64,000 nucleotides of DNA from an uncultured Chloroflexia bacterium (GTDB lineage Bacteria; Chloroflexota; Dehalococcoidia; UBA2979), in NCBI GenBank assembly GCA_963728205.1, contig CAVSIV010000006.1, forward strand, positions 1,184,001 through 1,248,000. The letters run 5' to 3'. The translations under genes were made by a program, and so were the position numbers. Numbering within the stretch: the first letter of the stretch is position 1; each line of letters begins with the position of its first letter. The notes beneath the pieces are model-generated. The model had not been told where the DNA came from. It did no database searches and saw only the letters and a list, made by a program, of their open reading frames with translations. Positions 1 through 64,000 of this stretch are shown here, in pieces.

Positions 1-366
1 CGCCTGCGCGAGGCGCGTGCGCCCGCCACCGCGTCGCTCGTCGCGCCGGGCGAGCCGCAGCAGCGACGGCGAAACGTCGATCCCGACCGGCGGCGTGTCG
101 AGGCTCACCTGCCCATCGAGCGTGCGCGCCAGCGCGCCGCGCGCACAGCCGATATCGAGCAGGCGCTCATGCGGCTTCAGCTTGAGGTTGATGGGCAGGC
201 GCAGCGCGGGGCCATTCGTGAGGAGCTGGCCCTGCTCGCCGAACGCGAGGCGGTGCGCGATGGCACGCGGGTCGGCGCTCGTCAGCCATCGCTCGTGCGC
301 GAGCAGGCGCCGGGCCTGCGCGTGGGCGTACGTGGTGCCGGGTGACGACGCGGACCGTGGTGGCAT
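1..366 (-). CDS. Class I SAM-dependent methyltransferase, partial (runs off window start)
   Basis: Manual translation from ATG 366: MPPRSASSPGTT...LKPHERLLDIGCARGALAR...VGIDVSPSLLRLAR. Contains motif I (LLDIGCxxG) and the post-I GIDVS. Not in the ORF track. Confidence 0.75.
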   Translation of the reverse strand, partial: MPPRSASSPGTTYAHAQARRLLAHERWLTSADPRAIAHRLAFGEQGQLLTNGPALRLPINLKLKPHERLLDIGCARGALARTLDGQVSLDTPPVGIDVSPSLLRLARRDERRGGGRTRLAQA

Positions 367-414
367 CGCTGCGATGGTCGCATCGCGGCGGCGGTGGCTC
401 AACGGCAGCCCGGC

Positions 415-921
415 TCAGCCCCCGAACGGGCCGCCGGCCGATGGCGGGCGCGGCGCATGTGGCGCGTGGTCGGTGAGATCGAACGTCATTCGGACGCGCG
501 CGTCGCGGGCCGCGCCCCAGTCGCACATCGCCGCGAGCTCGCGCAGGCGCGGCGCCAGGTGCTCGTAGCCGGCGACCAGCGGCGCGAGCGTCGAGTCCGG
601 CTGCTCCCACGCCTCCGCGACGGCGCGCGCGCAGGCGGCGAGCTCCACGGCAGGCTGCCATGACCGCTCGAGCTCGAGCTGGTCGGCGCGGCTCTCGACG
701 TGTCGGTCCGCGTAGCGCAGCAGCGGCTTCGGGTCGACGCCGAGCTTCGTGCGCAGGTAGGTCGCGGCCTGCGACAGCTCGTGTTGGCCGCCGTACTGCG
801 CGCTGAACGCCCACGACGCGAAGAAGAGCACGACCGTCGGATCGTCCTGGAACGCGAACGGGCACGGCTCGTCGGTCTCGAACTCGACGAAGAAGCGCTG
901 GCCGGGCGCCGGCGACGTCAT
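415..921 (-). CDS. Hypothetical protein (168 aa)
   Basis: Protein-like composition; start overlaps the stop of the upstream LLM gene. Confidence 0.7.
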   Translation of the reverse strand: MTSPAPGQRFFVEFETDEPCPFAFQDDPTVVLFFASWAFSAQYGGQHELSQAATYLRTKLGVDPKPLLRYADRHVESRADQLELERSWQPAVELAACARAVAEAWEQPDSTLAPLVAGYEHLAPRLRELAAMCDWGAARDARVRMTFDLTDHAPHAPRPPSAGGPFGG

Positions 922-1793
922 CGCGCGGCGGGCGCGCCGAGTGCTTCAGCGAAGCGGACAATCGCGTCGAGGTGCTGGCGCGGCGAGGTGTAGCCGACGT
1001 TCGACGTGAAGAGTGCGACGTGCGTCGCGCCGGCGGCCTCGTGCTGGCGCGCGACCTCGACGTCGCGCGCCACCTCGCCGGTGCTGCGCACGGAGCACTG
1101 CAGGCCGAGCGCGGCGGGGTCGCGGCCGGCCGCCTCGGCGGCGGCGCGGACGTCGCGCATCAGCGGTGCGACGTCGCCGGGCTCGACGCCGAGCGGGAAC
1201 CACCCGTCGCCGAGCCGGCCGACGCGCCGCAGTGCGCGCGGGTCGCGGCCGCCCATCCAGATCGGAACGTCGCGTCGCGGCGGCAGCGGGTTGATGCCGG
1301 CGCGGTCGACGTGCTCCCAGCGGCCGTCGAACGTCACAACCGGCTTGGCCCACAGCGCGCGCAGCAGCGCGATCTGCTCGTCCATGCGTCGGCCGCGATC
1401 GTGGAAGTCCTTGCCGAGCGCGTCGTACTCGACGGGGTTCCAGCCGGTGCCGACGCCGAGCACGAGCCGCCCGGCGCACAGCACGTCGAGTTGCGCGGCC
1501 TGCTTCGCGACGAGCACCGTCTGCCGCTGCGGGAGGATGAGGATGCCGGTCATCAGCTCAATCCGCTCGGTCACGGCGGCCAGGTAGCCGAAGGTGGGGA
1601 AGGGCTCGGGCCATTCGTGCTCGTGCGTGTACGGGCCCTGCCAGCCGCCGGGCCGGTCCGGGTCCGCTCCGAGGACGTGCTCGCCCATCGCGAGCCGAGC
1701 GTAGCCCGCGCCCTCAGCCGTCTGCGCGTACTCGCGCAGCACGGCGGGATCGGAGCCCAGCTCGTAGGAGGGGTAGAAGGCGGTCAGCTGCAT
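918..1793 (-). CDS. LLM-class (probably F420-dependent) oxidoreductase
   Basis: MQLTAFYPSYELG start; GEHV, EPFPTFGYLAAVT, GRLVLGVGTGW, PIWMGG and GDGWFP motifs of luciferase-like monooxygenases. Confidence 0.9.
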   Translation of the reverse strand: MQLTAFYPSYELGSDPAVLREYAQTAEGAGYARLAMGEHVLGADPDRPGGWQGPYTHEHEWPEPFPTFGYLAAVTERIELMTGILILPQRQTVLVAKQAAQLDVLCAGRLVLGVGTGWNPVEYDALGKDFHDRGRRMDEQIALLRALWAKPVVTFDGRWEHVDRAGINPLPPRRDVPIWMGGRDPRALRRVGRLGDGWFPLGVEPGDVAPLMRDVRAAAEAAGRDPAALGLQCSVRSTGEVARDVEVARQHEAAGATHVALFTSNVGYTSPRQHLDAIVRFAEALGAPAAR

Positions 1794-1811
1794 GGCGATC
1801 TCCGGGAGGCT

Positions 1812-1894
1812 CGTGGTTCGACTGCGCTCACCACGAACGGTGGCGTGAGGAGGCCGCGCGCGTCTCCGTTCGTGGTGAGCGTAGTCGAACCACG
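1812..1894. repeat. 29-bp inverted repeat (REP/MITE-like hairpin)
   Basis: CGTGGTTCGACTGCGCTCACCACGAACGG (1812-1840) and CCGTTCGTGGTGAGCGTAGTCGAACCACG (1866-1894) are reverse complements with 1 mismatch. Confidence 0.8.
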
Positions 1895-1909
1895 GACAGG
1901 CACGGCGCG

Positions 1910-3863
<1,954 letters not shown>

Positions 3864-4324
3864 GCGGCCTCACTCACGTACGTGCCCGTGTCGTTTCCGA
3901 GTGTCGCCCGCGCGCGACGCTCGCGCCATGCCCCGGACGGGCGTTCGCGACGGCCGAAGCCGCGTGCGGACGACCCCACCCGCTCGGCCCGGTGCGGGGA
4001 AGTGTTCGGTGCCTCGATCGGGGAGATCCAGGTTCGCGGTCGGGCGAAACGCCGGGCGACGCATGCGCTGCGCGACTCGTCCGAACACGTTCACATGATA
4101 CCACAGGAGCCGGGCCCAGGCACGAATTTCGCGGAAGGCACGGCGCGATGATCATCGCTCTGGGGCGACGACTGACAGGTGATGGCCCGGAGCGTGGGGT
4201 CGCGACGGACGCATCGCTCGAATACTCGCGGTTTCGCCAGCATGCTCTTGTTATTGGCTCGGCGAGTTCGCGCGCGGCGGCGCGCGGCCGCGCGGCGGGG
4301 GGCTCGTGCCTAGAATGGCGCCCC

Positions 4325-4777
4325 ATGGGTGAGCCTCCCTCCGCGATCACGATGGTGCCGATCGGCACGGTCGCCGGCGCCGGCGACGACGTCGCGCGCG
4401 TCGACTGGTCTCGCGCGCGCAGCGAGGTGCGGCTGCGCGACGGCCTCGGCGCGGCCCTGCTGGGCCTGGCCGACTACTCGCACGTGATCGTGATCGGATG
4501 GCTCGACCGCATCCCGGAGGAGCTGCGCGAGCGCACCCGCGCCTACCCCGGCGGCGACGACCGCTATCCGCTCCAGGGCGCCCTCGCGCTGCGCGGCGGC
4601 GCGCGGCCGAATCCCGTCTCGGTGACCGTCTGCCGGCTGCTCGGCATCGACGGCGACACGCTGCGGCTCGAGGGGCTCGACCTCATCGACGGCACGCCCG
4701 TGCTCGACGTGAAGCCGTACATCGCGCACTACGACGCCGCGCCGAAGGCGACGCTGCCGAAGTGGGCGCGCGGGTGA
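4325..4777 (+). CDS. TrmO/TsaA-like SAM-binding methyltransferase domain protein
   Basis: PIGTV, GLADYSHVIVIGWLD, RPNPV and GLDLIDGTPVLDVKPY motifs. Confidence 0.85.
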   Translation: MGEPPSAITMVPIGTVAGAGDDVARVDWSRARSEVRLRDGLGAALLGLADYSHVIVIGWLDRIPEELRERTRAYPGGDDRYPLQGALALRGGARPNPVSVTVCRLLGIDGDTLRLEGLDLIDGTPVLDVKPYIAHYDAAPKATLPKWARG

Positions 4778-5604
4778 GTCCGCGCCGCGAGCCCGGCGGG
4801 CGTCTCCAGCCGGGACCGACCGGTCGCGAGGACCGCGCACCGTCGCCGGCGCGCCGCCCGCCGACGCGCGCGCAGCTCGACGCCGTCTACCGTGCGCTGC
4901 TGTCGGCGTACGGCGAGCAGCAGTGGTGGCCCACCGCGAGCGACGACGACGAGACGCAGCGGCTGGAGATCTGCCTCGGCGCGATCCTCACGCAAAACAC
5001 CTCGTGGCGCGGCGCTGCCGCCGCGCTCGAGCGGCTGCACGCTGCGAACGCCGTCTCCTGCGGCGCGCTGCTCGACCTGCCGCCCGACGTGCTCGGCGAC
5101 CTGGTGCGCCCGTCCGGTCACTTCCGCGTGAAGGCACGCAAGCTCCAGGAGTTCTCGCGCGTCGTGGTCGAGGAGCACGGCGGCTCCGTGGACGCGCTGC
5201 TCGACGCCGGCCCCGACGGCGACGTGGACGCCGTCCGCGCGCGTTTGCTCGACATCTGGGGCGTGGGACCGGAGACCGCCGACGCGATCACGCTCTACGC
5301 CGCGCGCCTGCCGACGTTCGTCGTCGATGCGTATTCGTACCGCCTCTTCGAGCGGCTCGACCTCGCGCCGGGTGAACGCAGGTACGACGTCTACCGCGAG
5401 TTCCTGCTCGACCGCATCGGGCCGGACGTGTGGCGGCTCAACGAGTGGCACGCGCTGATCGTCCGGCACGGCCAGCACACCTGTCGACGGTCGGAGCCGC
5501 GCTGCGACGAGTGCGTGCTGCTCGCGCGCTGCCCGTTCGGCCGGCGTGAGACCGGGCTGCCGGCGCGCGGCGCGCGAGCGGCCGCCGGTGGGCGCCCGGC
5601 ATGA
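4774..5604 (+). CDS. Endonuclease III-like HhH-GPD protein with 4Fe-4S motif
   Basis: WWP, GAILTQNTSW, GVGPETADAI, FVVDAY, C-x6-C-x2-C-x5-C (CRRSEPRCDECVLLARC). Confidence 0.9.
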   Translation: MSPRREPGGRLQPGPTGREDRAPSPARRPPTRAQLDAVYRALLSAYGEQQWWPTASDDDETQRLEICLGAILTQNTSWRGAAAALERLHAANAVSCGALLDLPPDVLGDLVRPSGHFRVKARKLQEFSRVVVEEHGGSVDALLDAGPDGDVDAVRARLLDIWGVGPETADAITLYAARLPTFVVDAYSYRLFERLDLAPGERRYDVYREFLLDRIGPDVWRLNEWHALIVRHGQHTCRRSEPRCDECVLLARCPFGRRETGLPARGARAAAGGRPA

Positions 5605-5609
5605 ACCCT

Positions 5610-5635
5610 CGCTCCGCGCTCCGCGCTCCGCGCTC
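5610..5635. repeat. Tandem heptamer repeat (CGCTCCG) x3.7
   Basis: Read directly in the intergenic sequence. Confidence 0.7.
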
Positions 5636-5806
5636 GGCTTCTGGCCGGCGGCCGGCGTGGGATGCGGGACGGGGCTGCTGCGGCCGTAGATGGGGGCGGC
5701 GGATTCGTCGTCGGCGCGCGCCTCGGGTGGGCCGTCGACGTGGCGCTGCGCTGGGGCCGGGGCAGCGGGGGGAGCGGGGGCGACGACGACGAGTGAGGAG
5801 GCGAGC

Positions 5807-6205
5807 GTGGCGACCACGACCACCGAGCAGCTGCAGGCGGGCATGCCGTTTGCGCGCGTGCTGGGCATTGAGCTCATCGCAGCGACGGCGGACGAGGTGC
5901 GCGGCCGGATGCCGTGGACGGCCGACCACTGCACGGCCGGCGGCGTGCTGCACGGCGGCGCGCTGGTCGCCTTCGCCGACAGCGTCGGCGCGGTGTGCGC
6001 GGGGCTGAACGCCGCGGGTGGGATGAGCGGCACGGTCGAGCTCAAGGTGAACTATTTGCGACCGATTGCCGCCGGCTGGGTGGCGTCGGTGACGCGCCCC
6101 GTGCACGTCGGCGGGTCGACGGTCGTCGTGCAGACGGAGCTGTTCGACGAGAGTGGACGCCGCGCCGCGCTCGTCACGCAGACACACATGCGCACCGGGC
6201 GGTGA
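5807..6205 (+). CDS. PaaI family thioesterase (hotdog fold)
   Basis: GVLHGGALVAFADS and TVELKVNYLRP; GAGGAG RBS before GTG 5807. Confidence 0.9.
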   Translation: MATTTTEQLQAGMPFARVLGIELIAATADEVRGRMPWTADHCTAGGVLHGGALVAFADSVGAVCAGLNAAGGMSGTVELKVNYLRPIAAGWVASVTRPVHVGGSTVVVQTELFDESGRRAALVTQTHMRTGR

Positions 6206-6260
6206 CGGCACCCGTTCGAAACTTGCCGCCGCCACCGGCCGACCCGACACTGGCGGTCTC

Positions 6261-7352
6261 ATGGAACTCGGCATCATCGGCCTCGCGCGCAGCGGCAAGA
6301 CCTCCCTGTTCAACGCGGTGACGCGCGGGCAGGCGCAGGTCGGCGCCTATTCGTCGCGGAACGAGCCCAACGTCGGCGTGGTGCACGTGCCCGACGAGCG
6401 CGTCGACGCCCTTGCGCGCCTCTACCAGCCGAAGAAGACCACCTACGCCGAGATCCGCTGGGTCGACTTCCCCGTCGCGGGCTTCGGCCCCGAAGGCCCC
6501 GGTGCGGCGTTCATCGCGGACCTGGGCAAGCTGGACGCGCTCGTCCACGTCGTGCGCGCGTTCGAGGACGAGTCGGTGCCGCACGAGGAGGGCAGCGTCG
6601 ACCCGGATCGCGACCTCGAGGCGCTGGAGCTGGAGCTGACGTTCGCGGACCTCGCGCTGATCGAGCGGCGGCTCGGGCGGCTCGAGGCGGAGATGCGGTC
6701 GGTGAAGGCCAGCGAGCGCGGCGCGCTGGAGCGCCAGCGCGAGCTCATGCAGCGGCTGCAGGCGCACCTCGAGAGCGGGCAGGGGCTGCGCTCGCTCGCG
6801 CTCGACGAGAACGACGAGAAGGAGATCCGCAACTACGCCTTCGTGACGCGGCGGCCGGAGCTGATCGTCGTGAACATCGGCGAGGGCGAGCTGGCGCGCG
6901 CGGCGGAGATCGCGGCGGCGTTCGCGGAGCGACATGGCGGCCCCCAGGTCGTCGTCACCGCGCTGTGCGCGAAGCTCGAGGCGGAGCTCGCGCAGATGGA
7001 GCCGGCCGAGGCCGTCGAGTTCCGCGCGGACCTGGGGCTGCCGCCGGAGTCGCCGCTCGACCGCGCGATCCAGGCGGCGTACGAGCTGCTCGGCGTGCAC
7101 TCGTTCCTCACGGCCGGCGAGGACGAGTGCCGCGCGTGGACCGTCCGCCAGGGCGCGACCGCGCCCGAGGCCGCGGGCAAGATCCACAGCGACCTGGAGC
7201 GCGGGTTCATCCGCGCCGAGGTGGTGCCGTGGTCCGACCTCGTGGCGGCCGGATCGCTCGCCGAGGTGAAGCGGCGCGGCCAGCTGCGCACCGAGGGCAA
7301 GGGCTACGTCGTCCAGGACGGCGACGTCCTGAACATCCTCTTCAACGTTTGA
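6261..7352 (+). CDS. ychF: Ribosome-binding ATPase YchF
   Basis: GIIGLARSGKTSLFNA, VPDERV, HVVRAF, AGKIHSDLERGFIRAEV, EGKGYVVQDGD, ending FNV. Confidence 0.95.
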   Translation: MELGIIGLARSGKTSLFNAVTRGQAQVGAYSSRNEPNVGVVHVPDERVDALARLYQPKKTTYAEIRWVDFPVAGFGPEGPGAAFIADLGKLDALVHVVRAFEDESVPHEEGSVDPDRDLEALELELTFADLALIERRLGRLEAEMRSVKASERGALERQRELMQRLQAHLESGQGLRSLALDENDEKEIRNYAFVTRRPELIVVNIGEGELARAAEIAAAFAERHGGPQVVVTALCAKLEAELAQMEPAEAVEFRADLGLPPESPLDRAIQAAYELLGVHSFLTAGEDECRAWTVRQGATAPEAAGKIHSDLERGFIRAEVVPWSDLVAAGSLAEVKRRGQLRTEGKGYVVQDGDVLNILFNV

Positions 7353-7365
7353 CCCGCTCCGAGCG

Positions 7366-7773
7366 ATGACCCCTCGCCTCGTGCTCTCCGTCGCCGGCGC
7401 GATCGTGGTGCTGCTGGCGGCGCTCGCGCTGCTCGCCCTCCTCGCGCGACGCGATCCTGCGGTGCGCGCGCTGATCGGCGACGTGAAGCCGCTGCGGCCG
7501 CGCGAGCAGTGGCGGCTCGGCGTGGCCCTCGCGCGCGATCGTCGCGTGCCGCTCCGCGCACGCCTGCTGCCGGTGGTGCTGGTCGCCTACCTGCTCATGC
7601 CCTTCGACCTGATCCCCGACTTCATCCCGATCCTCGGCCAGCTCGACGACCTTCTCGTCCTGATCCTCACCGCGTGGCTGATCGCGCGGCTGGTGCCGGC
7701 CGCGGTGATCGCCGAGCATCGCGCCGCCATCCTCGCGCGGCGTCCGCCCACGCCCGAAGCGCGAGACCGATAG
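7366..7773 (+). CDS. YkvA/DUF1232 family membrane protein
   Basis: AYLLMPFDLIPDFIPILGQLDD signature. Confidence 0.9.
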   Translation: MTPRLVLSVAGAIVVLLAALALLALLARRDPAVRALIGDVKPLRPREQWRLGVALARDRRVPLRARLLPVVLVAYLLMPFDLIPDFIPILGQLDDLLVLILTAWLIARLVPAAVIAEHRAAILARRPPTPEARDR

Positions 7774-7782
7774 AATCGCGAC

Positions 7783-8640
7783 GTGGCAGACACGAACCCG
7801 GTCGCGATCATCCAGGCTATCGAGGACGCGCTCGACGGCGCGGCCGCCGTCGTCGTCGCGACCGTGACGGACGCCGGCACGCTCGCGGGCGCGGTCGCCG
7901 GCGAGAAGCTGCTCGTGCGGGCGGATGGCGACGTGGTCGGCGGATTTGCCAGCGACGCGCTGCGCGACGTCGTCGTCGAGGCCGCGCGCGAGATGTTCGA
8001 CGCGTTCCCGCGCGTCGGCGTCGAGGTGCTGTACTGCGGTCCCGACGGCCAGGCCGTGACGCGCCGGCACCAGGCGCGGCCGGGCGACGCGCGCGTGATG
8101 CTGCAGCTCTTCGAGGCGCCGTCGCGGCTGATCGTCGTCGGCGGCGGGCATGTTGGGCTGGCGGTCGCGGAGCTGGGCGAGACGCTCGGGTTCGGCGTCA
8201 CGGTGGTCGACGACCGCGAAGAGTTTGCGAACGTCGACCGCTTCCCGATGGCCGAGCGCGTGTGCTGCGGGGAGATCGACGTCGAGCTGGACGGCCTGCG
8301 CATCGACCGCAGCACCTATGTCGTGCTGGTGTCGCGCGGCCACAGGCAGGACGAGATCGCGCTGCGCCACGTCGTGGGGCGGGGGGCGGCGTACGTCGGC
8401 ATGATCGGGAGCAAGCGGCGCACGGCGACGGTGCTCGAGCACCTGATGAGCGAGGGGTTCGCGCGCGACGACCTCGAGCCCGTGGCGACGCCGATCGGGC
8501 TGGACATCGGTGCGGAGACGCCGGCCGAGATTGCCGTTTCGATCCTCGCGGAGATCACCCTCGTGCGGCGCGGCGGGACCGGGCGGCGGATGTCCGAGAG
8601 CAGACCGACGCTGCGCGACTCGACTGCGCCGCCGGCATAG
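7783..8640 (+). CDS. XdhC family Moco-enzyme maturation protein (degenerate CoxI-type domain plus XdhC C-terminal domain)
   Basis: LIVVGGGHVG, VVDDREEFA, RGHRQD, YVGMIGSKRR, PIGLDIGAETPAEIAVSILAE. Confidence 0.9.
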   Translation: MADTNPVAIIQAIEDALDGAAAVVVATVTDAGTLAGAVAGEKLLVRADGDVVGGFASDALRDVVVEAAREMFDAFPRVGVEVLYCGPDGQAVTRRHQARPGDARVMLQLFEAPSRLIVVGGGHVGLAVAELGETLGFGVTVVDDREEFANVDRFPMAERVCCGEIDVELDGLRIDRSTYVVLVSRGHRQDEIALRHVVGRGAAYVGMIGSKRRTATVLEHLMSEGFARDDLEPVATPIGLDIGAETPAEIAVSILAEITLVRRGGTGRRMSESRPTLRDSTAPPA

Positions 8641-8675
8641 ACCGGGCGCGCGCGCGGATGTGATACGCTGGGGAA

Positions 8676-8794
8676 GTCACGCCACGTGAGGGCCGACGCG
8701 GGGCGCTACACCGCGGTCCATGCGACCGCCACCAAAGCAGCCAGTTCCCTCTGGGGCATGGGGGCCGACGCGCATCGGCCCTCATGCTTTTTCT
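8676..8794 (+). ncRNA. Candidate structured small RNA or attenuator with intrinsic terminator
   Basis: Extended -10 TG-A-TACGCT (8661-8669); hairpin GCGGTC/GACCGC; 13-bp terminator stem 8756-8787 followed by TTTTT; 8685-8700 is complementary to 8771-8786. Confidence 0.45.
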
Positions 8795-8965
8795 GCCCCT
8801 CGCGCGGCCCGGTGGCGGTCGCGGGTGCTTTTGCCGAGTGATACGTCCGGCGCGCGCCCGCGGATTCATCGATCGCGACCGCGCTCGGCGAAAACTTCAC
8901 GCCTATACTGTCGGCGAACGCAGGCACCGGCCGGCCACGCCCGGCCGCGGGAACCGGATCGGCTC

Positions 8966-9280
8966 ATGGATCGAGAACTCTTCCGAGAAATCCGCGAGGC
9001 CGCCGAGCGCGGCGAGTCGCGGGTGCTCGCGACGATCGCCACCACGCGCGGGTCGACGCCGCGCAAGCCCGGCGCGTCGATGCTGCTGCGGCCCGACGGC
9101 ACGTTCGTCGGCACCATCGGCGGCGGGTGCGGCGAGGCCGAGGTCTGGCAGGAGGCGATGGAGACGATGGCCGACGGCCGGCCGCGCACCGTCGTCGTCG
9201 ATCTCACCGAGCCGACCGACGGCGACGACAAGATCTGTGGCGGGATCATGGAGATCTTCGTCGAGCGCATCAACCGCTGA
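8966..9280 (+). CDS. Stand-alone XdhC/CoxI N-terminal domain protein
   Basis: LATIATTRGSTPRKPGASM, GTIGGGCGEAEV, ICGGIMEIFVE. Confidence 0.9.
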   Translation: MDRELFREIREAAERGESRVLATIATTRGSTPRKPGASMLLRPDGTFVGTIGGGCGEAEVWQEAMETMADGRPRTVVVDLTEPTDGDDKICGGIMEIFVERINR

Positions 9281-9393
9281 TCCTGCCGCGTTCGGCATGA
9301 GCCCGGGTCCTCCGGCCGCGCAGAGCGTGCTACGATGCTGGCTCGGCCGCGCGACGCGTTATGGCGGCGCCTCGGGTCGGGAAGGAAAGACGA

Positions 9394-9597
9394 ATGTTCG
9401 GAAGCCTCGGCTGGGAGGAGCTGCTCATCGTCCTGGTCATCATCGCGCTGCTCTTCGGAGCGTCGCGCGTGGCCGACCTCGGCGGCGCCCTCGGCAAGGG
9501 CATCCGCGAGTTCCGCAAGGAAGCGCGCGGCGACGAGCCGAAGAAGGACGAGACCGTCGTGCATTCCTCGGCGGAGGAGCCCAAGAAGGACGCCTAA
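9394..9597 (+). CDS. tatA: Twin-arginine translocase TatA
   Basis: GWEELLIVLVIIALLFG...LGKGIREFRK; AGGAAAG RBS. Confidence 0.92.
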   Translation: MFGSLGWEELLIVLVIIALLFGASRVADLGGALGKGIREFRKEARGDEPKKDETVVHSSAEEPKKDA

Positions 9598-9634
9598 TCC
9601 GCCGCCGCGCCGGCGGCCGGACACAGGACGGACG

Positions 9635-9666
9635 AACGCCTCTCGCATGCGCGGGAGGCGTTTCTC
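9635..9666 (+). terminator. Putative intrinsic terminator after tatA
   Basis: AACGCCTCTCGC-ATGC-GCGGGAGGCGTT stem-loop followed by TCTC. Confidence 0.55.
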
Positions 9667-9783
9667 GTGCCCGTCGCCGCTCGGCCGCGCTGTCGCGACG
9701 GGGGCGCGGCGACCCTCTGGTATAGTCCGCGCGCCTCGAGCCGACCCAGCCCGTTCGCACCGACGTTGCCCGGAGGAGTCCGC

Positions 9784-10932
9784 GTGGAGATCGTTGCCGG
9801 CCTGCACCAGCTGAAGACCCCGATGACCGGTCCGGCGCTCCCGTACATGATGCCGTACGTCTTCGAGGAGGCCGATGGGATCGCGCTGTTCGACGCGGGC
9901 TTCGGAACGCCCGAGGCGACGCGCGCGATGCGGGAGCAGCTGGCGGCACTCGGCTACGAGCCGAAGCACATCCGGCGGCTGATCGTGTCGCACGCGCACC
10001 CGGATCACCTCGGCATGGCGCGCTGGGTAAAGGACCAGTCGCCCGACATGGAGCTGGTGATGCTCGGCCGCGAGTGGCAGTGGATCCAGGATCGCTGGCT
10101 GGACAACGAGCACTGGACGCGCCTCTCCGACCGCTGGCTCGTGCGGCACGGGATCCCGCAGACGGAGATCGACGAGGCGCACGCGCAGGCGGCGCTCTCG
10201 CCGACGTCGCCGCGCGTCGTGCCCGGGGCCGCGCCGGCGGCGCGCGCCGCGGTGCCGGCGCGACCCGCCGGTGCGGGCGACGGCGGGGACGGCGAGGACG
10301 AGCTCACGCTCGCGACCGCGGAGGAGGAGGCCGAGGAGCGCGCCGCCGCTCGGCGGTCGCGGTCGATGCCCGGCTTCGACATCGAACCCGACGTGAAGCT
10401 CGAGGACGGCGAGGTCTACGCCTTTGACCGCTGGCGGCTGCAGGCGGTCTGGACGCCGGGGCACACGCCGGGCCACCTTTGCATGTACGAGCCCGTCCAC
10501 CGGCTCATGTTCACCGGCGATCACGTGCTGCCGCACATCAGCCCCAACGTCTCGCTGCATGCCGATCAGGAGGGGACGAGCCCGCTCAGCGACTTCCGCG
10601 ACTCGCTGCGGAAGGTGGCGGCCTTCGACGTCGACCTGGCGCTCCCGGCGCACGAGTTCACGATCCCGGACCTCGCGGGGCGGTGCGCGGTGCTCCTGCA
10701 CCACCACGACGGGCGGCTCGAAGAGGTGCGCGCCGCCATCGGCGACGCACCCGCGACGGCGCGCGAGATCTCGCAGCGCGTGAAGTGGAACACCGGACCG
10801 TTCGACGACTTCAACATCTTCATGAAGCGCAGCGCGGTCGGCGAGACTCTGTCGCACCTGCGGCTGCTGCAGGACGAGGAGCGCGTGCGCCGCGTCGAGG
10901 ACGGGGACGTCGTGCACTGGGTGCAGGCGTAG
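9784..10932 (+). CDS. MBL-fold metallo-hydrolase with C-terminal winged-helix-like domain
   Basis: SHAHPDHLG, TPGHTPGH, TGDHVLP, LPAH; GGAGG RBS before GTG. Confidence 0.9.
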   Translation: MEIVAGLHQLKTPMTGPALPYMMPYVFEEADGIALFDAGFGTPEATRAMREQLAALGYEPKHIRRLIVSHAHPDHLGMARWVKDQSPDMELVMLGREWQWIQDRWLDNEHWTRLSDRWLVRHGIPQTEIDEAHAQAALSPTSPRVVPGAAPAARAAVPARPAGAGDGGDGEDELTLATAEEEAEERAAARRSRSMPGFDIEPDVKLEDGEVYAFDRWRLQAVWTPGHTPGHLCMYEPVHRLMFTGDHVLPHISPNVSLHADQEGTSPLSDFRDSLRKVAAFDVDLALPAHEFTIPDLAGRCAVLLHHHDGRLEEVRAAIGDAPATAREISQRVKWNTGPFDDFNIFMKRSAVGETLSHLRLLQDEERVRRVEDGDVVHWVQA

Positions 10933-11030
10933 CGGCGCTGGCTGGCCGCCGGCGCTCGCCGTCCTGCGCTGCCGACCGCAGCCGGCAGTCGCGTTTCCCC
11001 GCGCCCTGCGGGCACGCGACAATTGGTGCC

Positions 11031-12446
11031 ATGGCATCCCTCTCGATCCGCGAGCGCGGTGCGCTGCTCGCCGGCCGCGCGGCCGGCGCGGCGACGCGCG
11101 CGTTCCACCGCGGCGGTGGGACGGCGCTGCCGGGGCTCGTCGCGGGCCGGCTGGCGCCGCACCTGGTGGAGGCGCTCGCCGACGGGCTCGGGCGCGGCAC
11201 GGTCACGGTCACAGGCACGAACGGCAAGACGACGACCGCGCACCTCCTGGGCGCGATCGCGCACGCCGGCGGGTGGGACGTCGTGGCGAATCGCTCGGGG
11301 TCGAACCTCGAGCGGGGCCTGCTCACGACCTTCGTCGACGCGACGGCGCGCGACCGTCCAGCCGTCGGCGACGACCTGCGGCTCGGGATCTTCGAGGTCG
11401 ACGAAGCAGCACTGCCGCGCCTCTTCCCGCGGCTGCGCCCGCGCGTTGCGGTGTTCCTCAACCTCTTCCGCGACCAGCTCGATCGCTATGGCGAGGTGGA
11501 CTCGGTCGCCGAGGGCTGGCGTGCGATGCTCGATGCGCCGTCGGGGGCGGGGAGCGCCGCGCCGGTGCTCGTGCTCAACGCCGACGACCCGTCGGTCGCC
11601 CTGCTGGCGGAGGGGGCGCGCGGGCCGGTGGTCACGTTCGGCGTCGACGATCCGCGGGTCGCGCTGCCGGGCCGCGAGCACGCGTCCGACGCGCGCTTCT
11701 GCCTCTGCGGTGCACGCTTCGCGTATACGGCAGTGCACATGGGGCACGTCGGCCACTGGCGGTGCCCGGCGTGCGGCCGTGCGCGCCCCGAGCCGGCCGT
11801 GCGCGCGCGTCGCGTCGAGCTGGCGGCGGAGCAGGCCACGGTCGAGCTCGACATCGCCGGCGAGGCCGCGACGCTCGTTCTGCCGCTCTCCGGCCTCTAC
11901 TCCGTCTACAACGCGCTGGCCGCCGCGGCCGCCGGGCACGCGCTCGGGCTCCCGGCCACGACGATCGTCGCCGCGCTCGCCGGAGCCGGCCCGGCGTTCG
12001 GCCGCCAGGAGCGATTCGACGTCGACGGACGCGCGGTCCGGGTCCTGCTCGCGAAGAACCCGACCGGGCTGAACGAGGTCATTCGCGCGCTGCGCGCCGG
12101 CGGCCCGCCGCTGCACCTGCTCGCGCTGCTCAACGACGGCATCCAGGACGGCCGCGACGTCTCGTGGATCTATGACGCCGACGTCGAGCGGCTGGCCGCG
12201 CTCGCGCCCGATCTCGTCTGCGGCGGCGATCGCGCGGCCGACCTCGCCCTGCGCTGCGCGCTCGCCGGCGTCGAGCCGCGCGCGGTGGAGACCGACGTGG
12301 AGCGCGCGCTCGATGTCGCGCTCGCGGGTACGCCGCGCGGCGCGCGGCTCGAGGTGGTGCCCACCTACACCGCGATGCTGCGCGTGCGCGAGGCGCTGGC
12401 GCGCCGCGCCGGCGTGCGACCCTACTGGGAGCAGGAGGCGCGATGA
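11031..12446 (+). CDS. murT: MurT-like Mur ligase (lipid II isoglutaminyl synthase subunit)
   Basis: GTALPG, VTGTNGKTTT, FEVDEA, LNLFRDQLDRYGEVD, Cys-containing Zn-finger region, LAKNPTG, DGRDVSWIYD, PTYTAML. Confidence 0.9.
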   Translation: MASLSIRERGALLAGRAAGAATRAFHRGGGTALPGLVAGRLAPHLVEALADGLGRGTVTVTGTNGKTTTAHLLGAIAHAGGWDVVANRSGSNLERGLLTTFVDATARDRPAVGDDLRLGIFEVDEAALPRLFPRLRPRVAVFLNLFRDQLDRYGEVDSVAEGWRAMLDAPSGAGSAAPVLVLNADDPSVALLAEGARGPVVTFGVDDPRVALPGREHASDARFCLCGARFAYTAVHMGHVGHWRCPACGRARPEPAVRARRVELAAEQATVELDIAGEAATLVLPLSGLYSVYNALAAAAAGHALGLPATTIVAALAGAGPAFGRQERFDVDGRAVRVLLAKNPTGLNEVIRALRAGGPPLHLLALLNDGIQDGRDVSWIYDADVERLAALAPDLVCGGDRAADLALRCALAGVEPRAVETDVERALDVALAGTPRGARLEVVPTYTAMLRVREALARRAGVRPYWEQEAR

Positions 12447-13228
12447 CAGCGCGACCGTCCATCCGTGTGGTTTCCCTCTACGACGACGTGATGAACGTCT
12501 ACGCCGATCGGGGCAACCTGATCGCGATAAACGCGCGCGGCCGCGAGCACGGCGTGGACGTGGAGGCTCTCGGCGTCAGCCTTGGCGATCCGTTGCCGGC
12601 GGACGCCGACCTCGTGCTGATCGGCGGCGGGCAGGATCGCGAGCAGGGTCGGATCGCCGACGAGCTTGCCGCGCGCGCCGAGCAGCTTCGCCGCTGGGCC
12701 GGTGAGGGCGTCGCGATGCTCGCCGTCTGCGGGGGCTTCCAGCTCTTCGGTCACTGGTATCGCGACACCGCGGGCGTGGTGCTGCCCGGCGCCGGCGTGT
12801 TCGACGTGACGACCGTCGCCCCCGGCCCCGGCTGGCCGCGCTGCATCGGCGACGTCGTTGCACGCGCGCTCGTGGACGGGGTGGGCGAGGTGGTCGGCTT
12901 CGAGAACCACGGCGGACGCACCTACCTCGGCCCGGGTGCGCGCCCGTTCGCGATGGTGGAGTACGGCTTCGGCAATAACGGCGAGGACGGCACCGAGGGG
13001 GCCGTGCGCGATCGCGCGATCGGCACCTACCTGCACGGTTCCCTGCTGCCGAAGAACCCGGCGCTGCTCGACCGACTGCTGGCGGGCGCGCTGAGCCACC
13101 GCTCGGGCCACGACGTCCAGCTCGCGGCGCTTCCCGCGCCCTACGCCGACCGCGCGCACGCAAGCGCGGCGGCGGTGGCCCGCCGCCGATCGCCGCGGTT
13201 CGAGCGCCTCACGCGCCCCGCAGTTTGA
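12443..13228 (+). CDS. gatD: GatD-like type 1 glutamine amidotransferase
   Basis: MNVYADRGN, GGGQDREQ, AVCGGFQL, GFENHGGRT, TYLHGSLLPKNP; translationally coupled to murT. Confidence 0.9.
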   Translation: MTARPSIRVVSLYDDVMNVYADRGNLIAINARGREHGVDVEALGVSLGDPLPADADLVLIGGGQDREQGRIADELAARAEQLRRWAGEGVAMLAVCGGFQLFGHWYRDTAGVVLPGAGVFDVTTVAPGPGWPRCIGDVVARALVDGVGEVVGFENHGGRTYLGPGARPFAMVEYGFGNNGEDGTEGAVRDRAIGTYLHGSLLPKNPALLDRLLAGALSHRSGHDVQLAALPAPYADRAHASAAAVARRRSPRFERLTRPAV

Positions 13229-13290
13229 CCGCGCTTCGCGGCGCCGAGATGCTCTCCGCGGTGAGGACATTCCCTCTGGCGAGGCGACGC

Positions 13291-14127
13291 ATGCATGCGA
13301 GGTGGCGGCCGACCGCGCGGTGGGCGCTCGTTCTCGTGATCGGCGCGCTCGTGATCGGCCTCACCGGCTGCTTCGGCGGCAATGCGCCGCCCGTCCGTGT
13401 GATCGCGAACGGCACCGTGGTGACGTTGACGCCCGTCGGCGGATCGCCAGCACCGACCGGCACGTCCGCACCCGCCGGCGTCGCGCCGATTCCTTTCGCG
13501 CCGACCGCGCCCCCGTCGACGCTCGACCCAGCGCACCTGTCCGGCTTCGTGTTTCCGATCGACGGCGCATGTCTGCCGTCGCGCGATGTCGTCATGCCGA
13601 ACGCCCCGCGTGCCTGGCGTCACGGCATCAACGAAGGCGTCGACTTCTACAACGGCGACGTCTGCACACCGATCGATCGCGGCACCGCGGTGCGCGCGAT
13701 GTTCGGCGGGGTGGTGACCCGCGCGGACCTCCAGTACCGGGACCTGACGGCCGCGCAGGTTCAGGCGCTCTCCGCGGCGACGGCGAACGAGACCACGACC
13801 GATGCGCAGGCGCTGAACGCATACGGCGGCCGACAGGTCTGGATCGATCACGGCAACGGCGTCGTGACGCGCTACGAGAACCTGTCCGCGATCACCCGTG
13901 GCATCGACGTCGGCGCGGAAGTGGCGGCCGGCCAGACCATCGGCGCCGTCGGCGAATCGGGCACGCCGGAGTCCGTGACGGCGCCGGGCACGCAGATCCA
14001 CCTGCACGTCGAGGTCTGGACCGGGGACCATTTCCTCGGCCAGGGGCAGCCCGCGGATGCGGTGCGTCAGCTCTACGAACGGCTCTTCAGCGGAGCAGCG
14101 CCGACCCCGGCGACGCCCGCGCACTGA
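13291..14127 (+). CDS. M23 family peptidase-like lipoprotein
   Basis: Lipobox LTGC; GRQVWIDHGNGVVTRY, GAVGESG, IHLHVEV. The first metal motif reads NEGVD instead of HxxxD. Start uncertain. Confidence 0.8.
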   Translation: MHARWRPTARWALVLVIGALVIGLTGCFGGNAPPVRVIANGTVVTLTPVGGSPAPTGTSAPAGVAPIPFAPTAPPSTLDPAHLSGFVFPIDGACLPSRDVVMPNAPRAWRHGINEGVDFYNGDVCTPIDRGTAVRAMFGGVVTRADLQYRDLTAAQVQALSAATANETTTDAQALNAYGGRQVWIDHGNGVVTRYENLSAITRGIDVGAEVAAGQTIGAVGESGTPESVTAPGTQIHLHVEVWTGDHFLGQGQPADAVRQLYERLFSGAAPTPATPAH

Positions 14128-14236
14128 CACCGCCGCGAACGTCACGGCGCCTGCGGCGGCGCGCTGTTGTGCCGCCGGCCCCCGGGGTAGCATGGGCCGT
14201 CCCGGCCCCCCGTTCCAGCGGCGCAAAGGCGCGCGG

Positions 14237-15097
14237 ATGCAGCCCCTGCTCACGATCGTGATCCCCTGGAACCCGAACATCACGCACATCGGCGGGTTCC
14301 TCCTCACCTGGCACGGCTTCTTCACCGCCGTGGGCATCCTCGTCGGCGTCCAGCTCGCCCTGCGCATGGCGAACGTCGTCGACTACGACCCCGACGAGGC
14401 GTACACGCTGGCGCTCGTCGGCGTGCCCAGCGGCATCATCGGCGCGCGGGCCATGTTTGTGATCGAGCACTGGGACTTTTACCGGGCGAACCTGGGCCAG
14501 GTCATCGCGCTCACCGAGGGCGGCATCTCGATCTGGGGCGCGATCCTGGGCGGTCTCGCCGGCGCGCTCCTGTTCGCGTCGTGGCGCGGCTACCCGATCC
14601 TGCGCGGGCTCGACATCGGCGCCTTCGGGCTGGTGCTCGGCCAGGCAATCGGCCGAATCGGCGACCTCATCAACGGCGAGCATCTCGGCCGCGCGGCGAA
14701 CTTGCCGTGGGCCGTTGTGTACACGAACCCGCAGTCGCCGGCGTTCGCACACTCGCTCACCGTGGGGCCACAGCACCCGGCGACGACCTACGAGCTCATT
14801 GGCGACCTCGTGATCCTGGGCGTGATGTTCTGGCTGTTCTTTCACGCGTTCCGGCGGCGGCCCGGCATGACGTTCTTCGTCTACTTCGTGGGCTACGCGG
14901 TGATGCGCTTCGTCCTCACGTTCTACCGGGTGGACTCGGCGACCGTCGCCGGCACGGCGCTGCGCGTACCGCAGGTCGTGTCGCTGGTCGCGGTCGTGAT
15001 TGCCGTCCCGGCCGTCTGGCTCACCTGGCGCCGGCCGCCCGAGCCCGCCGCCGCCGACCGCCTCCCCCTCGGGCGTGTGCAGGTCCGGTCGTCGTGA
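14237..15097 (+). CDS. lgt: Prolipoprotein diacylglyceryl transferase (copy 1)
   Basis: IIGARA, EGGISIWGA, GQAIGRIGDLINGE, LPWAV, HPATTYE, RFVLTFYR. Confidence 0.85.
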   Translation: MQPLLTIVIPWNPNITHIGGFLLTWHGFFTAVGILVGVQLALRMANVVDYDPDEAYTLALVGVPSGIIGARAMFVIEHWDFYRANLGQVIALTEGGISIWGAILGGLAGALLFASWRGYPILRGLDIGAFGLVLGQAIGRIGDLINGEHLGRAANLPWAVVYTNPQSPAFAHSLTVGPQHPATTYELIGDLVILGVMFWLFFHAFRRRPGMTFFVYFVGYAVMRFVLTFYRVDSATVAGTALRVPQVVSLVAVVIAVPAVWLTWRRPPEPAAADRLPLGRVQVRSS

Positions 15098-15357
15098 TGC
15101 CCGGCGCCTCGCGCGTCGTGCTCTACGGACGCCCGGCGTGCCACCTCTGCGACGACGTCGAGCCGGCGATCCGCGCGATGGCGCGCGACGCGGGAGCGCG
15201 CTTCGAGCGGGTCGACATCGACGAGGACGACGATTCCGTGCGCCGCTACGGCCTCGAGATCCCGGTCGTGGCGATCGACGACGTGGACGTCGCTCGCGCG
15301 CCGATCGACCTGCGCGACGTACGCGCGGCGCTCCGCGGCCCCGCCCGCGACGCCTGA
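15097..15357 (+). CDS. Glutaredoxin-like protein (DUF836)
   Basis: LYGRPACHLCDD...VDIDED...YGLEIPVV. Confidence 0.85.
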   Translation: MPGASRVVLYGRPACHLCDDVEPAIRAMARDAGARFERVDIDEDDDSVRRYGLEIPVVAIDDVDVARAPIDLRDVRAALRGPARDA

Positions 15358-15391
15358 CCGGGGGCGGGGCGCACGCGATCGTGTCCGCTGA

Positions 15392-15420
15392 TTGACAGCA
15401 ACCGGGGCCGAATCTAGGTT
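15392..15420 (+). promoter_or_regulatory. Sigma70-type promoter of the riboswitch-led operon
   Basis: TTGACA-N17-TAGGTT. Confidence 0.65.
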
Positions 15421-15451
15421 CTGATCGACGTCCTTCCTCCGCGGAGGGACG

Positions 15452-15569
15452 GTTCATCAAGAGCGGTGGAGGGCTCGGCCCTGGGAAACCGCGGCAACCG
15501 GTCACCTTTCGCCGGGGTGAACACGGTGCCAACTCCGACCCTTCCCACAGGGGGAAGGGGCAGATGAAC
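15452..15569 (+). ncRNA. SAM-I (S-box) riboswitch
   Basis: P1 GTTCATC/GATGAAC; ATCAAGAG, GGTGGAGGG..GGCCC..GAAACC, GGCAACC, GGTGCCAACTCC match the S-box core; located upstream of sulfur amino-acid genes. Confidence 0.93.
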
Positions 15570-15752
15570 GGAAGGCGCCACGCGCATGCATCGCACCCCT
15601 CCTCCGCTCACACCTCCTGCCACGCCGCGGCACGTGATGGCGATGCGCTAGCCCGAACACCGTCCTTCCCGCGAAGGACGCGTGTCTCGGGCGCCTCCCT
15701 CCGCTCCACCGCCCCGGGGGCCTCTGCCTCGGTCAGTCGAGGAATGACACCA

Positions 15753-17012
15753 ATGGCGTTCGATCGTGCCCTGCGCTGCAGGGAGTGCGGGCGTGAATAC
15801 CCGCTCAACCCCATCTTCTCGTGCGAGTTCTGCTTCGGCCCGCTCGAGGTCGCATACGACTACGACGGCATTCGCGAGTCGAGCACCCGCGACGCCATCG
15901 AGCGCGGCCCGAGCACGCTCTGGCGCTACGCCGACTTCCTCCCGTGCGACCCGAGCTACAAGATCGACATCGGGACCGGCTACACGCCGCTGCTCCGCGC
16001 CGACCGCCTCGCGAAGGCGATCGGGCTCGACACGCTGTGGCTGAAGAACGACACCGTGAACCCCTCGTGGTCGTTCAAGGACCGCGTCGTCAGTGTCGCG
16101 ATCGCGCGGGCGCGCCAGTTCGGCTTCGAGGCCATGGCGTGCGCCAGCACCGGCAATCTCGCGAACTCCGTCGCGGCCCACTCGGCCGCGGCCGGCATGG
16201 ACTGCTTCGTCTTCATCCCCAACGACCTGGAGCAGGGCAAGGTGGTCGGCAGCGCGATCTACCGGCCGACGCTGGTGATGGTCGAGGGCTCGTACGACGA
16301 CGTGAACCGGCTCTGCACCGAGCTGTCGATGCAGTACCCGTGGGCGTTCGTGAACATCAACGTGCGCCCCTACTACGCCGAGGGCTCCCGCACGCTGGGC
16401 TTCGAGGTCGCCGAGCAGCTCGGCTGGCGCACGCCGGATCACGTGGTCGCGCCGATGGCGTCGGGTTCGCTCTACACGAAGATCTGGAAGGGCTTCCAGG
16501 AGTTCCACAAGGTCGGGCTGATCGCCGAGCCGAAGACGCGCATGTCCGGTGCGCAGGCGACCGGCTGCTCGCCGATCGCGACCGCCTACGAGGGCGGCAC
16601 GCTGAACTTCGTCCCGCAGAAGCCGCACACGATCGCGCGCTCGCTGGCCATCGGGAACCCGGCCGACGGCTACTATGCCCTGAAGCAGATGCAGGAGACC
16701 GGCGGCGGTGCCGCGATGGCGACCGACGACGAGATCGTTGACGGCATCAAGCTGCTGGCGGAGACCGAGGGCGTCTTCGCCGAGACCGCGGGCGGCGTGA
16801 CGATCGCCTGCCTGAAGAAGCTCGTCGCGTCCGGCTTCATCCGGCGCGACGAGGAGACGGTCGCGTTCATCACGGGCGCCGGTCTGAAGACGATCGAGGC
16901 GGTGGTCGACCGCGTCGAGGAGCCGCTCCGGGTCCCGGCGAACACCGAGCGCTTCGCGGAGGCGCTCGCCGCCCGCCGCGGCGGCGCGCCCGTGGCCGCG
17001 ACGGCCGGATAG
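15753..17012 (+). CDS. Threonine-synthase-family PLP enzyme (ThrC-like; possibly O-phosphohomoserine sulfhydrylase)
   Basis: N-terminal CxxC..CxxC, GYTPL, NPSWSFKDR, CASTGNLA, NVRPYYAEG, GVFAETAGG, ITGAGLK. Confidence 0.85.
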   Translation: MAFDRALRCRECGREYPLNPIFSCEFCFGPLEVAYDYDGIRESSTRDAIERGPSTLWRYADFLPCDPSYKIDIGTGYTPLLRADRLAKAIGLDTLWLKNDTVNPSWSFKDRVVSVAIARARQFGFEAMACASTGNLANSVAAHSAAAGMDCFVFIPNDLEQGKVVGSAIYRPTLVMVEGSYDDVNRLCTELSMQYPWAFVNINVRPYYAEGSRTLGFEVAEQLGWRTPDHVVAPMASGSLYTKIWKGFQEFHKVGLIAEPKTRMSGAQATGCSPIATAYEGGTLNFVPQKPHTIARSLAIGNPADGYYALKQMQETGGGAAMATDDEIVDGIKLLAETEGVFAETAGGVTIACLKKLVASGFIRRDEETVAFITGAGLKTIEAVVDRVEEPLRVPANTERFAEALAARRGGAPVAATAG

Positions 17013-17022
17013 GAGGCGCGAG

Positions 17023-17268
17023 ATGGCAGCGAAGCACGTCCGGCTCACGTTCAGCCCGGAGCTGATCAAGGAGCCGCTGATCTACCAGGTGGGCCACCAG
17101 TTCGCGGTGGTGACGAACGTCCGCATGGCCGACGTCGACAAGGACGTCGGCTGGGTGGTGCTGGAGCTCGAGGGCGACGACGCCGAGATCGTGCGCGCGC
17201 TCGACTGGTTCCGCTCGAAGGGCGTGCGCATCGACGAGGCGACGCTCGGCGACGTGGTCGAGGGCTGA
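17023..17268 (+). CDS. Stand-alone NIL domain protein
   Basis: LTFSPELIKEPLIY...VTNVRMADV...GWVVLELEG...GVRI pattern; AGGAGG RBS. Confidence 0.85.
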   Translation: MAAKHVRLTFSPELIKEPLIYQVGHQFAVVTNVRMADVDKDVGWVVLELEGDDAEIVRALDWFRSKGVRIDEATLGDVVEG

Positions 17269-17317
17269 GCCGCGCGCGGCGCGAAGACGAAGCACGGAAC
17301 GGACAACGGAGCAGACG

Positions 17318-17593
17318 ATGGCCGTCAAGGTAAAGATCCCCACCCCGCTGCGGTCGCTGACCAACAACCAGGACCTGGTCTCGACCGAGGGCTCCACTGT
17401 GAGCGACGTCGTGCAGGCGCTCGAGGGAAGCTTCCCCGGCATGCGCGAGCGCATCCTCGACGACGGCGGGGAGATTCGCCGCTTCGTGAACGTCTACGTG
17501 AACGGCGAGGACGTGCGGTTCCTGCAGGGGCTGCAGACGTCGCTCAACGCCGGCGACGAGATCTCGATCGTCCCGGCGGTCGCGGGAGGCTAA
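17318..17593 (+). CDS. MoaD/ThiS family ubiquitin-like sulfur carrier, free C-terminal GG
   Basis: VKIPTPLR, RFVNVYVNGEDVRF, SIVPAVAGG-stop. Confidence 0.93.
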   Translation: MAVKVKIPTPLRSLTNNQDLVSTEGSTVSDVVQALEGSFPGMRERILDDGGEIRRFVNVYVNGEDVRFLQGLQTSLNAGDEISIVPAVAGG

Positions 17594-17652
17594 TCTCCGC
17601 GACCGGTGCAGCTCGAACGGCGACCCTCGCCACGAGCCCCGCGCGCCTTGCG

Positions 17653-17683
17653 TGTTACAATCTCGACTAGATTAGTCGTGAAT
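17653..17683 (+). promoter_or_regulatory. Extended -10 and palindromic operator (probable Rrf2 autoregulatory site)
   Basis: TG-T-TACAAT (17653-17661) followed by CGACTA-GAT-TAGTCG (17664-17678). Confidence 0.6.
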
Positions 17684-17697
17684 AGGAACCGCACGGG

Positions 17698-18138
17698 ATG
17701 CTGCTCAGCACCAAGGGCGACTACGGCGTTCGCGCGCTGATCGATCTCGCGAAGCACGCGGGCGAGGGCCCCGTGCAGCGGTCGGACATCGCCCGACGCC
17801 GCCAGCTCCCCGAGTCGTACCTCGATCACCTCCTCGCACAGTTGCGCCGCGACGGCTTCATCCGCAGCACCCGCGGTCCCGGCGGCGGCCACGAGCTCGC
17901 GCGCCCGGCCGAGGAGATCACGCTCCTCGAGGTGCTCGAGTGCCTCGAGGGCTCGCTCGCGCCGATGAGCTGCGTCGACGAGGCGAACCGCGGCGGCGAG
18001 TCGCTCTGCGGCCAGTCCTGGGTGTGGGAAGAGATCTACGACGAGATGCGTCGCCGGCTCGCCGCGATCACCCTCGCGGACCTCGTCGAGCATGAGCGGC
18101 AGCACGAGCGCGAAGCGGTCATCAACTACAGCATCTGA
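17698..18138 (+). CDS. Rrf2 family regulator, CymR-like
   Basis: STKGDYGVRAL, YLDHLL, STRGPGGG, ITLLEVL; C-terminus INYSI; adjacent to cysK. Confidence 0.9.
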   Translation: MLLSTKGDYGVRALIDLAKHAGEGPVQRSDIARRRQLPESYLDHLLAQLRRDGFIRSTRGPGGGHELARPAEEITLLEVLECLEGSLAPMSCVDEANRGGESLCGQSWVWEEIYDEMRRRLAAITLADLVEHERQHEREAVINYSI

Positions 18139-18190
18139 GCCGTCGCCGGCGCCCCGCGCCAGCCGACCGGAGAGCGAGACGCGTCCACCG

Positions 18191-19159
18191 ATGACGCCCG
18201 AAGCACAGGTCACCCCCGGGATCACCGGCTCCGCGGCCGCGGCCGCCGGGACCGTCATCGCGGACTCCGTGCTCGAGCTGATCGGGCACACGCCGCTCGT
18301 GCGGCTGCGCCGCGTCGTACCGGACGACGTCGCCGAGGTGCTCGGCAAGTACGAGATCTTCAATCCCGGTGGCTCGGTGAAGGACCGCATCGCGCTGGCG
18401 ATGGTCGAGGCGGCGGAGCGCACCGGCGCGCTCGCCCCCGGCGCCACGATCGTGGAGCCGACGTCCGGGAACACCGGCATCGGCCTCGCGATGGTGTGCG
18501 CGACCAAGGGCTACCACCTGGTGCTCACGATGCCCGAGGACATGAGCGTGGAGCGCCGCCGGCTGCTCGAGCGGCTCGGCGCGCAGCTCGTGCTGACGCC
18601 GGCCATCGAAGGCATGACCGGCGCGGTGCACCAGGCGATGGAGCTCGTGACGCAGCATGGCTACTTCATGCCGCAGCAGTTCGACAACCCGGCCAACCCG
18701 GGGATCCACCGCGCGACCACGGGGCCCGAGATCCTCGAGGCGACGGGCGGCGCGGTCGACGCGTTCGTCGCCGGGGTGGGCACGGGCGGCACGATCACCG
18801 GCGCGGGTGGCGCGCTACGCGCGGCGATCCCGGGCGTGCTGATCGTGGCGGTGGAGCCGGCGCGCGCGCCGGTGCTGCAGGGCGGCCGGGCCGGCCTGCA
18901 CGGCATCCAGGGGATCGGCGCGTCGTTCGTGCCGGGCGTCCTGGACCGCGAGATCTACGACGAGGTGATCGGTGTCCAGGACGAGGACGCGTACGCGATG
19001 ACGAAGCGGCTCGCCCGTGAAGAAGGCATGCTGGCCGGCGTCTCGTCCGGCGCCAACGTGTGGGCGTCCCTCCAGGTCGCCCGCCGGCTCGGCCCCGGCA
19101 AGCGGGTCGTGACCATGTTGCCCGATACCGGGGAGCGCTACCTGAGCGTGGCCCTGTAG
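18191..19159 (+). CDS. cysK: Cysteine synthase A
   Basis: NPGGSVKDR, EPTSGNTGIG, QQFDNPAN, GVGTGGT, HGIQGIG, PDTGERYLS. Confidence 0.93.
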   Translation: MTPEAQVTPGITGSAAAAAGTVIADSVLELIGHTPLVRLRRVVPDDVAEVLGKYEIFNPGGSVKDRIALAMVEAAERTGALAPGATIVEPTSGNTGIGLAMVCATKGYHLVLTMPEDMSVERRRLLERLGAQLVLTPAIEGMTGAVHQAMELVTQHGYFMPQQFDNPANPGIHRATTGPEILEATGGAVDAFVAGVGTGGTITGAGGALRAAIPGVLIVAVEPARAPVLQGGRAGLHGIQGIGASFVPGVLDREIYDEVIGVQDEDAYAMTKRLAREEGMLAGVSSGANVWASLQVARRLGPGKRVVTMLPDTGERYLSVAL

Positions 19160-19279
19160 GCCGCGCGGCCCGCCCCGCGCGCACGCGGGGTCGGCTGCGC
19201 GCAGACTGTACGTACAGATCGTAAGCGCGATCCGCGGGATGCTCGCGGGCCGCGAGGCAAGGAACGAGAGGATCGCCCC

Positions 19280-20428
19280 ATGCCGATCAGCGTCTACATC
19301 CCGTCGCCGTTCCGGCGGCTGACGGCCAACCGCGAGTACGTCTCGGTGGAGGGCCACAGCGTCGCAGAGGTGCTCGACGCGCTCGACACGCAGTACCCGG
19401 GCTTCGCGAACCTCGTCTACGACCGCGAACGCAAGGTGCCGTCGCACATCAACATCTACCTGAACAACCAGGAAATCCACGACCTGCAGGGCACCGACAC
19501 CTCCGTCGCCGACGGGGATCAGATCGCGGTGATCCCCGCCCTCGCCGGCGGCGCGGACGGCGGCGCCTCGGGTCCGACTGCGCCGGCGCCGGCGTCGACC
19601 GCGCTCACGCCGGAGGAGGTGATGCGCTACTCGCGGCACATCATCATGCCGCAGGTCGGCCCGCAGGGTCAGCGCAAGCTGCGCAACGCGAAGGTGCTCG
19701 TCATCGGCGCCGGCGGGCTCGGCGGCCCCGTCGCGCTCTACCTCGCGCTCGCGGGCGTCGGCACGATCGGCATCGTCGAGTTCGACGTCGTCGACCTCTC
19801 CAACCTGCAGCGGCAGATCCTCCACCAGACCGCCGACATCGGCCGCCCGAAGATCCAGTCGGCGAAGGACAAGCTGCAGGCCTACAACCCGCACGTGAAC
19901 GTGATCGAGCACACGATGCCGATCACCTCCGACAACGCGATGGACATCATCCCGAACTACGACATCGTGGTGAACGGCGCCGACAACTTCGCGACGCGCT
20001 ACCTCGTGAACGACGCCGCCTACCTCGCCGGCAAGACGCTCGTCGACGGCGCCATCCTGCTGTTCGACGGGCAGGCGACGGTCTACAAGCCGGGCCAGGG
20101 CTGCTACCGCTGCCTCTACCCGGATCCGCCCCCGCCGGGGCTGGTGCCCTCGTGCGCCGAGGCCGGCGTGCTCGGCGCGATCACCGGCATCGTCGGGTCG
20201 ATCCAGGCGACCGAGGTCTTCAAGCAGATCCTTGGCGTCGGCGAGCCGCTGGTGAATCGGCTCCTTCTGATCGACGCGCTCAGCATGGAGTTCCGCACCA
20301 TGAAGATCCGCCGCGATCCGAAGTGCCCGCTCTGCGGCGACGAGCCGACGGTGACGGAGCTCATCGACTACGACGCGTTCTGCGGCTCGCCTCCGCTAGA
20401 GGTGCCGGTCGCGGCCGCGGAGGCCTGA
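19280..20428 (+). CDS. moeB: Ubiquitin-like (MoaD/ThiS) domain fused to MoeB/ThiF adenylyltransferase
   Basis: N-terminal about 91 aa Ubl ending IPALAGG, Pro/Ala linker, then RYSRH, GAGGLG, SNLQRQ, CYRC, SCAEAGV, CPLC. No rhodanese tail. Confidence 0.92.
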   Translation: MPISVYIPSPFRRLTANREYVSVEGHSVAEVLDALDTQYPGFANLVYDRERKVPSHINIYLNNQEIHDLQGTDTSVADGDQIAVIPALAGGADGGASGPTAPAPASTALTPEEVMRYSRHIIMPQVGPQGQRKLRNAKVLVIGAGGLGGPVALYLALAGVGTIGIVEFDVVDLSNLQRQILHQTADIGRPKIQSAKDKLQAYNPHVNVIEHTMPITSDNAMDIIPNYDIVVNGADNFATRYLVNDAAYLAGKTLVDGAILLFDGQATVYKPGQGCYRCLYPDPPPPGLVPSCAEAGVLGAITGIVGSIQATEVFKQILGVGEPLVNRLLLIDALSMEFRTMKIRRDPKCPLCGDEPTVTELIDYDAFCGSPPLEVPVAAAEA

Positions 20429-20503
20429 TCGCGGAGCCGAAGGGGCGGGGAGCGGCGGGGACGTGCACGGCACACCCGACCGCGTGACGGGAGAGGACGC
20501 TCG

Positions 20504-20785
20504 ATGACGGTGAAGGTGCACGTCACCTCGGTCATTCAGAAGGTGGTCGATGGCCAGCGCGAGTTCGACGGCGACGGCGCGACGGTCGGCGAGCTGATCA
20601 CGAACATCGATCAGCGTTACCCCGGCTTCGCCAAGCAGCTGCTGGATGGCGAGGGCAAGCTGCACCGCTTCGTGAACGTCTACCTCAACGACGAGGACGT
20701 GCGGTACCTGGGTGGCCAGGACACGCCGCTGTCGGACGGCGATCACGTGTCGATCCTGCCCGCGCTCGCGGGCGGGTCGCGCTAG
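20504..20785 (+). CDS. MoaD/ThiS (CysO-like) sulfur carrier with GG-SR extension
   Basis: RFVNVYLNDEDVRY, ILPALAGGSR-stop; directly upstream of the CysM-type gene. Confidence 0.92.
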   Translation: MTVKVHVTSVIQKVVDGQREFDGDGATVGELITNIDQRYPGFAKQLLDGEGKLHRFVNVYLNDEDVRYLGGQDTPLSDGDHVSILPALAGGSR

Positions 20786-20802
20786 GAACCGGCGGGCGCC
20801 CC

Positions 20803-21738
20803 ATGCGGTACGCCAGCGTGCTCGAGATGGTCGGGCACACCCCGCTCGTCGAGATCTCGCAGCTCTCGCCGAACCCCAGCGTCCAGATCTTCGCGAAGCT
20901 CGAGGGGCAGAACCCCACCGGCTCGGTCAAGGACCGCATCGCGAAGTTCATGATCGAGGCGGCCGAGGCGCGCGGCGAGCTCAAGCCCGGGCAGGTGATC
21001 TGCGAGCCAACGTCGGGCAACACCGGCATCGGCCTCGCGCTGATCGCGAGCCTGCGCGGCTACCCGATGAAGGTGGTCATGCCCGACGCCGTGAGCGCCG
21101 AGCGCACCGAGCTGCTGCGCGCGTACGGCGCCGAGATCATCTACTCGCCGGGAGACCTCGGCACGAATGGCTCCGTCGCGAAGGCGAAGGAGCTGCGCGC
21201 CGAGCACCCGGACTGGTTCTTCCCGTTCCAGTACGAGAACGCCGAGAACCCGCGCGCGCACTACGAGACCACGGGCCCCGAGATCATCGAGGACCTGCCG
21301 GACGTCACGGCGTTCGTCGCGGGGCTCGGCACCGGCGGGACGCTCACGGGCGTCGGCCGGCGGCTGAAGGAATACAACCCGGCGATCCGCGTGATCGCGG
21401 CGGCGCCCCACCCCGGCGACATGGTGCAGGGGCTGCGCTCGATGGAGGAGGGCTACATCCCGCCCGTCTTCGACGACTCCATTCTCGACGGCCGCATCGT
21501 GGTCGATTCCGCGACATCGTTCGCGATGACCAAGGAGCTCACGCAGCGCACCGGCATCTTCGCCGGCATCTCGAGCGGCGCGGCGGTGCGCGCGGCGCAG
21601 CGCGCCGCCGAGCGGGTGGCGCAGGGCAAGATCGTCTGCCTGCTTGCGGACGGCGGCTGGAAATACCTGTCGACCGGGCTGTGGAGCCGCGACTACCAGG
21701 ACATCACGGAGGACGTGAAAGAGAAGCTGTGGTGGTGA
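20803..21738 (+). CDS. cysM: CysM-type (sulfur-carrier-dependent) cysteine synthase
   Basis: NPTGSVKDR, GLGTGGTLTG, GIFAGISSGA, ADGGWKYLSTG and C-terminal LWW resemble actinobacterial CysM. Confidence 0.85.
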   Translation: MRYASVLEMVGHTPLVEISQLSPNPSVQIFAKLEGQNPTGSVKDRIAKFMIEAAEARGELKPGQVICEPTSGNTGIGLALIASLRGYPMKVVMPDAVSAERTELLRAYGAEIIYSPGDLGTNGSVAKAKELRAEHPDWFFPFQYENAENPRAHYETTGPEIIEDLPDVTAFVAGLGTGGTLTGVGRRLKEYNPAIRVIAAAPHPGDMVQGLRSMEEGYIPPVFDDSILDGRIVVDSATSFAMTKELTQRTGIFAGISSGAAVRAAQRAAERVAQGKIVCLLADGGWKYLSTGLWSRDYQDITEDVKEKLWW

Positions 21739-21757
21739 GCGGCGCGCCCGCGCGCGC

Positions 21758-22045
21758 TCAGGCGACGCCGCGCTGGCGGAGCGTGCCCTCGGACGCGCGG
21801 CGGTCGCCCTCGCGCATCGGAGCGACCTCGCACACCTCGCAGGGGTCCTGCAGCTTGTGGCGCAGGATCGCGGCGATGCGCTCGCCGCAGCGGCGGCACA
21901 TGTACGCGGAGATCACGCCGGCCGGACCGGCGGCGAAGCGGTTGAACTCGCTCGGCCCGCTCACGACGGCGCCCGGCATCAGCGTCAGCTCGAAGCCCTC
22001 GTGTTCGATCGGCTTGCGGCAGGTGTCGCACAGCAACGCGAGCAT
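21758..22045 (-). CDS. Small hypothetical protein with three CxxC motifs
   Basis: CDTC, CRRC, CEVC; GGAGG RBS; fills the gap between cysM and the rhodanese. Confidence 0.7.
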   Translation of the reverse strand: MLALLCDTCRKPIEHEGFELTLMPGAVVSGPSEFNRFAAGPAGVISAYMCRRCGERIAAILRHKLQDPCEVCEVAPMREGDRRASEGTLRQRGVA

Positions 22046-22166
22046 GGGTGCCTCCCGGGGCGAGCACGGCCGATCCGCGCAGCGCTCCCGCTGAGATCAT
22101 CGGCGGGACCCGCGCGTCCCCACAGGCCCGACCGCGTCGCGCAGGGCCCGCGACGAGGAGGAGACG

Positions 22167-23045
22167 ATGGTCGACGCGAGGAGCGATCCGGGCGAGCGCT
22201 CCGCGGTGCCGCGGGTGGTGAGCTGCGACTGGGCGGCGGAGCACCTGGGGGACTCGGGCGTGCGGTTCGTCGAGGTCGACGTCGACACCGAGGCATACGG
22301 CGAGGGACACATCGAGGGTGCGGTCGCCTGGAACTGGACGACGCAGCTGCAGGATCCGCGGCGGCGCGACATCCTCGGCCCCGACGCGTTCGCGGAGTTG
22401 ATGGGGCGCTCCGGCATCACGCGCGACACGCACGTCGTCCTCTACGGCGATAACAACAACTGGTTCGCCGCCTTCGGGCTCTGGCTGCTCGAGCTGTACG
22501 GCCATGAGCGGGCGTCGCTGATGGACGGCGGCCGCGTGAAATGGCTGGGCGACGACCGCCCCACGACGTCGACCGTCCCCGCGGTCGAGGCGGTCGAGTA
22601 CGGCACCCCGACCCTCGACCCGGCGCAGCGTGCACGACGCGACGACGTGCTGGCCGCGCTCACGGCCGGGGGCGCGCAGCTGATCGACGTGCGCAGCCCC
22701 GCGGAGTTCTCGGGCGAGGTGATCGCGCCGCCGGGGATGACTGAGACCGCGCAGCGCGGCGGGCACATTCCCGGCGCGCTCAACGTGCCCTGGGCGCGGG
22801 CCGTGAACGAGGACGGGACGTTCAAGACGCCCGCCGAGCTGCGGCAGCTCTATGGCGCCGCCGGGCTGCGCGACGGCGGCGACGAGACGATCGTGTACTG
22901 CCGGATCGGGGAGCGCTCGGCGCATACGTGGTTCGTGCTGCGGCACCTGCTCGGCCTCCCCCGCGTGAAGAACTACGACGGGTCCTGGACCGAGTACGGG
23001 TCGCTGATCGGCGTGCCGATCGAGCGCGAGCACGAGGAGGGGTGA
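22167..23045 (+). CDS. Two-domain rhodanese sulfurtransferase (CysA/SseA type)
   Basis: GHIEGAV, YGDNNNWFAA, DVRSPAEFSG, GGHIPGA, active-site YCRIGERS, NYDGSWTEYG. Confidence 0.93.
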   Translation: MVDARSDPGERSAVPRVVSCDWAAEHLGDSGVRFVEVDVDTEAYGEGHIEGAVAWNWTTQLQDPRRRDILGPDAFAELMGRSGITRDTHVVLYGDNNNWFAAFGLWLLELYGHERASLMDGGRVKWLGDDRPTTSTVPAVEAVEYGTPTLDPAQRARRDDVLAALTAGGAQLIDVRSPAEFSGEVIAPPGMTETAQRGGHIPGALNVPWARAVNEDGTFKTPAELRQLYGAAGLRDGGDETIVYCRIGERSAHTWFVLRHLLGLPRVKNYDGSWTEYGSLIGVPIEREHEEG

Positions 23046-23046
23046 C

Positions 23047-23442
23047 ATGGCGTCGAGCGTCGGCGTCCTCGAGCAGGCCGTTTTGCGGCGCGCGCTGGCG
23101 GCGCGCGACGCGGCCCGGCTGCCGCTGCGCTTCCACGCAGCGGTGGTCGACCGCTACCGCGAGCATGCGAGCGCGCAGCTGCTGCGCACGCGCACCGTCG
23201 GCCGCATCGCGATCCCGGGGCGGTGGACGCTCGACCTCGGCATCGTCGACGGGGACGCCGCGCCGAAGACCGGACCGGAGGTCCACCTCCCGTTCCAGGA
23301 CTTCGTCGACCGCCTGCCCGAGGCAGAGTGGCCGCACTGGATCGAGCACCTGGTGGAGGTGCCGGCGAGCGCGAACTTCCTGCAGATGCGGATGACGCCC
23401 GGCGCCTGCATCGACGACGGCGAGACGCACGACTGGGAGTGA
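23047..23442 (+). CDS. Hypothetical protein (131 aa) within the sulfur cluster
   Basis: Starts 1 nt after the rhodanese stop, GGAGG RBS; no family recognised. Confidence 0.75.
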   Translation: MASSVGVLEQAVLRRALAARDAARLPLRFHAAVVDRYREHASAQLLRTRTVGRIAIPGRWTLDLGIVDGDAAPKTGPEVHLPFQDFVDRLPEAEWPHWIEHLVEVPASANFLQMRMTPGACIDDGETHDWE

Positions 23443-23507
23443 CGCCGCGGCGGGCCGGCGGGCCTCCGCGGATCGAGTGCCCGAGTGTCCGAACGATGGA
23501 GGACCGC

Positions 23508-23945
23508 ATGCCCCGCATTCCGCGCGCGATCGTCGACGCCATGATCGCGCACGCTCGCGAGGACCTGCCCAACGAGGCCTGCGGCATGGTGCACGCCCGC
23601 GACGGCGTGCCCATCGCCGTGCATCGCGTGCAGAACGCGGCGGCGAGCCCGTACCGCTACGAGATGAACCCGCTGCAGATGATGCGGCTGGAGAACCAGC
23701 GCGACGAGACGGGCGAGACGCTGTTTGCGATCTACCACTCGCACGTCGCTTCCGAAGCACGCCCGTCGCCGACCGACGTGCGCATGGCGTTCTTCCCGCC
23801 CGGCGAGACCGACCGGGAGCCGATGTACCCGCAGACCTACTACATCCTCGTGTCGCTCGCCCAGGAGCCGCCCGACGTCCGCGCGTTCTTCATCCGGCAG
23901 GGCGGCGTGATCGACGAGGAGTCGGTGGAGGTCGTGGCGGGCTGA
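23508..23945 (+). CDS. JAMM/Mov34 (M67) metallopeptidase, Mec-like
   Basis: PNEACG and IYHSHVASEARPSPTD (E...HxH-x7-S-x2-D). Confidence 0.93.
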   Translation: MPRIPRAIVDAMIAHAREDLPNEACGMVHARDGVPIAVHRVQNAAASPYRYEMNPLQMMRLENQRDETGETLFAIYHSHVASEARPSPTDVRMAFFPPGETDREPMYPQTYYILVSLAQEPPDVRAFFIRQGGVIDEESVEVVAG

Positions 23946-24001
23946 CCCGCAAGTTTGCGCGGCCGGGTGGGCCCGACGGCAGCGGCTGCTACGCTGCGCG
24001 C

Positions 24002-24886
24002 ATGCCGGCCGCGTCCGCCCCTCACCCCGCCCCGTGTCCTGCGCCGCCCCCGCTGCGCATCGGCTCACGCGACTTCGCGTGGGGCACCCGCACCTTCATC
24101 ATGGGCATCATCAACGCGACGCCCGACTCCTTCTCCGGCGACGGCCTGCTCGACCCCGCCGCGGCGGCGGATCGCGCCCGCGCGATGGTGGAGGCAGGCG
24201 CAGACCTCGTCGACCTGGGTGCCGAGTCGACGCGCCCGGGCTATGCCGGGGTGGACGCCGGCGAGGAGTGGCGGCGGCTTGCGCCGGTGCTCGACGCCGT
24301 GCGCCGCGCGGTCGACGCGCCGCTGAGCATCGACACCACGAAGGTGGAGGTGGCGCGCCGGGCGCTCGACGCGGGCGGCGACCTGCTGAACGACGTCAAC
24401 GGGCTGCGCGGCGACCCGGCGCTGGCGGCGGTGCTCGCGCGCAGCGGCAAGCCCGCCGTGCTGATGCACAACCAGCGCGGACGCGCGTTCGGCGGTGATG
24501 TGATCGCGGACGTGCACGCGGGGCTTGCCGCGGGCGTGGCGATCGCGGAGGGGGCGGGCGTGCCGCGTGCGCGCCTGATCGTCGACCCGGGCTTCGGGTT
24601 CGGCTGGACGCCCCTGCAGAACCTCGAGCTGCTGCGCCGGCTCGGCGAGCTGTGTGCGCTCGGGTGTGCGCTGCTCGTCGGGACGTCGCGCAAGTCCACG
24701 ATCGGGCAGGTGCTGGGACGCGCGGAGGGCGATCGGCGCTGGGGGACGGCGGCCACGGTCGCTCTGGCGATTGCGGCCGGCGCGGACGTCGTGCGCGTGC
24801 ACGATGTCGACGAGATGGCGCAGGTCGCGCGCATGGCGGATGCGGTCGTGCGCTCGGCGCAGCCGGCGCCCGGGCAGGCGCGCTGA
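24002..24886 (+). CDS. folP: Dihydropteroate synthase
   Basis: MGIINATPDSFSGDG, GAESTRPG, SIDT, NDV, DPGFGF, SRKS, RVHDV. Confidence 0.95.
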   Translation: MPAASAPHPAPCPAPPPLRIGSRDFAWGTRTFIMGIINATPDSFSGDGLLDPAAAADRARAMVEAGADLVDLGAESTRPGYAGVDAGEEWRRLAPVLDAVRRAVDAPLSIDTTKVEVARRALDAGGDLLNDVNGLRGDPALAAVLARSGKPAVLMHNQRGRAFGGDVIADVHAGLAAGVAIAEGAGVPRARLIVDPGFGFGWTPLQNLELLRRLGELCALGCALLVGTSRKSTIGQVLGRAEGDRRWGTAATVALAIAAGADVVRVHDVDEMAQVARMADAVVRSAQPAPGQAR

Positions 24887-24889
24887 CCG

Positions 24890-25459
24890 GTGGCCGGCGT
24901 GCCGGCGGGCGAGCGACGCGTGTACCTCGGGCTGGGGAGCAACCTCGGCGACCGCGTCGCGCATCTCCGCGCCGGGCTCGACGCGCTGCGCGCCGGCGGG
25001 GTGACGCTGGACGCGGTGTCGGCCGTCTACGACACGCCGCCGTGGGGCGTCACCGAGCAGCCGCGCTTCGCGAACATCGCAGTCGCCGCGCGCACCGCGC
25101 TCAGCCCACACGCGCTGCTCGCGCTCGCGAAGCACGTCGAGGCCGACGCCGGCCGCGACTTCGAGGCGGCGCGCTGGAGCGCCCGCCCGCTCGATATCGA
25201 CCTGCTGCTCATCGAGGGCGAGGTGATCGACAGCGCGGAGCTGTCGGTGCCGCACGTGCACATGCACGAGCGCGCGTTCGTGCTCGTGCCGCTCGCCGCG
25301 GTCGCGCCGCGCGCGCGGCACCCCCTGTTCGGCCAGACGGTCCAGGCGCTGCTCGACGAGCTGCCGCCGAGCGAGCGCGTGGGCGTGACGGTGCTGGTGC
25401 CGGCCGGCTGGTACGAGGCGGCCGGAGACGACGGGGGAGGTGAGGCGCCTACTCCGTGA
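24890..25459 (+). CDS. folK: HPPK (hydroxymethyldihydropteridine diphosphokinase)
   Basis: YLGLGSNLGDR, RPLDIDLL, PH..MHERAFVLVPL. Confidence 0.95.
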   Translation: MAGVPAGERRVYLGLGSNLGDRVAHLRAGLDALRAGGVTLDAVSAVYDTPPWGVTEQPRFANIAVAARTALSPHALLALAKHVEADAGRDFEAARWSARPLDIDLLLIEGEVIDSAELSVPHVHMHERAFVLVPLAAVAPRARHPLFGQTVQALLDELPPSERVGVTVLVPAGWYEAAGDDGGGEAPTP

Positions 25460-25760
25460 CCGTGTCGGGCGGCGGCGCGCCCTCGATCGCCTCGCTCGTG
25501 TCGGGTGCCTCGTCGAACGTCGTGGGCGCCGGCGGCGGGAACGGCTCGGTCCCGAAGTCTGCCGGGTGATCCCAGTCCGTCGTCGCCATCGTGTAGCCGA
25601 CCCAGAAGCCCAGGCCCGAGAGCGCGCCGAGGCCGATGCCGACGGGGATCGCCAGCGCCAGGTACGAGCGGCGCGTGGCCGCGACCAGGAAGAGCACGAG
25701 CTGGACGACCGACAGCGCCATCAGCGCGCGGCCGATCTGGCGGGTCTGCTCCTGCGTCAT
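25449..25760 (-). CDS. Hypothetical membrane protein (2 TM)
   Basis: Two hydrophobic segments and an acidic/Pro tail; coupled to the Trm112-like gene. Confidence 0.7.
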   Translation of the reverse strand: MTQEQTRQIGRALMALSVVQLVLFLVAATRRSYLALAIPVGIGLGALSGLGFWVGYTMATTDWDHPADFGTEPFPPPAPTTFDEAPDTSEAIEGAPPPDTVTE

Positions 25761-25984
25761 GCGCCCGTCTCCCCGGCGCGAGCGGCCTCCGCCTCCATCT
25801 CGCGACGGAGGTCCGGTGGCAGCAGGTTCGGGATGCCCTCGGAGATCGGGTAGCGCTCATTGCAGGCCGCGCACGTGAGCGCGCCCTCGAGCACCTCGCC
25901 GTCCGGAGATTCGCTCGTGGCCTCGAGGCTCAGCTCGCCCTTGCAGACCGGGCAGGCGAGGATGTCCATCAGGTCGCGGCGCAT
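25757..25984 (-). CDS. Trm112-like protein
   Basis: MRRDLMDILACPVCKGEL...EGALTCAACNERYPISEGIPNLLP (real gene at the tail of the 946-aa shadow ORF). Confidence 0.9.
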   Translation of the reverse strand: MRRDLMDILACPVCKGELSLEATSESPDGEVLEGALTCAACNERYPISEGIPNLLPPDLRREMEAEAARAGETGA

Positions 25985-26098
25985 CGGCGTGTCCTCTGGT
26001 GCATGCGGGACGAGCGAGGCTCGATCATAGGCGGGGCGACCAGACCCGGGCAACGCGGCGGATCGCCCCACCGGGGTCGCGCGCATAGACTCCGAGGC

Positions 26099-26785
26099 GT
26101 GACCAGCGATCACCCCGAGCCCGCCGTCGAGCGCATCGCGCTCCACCGCGCCGTCGCCGTCATCAAGCCCGACAGCATCGCCGTGCGCCCGCCGCGGTCC
26201 GCGTTCATGGGCCCCCTGTTCCAGGCGGCGCTCGCCGCCGGCGCCGTGTGGCTGATCGTCGCGTTCATGAACGTCCTGCCGCTCTGGCTGCTCGGCGTGC
26301 TGCTGGTGTTCGCGATCATCTTCGGACCCACGGCGGTGCTCGGCGTCGTCTACAACGTCGCCGGCACGAGCTTCATCGTGGAGCGCCACAAGCAGTCGGC
26401 CCGCTGGCAGCAGGGGTTTCTCGGCCTCGGGATCGGCACGCACGAGCTCGTGCCGTTCTGGCGGATCAAGCGCATCGAGGTCGTGAGCGACGCCGACGAC
26501 ACGCTGAGCGGCGGCGATGTCCAGGACGTGGTCCGGTGGGAGATCCGGCTCGTGAAGGACAACGATCGCGTGCTGGAGATCGCCAGCGTGCTCGCCGCGC
26601 GCCCGCTGGCGCGACGCGGTGCGCAGCGCGCGAATCGCTTCGCGGAGGCGCTCGGCGCCATGGCCGGCGCGGCCACCGACCTGGCCCCCCTCCCGGAGCC
26701 GCCGTCCGAGCCCGCGTCGCACGCGGAGCAGGCGGCCGGCGCGCCCGCCGAGGCGCCGCGCCGCCGCTATCGCCGCCTCGGCTGA
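26099..26785 (+). CDS. Hypothetical membrane protein
   Basis: GTG after GAGG; two TM helices followed by a beta-rich soluble domain. Confidence 0.7.
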   Translation: MTSDHPEPAVERIALHRAVAVIKPDSIAVRPPRSAFMGPLFQAALAAGAVWLIVAFMNVLPLWLLGVLLVFAIIFGPTAVLGVVYNVAGTSFIVERHKQSARWQQGFLGLGIGTHELVPFWRIKRIEVVSDADDTLSGGDVQDVVRWEIRLVKDNDRVLEIASVLAARPLARRGAQRANRFAEALGAMAGAATDLAPLPEPPSEPASHAEQAAGAPAEAPRRRYRRLG

Positions 26786-26838
26786 CATACGCTGATCGCG
26801 AGCGCCGACACGGCGTCCGGGGACGACAGGAGGCAGCC

Positions 26839-27243
26839 ATGGACCGCGCGATGGAGCTGATCCGCGACGCAAAGACGATCGCCGTGGTGGGCGTCTCGGC
26901 GAAGCCCGACCGCCCGTCGCACGACGTCGCGCGCTACCTGATCGAGCACGGCTACACCGTCTACCTCGTGAACCCCACGGAGACCGAGGTGCTCGGCCGT
27001 CCGGTGTACGCGAGCGTCGCGGACCTGCCCGAGCCCGTCGACATCGTGGACGTGTTTCGTCGACCCGGCGACGTTCCGCCGGTCGTCGAGGACGCGATCG
27101 CCGCGCGCGCGAAGACGGTGTGGATGCAGCTCGGGATCGTGAACGAAGACGCCGCCGCGCGCGCCCGCGACGCGGGTCTCGAGGTCGTGATGGACCGCTG
27201 CACGAAGATCGAGCACGCTCGCCTCGCCGCGGAAGCCCGGTAG
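26839..27243 (+). CDS. CoA-binding protein (YccU-like)
   Basis: TIAVVGVSAKPDRPS, VDIVDVFRR, VWMQLGI, VVMDRC. Confidence 0.92.
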   Translation: MDRAMELIRDAKTIAVVGVSAKPDRPSHDVARYLIEHGYTVYLVNPTETEVLGRPVYASVADLPEPVDIVDVFRRPGDVPPVVEDAIAARAKTVWMQLGIVNEDAAARARDAGLEVVMDRCTKIEHARLAAEAR

Positions 27244-27337
27244 TGCCGCGCGCGGACCGGCGCCGGCGCGGCGGTCCGTGGCGCGGAAAAGGCAAGGTGA
27301 TACACTCGCGTTCCAGACGGCAGCGCGCGAGGGAGCG

Positions 27338-28801
27338 ATTCACCTGATCCCGAGCCTGCGCGAGAAGTGTGGCGTATTCGGCGTCTTCGCCCCCGGTGAA
27401 GATGTCGCGCGCATCACCTTCTTTGGACTGCATGCACTGCAGCACCGCGGACAGGAGTCCGCGGGCATCGCCACATCCGACGGCGACCGTCTGCACCTCT
27501 ACGCCGACATGGGCCTCGTCACCCAGATCTTCCAGGAGCGCCGCCTCGCTGCGCTCGTGGGCGACGCCGCCATCGGCCACACCCGCTACTCCACCACCGG
27601 CTCGAGCATCCAGGGCAACGCCCAGCCGCTCCTCGTCCAGAGCGCGGACGGCCCGCTCGCGATCGCGCACAACGGCAACGTCGTGAACGCGGAGTTGCTG
27701 CGCGAGGACCTCGTCGAGCGCGGCGCCGAGTTCCAGACCAGCACCGACACCGAGGTGCTCGCCCAGATGCTCGTCCTCGGGCCCGGCGAGACCCTCGAAG
27801 ACCGCTTCGCCAACCTCATGCGCCGCGCGAACGGCGCGTACAGCCTGACGCTCCTCACGCTCGACGCGGTCTACGCGGTGCGCGACCCGATGGGCATCCG
27901 GCCGCTGTGCATCGGCCGCATCAACGGCCACGGCTGGGTGTTCGCGTCGGAGACCTGCGCGCTCGACCACCTCGGTGCCGAGTTCATCCGCGAGGTGGCC
28001 CCCGGCGAAGTGGTGCGCGCCGACGCCGACGGACTGACGTCGTACTTCCCGCTGGGCGAGGAGCCGGAGCGCGAACGCCTCTGCCTCTTCGAGTTCATCT
28101 ACTTCGCGCGGCCGGACTCCTACCTGAACGGCGAGCGCATCTACCCCGCCCGCATGCGCATGGGGGCGCGCCTCTCGCAGGAGCACCCGGTCGAGGCCGA
28201 CATCGTGATCGGCGTGCCGGACTCCGCCACCGCCGCGGCCATCGGCTACGCGCAGGCGTCGGGCATCCCGTATGCCGAGGGCCTGGTGAAGAACCGCTAC
28301 GTCGGCCGCACGTTCATCCAGCCCGATCAGCGGCTGCGCGAGCAGGGCGTTGCGCTCAAGTTCAACCCGCTGCGCGAGGTGCTCGAGGGCAAGCGCGTGA
28401 TCGTGGTCGACGACTCGATCGTGCGCGGCACGACCACCCCGCGCATCGTCGCGATGCTGCGCAAGGCCGGCGTGACCGAGGTGCACATGCGCATCACGTC
28501 GCCGCCGATCACGCACCCGTGCTTCTACGGCGTCGACATGGCGACGCGCGCGGAGCTGATCGGCGCGCACCGCTCCGTCGAGGACATCCGCGCGCACATC
28601 GGCGCCGACTCGCTGGGCTACCTCTCGCTGGAGGGCACGATCGAAGCGACCGGCGTCGGACAGGGGCGGCAGTGCGCCGCGTGCTTCTCGGGGCAGTACC
28701 CGAGCGATGTGCCGCTCGAGCTCGACAAGCTCGTGCTCGAGGCCAGCCTCACGGGGGAGCGCCGCTCGGGCGCGCCGCGACGCATCCCCGTGCGGGTGTG
28801 A
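27338..28801 (+). CDS. purF: Amidophosphoribosyltransferase (start uncertain: ATT 27338, CTG 27344 or GTG 27278)
   Basis: EKCGVFG, LQHRGQESAG, GHTRYSTTG, FEFIYFARPDS, VDDSIVRGTT, PCFYGVD. Confidence 0.95.
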   Translation: MHLIPSLREKCGVFGVFAPGEDVARITFFGLHALQHRGQESAGIATSDGDRLHLYADMGLVTQIFQERRLAALVGDAAIGHTRYSTTGSSIQGNAQPLLVQSADGPLAIAHNGNVVNAELLREDLVERGAEFQTSTDTEVLAQMLVLGPGETLEDRFANLMRRANGAYSLTLLTLDAVYAVRDPMGIRPLCIGRINGHGWVFASETCALDHLGAEFIREVAPGEVVRADADGLTSYFPLGEEPERERLCLFEFIYFARPDSYLNGERIYPARMRMGARLSQEHPVEADIVIGVPDSATAAAIGYAQASGIPYAEGLVKNRYVGRTFIQPDQRLREQGVALKFNPLREVLEGKRVIVVDDSIVRGTTTPRIVAMLRKAGVTEVHMRITSPPITHPCFYGVDMATRAELIGAHRSVEDIRAHIGADSLGYLSLEGTIEATGVGQGRQCAACFSGQYPSDVPLELDKLVLEASLTGERRSGAPRRIPVRV

Positions 28802-28883
28802 GCGCGGCCGGGAGCGCCGTAGCGCCGAAGCACCGACCTCGTTACGTTCCTCGCACTCGCACTCCCCGCGATTCGAGTCACCG

Positions 28884-29955
28884 ATGACCGAGCAGCGCAG
28901 CCGTCCCCTCCGCTACGCCGACGCCGGCGTGGACATCGCCGCAGCCGACGCCACCGTGCGCCGCTACGCGGACGTCGCGCGCCGCAGCTCGCGCCCGGAG
29001 GTGCTCGGTGGCGTCGGCGGCTTCGCGGGACTCTTCCGGCTCGGCGACCGCTTCCGCGACCCCGTGCTGGTCGCGGCGACCGACGGCGTCGGCACGAAGG
29101 TGCTGCTCGCCGCGGCTCTGGGCCGCTTCGAGACTGCGGGCCGCGACGTGGTGAACAACAACGTCAACGACATGCTCACCGTCGGCGCCGAGCCGCTGTT
29201 CTTCCTCGACTACATGGCGACGGCCGACCTGCCGCAGGCGCGCCGCGTCGAGATCGTGGAAGGCATCGGCGCCGCCTGCCGAGAACGGCATGGCGCTGCT
29301 CGGCGGCGAGACGGCCGACATGCCGGACATCTACCGCCCGGGCGACTTCGACCTCGCCGGCTTCGTCGTCGGCGTCGTCGAGCGCGAGGCGGTGATCGAC
29401 GGCTCACGGATGGCGGCCGGCGACGCGCTGCTCGCGCTGCCGTCGGGCGGTCTGCAGACGAACGGGTTCTCGCTGGTGCGGGAGGTCTGGGGGCTGGGTA
29501 AGGGCCTGGGGCTCGACCACGACGCGCGCGTGCTGAACGCGCACTACGAGGAGCTCGGGACGACGCTCGGCGACGCGCTCGTCGCGGAGCACCGCTCCTT
29601 CTGGCCGGCGCTGCGGCCGGTGATGGGGCGGCTGCACGGGCTCGCGCACATCACCGGGGGCGGCATTCCCGGCAACCTGTCGCGACCGTTCCCCGCGGAG
29701 CTCGCCGCGGAGATCGACCGCGCGTCGTGGACGCCGCCGGCGGTCTTCGATCTGATTCAGCGCACGGGCGGCGTCGAGGACGCCGAGATGTTCCGCACGT
29801 TCAACATGGGCGCGGGGATGATCGTCGCGGTCGCGACGGCCGACGCGGCCGACGTGCTGCGCGCGCTCCCCGACGGCGCGTGGCGCATCGGGACGGTCGT
29901 GGAGCGCGGCGACGGGCCCGCGGTCCGCGGGCTGCCGCTCGCCGCGGACGCCTGA
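28884..29955 (+). CDS. purM: AIR synthetase, frameshift near 29280
   Basis: YADAGVDI, GGFAGLF, TDGVGTK, EPLFFLDY in one frame; LLGGETADMP, AHITGGG, MFRTFNMG in another. Confidence 0.92.
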
Positions 29956-29994
29956 CCCGCGCCCGCCGTTTCGCATCGAGAGAGGAGTCGCCCC

Positions 29995-31566
29995 ATGCGC
30001 GCGATGCTCGCCGCATACGACAAGACCGGCATCGTCGACTTCGCGCGTGGGCTGCACGCGCTGGGCTGGGAGCTGGTCGCGACCGGTGGGACGGCGCGCA
30101 GCGTGGCCGAGGCCGGCGTGCCCGTCACCGAGGTCGCGGCGTATACCGGCAGCCCGGAGATGCTCGGCGGCCGCGTGAAGACCCTCCACCCGAAGGTGCA
30201 CGGCGGCATCCTGTTCCGCCGCGGCCATGCCGAGGACGAGGCCGAGGTGGCGCAGTACCAGGTGCCGTCGATCGACCTCGTTGCGTCCAATCTCTACCCG
30301 TTCATCGACACCGTCGCGCGCGGCGCGACCCTGCCCGAGGCGCTCGAGCAGATCGACATCGGCGGCCCGACGATGATCCGCGCGGCCGCGAAGAACCACC
30401 CGTGGGTGCTGCCGATCGTCGACCCCGCCGACTACGCGACGATCCTCGACGCGCTGCGCGCGGCGCAGGGCGCGCCTGCCGGCGTCGACATGGAGGCGCG
30501 TCGCCGGCTCGCCGCGAAGGCGTTCCAGCACGTCGCGCACTACGACACCGCGATCGCCGAGTACCTGCGCGGCGACGGCGACCTGCTGCCCGATCAGCTC
30601 ACCGTCGGCATGACGCGCCTCACGGAGCTGCGGTACGGCGAGAACCCGCACCAGCGGGGCGCCTTCTACACGCTCGATTCCGTGCGCACGCCGGTGGAGG
30701 GCATCGGCGCGTTCGTGCAGCACCACGGCAAGGCGATGTCCTACGTGAACTTCCTCGACGCAGATGCTGCCTACAACCTGGTGTGCGACTTCGAGCCGCC
30801 GGCGATGGCGATCATCAAGCACACGAACCCGGCGTGCTTTGCCAGCGGCGACGAGCCGATCGCCGCGCTCTACGAACGGGCGCTCCGCGAGGGCGACTAC
30901 GTCTCCGCGTACGGCGGCATCGTCGCGTCGAACCGCGTGGTCGACATGGACTACGCGAAGGCGCTGCGCGAGGTCCTGAGCCCCGGCACGGGCGGCCGCA
31001 TGTTCTATGAGATCGTGATCGCGCCCGGGTACGAGCCGGACGCGCTCGAGCACCTGAAGAAGAAGTCGAAGGACCTGCGCATCCTCGAGGCGCCGATCGG
31101 TGCGCCGCACCGCGAGCGCATGGAGTTCCGCAGCCTGCGCGGCGGCGTGCTCGTCGAGACCGCCGACGTCTCGCAGGACGCGACGTTCGACGTGGTGAGC
31201 GAGCGCCAGCCGACCGCGGCGGAGCTGGCCGATCTGCAGCGGGCCTGGGTCGTGTGCAAGCACGTGAAGTCGAACGCGGTGGCGTTCGTGAAGGACGGCG
31301 TGCTGATCGGGATGGGCGCCGGGCAGCCGAATCGCGTCGGCAGCGCCCGGCTGTGCGCCGAGCAGGCGGGCGAGCGGGCCCGCGGGGCGGTGGCCGCGAC
31401 CGACGCGCTGATCCCATTCCCGGACACGGTCGAGGTGTGCGCCGCCGCCGGCTGCACGGTGGTCGCGCACACGGGCGGTTCGATCCGCGACGACGAGTCG
31501 GTCGCGGCGGCGAACCGGCTGCGGGTGACGCTGATCACGACGGGCGTGCGCCACTTCCGGCACTGA
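29995..31566 (+). CDS. purH: AICAR transformylase / IMP cyclohydrolase
   Basis: GRVKTLHP, IDIGGPTM, AAAKN, LRYGENPHQ, KHTNP, KHVKSNA, RHFRH. Confidence 0.96.
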   Translation: MRAMLAAYDKTGIVDFARGLHALGWELVATGGTARSVAEAGVPVTEVAAYTGSPEMLGGRVKTLHPKVHGGILFRRGHAEDEAEVAQYQVPSIDLVASNLYPFIDTVARGATLPEALEQIDIGGPTMIRAAAKNHPWVLPIVDPADYATILDALRAAQGAPAGVDMEARRRLAAKAFQHVAHYDTAIAEYLRGDGDLLPDQLTVGMTRLTELRYGENPHQRGAFYTLDSVRTPVEGIGAFVQHHGKAMSYVNFLDADAAYNLVCDFEPPAMAIIKHTNPACFASGDEPIAALYERALREGDYVSAYGGIVASNRVVDMDYAKALREVLSPGTGGRMFYEIVIAPGYEPDALEHLKKKSKDLRILEAPIGAPHRERMEFRSLRGGVLVETADVSQDATFDVVSERQPTAAELADLQRAWVVCKHVKSNAVAFVKDGVLIGMGAGQPNRVGSARLCAEQAGERARGAVAATDALIPFPDTVEVCAAAGCTVVAHTGGSIRDDESVAAANRLRVTLITTGVRHFRH

Positions 31567-31698
31567 GCGCTGCCGAGCGAGCGGCGGTGCCGGCCCGTCG
31601 CGGCGCGCCGGGCGGCGGCCGTTCCGGCCCCGCTCGCTTCGCGGGTGCCGCGCTCGCTGCGGTGATGTCAGGGCCAAACCTCACTACCATCGTCGTCC

Positions 31699-32445
31699 AT
31701 GGCCACCGTCGACATCGTCATCCCCGTCTACAACGAAGAGCACGTGCTCGAGCGCAGCGTGCACACCGTGCTCGACTTCCTGGACCACCACCCCGAGCAC
31801 GAGTGGCGCATCGTCGTTGCGAACAACGCCTCGTCCGACGGCACGCTCGAGGTCGCACGGCGGCTTGAGGGGCAGTTCCCGGCGCACGTGGCCGCGCTGC
31901 ACGTGCCCGTGAAGGGGCGCGGCATCGCGCTGCGTACCGCGTGGCTCACCTCCGAGGCCGACGTCATGGGGTACATGGACGTCGACCTCTCGACCGACCT
32001 GCGGCACCTGCCCGAGCTCGTGGACCCCATCGCGGACGGTCGGTTCGACCTGGCATACGGGTCGCGCCTGCACCCGCGCTCGCAGACCAGCCGCGGGCTG
32101 AAGCGCGAGGTCACCTCGCGCGGGTACGTCCTCGTGCTCCGCTACCTCGCGGGCCTGCGCGTCAGCGACGCCCAGTGCGGATTCAAGGCGATCAGCCGGG
32201 AGGCCGCCCGCGCACTCGTGCCGCTCGTGCGCGACACGCAGTGGTTCTTCGACTCCGAGCTGCTGCTGGTCGCGCAGCGCAACGGCTACCGGATGCTGGA
32301 GGTGCCTGTGCACTGGGTGGAAGACCGCGACACGCGGGTCCACGTGCTGCGCACGGCGATGGAGGATCTGCGCGGCATCTGGCGCATGCGGCGGAGCGGC
32401 GTGCCCATCGTCGCCGGACGCGGCGCCGACGGGCCGCGCCCGTAA
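31699..32445 (+). CDS. GT2 polyprenol-phosphate glycosyltransferase
   Basis: IVIPVYNEE, SSDGT, YMDVDLS, GSR, DAQCGFKA, WFFDSELL. Confidence 0.9.
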   Translation: MATVDIVIPVYNEEHVLERSVHTVLDFLDHHPEHEWRIVVANNASSDGTLEVARRLEGQFPAHVAALHVPVKGRGIALRTAWLTSEADVMGYMDVDLSTDLRHLPELVDPIADGRFDLAYGSRLHPRSQTSRGLKREVTSRGYVLVLRYLAGLRVSDAQCGFKAISREAARALVPLVRDTQWFFDSELLLVAQRNGYRMLEVPVHWVEDRDTRVHVLRTAMEDLRGIWRMRRSGVPIVAGRGADGPRP

Positions 32446-32506
32446 TGCGACAAGCAGACGCGCGCGTCCTCGGGGCGGGCGGCGATTCCGCCCACCGGCT
32501 GATTCC

Positions 32507-32536
32507 TTGACCCTAGCCGATCGGCGTAGATAGCAT
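32507..32536 (+). promoter_or_regulatory. Putative promoter of the Rieske/cytb operon
   Basis: TTGACC-N18-TAGCAT. Confidence 0.45.
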
Positions 32537-32608
32537 CGGCCGCGGCCGCGCCGGGGTCGCCCTGTCCGCGGATCCCGCCACGCCGAGTGTCCTCGAAGGG
32601 TGAAGCCG

Positions 32609-32710
32609 ATGATTGGTGAGGGCGAAGGCCTCGAGCTTCTTGGCGTGTTCATCACCTTCATGACCGGGCTCGCCATCATGGTGCTGCTCGGGAAGTGGTG
32701 GGAAGCCTGA
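32609..32710 (+). CDS. 33-aa single-TM microprotein
   Basis: MIGEGEGLELLGVFITFMTGLAIMVLLGKWWEA; GAAGGG RBS; GC3-rich codons. Confidence 0.65.
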   Translation: MIGEGEGLELLGVFITFMTGLAIMVLLGKWWEA

Positions 32711-32789
32711 GCGTCTGCGCGTACCGGCAGCGCGGCCTTGCGCCGTCGGGTCCGCACGTCGACCGGTGTACGGAAATTAGGAACTGCTA

Positions 32790-33545
32790 ATGGCGACGAC
32801 TGAGCGACCCGAACACCGCGCCCTGGGGGATCGCCTCTACGACGGCATCTTCCACAACCGGGTGTGGCAGTCGATCTTCCGCTCGGGGTACCCGAACACC
32901 CCGCGCAACCAGATGCTCGCCGTCGCCACCAACGTCTTCCTGCACCTGCACCCGACGCGCATCCACCGCACGCACGTCAAGATCACGCACACGTTCTGCC
33001 TTGGCGGGCTGTCGTTCTTCCTGTTCCTCGGCCTGACCATTACCGGCGTGCTCCTGATGTTCTATTACGTGCCGTCTACCGACCGCGCGTACACGGACAT
33101 CCTCGCGTTGCAGAACGACGTCCGCTTCGGCCAGCTGATGCGCAACCTGCACCGCTGGATGGCCCACGGCATGGTGCTGCTGGTGCTCATGCACATGATG
33201 CGGGTGTTCTACACCGGCGCGTACAAGCCGCCTCGCGAGTTCAACTGGGTCGTGGGCGTCGTGCTGCTGGTGATCACGCTGCTGCTCTCGTTCACCGGGT
33301 ACCTGCTCCCGTGGGACCAGCTGGCCATCTGGGCCATCACGGTCGGCACGAACATGGTCGGGTCGGCGCCGATCCTCGGGCCGGCAAACCGGTTCGTCCT
33401 GGTCGGTGGCTTCCAGGTGGGGCAGAATGCGCTCATCCGCTTCTACACCCTGCACGTGATCGGACTCCCGCTGCTCGCAGCGGTGTTCATGACGGTGCAC
33501 TTCTGGCGCATTCGCCGCGACGGCGGCCTCGCGCGGCCCCTGTAA
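32790..33545 (+). CDS. petB: Cytochrome b6-type subunit of a Rieske/cytochrome b complex
   Basis: FCLGG (heme ci Cys), HRW..H pair, [11 protein letters not shown], second His pair separated by 14 residues (b6 spacing). Confidence 0.9.
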
Positions 33546-33566
33546 GCCGAGGTCGGGAGGACACTC

Positions 33567-34442
33567 ATGGCAGTCGCACGCTCGGTTCCGCCTGAGCCCG
33601 TCTCGCAGGCCGTGCGCGGTCGTCAGCGCCGCCAGCGCGAAGAAGAGCTGCTGGTATGGCCGGATCTCGTCTTCATCGAGTTCATCGCCGCGGTCGTGTT
33701 CACGATCTGCCTCACGATCCTCGCGGTGCTCGTGAACGCGGTGCTCCTGGACCAGGCGAACCCGAACGTCACGCCGAACCCGTCGAAGGCGCCGTGGTAC
33801 TTCCTGAATCTGCAGGAGATGCTGCTGCACATGAACCCGGCGCTCGCCGGCGTGGTCGTGCCGACCATCGCCCTCGTGCTCCTCGGCGCCATCCCCTACG
33901 TCGACCGGTCGCACGAAGGCCAGGGCGAGTGGTGGGGCACCCCGCGGTCCAAGCAGATCACGGTCTTCATGACCGTGGTCTCACCGATCATCACAGTGGT
34001 CCTCATCCTCTTCGACTCGTCGAAGCACGTGCAGCTCTACGAGATCATCACCGGCAAGACCTGGCCCACGCGGCTGAGCTGGCTCAGCAGCGTGCGGTCG
34101 ATTCAGACCGATCTCCCGTGGCCGGACTGGACGAAACACATCCCGCTCGGCTCGAAGGTGCTGCGCACGGACCTGATCGGGCTGCCGAAGATCAACCTCG
34201 ACATCAACTTCCCGGCCGTGCTCGTCGAGCAGATCATCCCGGTCACTTTGATGGTGGGCTTCCCGGCGATCCTCTGCCTGGTCGCCTGGCGCATCCGCCT
34301 GTGCCGGAACCGGCGCGATTTCATGATCCTGCTCTTCACCGGGTTCATCGCGGTGTACGTGACGATGACCATCGTCGGGACGTTCTTCCGGGGCCACAGC
34401 CAGACGCTGGTGCCGTACAGCATCTTCTCGACGGAAGGCTGA
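33567..34442 (+). CDS. petD: Cytochrome b subunit IV-like protein (extended)
   Basis: WPDL, ANPNVTPNPSKAPWYF, IPYVD, GTFFRG. Confidence 0.8.
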   Translation: MAVARSVPPEPVSQAVRGRQRRQREEELLVWPDLVFIEFIAAVVFTICLTILAVLVNAVLLDQANPNVTPNPSKAPWYFLNLQEMLLHMNPALAGVVVPTIALVLLGAIPYVDRSHEGQGEWWGTPRSKQITVFMTVVSPIITVVLILFDSSKHVQLYEIITGKTWPTRLSWLSSVRSIQTDLPWPDWTKHIPLGSKVLRTDLIGLPKINLDINFPAVLVEQIIPVTLMVGFPAILCLVAWRIRLCRNRRDFMILLFTGFIAVYVTMTIVGTFFRGHSQTLVPYSIFSTEG

Positions 34443-34488
34443 GCGAGGCCCGAGGAGCAAGACGCCACCGGCGGAGAGGTAAGACGGA

Positions 34489-35154
34489 GTGACGAACGAA
34501 ACGCAGACCACGGAAGAGCGGCCGGAGGCGGCGCCGACCGACGCCTGGCGCGCGGCGATCGCCTCGCGCAAGACGCAGATCGCGCGCACCGAGGGCGTGC
34601 CGAGCGTGCAGGCGGCGCCGATCGAAGCGGACCTCTCGCGCCGGCGCTTCATCCGGGCATCGTTCTTCAGCGGACTCGGCGTGACGCTGCTGGGAAGCGT
34701 CGGGCTCTTCGTCGACTACTTCTATCCTCGGCACGTGAAGGGCTTCGGCGGCCCCGTCCCGGCCGGGAAGGTGTCGGACTACCCGCAGGGTGCGGACCCG
34801 GTGCACAACCTGGACGGTCAGTTCTGGATCGCGAACCTCGACCCGAAGGAGACGCGCAAGGGCGGCACGGGCGGCGCCGAGGGCTTCCTGGCGCTGTGGC
34901 ACAAGTGTCCGCACCTCGGCTGCACGGTGCCCTGGCGCCCGGAGTTCGAGTTCGAGGGCGACAAGGGCTGGTACCGCTGCCCCTGCCACGGCTCGACCTA
35001 CACGAAGGCAGGCGTCCGCGTCTACGGTCCGGCACCGCATGGCATGGACGTGATGACGGTCGAGATCGACAAGTCCGGGAACATCACGGTCCAGACGGGC
35101 GACATCACGATCGGTGGCCCGAACAACCCGAAACTCGCCGTGAAACCAGCGTGA
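34489..35154 (+). CDS. petC: Rieske 2Fe-2S subunit
   Basis: Tat motif SRRRF plus TM anchor; CPHLGC and CPCHGSTY. Confidence 0.93.
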   Translation: MTNETQTTEERPEAAPTDAWRAAIASRKTQIARTEGVPSVQAAPIEADLSRRRFIRASFFSGLGVTLLGSVGLFVDYFYPRHVKGFGGPVPAGKVSDYPQGADPVHNLDGQFWIANLDPKETRKGGTGGAEGFLALWHKCPHLGCTVPWRPEFEFEGDKGWYRCPCHGSTYTKAGVRVYGPAPHGMDVMTVEIDKSGNITVQTGDITIGGPNNPKLAVKPA

Positions 35155-35200
35155 TCGCACGCGTCTCCCGGGACACTGACTTCAGCAGATCGGCGGCTAC

Positions 35201-36589
35201 ATGAACACGAGCAAGCAAGTCAACGCGATGATCGGGTTCCTGTTCCTCGCGTTTCTCGTGTTCGCCGCCTACTACGCATACGAACCGCACCGCGAAGCGC
35301 AGGCCACGCAGACGCAGCAGGACGTGTTTGCCGAGCGCGGCGCCACGCTGTTCGTGAAGAACTGCCGCACGTGTCACGGCCTCGACGGCAACGGCCCGCT
35401 CGAGGGCGGCGTCGGACCGCAGCTCAACACGCCTGCGTTCGTGATCCTGCAGCCGGACAACAAGTTCGGCCTGCCGCCGACCTCCGCCGGAGTGACGAAG
35501 CAGATCACGGACTTCCTCACCGAGACCATCGCGTGCGGCCGCGCCAACACCTTCATGCCCACATGGGCGCAGTCAAACGGCGGAACGCTCTCCGCGATCC
35601 AGGTCCAGTACATCGTCAGCATGATCACGCAGGGTCGCTGGGACCTCGTGAAGTCGATCGGCGAGGCGACGGACGCGGAGACGGGGCAGACCGCCAAGGA
35701 CATCGTCCAGAGCGACCCGTCGAAGCTGTCTGTCAACACGAACCACTGCGGGCAGTTCACCGCCGACTACGTCTCGGAGCTGCGCAAGCGCGACCCGTTC
35801 CACCCGAACGCCGCGACGGCGACGCCGAGCCCGACGGCGACCGCTACCCCGGCGGCGCCGAGCGGACCGGTCGCCGGGAAGATGGCCGTCACCGAGAAGG
35901 AATTCTCGGTCTCGGTTGACCAGTCGAGCATTGCGGCGGGCAACGTCGAGTTCGACGTGAAGAACGCCGGCTCGATCGTGCACGACATTCGCATCATCAA
36001 GACGGACCTCGCGCCGGACAAGCTACCGGTGGCCGGCGGCCTGGTGGACGAGTCTCAGGTCGACGTGGTCGGCAAGATCGACACCGTGAGCCCGGGATTG
36101 ACGCAGACCGTCAACGTCCAGCTGGAGCCCGGCAAGTACGTGATCATCTGCAACGTGCCCGGGCACTACCAGCTCGGCATGCGTACCGGCTTCACGGTCA
36201 CGGCCGCGACGGGCGGCGGCTCCGCGACTCCGTCGCCGTCCGGGACGGCGAGCCAGGCAGCGACGCTGGCCGTCACCGAGAAGGAGTTCTCGATCTCCCT
36301 CGGCCAGGCGAGCGTGGCCGCAGGTGACGTGACGCTCGACGTCAAGAACGCGGGCGCGATCGCCCACGACATCCGGGTCATCAAGACCGACCTCGCGCCG
36401 GACAAGCTGCCCGTGGCGGGCGGGCAGGTGGACGAGAGCCAGGTCGACGTGGTCGGTAAGATCGACACCGTGAAGCCCGGGAGCTCTCAGCAACTCCAGG
36501 TCAAGCTGCAGCCGGGGCACTACGTGATCATCTGCAACGTCCCCGGGCACTACCAGCTCGGCATGCACACCGAGTTCACGGTGCAATAG
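35201..36589 (+). CDS. Membrane-anchored cytochrome c fused to two cupredoxin (type 1 copper) domains
   Basis: N-terminal TM, CRTCH, distal FMP; two repeats each with HDIR and CNVPGHYQLGM. Confidence 0.9.
   Translation: MNTSKQVNAMIGFLFLAFLVFAAYYAYEPHREAQATQTQQDVFAERGATLFVKNCRTCHGLDGNGPLEGGVGPQLNTPAFVILQPDNKFGLPPTSAGVTKQITDFLTETIACGRANTFMPTWAQSNGGTLSAIQVQYIVSMITQGRWDLVKSIGEATDAETGQTAKDIVQSDPSKLSVNTNHCGQFTADYVSELRKRDPFHPNAATATPSPTATATPAAPSGPVAGKMAVTEKEFSVSVDQSSIAAGNVEFDVKNAGSIVHDIRIIKTDLAPDKLPVAGGLVDESQVDVVGKIDTVSPGLTQTVNVQLEPGKYVIICNVPGHYQLGMRTGFTVTAATGGGSATPSPSGTASQAATLAVTEKEFSISLGQASVAAGDVTLDVKNAGAIAHDIRVIKTDLAPDKLPVAGGQVDESQVDVVGKIDTVKPGSSQQLQVKLQPGHYVIICNVPGHYQLGMHTEFTVQ
35885..36586 (+). 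repeat. Intragenic duplication of the cupredoxin domain (period 384 nt)
   Basis: Copies start at 35885 and 36269 (GCCGTCACCGAGAAGGA) and share long identical DNA runs. Confidence 0.85.
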
Positions 36590-36614
36590 CGGCGGACGTG
36601 CAATAGCGGCGGAC
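36581..36614. repeat. 17-bp perfect tandem duplication over the stop codon
   Basis: GTGCAATAGCGGCGGAC x2. Confidence 0.85.
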
Positions 36615-36683
36615 GCGCACGAGAACGATTCGCGGGCTCGCCTGGCGGCGGGTGGCAGCGCGCAGCACGAGGGGGTTGGATCG

Positions 36684-36803
36684 ATGGCAGCAACGACCGG
36701 GAAGCGATACCGCTGTCCGAACTGCGGCGCGGAGTTCATCGTGACGCGCGGGTCGGACGAGGGCGAGCTCCGCTGCGGCGACACGCCGCTCGAGCAGCTG
36801 TAG
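36684..36803 (+). CDS. 39-aa desulforedoxin-like microprotein
   Basis: MAATTGKRYRCPNCGAEFIVTRGSDEGELRCGDTPLEQL; GAGGGG RBS. Confidence 0.75.
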   Translation: MAATTGKRYRCPNCGAEFIVTRGSDEGELRCGDTPLEQL

Positions 36804-36822
36804 GCAGCAGGGGGACGCCGAT

Positions 36823-36966
36823 ATGGCCGTGGCACTCGGTAAGCGCTACAAGGACGAGCAGACCGGCATCGAGCTGCTCTGCATCAAGCCGGGCGACTGC
36901 AACCTCAACGTCGACGGGCGCGGCATGGAGGAGCTCCAGCCGAAGGTGCTGCCGTCCGCCGACTAA
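36823..36966 (+). CDS. 47-aa microprotein, apparent paralog of the preceding gene
   Basis: MAVALGKRYKDEQTGIELLCIKPGDCNLNVDGRGMEELQPKVLPSAD; AGGGGG RBS. Confidence 0.75.
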   Translation: MAVALGKRYKDEQTGIELLCIKPGDCNLNVDGRGMEELQPKVLPSAD

Positions 36967-37028
36967 GCCCGTCGCCCGGCTGGCGAGCGTTTCTCGCTCG
37001 CAGGTCGGCCGCGGGGACACCGGCGCGT

Positions 37029-37057
37029 TTGACGTGCCGGTGAACGTTTCCTAGCAT
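37029..37057 (+). promoter_or_regulatory. Sigma70-type promoter of rpsU
   Basis: TTGACG-N17-TAGCAT. Confidence 0.6.
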
Positions 37058-37132
37058 GAATGTTCGCGTCACGCTGCGCATCAGTTGCGCGGACGCGTCA
37101 CAATGCGTGCACGTTGAGGATGGTGATTCGAT

Positions 37133-37342
37133 TTGTCGGAAGTCTACGTCGGGGAATCGGAATCGCTGGACGCGGCACTGCGCCGGTTCAACAAGCGCGT
37201 GCAGGCCGACGGGATTCTGACCGACGTCCGACGGCACGAGTACTACGAGAAGCCGTCGGAGCGACGCAAGAAGAAGGAAGCCTCGCGCCGCCGCAAGCTG
37301 CGGAAGGCGCTGCTCAAGCAGAAGCAGCGACGGGAGCTCTAG
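37133..37342 (+). CDS. rpsU: 30S ribosomal protein bS21
   Basis: [12 protein letters not shown]...[16 protein letters not shown]; TTG start. Confidence 0.95.
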
Positions 37343-37351
37343 TCCCGGAGC

Positions 37352-37380
37352 GGAAACCCCGGCAGCCCCGGGGTTTCTTG
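37352..37380 (+). terminator. Intrinsic terminator after rpsU
   Basis: GAAACCCCGG-CAGCC-CCGGGGTTTC followed by TTG. Confidence 0.7.
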
Positions 37381-37434
37381 TCGGAGGGGACCGGCGGCCG
37401 GCTCGCGCCGGGCCGCCGAGCGGGAGGAGAGGCG

Positions 37435-37887
37435 ATGATGCCCGGCATCCCCGACCAGATTCGCGCCGAGATGACCACGGCGATGAAGTCCGGCGACGCG
37501 CAGCGCCGCGATGCCCTCCGACTGCTGATCGCCGCGTTCCAGAACGCACGCATCGCGGCCGGCCACGAGCTCTCCGACGAGGAGGCCGTGCGCACGCTGC
37601 AACGCGAAGCCCGGCAGCGGCGCGACTCAATCGAGGAGTACCGGCGCGGCAACCGCGACGACCTCGTCGCACGCGAGGAGTACGAGCTCGCGATCATCGA
37701 CGCGTATCTCCCTCAGGCGCTCTCGGAGGACGAGGTCCGCTCCCTCGCGCGTGCCACAATCGACGAAGTGGGCGCGTCCGGGCCCACCGACGTCGGCAAG
37801 GTGATGGGCCCGCTGATGGCGCGCCTTGCCGGCCGCGCCGACGGGAGGCGAGCGAACGAGATCGTGCGCGAGCTGCTGGCGGGCTGA
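37435..37887 (+). CDS. GatB/YqeY domain protein
   Basis: AMKSGD, QRRDSIEEY, YLPQALSE, VGKVMG, GRADG. Confidence 0.92.
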   Translation: MMPGIPDQIRAEMTTAMKSGDAQRRDALRLLIAAFQNARIAAGHELSDEEAVRTLQREARQRRDSIEEYRRGNRDDLVAREEYELAIIDAYLPQALSEDEVRSLARATIDEVGASGPTDVGKVMGPLMARLAGRADGRRANEIVRELLAG

Positions 37888-37929
37888 GCGGCCGGTCACG
37901 CCGGTCGCCGCCCGGCGAGGCGGTCGACG

Positions 37930-40257
37930 ATGAGCCAGCGACCACCGGCCGGTCGCCCCGACGCCGCGCGTGCGCGTGAGCGCCGCCTCGGCGCGTTCCT
38001 CTTCGGTGGATTCCTCACGATCACGTTCGCCGTCGCACTGTTCCCGTGGTTCCCGGGCGGCGTCCGTCTCGAACGCGGCTCGATCGCGGATCGCGCCATC
38101 GTCGCCCCGCGGGACATCACCTACGATTCCACCGTGCTCACCGACCAGGAGCGGCACGCGCGCGCCGATGCCGTGCAGCAGGTCTTCGTGCTCGATACCG
38201 ACGTCCGCGACAAGCAGCTCGCACAGCTCAACCAGGTCCTGGCGTCGATCGACCGGGTGCGCGGCGATTCCACCCTCTCCGAATCGGCGAAGGAAACGGC
38301 GGTGCGCAACGTGACCGGCGTGTCGCTGTCGGCGCGCTCCGCGGCGACCCTGGTGCAGAGCAGCGCCGAGCAATTCAAGGCGCTCGGCGACGAGGCGAGG
38401 AACGCGCTCGGCCGCACGCTGACGCAGAGCATCGGCGCGAGCGACGTCTCCGCCGCGCAGACGAAGGCGTCCACCTTCTTCTCGCCGCTCCTCTCCGCCG
38501 GCCAGGTGATCGCGCTGCAGGAGCTCATCGATCCGCTGATCGTGCCAACGCTCGTCGTCGACCAGGAGCGCACGAAGGCGCTGCGCGACGAGGCGATGGC
38601 GAACACACCCCCGGTCCAGGTCAGCTACACGCGCGGACAGGTCGTCGTTGCCGCTCGGACGCAGCTCACCGCGGCCGACATCGAGGCGCTCGACCGGCTC
38701 GACCTGCGTCACGCGGGGATCGATACGCGGAGCGTCCTCGCCGTCCTGCTCTTCGCCGCGATGCTCGGGTGTGCGGCCAGCGGCTACGTGGCGGTGGCCC
38801 GCCCCCGCGCGCTGCAGGGTGCGCGCCGGCAGCTGCTCTTCGGCCTGCTGCTGCTCGTGCCGGCCGCCGTCGCGAAGTTCGTCCTGCCGCTGGCGCTGCC
38901 CGACCTCGACCGACACTTCCTCGCCTACGCGCTGCCACTCGCCGCGGCGCCGATGGCGGCGACGGTGCTGCTCGACGTGCCGATCGCGGTGCTGCTCGCG
39001 ACGCTGCTCGCCGCGGTGGTGGTGTTCGTGTCGATCCTGCTGCCCGGCGTCGACCCGGGCGGCGCGACCGCGCAGCTCGAGACGGCGCGGCTGGCGCTCA
39101 CCGTGCTCGCAAGCTCGTTCGCCGGGATCTACGTCACGGCGCGCGCCGACCGGCTGCAGCGCTTCCTCGTCGCCGGCGCGGCCGCGGCCGTGGCGTCCGG
39201 CGGTGCGCTCACAGTGATCTGGCTGCTCGACGCCGACCGCCGCGTCGTCGACTTCGTCTGGATCGCCGGCGTCTCCGCGGGCGGCGGCATCCTCGCCGCG
39301 TTGATCGCGGTCGGCGCGTTCGTCCTGCTCAGCCGCCCATTCGGGATCATCACGCGCGTAGAGCTGATGGAGCTCGCTCAGCTCACCCACCACCTGTTGC
39401 GCCGGCTGCAGGACGAGGCGCCGGGGACCTTCCAGCACTCCATCCTCGTCGGCAACATGGCCGAGCGCGCCGCCGACCGCATCGGCGCCGACCCGTTGCT
39501 CGTGCGCGTCGGCGCGTACTACCACGACATCGGGAAGCTCGTCGCGCCGGCGTTCTTCGTGGAGAACATCCCAGCCGGGGAGACGTCGCCGCACGAGGGG
39601 CTCGACCCGCTCCAGAGCACCCGCGTGATCCACCAGCACGTCTCCGGCGGCGTCGAGCTCGGGCGCAAGGAAGGGCTCCCCGAGGCCGTCGTCCGGTTCA
39701 TCCCGGAACACCACGGGACGCGGTTGATGACGTTCTTCTACCGCAAGGCCGCGCAGCTCGATCCACAGATCGACGAGGAGCTCTTCCGCTACCCGGGCCC
39801 GAAGCCGCGCACGCGCGAGACGGCGCTGGTGATGATCGCCGACGGCTGCGAGGCCACGGTGCGCGCGGCCGCCGACCGCTCCCCGGCGAACGTGCGCGCC
39901 ATCATCGACGAGACGATCAAGGAGCGCATCGACGAAGGGCAGTTCGACGACTGTGACATCTCGCTGCGCGACCTGCGCATCGTCGCCGAAGCCTACACGT
40001 CGACGTTGAGCGCCGTCTATCACCCGCGCGTCGAGTACCCGGAGCCGACGCAGCGCGAACGCGAGCGCCGCGCCGCCGGCCTGACCGCGCGCCGTGAGGA
40101 GCCGGCGCCCGAGGCGCCGGCCGCAACCGGCACCGAGGGGCGCTCCGCCGCGCCGCGCCGCGCCGCGCCGGAGGACGTCGAGCCGCCGCAGCGGGCGCGT
40201 CCGTCGTCCTCGGCGGCGAGCCGTCGCGAGCGGGAGCTCAGCGAGGACGACACCTAG
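37930..40257 (+). CDS. 7TM-HD phosphohydrolase (PgpH/YqfF-like, probable cyclic dinucleotide phosphodiesterase)
   Basis: Extracellular domain, multi-TM region, APGTFQHS, AYYHDIGK, FFVEN, EHHGT, FRYPGPKP, MIAD. Confidence 0.9.
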   Translation: MSQRPPAGRPDAARARERRLGAFLFGGFLTITFAVALFPWFPGGVRLERGSIADRAIVAPRDITYDSTVLTDQERHARADAVQQVFVLDTDVRDKQLAQLNQVLASIDRVRGDSTLSESAKETAVRNVTGVSLSARSAATLVQSSAEQFKALGDEARNALGRTLTQSIGASDVSAAQTKASTFFSPLLSAGQVIALQELIDPLIVPTLVVDQERTKALRDEAMANTPPVQVSYTRGQVVVAARTQLTAADIEALDRLDLRHAGIDTRSVLAVLLFAAMLGCAASGYVAVARPRALQGARRQLLFGLLLLVPAAVAKFVLPLALPDLDRHFLAYALPLAAAPMAATVLLDVPIAVLLATLLAAVVVFVSILLPGVDPGGATAQLETARLALTVLASSFAGIYVTARADRLQRFLVAGAAAAVASGGALTVIWLLDADRRVVDFVWIAGVSAGGGILAALIAVGAFVLLSRPFGIITRVELMELAQLTHHLLRRLQDEAPGTFQHSILVGNMAERAADRIGADPLLVRVGAYYHDIGKLVAPAFFVENIPAGETSPHEGLDPLQSTRVIHQHVSGGVELGRKEGLPEAVVRFIPEHHGTRLMTFFYRKAAQLDPQIDEELFRYPGPKPRTRETALVMIADGCEATVRAAADRSPANVRAIIDETIKERIDEGQFDDCDISLRDLRIVAEAYTSTLSAVYHPRVEYPEPTQRERERRAAGLTARREEPAPEAPAATGTEGRSAAPRRAAPEDVEPPQRARPSSSAASRRERELSEDDT

Positions 40258-40355
40258 CGCGGTCGGGAGCCGCGCGTCGAGGCTAGCCCGGCGCGTCCGT
40301 ATACTCGGCGTGGAGCATCTCCCCGCCGCCGGCATCCGCAGCACGAGGAGTCCAC

Positions 40356-41051
40356 ATGCGCGCCGCCATCGTCGTGTTCCCCGGCACCTGGAGCGACGGC
40401 GACTGCGCCTGGGCGCTCGAGCGCCTTGGCGTGGAGACGCGACGCGTCTGGCACCGCGAGACCGAGCTGCACCGCGACGAGCTCGTCGTCCTCCCCGGCG
40501 GATTCTCCTACGGGGACTACCTGCGCTGCGGCGCGATCTCGCGGTTCTCGCCGGTGATGGGTGCGGTCCAGGCGCATGCCGCCGCCGGCGGTCTCGTCAT
40601 CGGGATCTGCAACGGCTTCCAGGTGCTGTGCGAGGCAGGCATGCTGCCCGGCGTGCTGATGCGAAACGACTCGCTGCAGTTCCGCTGCCAGGACACGTAC
40701 CTGGTCGCCGCCAACCACTCATCGCCATTCACGCGCGGCATCGCCCCCGGCCGCGCGCTCGAGATCCCGATCTCCCACGGCGAAGGGCGCTACTTTGCCG
40801 ACGCGGCAACGCTCGACCGGCTGGAGGACACCGACCGCGTCGCGTTCCGTTACGCCGACGCAGCCGGCCGCGTCACGCCGGAGGCGAACCCCAACGGCTC
40901 CGAGCGCAACATCGCCGGGATCCTCAACGAGCGCGGCAACGTGCTCGGGATGATGCCGCACCCCGAGCGCGCGTGTGAGCCGCTGCTCGGCAACGACGAC
41001 GGCAACGCGATCTGGCAGTCGATTCTCGATGCCGTCGCGGCCCCCGCCTGA
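40356..41051 (+). CDS. purQ: FGAM synthase glutaminase subunit
   Basis: FPG, PGGFSYGDYLR, GICNGFQ, HGEGRY, NPNGS, MMPHPER. Confidence 0.96.
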   Translation: MRAAIVVFPGTWSDGDCAWALERLGVETRRVWHRETELHRDELVVLPGGFSYGDYLRCGAISRFSPVMGAVQAHAAAGGLVIGICNGFQVLCEAGMLPGVLMRNDSLQFRCQDTYLVAANHSSPFTRGIAPGRALEIPISHGEGRYFADAATLDRLEDTDRVAFRYADAAGRVTPEANPNGSERNIAGILNERGNVLGMMPHPERACEPLLGNDDGNAIWQSILDAVAAPA

Positions 41052-41208
41052 ACCGTCCCGGACGCGCCGGGACGGATGCCTCTGCCTCAAGCCCTCGGAT
41101 CCGTCATGCTGGTGACGACCGTTCGCCACGCCGCGCGCTTGGCGCATCTGGCAGCACGTTCGTGTTCGTCATAGTGTGAACGCGCGGCGGGCGGTCAGGA
41201 GGCACGTC

Positions 41209-41799
41209 GTGACCGCATCCGCTCCCATCCAGCCCGCATACCCGGTGGTCTTCAACGTCGAGTACCCGGAGGACCCGGGCCGCTTCTCGATCCTGATCCG
41301 CTGGCTGCTCGCGATCCCGCAGTCGATTGTCGCCAGCATCCTCACGCGGCTCGCTCAGGTGCTGACGTTCTTCGCATTCTTCGTCATCCTCTTCACGAAG
41401 CGCTTCCCAGAGGGGATGTTCCGGCTCATCGTCGGCGCCTACCGCTGGCAGTACAACGTGACCGTCTACGCGCTGTTTCAGCCCCACCCGTACCCGCCGT
41501 TCTCGATGGACGCCGGCGCGTACCCGCACTTCCAGTACGACGTCATCCGGCGCGAGGAGTACAACCGCTGGCTCCCGCTCGTGAAGTGGCTGCTCGCGAT
41601 CCCGCACTACATCGTGCTGGCGTTCCTGGCATTCGTCGGCGTCTTCGTCGGATTCATCGCGGTGATCCTCGTGGTGCTCACCGGCAGGTTTCCGCGGTGG
41701 GCGTTCGACTACCTTGTCGGGCTCGGCCGCTGGTCGGCGCGAGTGACCGCATACGTGATGCTGCAGGTCGACGCGTACCCGCCGTTCTCGATGTGGTAG
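41209..41799 (+). CDS. DUF4389 membrane protein
   Basis: Two repeats of WLLAIP...YPPFS. Confidence 0.88.
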   Translation: MTASAPIQPAYPVVFNVEYPEDPGRFSILIRWLLAIPQSIVASILTRLAQVLTFFAFFVILFTKRFPEGMFRLIVGAYRWQYNVTVYALFQPHPYPPFSMDAGAYPHFQYDVIRREEYNRWLPLVKWLLAIPHYIVLAFLAFVGVFVGFIAVILVVLTGRFPRWAFDYLVGLGRWSARVTAYVMLQVDAYPPFSMW

Positions 41800-41905
41800 C
41801 CGCGCGACCGGGGCGGCGCGGACGCGGCGGCGGCGCGACTCCCGCCTGACGGCGGGCGCTGGTACGCTGGCCGCTCTCCCCGCACCGCCCCGAGGAGCGC
41901 CCCCG

Positions 41906-44155
<2,250 letters not shown>

Positions 44156-44307
44156 CCGTCACGCGCGGCCGGCTCGCGGTGATCGCCCCCGCCGAGCGCG
44201 GGCTCGACCTCGCCCGCGCGGCGCGAGAGCATAGAGCACCACCCGAGCGGAGACGAGGAGCCCATGCGCACCGATCCGCGGATCCCACGGCCGGCGGTCC
44301 GCCGCCC

Positions 44308-45156
44308 GTGAACGTGCTGACAATCGTCATCGGCCTCGATCCCGTCGCGTTCCGGCTCGGGCCGATCGCCGTGCACTGGTACGGCCTCGGCTACGTGCTC
44401 GCGATCGCCGTCGCCGCCTGGGTCTCGCTGCGCATCGCACCGTACTTTGGTGCCGACACCGAGGAGCTGTGGAACGTCTTCCCGTGGGCGATCGTGACGG
44501 GCCTCATCGGCGGGCGTCTCTACTTCGTCGTCCAGAACGACCAGTCGTATTACCTGCACCACCCGCAGCACATCCTTGCGGCGTGGGAGGGAGGCATGGC
44601 GTTCTTCGGCGCGATCATCGCGGTGATCCTGACGATGATCGTGTTCGCTCGGGTGCGGGGGCTGTCGATGTGGCCGTTCCTCGATGTCGCCGCGATCTTC
44701 GCGGCGGTCGGGCAGCCGTTCGGGCGGCTGGGGAACATCGTGAACGGCGACATCGTGGGCTACCCGACGCACCTGCCGTGGGGCACCGCGTACACGAACC
44801 CGCACGCGCTGGCGCCGGCGTTGAACGTCCCGTACCAGCCGGCGGCCGTCTACGAGATCCTGTGCAACCTCGCGCTGATTGCGGTGCTGTGGTTCGTCCT
44901 GCGACGCTGGCGGCCCGCCGGTGCGGCGACGGCGCTGTACATCACCGGCTACGCGGTGACGCAATTCCTCGTGTTCTTCTGGCGCGCGAACAGCGTGACG
45001 GCGCTCGGGCTGAAGCAGGCGCAGCTCACGGCGCTCGTCGCGCTCGCGGCCGGGCTGGCGTTGCTGTGGTGGCGGTGGCGCGCCGCGGGTCGCGACGACG
45101 CGGCCGCCGGCGGTTCCGCTACGCCGGCGGGGCGGCCGGCGCGTCGAGGCACTTGA
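44308..45156 (+). CDS. lgt: Prolipoprotein diacylglyceryl transferase (copy 2)
   Basis: DPVAFRLGPIAVHWYG, IGGRLYF, WEGGMAFFGA, GRLGNIVNGD, LPWG. Start uncertain. Confidence 0.88.
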   Translation: MNVLTIVIGLDPVAFRLGPIAVHWYGLGYVLAIAVAAWVSLRIAPYFGADTEELWNVFPWAIVTGLIGGRLYFVVQNDQSYYLHHPQHILAAWEGGMAFFGAIIAVILTMIVFARVRGLSMWPFLDVAAIFAAVGQPFGRLGNIVNGDIVGYPTHLPWGTAYTNPHALAPALNVPYQPAAVYEILCNLALIAVLWFVLRRWRPAGAATALYITGYAVTQFLVFFWRANSVTALGLKQAQLTALVALAAGLALLWWRWRAAGRDDAAAGGSATPAGRPARRGT

Positions 45157-45604
45157 GCATGATCAGCGCGGGCTGTTCGGGGCCCCAGAACGCCGTCGTC
45201 TCTTCGAGCGGGGCGAAGCCCAGCGCGGTGTAGAAGGCGCGGGTCCGCCGGTAGCCCTCGTCCGGATCCGACGGGCCGAGCGTCTTCACCTGCACGAACC
45301 GCACGCCGTCCGCGCCCAGCCACGCCTCCACTGCCTCGAGCAGCCGCCGGCCGATGCCCTGTCGGTGTCGGTTGGGCAGCACGCCGAGCACGAGCAACTC
45401 CGCGCTCTCCGGGAAGTGCCGCCGGACGGTCATGAAGCCGACCGGCTCGCCGCCGTCGCGTGCGACGAATGTCGGCAGTGCTTCGATGTCGCGCACGTAC
45501 TGCCGGTTCGACTCCTCGAAGCCGAACCAGTGGGGGAGCGCGGCGAGAATGCCGGCACCAATCAGCCCCTGGCCCGCGAGCGGGCCGTCGATCGCGATGC
45601 TCAT
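45119..45604 (-). CDS. GNAT family N-acetyltransferase
   Basis: LPHWFG, HRQGIGRRLL, VKTLG, FYTALGF. Confidence 0.88.
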   Translation of the reverse strand: MSIAIDGPLAGQGLIGAGILAALPHWFGFEESNRQYVRDIEALPTFVARDGGEPVGFMTVRRHFPESAELLVLGVLPNRHRQGIGRRLLEAVEAWLGADGVRFVQVKTLGPSDPDEGYRRTRAFYTALGFAPLEETTAFWGPEQPALIMLKCLDAPAAPPA

Positions 45605-45640
45605 CGCGCGGCTCCTCTCTCGCGCAACGATACGACGCGC

Positions 45641-46129
45641 CTAGCGCACGACCAGCGTGACCCGGTACGCGCTCGCAGGAATCCCCCGGCCGGAGATTGG
45701 CTGCGGCGCGACGTCCTGGGCGGTCAGCGTGTACGGGCCGAACGCGGCGGTCGCGTCGCCCTCGCCGAAGCGCGCGGTGAGCGCGGAGGCGGTGCCCCCC
45801 GGGCTCGTCGCGGTGAAGTGGAGCGTGACATCGCCGGCGCGCACGCAGCTTGCGTTCGCCGGGCAGCGGGAGTCGGCCGTCGCCTCGACGAAGGCGAGAC
45901 GCCAGCCATCGACGCCGACGCCAACCGACTGGCCCGGCGCGAGCGTGAACGGCCTGCCCGGCGCGACGGCCATCGGCGCCGATGTCCCGCCGGTCGTGCC
46001 GGTCGCGGTGGGAGCCGGCGTGGCGTTGGCCGTGCCGCACGCGGCGGCGAGCGCGACGACGACGGCGAGCGCGGCAAGGGTGCCGACCGCGCGAGCCAGG
46101 TGGGAGGGAGCGTGGCGCATCGGGCGCAT
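45641..46129 (-). CDS. Hypothetical lipoprotein
   Basis: Signal peptide ending LAAAC; DSRCP..xC..AG motif. Confidence 0.7.
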   Translation of the reverse strand: MRPMRHAPSHLARAVGTLAALAVVVALAAACGTANATPAPTATGTTGGTSAPMAVAPGRPFTLAPGQSVGVGVDGWRLAFVEATADSRCPANASCVRAGDVTLHFTATSPGGTASALTARFGEGDATAAFGPYTLTAQDVAPQPISGRGIPASAYRVTLVVR

Positions 46130-46213
46130 CGGGGATCCTTTCGCTGCTTGCTGAGAGTCGGACGCCCGGCGCGGCGATTGCGTTCCCGGCCGGCGGGGCG
46201 GCGAGCCCTGGTA

Positions 46214-46252
46214 GAACATGTGTTTGACACGAGCGAACGCCTGTTCTACCAT
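46214..46252 (+). promoter_or_regulatory. Sigma70 promoter overlapped by two LexA-type (GAAC-N4-GTTY) boxes
   Basis: TTGACA (46224)-N17-TACCAT (46247); GAAC-ATGT-GTTT (46214-46225) and GAAC-GCCT-GTTC (46235-46246). Confidence 0.7.
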
Positions 46253-46492
46253 GGCCGCGCTCTTCCGTCGCCGTGTGGCGCGAGTTCCCGGGGGACGTGA
46301 TTGCGTCAGCGCAGGGCAGGTGGATACCCTTGGAGTTCATTCCACCCGGTTGTCCACGTCGTCCGAGTGCGATCCGGCACGAATGCCGACCGCTTTCGGA
46401 CAACCCTGTGAGTAACTCGCACTCCCGTCGTCCGGGTCGGCCGCATAGTGACGGCAGTCCCGGCTCCGACACGCCGAGAGGGTCAGTCCGAA

Positions 46493-47131
46493 GTGAAGGT
46501 CGTGTTCCTGGAGACCGTTGAGGGATCGGGTGACATGGGCGAGGTGAAAACCGTCGCTCGTGGGTACGCCCGGAATTACCTGTTGCCGCGCGGCCTGGCC
46601 GCACCGGCAACCCCTGCCCTCCTCCGACGAGCCGAAAGGCTTCGCGAGGTGGAGGAGCAGCGGCAGCGGGATCAGGACGAGCGCGCTCAAGAGCTGCTCG
46701 GCAGGCTTGAGGGCAAGGCTCTGATCATGGCCGTTCGCGTCGGCGAGCAGGGGCGTCTGTACGGTTCTGTCACCAATGCGGACATCGCCGAGAAGGCTGG
46801 GGAGATTCTCGGCGAAGAACTGGACAGGCGCGTCATCCTGCTGCCCGAGGCGATTCGGAGCGTGGGGGTCTACACCGTTCCCATCCGGCTGTCACGTCAT
46901 GTGATACCGGAGGTCACGGTGGTCGTGGTGGACGTCGAGGCGCCGGAAGGCGTCGAGGCGGCTGCCGAGGCGCTGCTCAATCCGCCGGCTCCGCCGGAGG
47001 TGCGCGCAGCGTCGACCACTGGAGCGGAAGCCTCCATCGCCGCCGACTCCGAGGAGGCATCCTCGGAGACCCCGACCGCCGAAGGCGAGTCGGAGCCGGG
47101 CACTTCCGAGGAAGGCGCACCTCAGACGTAG
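46493..47131 (+). CDS. rplI: 50S ribosomal protein bL9 with acidic C-terminal tail
   Basis: MKVVFLETV..GDMGEV..VARGYARNYLLP, GRLYGSVT. Confidence 0.95.
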   Translation: MKVVFLETVEGSGDMGEVKTVARGYARNYLLPRGLAAPATPALLRRAERLREVEEQRQRDQDERAQELLGRLEGKALIMAVRVGEQGRLYGSVTNADIAEKAGEILGEELDRRVILLPEAIRSVGVYTVPIRLSRHVIPEVTVVVVDVEAPEGVEAAAEALLNPPAPPEVRAASTTGAEASIAADSEEASSETPTAEGESEPGTSEEGAPQT

Positions 47132-47155
47132 CGGCGACACGAAGGAGGAGCGGGG

Positions 47156-48592
47156 TTGGTCATCGAAGGTCGCCCCGCCCCGATTCGCACCGACGTCCGT
47201 CCCGCCGGGGGCCTCCCGCCGCACGACGTCGCCGCCGAAGAGGCCGTGATCGCGGCTCTCCTCCTCGACGAGGACTCCTACGCGCGCGTCCTGCCCATCG
47301 TCCAGCCCGACGATTTCTTTCGCGAGCAGAACGCCTGGATCTACGAGGCCTGCCTCGCCCTCGGCGAGCGCGGCGAGCGGATCACGCTGCCGACCGTCGC
47401 GCACGAGCTCGACCGCGAGGGCCGGCTCGACCCTGCCGGCGGCGAGCCCTACCTCGTCGAGGTCTCCGGCAAGTACTTCACCGCCGTCGGCGTCGAGGCC
47501 CACGCGCGCATCGTCGCGCGCGATGCCCTCTACCGCCGCCTGATCGGCGCCGCGCAGCAAATCGCACAGCTCGCCTACGCGGGCGGGCCCGACGTGCGTC
47601 GCGTGCTCAGCCATGCCGAGACGCTGCTGCTCGGCATCCGCACCGCGGAGGCCGCCGGCGACTTCAAGCGGCTGCGCGAGCTGCTCGATGAGTTCCTCGA
47701 GCAGGCGGAGGAAGAGGAAGAGGGCGCGCTCGCCGAGTCGGTGCGGACCGGCTTCATGGACGTCGACGCGCTGCTCGGCGGCTTCAAGCGCGGGGACCTC
47801 GTGATCCTCGCCGCGCGCACCGGCGTCGGGAAGACGAGCCTGATGCTGAACTTCGCGCGCAACGCTGCGGTCGGTCAGCATGCGACCGTTGCGCTGTTCT
47901 CCCTGGAGATGGGCGGCGAGCAGTTGGCGACGCGCCTGCTCTCGGCCGAGGCCGACGTCGAGATGGCGCGCCTGCGGCTCGGCCGCCACAACGAGCAGGA
48001 GGAGCACCGCGTGATGCACGCTCACGGCGTGCTCGGCGGCACGAACATCTTCATCGACGACTCGGCCGTGCTGACGGTGCCGGAGATCCGCGCGAAGTGC
48101 CGGCGCCTGCAGACCGAGCACGGGCTCGACCTCGTGATCATCGATTACCTCCAGCTGCTGCACGGGGCCGGCCGCGCCGACACCCGCACGAACGAGATCT
48201 CGCAGATCTCGCGCGCGCTCAAGGAGCTGGCACGCGAACTGCGCGTCCCCGTGATCGCCGCGGCGCAGCTGTCGCGCGCGGTCGAGACGCGCCATCCGCA
48301 CATCCCGATGCTGTCCGACCTCCGCGAGTCGGGCTCGATCGAGCAGGACGCCGACATCGTCATGTTCATCTACCGCGAGGACGTCTACGTCACGCCGGAC
48401 GAGTGGCAGCAGCAGCATCCCGACGCACCGGGTGCGCAGAACCCGTCGGGGCTCGCGCAGATCATCGTGGCGAAGCACCGCAACGGCCCCACCGGCACGA
48501 TCACCGTGCGCTTCCGCGACCGCACCGCGTCGTTCCAGGACCTGCTGCTGCGCCCCGATCCCGCGTTCGACGACGAGTGGGACGGCGTCTAG
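47156..48592 (+). CDS. dnaB: Replicative DNA helicase
   Basis: PPHDVAAEEAV, AARTGVGKT, FSLEM, IDYLQL, QLSR, DLRESGSIEQDAD, AKHRNGPTG. Confidence 0.96.
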   Translation: MVIEGRPAPIRTDVRPAGGLPPHDVAAEEAVIAALLLDEDSYARVLPIVQPDDFFREQNAWIYEACLALGERGERITLPTVAHELDREGRLDPAGGEPYLVEVSGKYFTAVGVEAHARIVARDALYRRLIGAAQQIAQLAYAGGPDVRRVLSHAETLLLGIRTAEAAGDFKRLRELLDEFLEQAEEEEEGALAESVRTGFMDVDALLGGFKRGDLVILAARTGVGKTSLMLNFARNAAVGQHATVALFSLEMGGEQLATRLLSAEADVEMARLRLGRHNEQEEHRVMHAHGVLGGTNIFIDDSAVLTVPEIRAKCRRLQTEHGLDLVIIDYLQLLHGAGRADTRTNEISQISRALKELARELRVPVIAAAQLSRAVETRHPHIPMLSDLRESGSIEQDADIVMFIYREDVYVTPDEWQQQHPDAPGAQNPSGLAQIIVAKHRNGPTGTITVRFRDRTASFQDLLLRPDPAFDDEWDGV

Positions 48593-49353
48593 GTGACGCA
48601 GTCGGGCGGCGCGCCCGGCCCGGCGGGCCCGATCGGGGACGAGGCGTTCGCCGGCTTTCGCACGGGCGGGCTCTCGGTCGCGCTGCCGGCGGAGTTCTTT
48701 GTCGACGTGCTGCCGACGATCGAGGACGAGGCGGAGCTGCGCGTCACGCTGTACGCGCTCTACGCCATCGGGCGCGTGCGGGGCGAGCCGCGCGCGGTGC
48801 GCGCGAGCCGGCTCGCCGCGGAGGCGCCGCTCGCGCGCGCGCTCGCCGCGTGCGGCGGCGCCGATGCCATCCCGGCCGCGCTGCGCGCGGCCGCGCGGCG
48901 CGGCGTGCTGCTGGAGTGCGCGCTCGAGGACGGGGACGCCTGCTACTTCGTGCACAACGACGGCGGCCGCCGGCAGCGCGACCGCGTGCTCGCCGGCGCG
49001 CTCGCGCCGCCGGGCGGCGGCCGCGCCCGGCCGCCCGCGGAGCCTGCGCCGCCGCCGGGCCGGCCCGCGCTCACCTACGAAGCCGAGGAATCGGCCTGCT
49101 CACGCCGTCGATCACGACGGCCCTCCGTGAGGCGGAGGCGCGCTACCCCGCGACCTGGATCGTGGACGCCATCCACGAGGCCGTCGCGCACAACGCGCGC
49201 TCCTGGCGATACGCGGAGGCGATCCTCGAACGCTGGGAAGCGGAGGGGCGAGACGATGAAGCCGCTGGTGGACCTGCTGGGACCGCGCCGGGACGCGCAC
49301 GGCGCCCCGATCCCTACGGACGCGTCGTCCGACGCAGCTTCGACCCCGAGTGA
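48593..49353 (+). CDS. DnaD-domain replication protein, frameshift near 49088
   Basis: N-terminal part FFVDVLP..ELRVTLY; after the shift IGLLTP...WIVDAIHEAV...WRYAEAILERW (DnaD domain), stop at 49353. Confidence 0.8.
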
Positions 49354-50636
49354 GGGGGCCGCGCACCGCCGCGCCGGCGTCTGCCCGCTCTGCGACGGCG
49401 CGCGCTTCGTGCGCGTCACCGACGACCCCGAGCACCCGTCGTTCGGCCGCCCCGTCCCCTGCGAGTGCGCGCAGCGCGAGGACGTCGACGCGCGCCGCCG
49501 CCGGCTGCTCGCGTACTCGCGACTCGGCGCGCTCCAGCGCCTGACATTCGCGACGCTCGTGCGCGCCGGCCGCTCCTCCGAGCCCGCCGCGCAGCGCCGG
49601 TACGGTGCCGCCGTCGACGCCGCCGAGCGGTTCGCCGACGCGCCCGAGGGCTGGCTGGTGCTCACGGGCACGCACGGCGCCGGCAAGACGCACCTCGCCG
49701 CCGCGATCGCGAACCGCCGCATCGAGCGCGGCCACCCCACGCTCTTCCTCTCCGTCGCGGATCTGCTCGACCACCTGCGCGCGGCCTATCGCGACGATGC
49801 CGAGGTCGACTTCGACGACCTGCTCGACCAGGTGCGCACCACGCCGCTGCTCGTGCTCGACGACCTCGACGCGTACGCCGAGACCCCGTGGGCGCGCGAG
49901 AAGTTCTTCCAGGTCGTCTCGCACCGCTTCAACGCGGCGCTGCCCACCGTCTTCACGTGCGTGCGCCCGCCGACCCGAGATCGACCCGCGCCTGGGCACG
50001 CGCCTCACCGATCCGGCGCTCGCGCAGGTGCTCGAGCTCGACCAGGACGTCGGCCCGCGCTACTTCGCGGTCGGCGCGATGACGCGCGAGCGGCTCGAGC
50101 AGTTCACGTTCGAGCAGTTCCGGCCGGGCGGGCAGGGTCTGCGCGGGGAGTCGCGGCGCAACCTCGAGGGCGCGTTCCGGCTCGCCCGCCAGTGGGCGGC
50201 GGAGCCGGACGGCTGGCTCGTCTTCCTCGGCAAGAACGGCTGCGGCAAGACCCACCTCGCCGCCGCGATCGCCGGCTACCGGCATGCGCAGGGCGACGGC
50301 GTGGGCTTCGCGAACGTTCCGGACCTGCTCGACGAACTGCGCGCGAGCTATGCGCCCGACGCGAGCCAGCGTTTCGACACGCTCTTCAAGCGGCTGACGG
50401 ACGTTGCGGTGCTCGTGCTCGACGACCTCGGCGCACATCAGTCGAGCCCCTGGGCGGAGGAAAAGCTCTACCAGGTGCTGAACCACCGCCATCTCGCTCG
50501 GATGCACACCGTCGTCACGACAAATCGCGAGCTCAAGCAGATGGAGCCGCGCATCGCGTCGCGCCTCGCGGACCTCAAGACGTCGACCGTCTATGGGATC
50601 ACGGCGCCCGACTTCCGTACTGGCGGTATGCCGTAG
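49256..50636 (+). CDS. DnaC/IstB-like helicase loader with N-terminal Cys motifs and two AAA+ domains, frameshift near 49974
   Basis: CPLC..CEC; GTHGAGKT/LVLDDL and GKNGCGKT/LVLDDLG; an extra C in ACCCGAGATC separates the halves. Confidence 0.85.
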
Positions 50637-50647
50637 CATCGAGGCTC

Positions 50648-51175
50648 ATGGACGTCCCCGAGCTCAGCACCCAGCACCTCAAATTGCGCGGCTGGCGGCC
50701 CGACGACGTGGATGCACTCGCCGCGATCATGAGCGATCCGGACGTCACCCGGCACCTCGACGAGGCGCCCCGCGATCACGACGAGGTGGCAGGCCGCGTC
50801 GCCGAGTTCATCGCGGAGTGGCGCGCGCACGGGTTCGGCCGCTGGGCCGTCGAGGAGACGGCGACGGGGGCGCTGATCGGCCTGTGCGGCTTCCGGCGGT
50901 ACGACCGTGCGGTCGGGGACTTCACAGCCGTCATCGCGCGCGATCGACAGGGCCGCGGCCTCGGCTCGGAAGCCGCCCGCGCGGCGCTCCGGTACGCGTT
51001 CGAGGCGCTCAAGTTCCGACGCGTGCAGGCGGTGGTGCACCCCGCGAACCGGGCGGCGCAGCGCGTGCTCGAGAAGCTCGGCATGAGCCACACCGAGAGC
51101 GCGGTCCGCGCGCACGGGGTGCGCGTGATGGTCTACTCGCTGACCGAGCTCGAACGGCGGATGCGCGCGCGCTAG
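50648..51175 (+). CDS. GNAT (RimJ/RimL-like) acetyltransferase
   Basis: LKLRGW, QGRGLGSEAA, NRAAQRVLEKLGM. Confidence 0.88.
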   Translation: MDVPELSTQHLKLRGWRPDDVDALAAIMSDPDVTRHLDEAPRDHDEVAGRVAEFIAEWRAHGFGRWAVEETATGALIGLCGFRRYDRAVGDFTAVIARDRQGRGLGSEAARAALRYAFEALKFRRVQAVVHPANRAAQRVLEKLGMSHTESAVRAHGVRVMVYSLTELERRMRAR

Positions 51176-52243
51176 CTAGAGCAGCCCGCGTGCGAACAGG
51201 CGGCGGACCGACGCGCCGCACGTGTCGAAGAGCTCGGGCCACGGCACCTCGTCGGCGGCGAACCAGCGCAGCTCGCTCATCTCCGGCGTCGGTGCGGGCT
51301 CGTCGTCCGTCTCGCCGTGGTAGGCGACCTCGACATGCGTCGGCGTGGAGTAGACGTGAACGAGCCCGGTGATGCGTGCGCGCACCGTGGTTTCCTCGCG
51401 GATCTCGCGGACCGCCGCTTCCTCCGCGGTCTCGCCCGGGTCGATGTAGCCGGCCGGCCCGGCCCACAGGCCGAAGCCCGGGCGCCGCGGGTTGGCGCGG
51501 CGCCCGAGGAGGACGCGGCCGTCGCGCACGGCGAGCAGGCTCGATGCTGCGAGCGGGTTCACCCAGTGCGGCGCGTCGCAGCGCGCGCAGCGGGCGTGCC
51601 CCGCCTCGCCCGTCCGGGCGGGACGCGTGGCGCCGCCGCAGGCGCGGCAGTACGCCGGGAGGGCGCGATCACGGGGGGCGCGTGCGAGCGGGACCGCGTG
51701 GTCCCCGGCCGCGTCGACTGCGGGCGCGTCCAGCCCCGCGGCCAGCAGGGCGCGTAGCGCCACGGCCGTCGATGCGAACGCGAGCTCGTCCCATGGGAGC
51801 TCGGACGGCGCGAACCAGCGGCAGGCATCGACCTCGTCGCCGGGCACCGGTTCGCCGTCGGCGACGCCGCGGTAGGCGATCACGAGGTGGTGCGGATCGA
51901 CGAGCGTGTGCGGGCGCCCGACGATGCCGGTGACGCGCACCCGCAGCCCGACTTCCTCGAGGGTCTCGCGCCGTGCCGCGCCTTCGGCCGACTCGCCGGC
52001 CTCGACAAACCCGCCGGGGTAGGCCCAGCGGCCGCCGGCGCGCTCCATCGCCGCGGCTCGCCGCACGAGGAGCACGCGCCCGTCGCGGACCACGAGGACG
52101 CCGGCGACCGGGAGCGGGTTGCGCCACTCGACGCCCCGGCAGGCAAGGCACGACGCGTGGCCGGCGTCGCGCGGCCAGGCGGCCGCGAGCGGGGCTCCGC
52201 AGTGGATGCAATGGGCGACCGTCGGGCCGGGCGAGACGGTCAT
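51176..52243 (-). CDS. Tandem zinc-ribbon plus Nudix hydrolase (two modules)
   Basis: CIHCG..CLAC with GGFVEAGESAEGAARRETLEEVG; CRACG..CARC with AGYIDPGETAEEAAVREIREETT. Confidence 0.88.
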   Translation of the reverse strand: MTVSPGPTVAHCIHCGAPLAAAWPRDAGHASCLACRGVEWRNPLPVAGVLVVRDGRVLLVRRAAAMERAGGRWAYPGGFVEAGESAEGAARRETLEEVGLRVRVTGIVGRPHTLVDPHHLVIAYRGVADGEPVPGDEVDACRWFAPSELPWDELAFASTAVALRALLAAGLDAPAVDAAGDHAVPLARAPRDRALPAYCRACGGATRPARTGEAGHARCARCDAPHWVNPLAASSLLAVRDGRVLLGRRANPRRPGFGLWAGPAGYIDPGETAEEAAVREIREETTVRARITGLVHVYSTPTHVEVAYHGETDDEPAPTPEMSELRWFAADEVPWPELFDTCGASVRRLFARGLL

Positions 52244-52269
52244 GGGGGAGCGCGCCGGCGCCGCGCCGC

Positions 52270-52983
52270 TCACCGGCGGAGGGGCTTCGGCTGCACGCCT
52301 TCCTGCCAGCGGCTGCCGCCGGGCCCATACTCCTTCTTCCACACCGGCACCGTCTCCTTGATGCGGTCGACCGTGCGCAGCGCCGCCGCGAACGCGTCGC
52401 CGCGGTGCGCGGCGGAGACGGCCACGACGAGCGACGTCTCGCCGACTTCGAGCGGGCCGATGCGGTGGTGTGCGGCGATCGCGTGAACCTCGCGGTCGCG
52501 GAAGTCGGCGAGCACCTCGTCGGCGACCGCGCGCAGCTGACGCTCCGCCATCTCGGCGTACGCCTCGTACTCGAGGCGGAGCACCGCGTGCCCCTCATGG
52601 TGGTTGCGCACGACGCCCTCGAACACGACGGCCGCGCCGCTCGCCGGCGTCATCACGATGTCGCGGAGCGCCTGCGCGCGCAGTTCAGCGGTCGTGACGA
52701 GGAACGGCGGCGTCTCGTTGGGATCCGCGTCCGGCGCGCCACCGGAGATCGGGGGGACGAGCGCGACGGTGTCACCGTCCGACAGCTCGTGCGTGTCCTC
52801 GAGGACGTAGTCCTCGTTTACGGCGATCGCGACGCCGCTGAGGTACGGCTTGAGCTTCGGCTGCGACGCCTCGAGCCGCGCGCGGAGGTCGCCGACGGTG
52901 ACGCGCGGCGCTTCGAACTGCTCCGTGAGGTCGCCGCCGACGACGTCGCGAAGACCGGCGAAGAGACGAATCTGAACCTGCAC
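52270..52983 (-). CDS. Fused molybdopterin synthase MoaD-MoaE (MoaX-like)
   Basis: LFAGLRD..AVNEDY..PPISGG, then GAAVVFEGVVR, LEYEAY, HRIG, SAAHR, PVWKKE. Confidence 0.92.
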   Translation of the reverse strand: MQVQIRLFAGLRDVVGGDLTEQFEAPRVTVGDLRARLEASQPKLKPYLSGVAIAVNEDYVLEDTHELSDGDTVALVPPISGGAPDADPNETPPFLVTTAELRAQALRDIVMTPASGAAVVFEGVVRNHHEGHAVLRLEYEAYAEMAERQLRAVADEVLADFRDREVHAIAAHHRIGPLEVGETSLVVAVSAAHRGDAFAAALRTVDRIKETVPVWKKEYGPGGSRWQEGVQPKPLRR

Positions 52984-53103
52984 GGGGCTGCTCCGGGAGT
53001 GCGCGGGGGCGGGGGGTCGGCCCCAGTATAGGTGCGGGCCGGTGCGCCGGCGGCCGTCCGGCGTGGCAGAGTGGGTGGGCGGCCGGTGGCGGGGAGACGA
53101 GCC

Positions 53104-53808
53104 GTGGCCAGGGGGCGCTGGCGGCTGCGGGACGCGGTCGACGCGGCGAGCGAGATGATGCTCCCGCAGCGGTGCATCGCGTGCGGGCGCTACGGTGCCG
53201 CGCTACACGACGCGTGCGCCGCGGCGCTGCCGCGCGCGGCGGGTTCGCGCTGCCGGGTGTGCTGGGAGCCGGGCGAGGTATCGCCGTGCGCGCGCTGCGC
53301 CGGCGGCGGCGAGGACGCGCCGGCGGTGGACGCGCTGCGCGCGGCGTTCCCGTTCGAGGGCGTGGCGCGCCGCGCGATCCTCGAGGCGAAGTTCCGCGGC
53401 GTGCTCGCGCTGCTCCCGCCTCTGGGTCGCGCCGCGGCGCCGGCGGTGCCGTCTGAGTGGGCGCCGGATGTCGTCGTCCCGGTGCCGCTTGCCGTGCGGC
53501 GCCGGCGCCAGCGCGGGTTCAACCAGGCGGAGGTGGCGGCGCGGCCGATCGCCCGGCGGGTCGAGGCGCCGCTGGCGCCCCGGCTGGTGGAACGCGTGCG
53601 CGAGACATCGCCGCAGTCGACGCTCGACGCGAAGGGACGGCGCCACAACCTCGACGGCGCCTTCGCCGTGCGCGGCCCCGTTCCGCCGAACGTCCTGCTC
53701 GTCGACGATGTGACGACGACGACCGCGACGCTCTCGGCCGTGGCGCGCGCACTGCGTGCCGCGGGCGCGGAGCGCGTGTACGGGCTCGCGCTCGCGCGGG
53801 AGGACTGA
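53104..53808 (+). CDS. ComF family protein (Zn ribbon plus PRTase)
   Basis: CxxC pairs, VPVPL, RGFNQA, LLVDDVTTT. Start uncertain. Confidence 0.88.
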   Translation: MARGRWRLRDAVDAASEMMLPQRCIACGRYGAALHDACAAALPRAAGSRCRVCWEPGEVSPCARCAGGGEDAPAVDALRAAFPFEGVARRAILEAKFRGVLALLPPLGRAAAPAVPSEWAPDVVVPVPLAVRRRRQRGFNQAEVAARPIARRVEAPLAPRLVERVRETSPQSTLDAKGRRHNLDGAFAVRGPVPPNVLLVDDVTTTTATLSAVARALRAAGAERVYGLALARED

Positions 53809-54102
53809 GTTCGCCGGCGTCCGCCGCCGGTCGCCGGGAGCGGGCCGCGGGCCTCGGGTGCCGGTCGAGTGAGCGGCGACGACGGATGCCGCTGCGCGCT
53901 CGCCGTTCGCCCCGCCGGCCACACCGCGCAATTCCCGCGGGAGACTGCGCACCGTGCGCCAGCGGGAGTTCTGCGTAAGCCTCTCCGTCCGGTGGGTGAC
54001 GCCGCGCGAAGGTTCGGGTGCGACGCGGCTGGCGCGTTGCGCCATCGCCCGCCATACAATCGGCGTGCCTGCGAGCGCAGCGTCGCGGTCCGGGGGCCGT
54101 CC

Positions 54103-55065
54103 ATGATCATCACCATCACGCTGAACCCGGCGATCGATCAGACGATCGAGATCGAGCGGCTGGTCGTCGGCGACACCAATCGCGTTGTCGCCAACCGTTT
54201 CGACATCGGCGGCAAGGGCATCAACGTTGCGCGCGTCCTGAAGGAGCTGCACTACGAGCCGATCGCCATGGGCTTCGGCGTCGGCGAGCTCGGGCGGATG
54301 ATCGAGGACCAGCTGCTCGACTCCGGCATCGGCTGCGACTTCGTCTACATCCCCGGCGAGACGCGCACGAACCTCACGATCCTGGACCGCTCCACGCACA
54401 CGCACACGGTGATGAGCGGACCCGGCGAGACGGTCAGCGAGCGCGAGCACGCGCAGTTCCTGCAGCGCCTGCGTCGGCGGCTGCGGCGAGACTCCTGGCT
54501 GGTGATCGCGGGATCGATTCCGCCGCCGGGCGATCCCTCCGTCTACGTGCAGCTGATCCTCGCGGCGCAGCACGAGGGCGCGCTCGTCGGGCTCGACGCG
54601 GATGGGCCCGTGGTGCACGCGGTGCTCGAGGCCGGCGTCCGGCCGGCGCTGGTCAAGGTCAACGAACACGAGCTCGAGCGGCTGATCGGCGCGCCGGTCG
54701 CGTCGGAGCGCGACGCCATCGCCGGCGCGGAGCAGATGCGCGCCTACGGCGTGCCGAACGTAATCGTCACGCGCGGCGCCGACCCGGCGATCGCGCTGAC
54801 GTCGGCCGGCGACTATCGCGTGTACGTGCCGCACGTCCAGGTCGAGTCCGCGGTCGGGGCAGGGGATGCGTTCCTTGCCGGGGTGCTGCTCGGACTCAAG
54901 CGAGGCGATGGCTGGGAGCGGGCGCTCGCGCTCGGCGCCGCGGCGGGGTCCGCGTGCTGCCTCGCACACGGCACGCAGCTGTGCCGCGAAATCGACGTCA
55001 CGCGCCTGCGCCCGCAGGCGTACATCGAGCGGCTCGAGCGGGTCCCCGCCGGTCGCGCGCTCTGA
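54103..55065 (+). CDS. 1-phosphofructokinase/LacC family PfkB kinase
   Basis: MIITITLNPAID, GGKGINVA, ETRTN, GSIPP, VKVNEHEL, AVGAGDAFLAG. Confidence 0.92.
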   Translation: MIITITLNPAIDQTIEIERLVVGDTNRVVANRFDIGGKGINVARVLKELHYEPIAMGFGVGELGRMIEDQLLDSGIGCDFVYIPGETRTNLTILDRSTHTHTVMSGPGETVSEREHAQFLQRLRRRLRRDSWLVIAGSIPPPGDPSVYVQLILAAQHEGALVGLDADGPVVHAVLEAGVRPALVKVNEHELERLIGAPVASERDAIAGAEQMRAYGVPNVIVTRGADPAIALTSAGDYRVYVPHVQVESAVGAGDAFLAGVLLGLKRGDGWERALALGAAAGSACCLAHGTQLCREIDVTRLRPQAYIERLERVPAGRAL

Positions 55066-55092
55066 GCCGCCCTGTCCGGTGAGGCGCCGCCC

Positions 55093-56226
55093 GTGAACAA
55101 TCCCTCGCTGGTCGTCATGCTCGGCGGCGTGTCCGGCGGGCCACTCGAGACTCTCATGCGACGCGCGCTCGAGGCGAGCGCGCTCGACACGCTCGAAGTC
55201 GCGCTCGGCACCGGGCGCTTCGGGCGCGCGCTGCTGCTCGCCGACGCCGCTCCGGCCCTGCCGGTGCCCGACGGCGTGACGGTGGAGGTCGACGACCACC
55301 CCGACCGCCCGTTTCACTACGGCGAGCGGCTGGCCGCGGCGGTCGCGACGCATGGGATCGAGCGCGTGCTGTATGTCGGAGGCGGGAGCGGCCCGCTGCT
55401 CGGCGCCGAGGACTTCGTCGCGCTCGCGAACGGTGTGGCCGGGCCGTCGGCCGCGTGCGCGACGAACAACTACTTCTCGGCCGACCTCTTCGCGCTGCAT
55501 CCCGCGGGACTGCTCGCGCGCCTCGACCCGCCGCCGGTGTCCGACAACGCCGTGCCTCGCCGCCTCCGCGAGGACCTCGACGTCGAGGTGACGGAGCTGC
55601 CGCGCACGCTCGAGACGCAGCTCAACATCGACTCGCCGACGGAGCTGCTGGCCCTCGCGCTCGCCGGGCGCATCGGCACGCGCCTCGAGCGTGTGCTCGG
55701 CGAGTGGGCGCCGGACACCTCGCGGCTCGCGCGCGCGGCGATGACGTTCACGGACCGCGAGGCGGAGGTGCTGGTCGCGGGCCGCGTCGGCGGGAGCCGC
55801 GCGTGGCAGTACCTCGAGCGCGAGACGGCGTGCCGCGTGCGCATCCTCGCCGAGGAGCGCGGCATGCAGGCGGCGGGGCGCCACCTGGACGGCAGCGCGC
55901 GCTCGATGCTCGGGCAGCTCATCGGCGCCGCCGGCCCGGATCGGGTCTTCGGCGAACTGCTGCCGCAGCTCTGCGACGCCGCCTTCGTCGACATCCGCCC
56001 CACGCTCATCCACCTCGGGCTGCAGCCGTCGCGCGCCGACCGCTTCGCCGCGGATCTCGGGCTCGCAGACGACATCGAGGACCCGGAGCTCCGCGCGCTG
56101 GTCGCCGCCGCGAACGCCGCGCCGATCCCGGTGGTGCTCGGGGGGCACACGCTCGTCGCGGGCGCACTGATGCTGCTGAACGACTGGGCATGGGCCGAGC
56201 ACGACCGCGCCCGCGGGCTCGCGTAG
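55093..56226 (+). CDS. Hypothetical protein, possible CofC-like nucleotidyltransferase (GT-A) N-terminal domain
   Basis: FHYGERL, GGGSGPLL, NNYFSAD, NIDSPTEL (resembles the DxDTPxDL end motif). Confidence 0.6.
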   Translation: MNNPSLVVMLGGVSGGPLETLMRRALEASALDTLEVALGTGRFGRALLLADAAPALPVPDGVTVEVDDHPDRPFHYGERLAAAVATHGIERVLYVGGGSGPLLGAEDFVALANGVAGPSAACATNNYFSADLFALHPAGLLARLDPPPVSDNAVPRRLREDLDVEVTELPRTLETQLNIDSPTELLALALAGRIGTRLERVLGEWAPDTSRLARAAMTFTDREAEVLVAGRVGGSRAWQYLERETACRVRILAEERGMQAAGRHLDGSARSMLGQLIGAAGPDRVFGELLPQLCDAAFVDIRPTLIHLGLQPSRADRFAADLGLADDIEDPELRALVAAANAAPIPVVLGGHTLVAGALMLLNDWAWAEHDRARGLA

Positions 56227-56325
56227 TGGCCTCCCCGGCGAGTGCATCGCGGCGCGCGTAGCCACCTCGTCCGCTAGCATGGCGCGCACAACCCGGACCT
56301 GCCCCGCCCGCGTCGAGGACATGCC

Positions 56326-57609
56326 ATGACCGCACCGTCGAACCGCGCCACGCGCCAGCAGCCCTCGCTGGCCGAGGTGGACCCCGAGGTCTTCGCGGCG
56401 ATCCGTCACGAGGAGGAGCGCCAGAGCAGCGTCCTCGAGATGATCCCCTCCGAGAACTACGCCAGCCGCGCCGTGATCGAGGCCGTCGGCAGCGTACTCA
56501 CCAACAAGTACGCGGAGGGCTACGCGGGCGCCCGCTACTACCACGGCAACCAGTACGTCGACGACGTCGAGACGCTCGCCATCGAGCGCGCGCAGCGCCT
56601 GTTCGGTGCCGACCACGCGAACGTGCAGCCGCACTCCGGTGCCCAGGCGAACATGGCCGTCTACCTCGGCGTGCTGAAGCCGGGCGATCCCGTCCTCGGC
56701 ATGCAGCTCGACGCCGGTGGCCATCTCACGCACGGCTCGCCGGTCAACGCGAGCGCGAAGCTCTACCGCTTCGCCGCGTACGGTGTCGACCGCGAGACCG
56801 AGGTCATCGACTACGACGCGATGCTCGAGACGGCGAAGCAGCACGAGCCGAAGATCATCGTCGTCGGCGCGACGGCGTACCCGCGGCAGTTCGACTTCGC
56901 GCGCGCCCGGGCCGTGGCGGACGAGGTCGGCGCGGTGCTGATGGCGGACATGGCGCATATCGCCGGCCTGGTTGCCGGCGGCGCGCATCCGTCGCCCGTC
57001 GGGCATGCGCAGCTGATCACGACGTCGACGCACAAGACGCTGCGTGGCCCGCGCGGCGGCATGATCCTCAGCGACCAGAAGTTCGCGCGCCGGGTCGACC
57101 GCGGGGTCTTCCCCGGCACGCAGGGCGGCCCGCTGATGCACGTGATCGCCGGGAAGGCGGTCATGCTCAAGGAGGCCGACAGCGAGGAGTTCCGTGCCTA
57201 CGCGCGCCAGACCGTCGCGAACGCGAAGGCGCTGGCGGCCGCGCTCATGGACGCCGGGCTGCGCCTGGTGTCGGGCGGCACCGACACCCACCTCGTGCTG
57301 ATCGACGTGCGCGACCTCGGCATCAACGGCCACGAAGGCGCGGACGCGCTCGAGCGCGCGGGCGTCGTCGCGAACTACAACACGATCCCCTTCGACCCGC
57401 TGCCCCCGACGCTCGGCTCGGGTGTGCGCATGGGCACGCCGGCGCTCACGTCGCGCGGCATGCGCGAGGAGGAGATGCAGCGCGTCGGCGGCCTGATCGC
57501 TCGCGTGTTACGCGCCCCGAGCGACGCCGGCGTGGCGGAGCAGGTGCGCGCCGAGGTCGCCGAGCTGTGCGCAGGGTTCCCCGCCCCGGGTATCCCCGCT
57601 CGCGCGTAG
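56326..57609 (+). CDS. glyA: Serine hydroxymethyltransferase
   Basis: [54 protein letters not shown]. Confidence 0.97.
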
Positions 57610-57730
57610 GCGCACCCACAGCTTTCGGGGCCCATCCCCGCTCGATCCCTCAATACGACCGGATATAATCCCGGCCTGCCCCGGGCCGTGTCCGGGTGCG
57701 TTCGCGCTTACCGGATGCAGGAGGCGACAC

Positions 57731-58948
<1,218 letters not shown>

Positions 58949-59134
58949 CCGCCGTTGCGCGTCTCTGGTGCTCGCATGCGGGGGCGGCACGGCCGCTCCC
59001 GCCGCGTTTGTGCCTAGTCGCGCGCGCCTCCTACACTCGTTGAGCCCGAACGAGGGCTACCCACACCGCTTGATCGGGGCGCGCAACGGTGACGCCGGGC
59101 GCGCCTCCATCGACCAGGGTCAGCGGAGGCACCT

Positions 59135-59713
59135 GTGCACGAGTACGAGTTGATGTACATCCTTCACCCGCGGCTGACCGCGGATGAGACGGCCGGCGCC
59201 ATCGAGCGCGTGAGCGAGCGCGTGACGTCGGTCGGCGGAGAGATCCTCTCCATCGACAACTGGGGCAGGCGGCGGCTCGCCTACCCGATCCACCACCACT
59301 TCGAGGGCACGTACGTGCTGGCGACCATGCGGCTGCCGGCGGAGGCGACGGCGCCCCTCGAGTCGGCCCTGCGAATTTCCGAGGACGTGATCCGGCACCT
59401 GCTCATCCGTGGCATCATCGCGTACGAAGGGCCGCCGATGCAGGAGGAGCGGGGTCGCTCGCAGCGGCCGAGCGCCGGCGAAGCCGAGGCTGCGCCCGCG
59501 GAGCGACCGGTCGCCGCGGCCGAGGAGGGCGCCGCGAGCCCGGCCGAGCCGGCCGAGCCGACCGAGGCAGCCGAGCCGGTCACCGCGGCGGAGGCGCCGG
59601 TGGCAACCGAGTCCCCGGCCGAATCCTCGACCGAGACGCCCAGCTCTGAGAACGGCGGCAGCGAGTCAGGGTCGGAGGCGGAGGGGGAGCGGGCCGCCGG
59701 GACCGCCGAGTAG
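59135..59713 (+). CDS. rpsF: 30S ribosomal protein bS6 with long acidic tail
   Basis: YELMYIL, WGRRRLAYPI, EGTY, LRISEDVIRHL. Confidence 0.95.
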   Translation: MHEYELMYILHPRLTADETAGAIERVSERVTSVGGEILSIDNWGRRRLAYPIHHHFEGTYVLATMRLPAEATAPLESALRISEDVIRHLLIRGIIAYEGPPMQEERGRSQRPSAGEAEAAPAERPVAAAEEGAASPAEPAEPTEAAEPVTAAEAPVATESPAESSTETPSSENGGSESGSEAEGERAAGTAE

Positions 59714-59740
59714 GCACGCCGTCCCCCGAAGGGGGTCACC

Positions 59741-60157
59741 ATGCTCAACAAGGTCATGATCATCGGGAACCTGGGCGCCGACCCGGAGATGCGGTACACC
59801 GCGAACGGGAACGCCGTCACCACCTTCAACGTCGCCACGTCGCGCCGCTTCACCGACAGCAACGGCGAGCGCCGCGAGGAGACCGAGTGGTTCCGCGTCG
59901 TGACCTGGGCGCGCCTTGCCGAAACCTGCGCGCAGTACTTGACGAAGGGCCGCCAGGTCTACGTTGAGGGGCGCATGCAGACGCGCTCCTGGGAGGGCCA
60001 GGACGGCCAGAAGCGCTACACCACCGAGCTTGTCGCCGAGGACGTGCGCTTCCTCGGCGGCGGCCGCCAGGACGAGTCGCATTCCTCGTTCACACCCGGC
60101 CTCCCGGTCGGTGCGGATGGCGAGGGCGACGTCGACCCGGACGATCTGCCCTTCTAG
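59741..60157 (+). CDS. ssb: Single-stranded DNA-binding protein
   Basis: NKVMIIGNLGADPE, KGRQVYVEGR, C-terminal DDLPF. Confidence 0.97.
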   Translation: MLNKVMIIGNLGADPEMRYTANGNAVTTFNVATSRRFTDSNGERREETEWFRVVTWARLAETCAQYLTKGRQVYVEGRMQTRSWEGQDGQKRYTTELVAEDVRFLGGGRQDESHSSFTPGLPVGADGEGDVDPDDLPF

Positions 60158-60187
60158 CAACGGCCGAAGGGCAACGAGGAGGAACGA

Positions 60188-60511
60188 GTGACCAGCGACT
60201 TCGAAGACCGAGGCGGTCGCGGCGACGATCGCGAAGACCGCTTCCGACGCGGCGGACCCCGTCGCGGCGCCCGGCGCCGCGGCTGTGAGTTCTGCCAGCG
60301 CAAGACCGACGTCGTCGACTACAAGGACGTCGATCTGCTCCGCCGGTACGTCACCGAGCGTGGCAAGATCGACGCCCGTCGCAAGGTCTCGACGTGCGCG
60401 AAACACCAGCGGACCGTGGCGCAGGCGATCAAGCGCGCGCGCCACATCGCGCTGCTGCCGTACACGGCAGAGCACATCCGCTTGAGCGGCGTCGGCCTGG
60501 GCCGCCGCTAG
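60188..60511 (+). CDS. rpsR: 30S ribosomal protein bS18 (Zn-binding type)
   Basis: CEFC, VDYKD, ERGKI, CAKHQR, AIKRAR, ALLPY. Confidence 0.95.
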   Translation: MTSDFEDRGGRGDDREDRFRRGGPRRGARRRGCEFCQRKTDVVDYKDVDLLRRYVTERGKIDARRKVSTCAKHQRTVAQAIKRARHIALLPYTAEHIRLSGVGLGRR

Positions 60512-60529
60512 CCACAGCACGCGGCCTGC

Positions 60530-60552
60530 GGGGTCCCGCGCCGCGGGACCCC
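60530..60552 (+). terminator. Strong hairpin after rpsR (no U tract)
   Basis: GGGGTCCCGCG-C-CGCGGGACCCC. Confidence 0.45.
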
Positions 60553-60557
60553 CGGTC

Positions 60558-61751
60558 GTGCTCCGTCCCGGGGCTTCGGAGGGGAAGTCGCAGGTGTCGC
60601 GAAGCCGACAGGCGAACTCCAGGTCAAGCGCGCGCCGTGGGACCTCCGGGCTCCAGCAAAACCTCATCTACCTGATCGCCGGCGTGGTGCTCGCCGCGGC
60701 CGCGCTGATCGTGCTCGCCGGCGTCTACATCACCCAGTACCGCCCGCCGCGCGTGCGCATCCTCACCGTTCAGAACGAGCACTTCAACGCGTCGCAGGTC
60801 GTCGACCGCGGGGCCTACCTCACCGCGTTCCAGGGCGGCGTGACGAGCGCCGCCACGCTCGCGACGGACACGCTGAGCCGCCTCGAGGACGAGGCGAGCC
60901 TGCGCATCGCCGGACCCGCGCTCGTCGGCGACGTCACGCAGGACCAGGTGGACCAGCAGATCGCGAAGGAGCTCGGGCTCGCGCCAATCGCCGGCGTGCC
61001 CACCGAGACGCCGACACCCGCCGGCGGCGCCGCCGCCGGCGCGACCGGGACCGCGACGGCCACCGCCACCGCGACGCCGGAGCCGACGGCGACCGCCGCC
61101 GCGGGCGCCACGGGCACCCCTACCGCCGCGGCGACGCCGACGGATCGTGCGACCTTCGCGACGAAGTACCAGGACTTCCTCAACCTCGTCGGGCTGAGCA
61201 AGCACGAGTTCGAGCAGATCGTGCGCGCGCAGATCATTCAGCAGCGGCTGCAGCAGCAGTTCCAGGATTCGCTCGGCAGCAGCGGCCCGCAGGTCCGGCT
61301 GTCGCGCATCCGGCTGAACGACTCGGCGCTCGCACAGGTGATCGAGCAGCAGCTGAAGGACGGCGGCGACTTCGCGCAGCTGCACGACAAGTATTCGACC
61401 GGCAAGGAGTCGGGCGCGGGCGGGGACATCGGCTGGTCGCCCGTCTCCGTGCTGCCGGCCGACGTTCAGAGCGCGGTGAAGGACCTCAAGACCGGTGAGG
61501 TCAGCGGCGTCGTCAAGCAGGGCACGAACTACGACGTCTACGAGGTCACCGATCGCGCGACCGACCGCGCGTACGATGACACGATGAAGCAGCAGCTCGT
61601 GAGTCAGCAGGTCCAGGACTGGCTCAACGTGGAGCAGGCGAAGCTCACGATCTCGCGCTCGATGTCGGCCAGCGAAGAGTCGTGGCTCAACGACCACATC
61701 CTCGCGAAGGCGCAGGCCCTGGCGACGGCCGCGCAAAACTCGAGCCCGTAG
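60558..61751 (+). CDS. Membrane-anchored parvulin-type foldase (PrsA/SurA-like)
   Basis: N-terminal TM, Thr/Ala/Pro linker, GGDFAQL..YS...GGDIGW, LKTGEVSGVV. Start uncertain. Confidence 0.8.
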   Translation: MLRPGASEGKSQVSRSRQANSRSSARRGTSGLQQNLIYLIAGVVLAAAALIVLAGVYITQYRPPRVRILTVQNEHFNASQVVDRGAYLTAFQGGVTSAATLATDTLSRLEDEASLRIAGPALVGDVTQDQVDQQIAKELGLAPIAGVPTETPTPAGGAAAGATGTATATATATPEPTATAAAGATGTPTAAATPTDRATFATKYQDFLNLVGLSKHEFEQIVRAQIIQQRLQQQFQDSLGSSGPQVRLSRIRLNDSALAQVIEQQLKDGGDFAQLHDKYSTGKESGAGGDIGWSPVSVLPADVQSAVKDLKTGEVSGVVKQGTNYDVYEVTDRATDRAYDDTMKQQLVSQQVQDWLNVEQAKLTISRSMSASEESWLNDHILAKAQALATAAQNSSP

Positions 61752-61786
61752 GGGCCGCGCCCGGTCGCGGCTGGCATGAGGACGCG

Positions 61787-63085
61787 ATGAGCGACGTGAT
61801 CGGCATCTCGCTGCTCGGCGCGGGCAACGTCGGGTCCGGTGTCGTGGCCGCGCTTGCGCGCGGTCGCGAGCGCCACGCCGGCCACGTCGGCCGTCCGCTC
61901 GCGCTGCGGCGCGTGCTCGTGCGCGACCTCGCCCGCGACCGCGACGGCGTAGCCGCCGAGCAACTCACCACCGACCTCGACGCCGTCCTCGCGGACGCCG
62001 AGACGCGCATCGTCGTCGAGCTGATGGGCGGCGAGCAGCCGGCGTTTGACTACATCACGCGCACGCTCGCCTCGGGCCGCCACGTCGTCACCGCGAACAA
62101 GGAGGTGATGGCGAAGCGCGGCGCGGAGCTGCTCGCCACCGCCGACGCGCACGGCGTCCGCCTGCTCTACGAGGCCTCGGTCGGCGGTGGCATCCCGATC
62201 ATCAGCCCGCTGTCGCGCGACCTGCTCGCGAACGACATCACGTCGGTGACGGCGATCATCAACGGCACGACGAACTACATGCTCACGGCGATGACCGAGC
62301 AGGGCGCGGGGTACGACGCCGTGCTGGCCGAGGCCCAGCGCCTCGGCTACGCCGAGCCCGATCCGACCGCCGACGTCGAGGGCATCGACGCGGCCTACAA
62401 GCTCGCCATCCTCTGCGGTCTCGCGTTCCACGTGCAGGTCGTGCCCGAGGACGTGACGCGCCGCGGCATCACGCGGCTCACGGCCCGCGATTTCCTCTAC
62501 GCGCGCGAGCTCGGGTACACGATCAAGCTGCTCGCGAGCGGTCGACTGGTCGACGACCAGCTGGAGGCGACGGTCCAGCCGACGCTGGTCGCGTCCGGCG
62601 AGCCGCTCGCAAAGGTCGACGGCGTGCTCAACGCCATTCAGATCGAGGGCGATCTCGTCGGGCGCGTGGTCTTCGAGGGGCCGGGCGCCGGCCGCCTGCC
62701 GACGGCGAGCGCCGTGCTCGCCGACGTGCTCGACGTCGCACGAGACATCGTCGCCGGGCGCGTCGAGCGGCCGGAGCCGGGCCGCCGCGCGGTGCGTGTG
62801 CGCCCCGCGGACGAGCACCGGTCGCGCTTCTACATCCGCGTCACCGTCGTCGACCAGGCAGGGGTGCTCGCGCGCATCGCCGGCGCGCTCGGCGACAGCG
62901 ACGTCAGCATCGCGTCGGTCATCCAGTTCGAGACCGACCCCGACCAGGGCACCGCCGAGCTCGTGCTGACGACGCACCAGGCCGTGGGCGGACCGCTGCG
63001 ACGCGCGATCGAGCGCATTGAGCAGATGGACGTCGTGCCCGAGGTTCGCGCGGTGCTGCCGATGACGGGGCAGGGCGCGCGATGA
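61787..63085 (+). CDS. hom: Homoserine dehydrogenase with ACT domain
   Basis: GAGNVG, VELMGG, VVTANK, YEASVGGGIP, NGTTNY, GYAEPDP, GPGAG, DQAGVLARI. Confidence 0.95.
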   Translation: MSDVIGISLLGAGNVGSGVVAALARGRERHAGHVGRPLALRRVLVRDLARDRDGVAAEQLTTDLDAVLADAETRIVVELMGGEQPAFDYITRTLASGRHVVTANKEVMAKRGAELLATADAHGVRLLYEASVGGGIPIISPLSRDLLANDITSVTAIINGTTNYMLTAMTEQGAGYDAVLAEAQRLGYAEPDPTADVEGIDAAYKLAILCGLAFHVQVVPEDVTRRGITRLTARDFLYARELGYTIKLLASGRLVDDQLEATVQPTLVASGEPLAKVDGVLNAIQIEGDLVGRVVFEGPGAGRLPTASAVLADVLDVARDIVAGRVERPEPGRRAVRVRPADEHRSRFYIRVTVVDQAGVLARIAGALGDSDVSIASVIQFETDPDQGTAELVLTTHQAVGGPLRRAIERIEQMDVVPEVRAVLPMTGQGAR

Positions 63086-64000
63086 CGACGCGCGGCCCGC
63101 AGCAGCCGGCCGGTGCCGCCGGGGGCGCGCCCACTGCCGCGGATCTCGCGGGAAGCTGGGTCGGTGACGAGCTGCAGCTCGCAACCGCCCGCGCGCAGGC
63201 GCTCGAGCGCGAGCTGGAGCACGTGCGCGCCGCGCTGGCGGCGCAGCAGGAGGAGGTCGCACGGCTGCAGGAGGTGCTCGCGACGGTCGATGGTCGCACG
63301 CGGCGGCACGAGGCCGGGCAGGATCTCGCGCGCGAGGTGAAGCAGGAGCTCGCCACGCTCCAGGAGCAGCTCGCGGCCGAGGCCTCCGTGCGGCGCGAGC
63401 TTGCCGCGCGGCTCGAGCGCACCACTGAGCGCGATCACGGCGACGAAGAGCGACTGCAGCGGGCGCTCGAGCTCGTCGTCCGCCGGCTCGATCGCTTCGA
63501 AGGCCGCCAGTCCGCGGTCGACGACCGGCAGCGCCACCTCGAGCTCGGCATCGCCGAGCGCGACCAGGGCGGCCAGGCGGCCGACGGTCGGCTCGACGCG
63601 CTCGAGCGCCGCGTCGACTCCGATCGCGAAGCCGTGCACCACGCCGCCGACGCGATCTCGCGGCTCGACGCCGCGCTGCCGGGTCTCGTGACCGGCATCG
63701 ACGAGTTGCGCCAGCGCCTGCAGGCCGTGCAGAACGACCAGCGCCGCCTCGACGACGACATCGCTTCGCTGCGCGCGGTGCGCGATCGCGAGGGCGACCT
63801 GCTCGAGGTGCTCGAGCAACAGCGTGCCACGCGCGCCCGGACGGAGGAGCGGTTGAACGCCGTCGAGGAGCAGATCGAGCAAGTCCGCCGCACGGTGGCG
63901 GACTCCGGAGACGAGCGCGCGCTGCTCGCGCGCTCGCAGTCCGGTGTGCAGGGGCAACTGCGCGGGCTGTCCGAGGAGCTCGAGGCGCTGCGCCTGCTCT
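63082..64000 (+). CDS. Long coiled-coil protein, partial (runs off window end)
   Basis: ATG overlaps the hom stop; frame open to the end; E/Q/R/L/A heptad pattern (ALERELEHVRAALAAQQEEVARLQEVL). Confidence 0.75.
   Translation, partial: MTTRGPQQPAGAAGGAPTAADLAGSWVGDELQLATARAQALERELEHVRAALAAQQEEVARLQEVLATVDGRTRRHEAGQDLAREVKQELATLQEQLAAEASVRRELAARLERTTERDHGDEERLQRALELVVRRLDRFEGRQSAVDDRQRHLELGIAERDQGGQAADGRLDALERRVDSDREAVHHAADAISRLDAALPGLVTGIDELRQRLQAVQNDQRRLDDDIASLRAVRDREGDLLEVLEQQRATRARTEERLNAVEEQIEQVRRTVADSGDERALLARSQSGVQGQLRGLSEELEALRLL

Follow-up and report, generated by a model that had tools for sequence, protein, structure and literature searches.

A cluster of 12 elements was found in the window, i.e. 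the whole stretch of 64,000 nucleotides from an uncultured Chloroflexia bacterium that was analyzed. It consists of 11 protein-coding genes and a SAM-I riboswitch, all of which had been listed in an earlier note on this DNA and were recovered at the same places, the genes also on the same strands. The plus-strand run is interrupted by one small ORF on the minus strand (21758–22045), as the note had also described. The first part of the cluster contains the riboswitch, a threonine synthase paralogue (MetM-like), a NIL protein, and the GG-ended carrier Ubl1. The second part encodes an Rrf2 regulator, CysK, a carrier-E1 fusion, the carrier Ubl3 (GG-SR), CysM, a rhodanese, an orphan protein of 131 aa, and a JAMM protein. 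In the initial ORF list the N-termini of the threonine synthase-like, CysK and JAMM genes were too long. The gene neighborhood was surveyed in 80 related loci, and counts are given per assessable loci, i.e. those that reach far enough; a second sample comprised 39 loci from 39 families of the phylum. The proposal of the earlier note depended on synteny in relatives, and this was indeed found: the core order Rrf2-CysK-E1-Ubl3-CysM was kept on one strand in 71–78 of 72–79 assessable related loci, with CysK present in 78/78, Rrf2 in 71/72, Ubl3 in 77/79, and CysM in 74/74. The arrangement is far beyond chance, and the cluster is a real, conserved and tidy variant of known systems.

The Rrf2-family regulator (17698–18138, plus strand as all following features unless stated; Rrf2 131 bits) scored 107 bits with the CymR model (cut-off 195) and 101 bits with the IscR model (cut-off 207.55). 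Two of the three cysteine positions typical of cluster binding are common, C92 (50/72) and C104 (65/72). The protein ends with ...NYSI-stop, and a [Y/W]-x-I-stop tail was found in 71/71 orthologues; CysE of the same genome ends with ...GSVD, unlike the Ile-ended Rrf2 tail. Located 15–38 nt upstream of the Rrf2 start are a TACAAT box and the palindrome CGACTA-GAT-TAGTCG (17656–17683), which might represent the promoter and the operator of the Rrf2 unit. Judged by eye, most of 70 loci have elements resembling TAnnAT-GTTGAc-N5-TnACTCGAC in front of the Rrf2 gene, and in a matrix scan of the genome the Rrf2-upstream site scored 46.2, the runner-up 26.0. The next gene encodes CysK, O-acetylserine sulfhydrylase A (18191–19159; TIGR01139 435.8 bits, cut-off 350.95). 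Its ORF is open from 18092, the likely start is at 18191, and it adjoins the E1 gene in 78/78 assessable loci.

The Ubl2-E1 fusion (19280–20428) combines in one open frame a ThiS-like domain ending with AGG (residues 1–91; ThiS 48 bits), a linker, and a MoeB/ThiF adenylyltransferase (ThiF 275.5 bits); a rhodanese domain is not present in the fusion. Both domains occur in all 120 homologues listed. No other ThiF-family match in the genome exceeded the cut-off, in line with the single E1 assumed in the earlier note. The three carriers of the note proved to be too few, because a MoaD-MoaE fusion also exists (52270–52983, minus strand, with ISGG plus linker at the junction); the genome contains seven ThiS-family matches. 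It is conceivable, if rather doubtful, that Ubl2 stays fused as a regulatory or docking domain in cis, and that Ubl1, Ubl3 and MoaD are the only carriers. Iyer et al. (2006) argued that ubiquitin-like domains fused to ThiF have a role unlike stand-alone ThiS, since both co-occur, and stand-alone carriers are also found in the present genome. However, A89-G90-G91 is invariant in 13 of 13 diverse fusions (together with the Gly-rich loop, C292 and two CxxC pairs), and the linker behind it varies in length and sequence, as expected for a cleavage site. In addition, a JAMM protein is encoded nearby, and Iyer et al. (2006) predicted that JAB proteins cleave fused carriers. The mycobacterial MoaX fusion is reported to require cutting at its GG, by a protease not named in that study. 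Release of Ubl2 from the E1 is preferred here.

Directly downstream follow the genes for Ubl3, a CysO-like carrier ending with AGG-SR-stop (20504–20785; ThiS 62.6 bits), and for CysM of the Mycobacterium (O-phosphoserine sulfhydrylase) type (20803–21738; TIGR01136 347.6 bits, cut-off 344.15), the Ubl3 gene lying immediately upstream of that of CysM. The pair resembles CysO/CysM of M. tuberculosis, which provide the closest solved structures: Ubl3 aligned end-to-end with CysO (3dwg_C, E 8.1e-23), and CysM aligned with the mycobacterial CysM (3dwg_A, 3dki_A, E about 5e-87) over residues 2–310, including the C-terminal tail. The Lys of ...NPTGSVKDR and the Arg of ...GLRSMEEG align with the Mycobacterium enzyme. 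Among the Ubl3 orthologues 33/74 end with GG-stop, and 41/74 carry a variable tail of 1–14 residues; the tails beyond GG are variable and unconserved in the carriers.

The distal genes are less constant. The two-domain rhodanese (22167–23045; Rhodanese 112 bits in two stretches) has the active-site loop CRIGERS, and its Cys245 is conserved in 24/27 sequences. It is present in the cluster of 26/54 assessable relatives and missing in 28/54, and it is one of five paralogues, the other four being encoded elsewhere in the genome. The JAMM/MPN+ metallopeptidase (23508–23945, alternative start 23496; Prok-JAB 70 bits) is Mec-like. Its HSHVASEARPSPTD fits HxHx7SxxD, reading HSHx7SxxD, with both His conserved in 40/41 sequences, and the closest solved relative is 2kks_A (E 6.1e-17). 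The gene lies within 10 kb of the E1 gene in 41/63 assessable loci, and not so in 22/63. Two further Prok-JAB matches in the genome are marginal (28 and 25.5 bits). The claim of one rhodanese and one JAMM therefore does not hold strictly, because of the extra rhodanese paralogues and these marginal matches. Between the two genes lies that for the orphan 131-aa protein (23047–23442), which had no match in Pfam or NCBIfam and none in the fold search (best Foldseek E 0.27, best VIA Z 4.5). Its predicted model has a pLDDT of 87.3. An alignment of 16 sequences revealed conservation of H97, H101, C121, DDG and W130, and 94 representatives were found at E≤1e-3 among 1.84 billion. In 18/18 loci the gene starts −4 to 73 nt past the rhodanese stop; it is missing from the cluster in 35/54 assessable relatives.

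The first part of the cluster starts with a SAM-I riboswitch aptamer (15451–15570), which matched Rfam RF00162 with 80.1 bits (gathering score 44.4) over model positions 1–108 of 108. Nothing else in the 64 kb matched Rfam, and no second SAM-I element was found in the genome. SAM-I precedes the MetM-like orthologue in 17/25 assessable near loci and in 21/39 loci of the phylum sample; it was not seen in 8/25 near loci with a MetM-like gene, and in one of these eight (L009) nothing scored above any Rfam gathering score. The downstream leader contains a mini-ORF (15586–15651, MHRTPPPLTPPATPRHVMAMR-stop) with Met-x-Met codons immediately 5′ of a GC-rich hairpin (15651–15692). Mini-ORFs with at least two Met codons were found in 17/38 leaders vs. 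10.6% of shuffles, those with at least three in 13/38 vs. 1.2%, and ATG-NNN-ATG stands immediately 5′ of the hairpin in 14 near loci. These frequencies are consistent with a putative Met-sensing attenuator. The fold of 15571–15700 has a free energy of −54 kcal/mol (z −3.05; equal stability in 0/200 shuffles), and the hairpin base GCCCG...CGGGC is conserved in 9/9 aligned leaders, with changes on both sides at three pairs. No U-tract follows the hairpin, and a plus-strand scan for intrinsic terminators yielded no match; it is a candidate expression platform.

Three genes follow. The MetM-like protein (15753–17012; 419 aa, start taken from the called protein; PALP 223 bits) has an N-terminal Cys4 zinc ribbon and scored 298.9 bits with NF006050 (cut-off 303). 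A stand-alone NIL-domain protein of 81 aa (17023–17268; PF09383 54.6 bits) ends with ...VVEG-stop, and in 46/52 orthologues Gly stands at the stop. This is the sole NIL domain of the genome, and its gene stands either between those for the MetM-like protein and the carrier or behind them in 29/29 near loci with the trio and in 23/39 loci of the phylum sample; it is a conserved, uncharacterised third partner of the methionine unit. The third gene encodes Ubl1 (17318–17593; ThiS 70.2 bits), a MetO-like sulfur carrier of the ThiS/MoaD family that ends with AGG-stop and has CysO of M. tuberculosis as closest solved relative (3dwg_C, E 8.2e-22). Its orthologues end with GG-stop in 20/29 cases and have 1–7 extra residues in 9/29. 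A gene for a ThiS-family carrier lies downstream of the MetM-like gene in 29/29 near loci that have the trio, and in at least 30/39 families. Judged by gene neighborhood, the two carrier/PLP-enzyme pairs of the earlier note, Ubl1 with the threonine synthase paralogue and Ubl3 with CysM, appear to be real partners.

In the earlier note the riboswitch was taken to lead the whole relay, which would make the 8.5 kb a single operon under SAM control. The gaps are short, all genes but one are on one strand, a simple scan yielded no sigma-70 promoter match within the cluster, and Ubl1 and Rrf2 are less than 1.5 kb apart in 14/29 near loci that have the trio. However, in 15/29 the trio lies 2.4–7.2 kb from the Rrf2 unit, and in 27/56 assessable loci the trio/riboswitch unit is absent within 10 kb. 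Furthermore, the minus-strand ORF breaks the run, and the conserved TACAAT box and palindrome upstream of Rrf2 are AT-rich despite a genomic G+C content of 72%. A stable hairpin spans the Ubl1 stop codon (17574–17608; −23 kcal/mol, z −2.69, equal stability in 3/200 shuffles) and possibly marks the end of the riboswitch-led unit; it counts as weak evidence because no U-tract follows. A single operon is improbable, and most likely the riboswitch controls the first three genes only. The combined control by SAM and a CymR-type regulator that had been proposed is retained with SAM on the methionine arm and an Rrf2 regulator on the cysteine arm; the score of the latter is below the cut-offs of both the CymR and the IscR model.

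Quite improbable, too, is that the carriers, the E1 and the JAMM protein serve mainly for protein conjugation and deconjugation in the style of SAMP, Urm1 or TtuB, with sulfur transfer being secondary. Ubl1 exceeded the cut-off of the NCBIfam SAMP1 model (74.8 vs. 60), and because of this a protein-modifier role was kept as a possibility for Ubl1. The E1 reached 326 bits with the model of the SAMP-activating E1, the best NCBIfam match of the JAMM protein was desampylase (61.9), and the archaeal UbaA also has no rhodanese domain. However, the cut-offs of the latter two models are 450 and 130, the PLP enzyme next to each free carrier belongs to a family whose members are known to work with carrier thiocarboxylates, and a SAM riboswitch is paired with a cysteine-linked regulator. 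It is highly improbable that the MetM-like protein acts as a threonine synthase, ordinary or SAM-regulated, with Ubl1 working in another pathway: it exceeded the thrC equivalog cut-off (TIGR00260 270.5 vs. 167.1), and all database names and the closest solved relatives are threonine synthases, but the genome encodes a far better ThrC (NF006050 578 vs. 299 bits) and a third paralogue, a shut-off at plentiful SAM suits methionine and not threonine synthesis, the carrier gene is its conserved neighbor, another homocysteine route was not found, and MetM is frequently misannotated as threonine synthase, as GapMind's authors state.

Sulfur transfer in two arms is thus favored. Neither a Cys/Met gamma-family PLP enzyme nor MetX was found in searches of the genome, the best scores being 34 bits (a partial match) and 25 bits, respectively, and MetA gave no match at all. 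No homocysteine route other than the MetM-like enzyme is recognisable, which is provisional because the genome is 89% complete. ThrB is present (211.7 bits, over cut-off). The genome also encodes CysE (232 bits), CysK and sulfite reductase, and therefore ordinary cysteine synthesis is possible and the carrier arm is dispensable on paper. The riboswitch, the threonine synthase-like protein and the GG-ended carrier resemble the MetM/MetO homocysteine route of Streptomyces, which is reported to comprise MetM, MetO, Mec, MoeZ and a SAM riboswitch (Hasebe 2024). A single E1 for both Moco and cysteine carriers has a reported precedent. MoeZ differs in that its rhodanese domain is built in, while here the rhodanese is encoded separately.

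The cluster probably represents two neighboring transcription units whose products make sulfur amino acids with protein thiocarboxylates as sulfur donors, and it seems likely that two known carrier-based routes, to cysteine and to the methionine precursor homocysteine, stand side by side and share one activating enzyme. The genes' identities, their order and conservation, the intact motifs and the lack of alternative genes in the genome were observed directly; the following scheme of the chemistry, with its substrates and cleavages, and of the two modes of regulation is a proposal built on them. At low SAM the riboswitch would permit expression of the first unit, from riboswitch to Ubl1, with the Met-codon leader peptide probably acting as a second check. 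ThrB would make O-phosphohomoserine, from which the MetM-like enzyme, a putative O-phosphohomoserine-dependent homocysteine synthase, would form homocysteine with sulfur of the Ubl1 C-terminal thiocarboxylate. The E1 would adenylate the GG ends of the carriers, and persulfide sulfur would come from the separate rhodanese, which would stand in for the domain built into MoeZ. CysM would use Ubl3-thiocarboxylate together with O-phosphoserine. The JAMM protein would cut the SR tail off Ubl3 and split the carrier adduct to release the amino acid; probably it would also act at the GG sites of the two fusions, separating Ubl2 from its E1 and MoaD from MoaE. Rrf2 would autoregulate the second unit via the palindrome upstream of its own gene, and docking of its [Y/W]-x-Ile tail into CysK would probably let it sense how much cysteine is available.

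The interpretation of the earlier note as a whole is partly supported. It had regarded the combined architecture as uncharacterised in Chloroflexota; in the literature searched no paper on it was found, but the operon type was already catalogued in 2006, with Chloroflexus among those listed. The published MetM/MetO route, to which the threonine synthase-like protein and Ubl1 correspond, had not been named in the note. The NIL protein, the Met-codon mini-ORF, the [Y/W]-x-Ile tail of Rrf2 and the orphan protein are uncharacterised extras of this cluster.

The earlier note had read this part of the window as a sulfur relay led by a SAM riboswitch, and searches with Rfam, Pfam and NCBIfam recovered all of the elements that it had listed between 15451 and 23945. 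The source assembly comprises 4.13 Mb in 6 contigs with 72% G+C and is rated 89% complete, and the nearest database relatives of the window are uncultured Chloroflexota, most of them labelled as Dehalococcoidia. The cluster starts on the forward strand with a SAM-I riboswitch (RF00162, 15451-15570, 80.1 bits against a gathering score of 44.4, model positions 1-108 of 108), which was the sole Rfam family found in the 64-kb window. It is followed by the genes for a paralogue of threonine synthase bearing a Cys4 ribbon at its N-terminus (15753-17012, denoted MetM-like below), a NIL protein of 81 aa (17023-17268) and the ThiS/MoaD-family carrier Ubl1 (17318-17593, ThiS 70.2 bits). Further downstream on the same strand are genes for an Rrf2 regulator (17698-18138), CysK (about 18191-19159), a fusion of the carrier domain Ubl2 with a MoeB/ThiF-type E1 (382 aa, 19280-20428, ThiS 48 bits, ThiF 275.5 bits), the second free carrier Ubl3 (20504-20785, ThiS 62.6 bits), CysM (20803-21738), a two-domain rhodanese recognized by Pfam/NCBIfam (22167-23045), a protein of 131 aa without any family, seen as an open frame (the orphan protein, 23047-23442), and a JAMM peptidase (23508-23945, Prok-JAB 70 bits). 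Between cysM and the rhodanese gene lies an ORF of 95 aa on the minus strand (21758-22045), which has several CxxC pairs and yielded weak zinc-ribbon matches only. The cluster is flanked by unrelated housekeeping genes, upstream lgt and a glutaredoxin-like gene, downstream folP and folK.

For the gene-neighbourhood survey that had been suggested for Chloroflexota, 80 related loci anchored on the fusion E1, all from Chloroflexota records, were collected, and the window's twelve proteins were located in each of them; the denominators include only loci that reach far enough. The core order recurred throughout the sample. CysK was present in 78/78 assessable loci, Rrf2 in 71/72, Ubl3 in 77/79 and CysM in 74/74 (on the same strand in 71), and these counts identify Rrf2-CysK-E1-Ubl3-CysM as a near-universal core. 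Tepidiforma, a relative available in culture, also possesses this core (L064). A JAMM gene was found within 10 kb downstream in 41 of 63 loci, the rhodanese in 26 of 54, the orphan ORF in 19 of 54, and the 95-aa minus-strand ORF in two of 51 (L002 and L003). The MetM-like gene, NIL and Ubl1 move as a block, and 29 of 56 loci had this trio no more than 10 kb upstream. Two modules join the core in the window's closer relatives. In L102, L105 and L106, three loci that represent other families of the phylum, the MetM unit was joined to Rrf2-(CysK)-E1-Ubl-CysM-JAMM, and the composite arrangement is therefore not confined to the closest relatives.

The proposal that the riboswitch leads the whole relay could not be upheld. 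An AT-rich TACAAT box followed by the perfect palindrome CGACTA-GAT-TAGTCG is located at 17656-17683, 15-38 nt before the Rrf2 start, in a genome of high G+C content, and related elements, as judged by eye, were seen at the same place in most of 70 loci compared. In a matrix scan of the genome this operator-like site scored 46.2 and the next best site 26.0. In addition, a hairpin spans the Ubl1 stop codon. A promoter and terminator scan reported no site on the forward strand. The gap between Ubl1 and Rrf2 was smaller than 1.5 kb in 14 of the 29 loci with the trio, and 2.4-7.2 kb in the other 15. Because of the conserved operator-like site before Rrf2 and the mobility of the trio, the cluster is described here as two units, the first formed by the trio and the second reaching from Rrf2 to JAMM, and not as one riboswitch-led operon. 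Weaker matrix matches with scores of 26.0, 23.5 and 18.5 were located in the source genome G000 at G000:C2:181147, C6:287776 and C6:1008711 (C2 and C6 are contigs); as they are weak and have no clear target genes, no regulon is claimed.

The first unit, a threonine-synthase paralogue together with Ubl1 under a SAM riboswitch, fits a MetM/MetO-type homocysteine arm by its sequence features. According to the published outline of the Streptomyces albulus route, MetM turns O-phosphohomoserine into homocysteine with MetO-thiocarboxylate, with Mec and MoeZ as helpers (Hasebe et al., 2024, Appl Environ Microbiol 90:e01247-24), and a paper citing that work states that MetM is frequently misannotated as threonine synthase. 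The MetM-like protein of the window has the PLP fold of the threonine synthase family (PALP 223 bits, TIGR00260 270.5 bits), and its gene adjoins a ThiS/MoaD-type carrier gene under a SAM riboswitch, which agrees with the description of the S. albulus genes. A far better ThrC is encoded elsewhere in the genome (NF006050, 578 bits versus 299 bits for the MetM-like gene), as is ThrB. A third, shorter paralogue of the threonine synthase family, 37% identical to the MetM-like protein, is encoded about 200 nt past the window end (G000:C6:1248197-1249168). As a Cys/Met gamma-family PLP enzyme, MetX and MetA were not found in the 89%-complete genome, no other homocysteine route is visible in it, a conclusion that is provisional at this level of completeness. 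The SAM-I riboswitch upstream of the MetM-like gene is the only one of the genome.

The MetM-like protein had a full-length match with at least 50% identity in 149 of 400 other genomes of the phylum that were searched; this count includes five genomes flagged as unpublished, and leaving out six flagged genomes gives 144/394. Identity between the MetM-like protein and the ThrC paralogues does not exceed 37%, and within the phylum these paralogues are well separated from the orthologues. In at least 30 of 39 loci from 39 families a ThiS-family gene follows the MetM-like gene within 1.5 kb. With a covariance model built from eight copies, a riboswitch was detected just upstream of the MetM-like gene in 21 of the 39 family samples and in 17 of 25 assessable near loci, and Rfam itself confirmed it in seven of nine loci tested. 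The remaining eight assessable near loci with the trio (L009, L011, L012, L013, L014, L016, L017 and L019) gave no SAM-I match, and in L009 nothing upstream of the gene exceeded any Rfam gathering score; these eight loci may have a control element of another kind. Behind the Gly-Gly motif, 20 of 29 Ubl1 orthologues end, while nine carry extra residues.

Downstream of the riboswitch the leader contains a mini-ORF (15586-15651, forward strand) that ends in V-M-A-M-R-stop, and its stop codon abuts a strong hairpin (15651-15692). The fold of the leader 15571-15700 had a z-score of -3.05, and none of 200 shuffled sequences was as stable, while a fold of the whole leader (15440-15770) did not reproduce the riboswitch aptamer. 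Mini-ORFs with at least two Met codons were found in 17 of 38 leaders versus 10.6% of shuffles, and those with at least three in 13 of 38 versus 1.2%. In 14 near loci the hairpin directly follows Met-x-Met codons; the base of the hairpin is kept in all nine aligned leaders, with three pairs changed on both sides. The natural reading of this leader would be a ribosome-mediated methionine check behind the SAM riboswitch.

The NIL protein clearly belongs to its family (PF09383, 54.6 bits versus a cut-off of 24) and represents the sole NIL domain of the genome. Its gene is located between or after the MetM-like gene and the carrier gene in 29/29 near loci with the trio, and it was found in either order in 23 of the 39 family samples. 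Of 52 orthologues, 46 have a glycine as their last residue, directly at the stop and mostly as part of VEG. Homologues are named either "NIL domain protein" or by automatic transfer from the NIL-ferredoxin protein of the DUF39 homocysteine pathway, which likewise requires a NIL protein. The literature search found no paper that joins the NIL domain, the riboswitch and methionine; Hasebe et al. (2024) lay outside this search and may describe NIL or the leader.

The cysteine arm of the second unit has a known counterpart. In Mycobacterium tuberculosis, mec-cysO-cysM (Rv1334-1336) and MoeZR (Rv3206c) make cysteine from O-phosphoserine and CysO-thiocarboxylate. The best match of the window's CysM among solved structures was M. 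tuberculosis CysM (3dwg_A, E 4.8e-87), with the alignment covering residues 2-310 including the C-terminal tail, and the next-best family followed with an E-value of 1e-78, while the E. coli-type cysM equivalog was not reached (304.7 versus 394.2). Two residues are identical in the alignment to M. tuberculosis CysM, a lysine, which we take to be the PLP lysine, and an arginine, presumably the residue that holds the O-phosphoserine phosphate; at the site of this arginine the motif of the window's CysK differs (GLHGIQGIG). By overall similarity and key residues, the window's CysM is thus predicted to be a Mycobacterium-type O-phosphoserine sulfhydrylase. CysK itself passed the equivalog for O-acetylserine sulfhydrylase A (TIGR01139, 435.8 bits versus a cut-off of 350.95). 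Both free carriers, Ubl1 and Ubl3, were closest to M. tuberculosis CysO among solved structures (E about 1e-22), and the Ubl3 gene ends 17 nt before CysM. Behind Gly-Gly, Ubl3 orthologues have nothing in 33 of 74 cases and an unconserved tail of 1-14 residues in the other 41; such variable tails are the pattern expected if a peptidase removes them. In-frame Ubl3-CysM fusions that seemed to occur in eight relatives were rejected, as a stop codon is present right after AGG and the tblastn match had run through it.

All three carriers of the cluster have a ThiS/MoaD-family match and the Gly-Gly motif, which is directly followed by the stop codon in Ubl1 (AGG), by a linker in Ubl2 (AGG) and by SR in Ubl3 (AGG-SR). 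More carriers are present than the three of the earlier note, because the genome has seven ThiS-family matches, among them a MoaD-MoaE fusion (237 aa, 52270-52983, minus strand) with a ThiS-family domain ending in ISGG, a short linker and the genome's only MoaE match. The postulated single E1 was borne out, since one ThiF-family gene alone passes the cut-off genome-wide. In the adenylyltransferase domain of the E1, the Gly-rich loop, both CxxC pairs and one conserved Cys fall in invariant columns. No rhodanese domain match was obtained in its 382 aa, and the MoeZ model was reached with 380 bits versus a cut-off of 647; because the defining C-terminal rhodanese domain is absent, the E1 is not a member of the MoeZ family, although it may work like MoeZ. 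Among the homologues listed, at least 120, all carry the carrier-E1 fusion, and in 13 diverse fusions Ala-Gly-Gly is invariant and followed by a linker of variable length. As there is a sole ThiF-family gene for seven ThiS-family matches including MoaD-MoaE, the E1 very probably serves molybdopterin synthesis as well, like MoeZR of mycobacteria, which is described as one E1 for more than one carrier, molybdopterin synthesis included. A real ThiG match was absent from the genome (23.7 bits, partial) despite the seven ThiS-family matches, and the organism may lack the thiazole branch of thiamine synthesis or have one of a different type.

Ubl2, MoaD and the tailed Ubl3 are thus three carriers that would need a cut at Gly-Gly. 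The fused MoaD-MoaE protein of M. tuberculosis, MoaX, is described as having to be cut, at Gly82 of its GG motif (PMC4326299), and the window's fusion, known from its sequence, likewise has ISGG followed by a linker. It was predicted by Iyer, Burroughs and Aravind (2006; PMC1779556) that JAB peptidases free fused carriers. The JAMM protein of the cluster is the obvious candidate for all three cuts. It has the Glu and the intact HxHx7SxxD motif of the zinc site (HSHVASEARPSPTD), and both His residues are kept in 40 of 41 sequences. The claim that one JAMM serves the relay held insofar as no other strong Prok-JAB match occurs in the genome, although there are two marginal ones with 28 and 25.5 bits. 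The parallel claim for one rhodanese does not hold strictly, as the cluster's rhodanese is one of five paralogues in the genome, with four encoded elsewhere.

The active-site cysteine of the rhodanese is kept in 24 of 27 sequences. The orphan ORF behind it is a real gene: 26 columns are invariant among 16 sequences, its start lies at a distance of -4 to 73 nt from the rhodanese stop in 18/18 loci, and the structure model has a pLDDT of 87.3. A search of 1.84 billion proteins yielded no more than 94 representative relatives. The protein matched no Pfam or NCBIfam family, its model revealed no clear fold relative (Foldseek best E 0.27, VIA-align best Z 4.5), and the best score in the protein atlas was 0.82 (DUF3386), which is below a usable level. 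His97, His101 and Cys121 are nearly invariant, and these residues suggest a metal or persulfide site. Pfam matches in ten longer proteins with the orphan domain were too weak to use; they comprised a partial rhodanese match of 28.5 bits in the library protein P0292 and ABC_tran in P0293, and the other eight gave none. In P0292 (385 aa) the rhodanese match precedes the orphan domain, and it represents either a fusion or a frameshifted gene call.

Of the CymR-type control that had been postulated, the presence of an Rrf2-family regulator was verified, but membership in CymR could not be demonstrated. The protein remained below the equivalogs for CymR (107.2 bits versus 195) and IscR (101 versus 207.55), and it passed only the Rrf2 superfamily model (128.1 versus 73.3). 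Of the three positions at which Fe-S-binding Rrf2 regulators (IscR/NsrR type) have their cluster-ligand Cys, two commonly hold a Cys in the orthologues (50/72 and 65/72), and the third rarely does (3/72). The C-terminus reads [Y/W]-x-Ile-stop in all 71 complete orthologues and in the window's protein. It is known that CysE and CdiA toxins insert a C-terminal Ile into the active site of CysK, and that CymR of B. subtilis acts in complex with CysK. Together with the conserved tail, this leads to the hypothesis that the putative repressor docks with its tail into the CysK encoded by the adjacent gene, and the pairing of an Rrf2-family regulator with CysK would be common to B. subtilis and the window, where the genes are adjacent. 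The genome's CysE (G000:C6:1088763-1089242) has a long C-terminal extension that ends in EGSVD, and it lacks a C-terminal Ile.

From these data we infer all chemistry, cleavage and regulation of the cluster. It is tempting to speculate, although we regard it as rather improbable in its entirety, that the lineage passes the sulfur for homocysteine, for one cysteine route and for molybdopterin through a single ubiquitin-like hub. One E1 would charge at least four carriers, three of which would be made as precursors, Ubl2 on the E1, MoaD on MoaE and Ubl3 with its tail. The cluster's JAMM would have to cut each precursor at Gly-Gly, and processing would therefore become a control point, as for eukaryotic ubiquitin. 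Three components of this hub would be undescribed. The NIL protein with its conserved C-terminal glycine would act on the MetM step, and the 131-aa Cys/His protein would hand sulfur between the rhodanese and the E1. The Rrf2 repressor would gauge the cysteine supply with its [Y/W]-x-Ile tail plugged into CysK, and the methionine arm would be under the double control of the SAM riboswitch and the Met-codon leader peptide.

The core parts are of known kinds, namely MetM/MetO, CysO/CysM/Mec, a MoeZ-like E1 function, CysK and Rrf2. The closest solved relatives of the window's CysM and carrier are encoded by mec-cysO-cysM of M. tuberculosis, and a JAMM gene is nearby in both. In contrast, the order in the window is cysO-cysM and then JAMM, with the rhodanese and orphan genes separating them, the rhodanese has two domains and forms a protein of its own and not part of the E1, the carrier has the SR tail, and the unit begins with Rrf2 and CysK; neither a ClpS nor a helical protein of the actinobacterial operon type was seen in the window's cluster. 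In Wolinella succinogenes, HcyS/HcyF/HcyD/MetY draw on a carrier thiocarboxylate to form homocysteine, with a metalloprotease for maturation or release of the carrier. The PLP enzyme of that system is an O-acetylhomoserine sulfhydrylase of the Cys/Met gamma-family, in contrast to the window's genome, in which none was found. The S. albulus system, as outlined in its description, shares with the window a threonine-synthase homologue beside a ThiS/MoaD-type carrier, the SAM riboswitch upstream, and the need for an E1 and a JAMM/Mec-type peptidase. Compared with that outline, the window has a NIL gene wedged between enzyme and carrier, a Met-codon leader ORF after the riboswitch, a carrier that already ends in GG, and an E1 without a rhodanese domain but with an N-terminal carrier domain.

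No paper on this arrangement in Chloroflexota was found in the literature search. A related operon type dates from 2006, type 4c of Iyer, Burroughs and Aravind (PMC1779556), which unites ThiS/MoaD, E1, JAB and cysteine synthase and lists Chloroflexus aurantiacus. [quoted passage not shown] Fusions of Ub-like and ThiF domains are placed by the same source mostly in thiamine operons, unlike the window's.

The MetM/MetO route was described only in 2024 (Hasebe et al., 2024), and the orthologue of the window's MetM-like protein is labelled "threonine synthase" throughout public data. Given this label and the spread over at least 149 of 400 genomes, many uncultured Chloroflexota are likely to be scored wrongly for methionine prototrophy. 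Both thiocarboxylate arms with their shared E1, sulfur donor and peptidase in one place represent a compact set for reconstitution. The accessory parts, i.e., NIL, the fused carrier, the orphan protein, the Rrf2 tail and the Met leader, raise questions about the feeding, maturation and regulation of ubiquitin-like sulfur relays, one of them being which protease cuts the fused MoaD-MoaE. In loci of two other families a different E1 gene directly follows MetM-NIL-Ubl (L100 at about 5189 and L101 at about 4867, oriented coordinates), and the encoded proteins are 35-38% identical to the window's E1.
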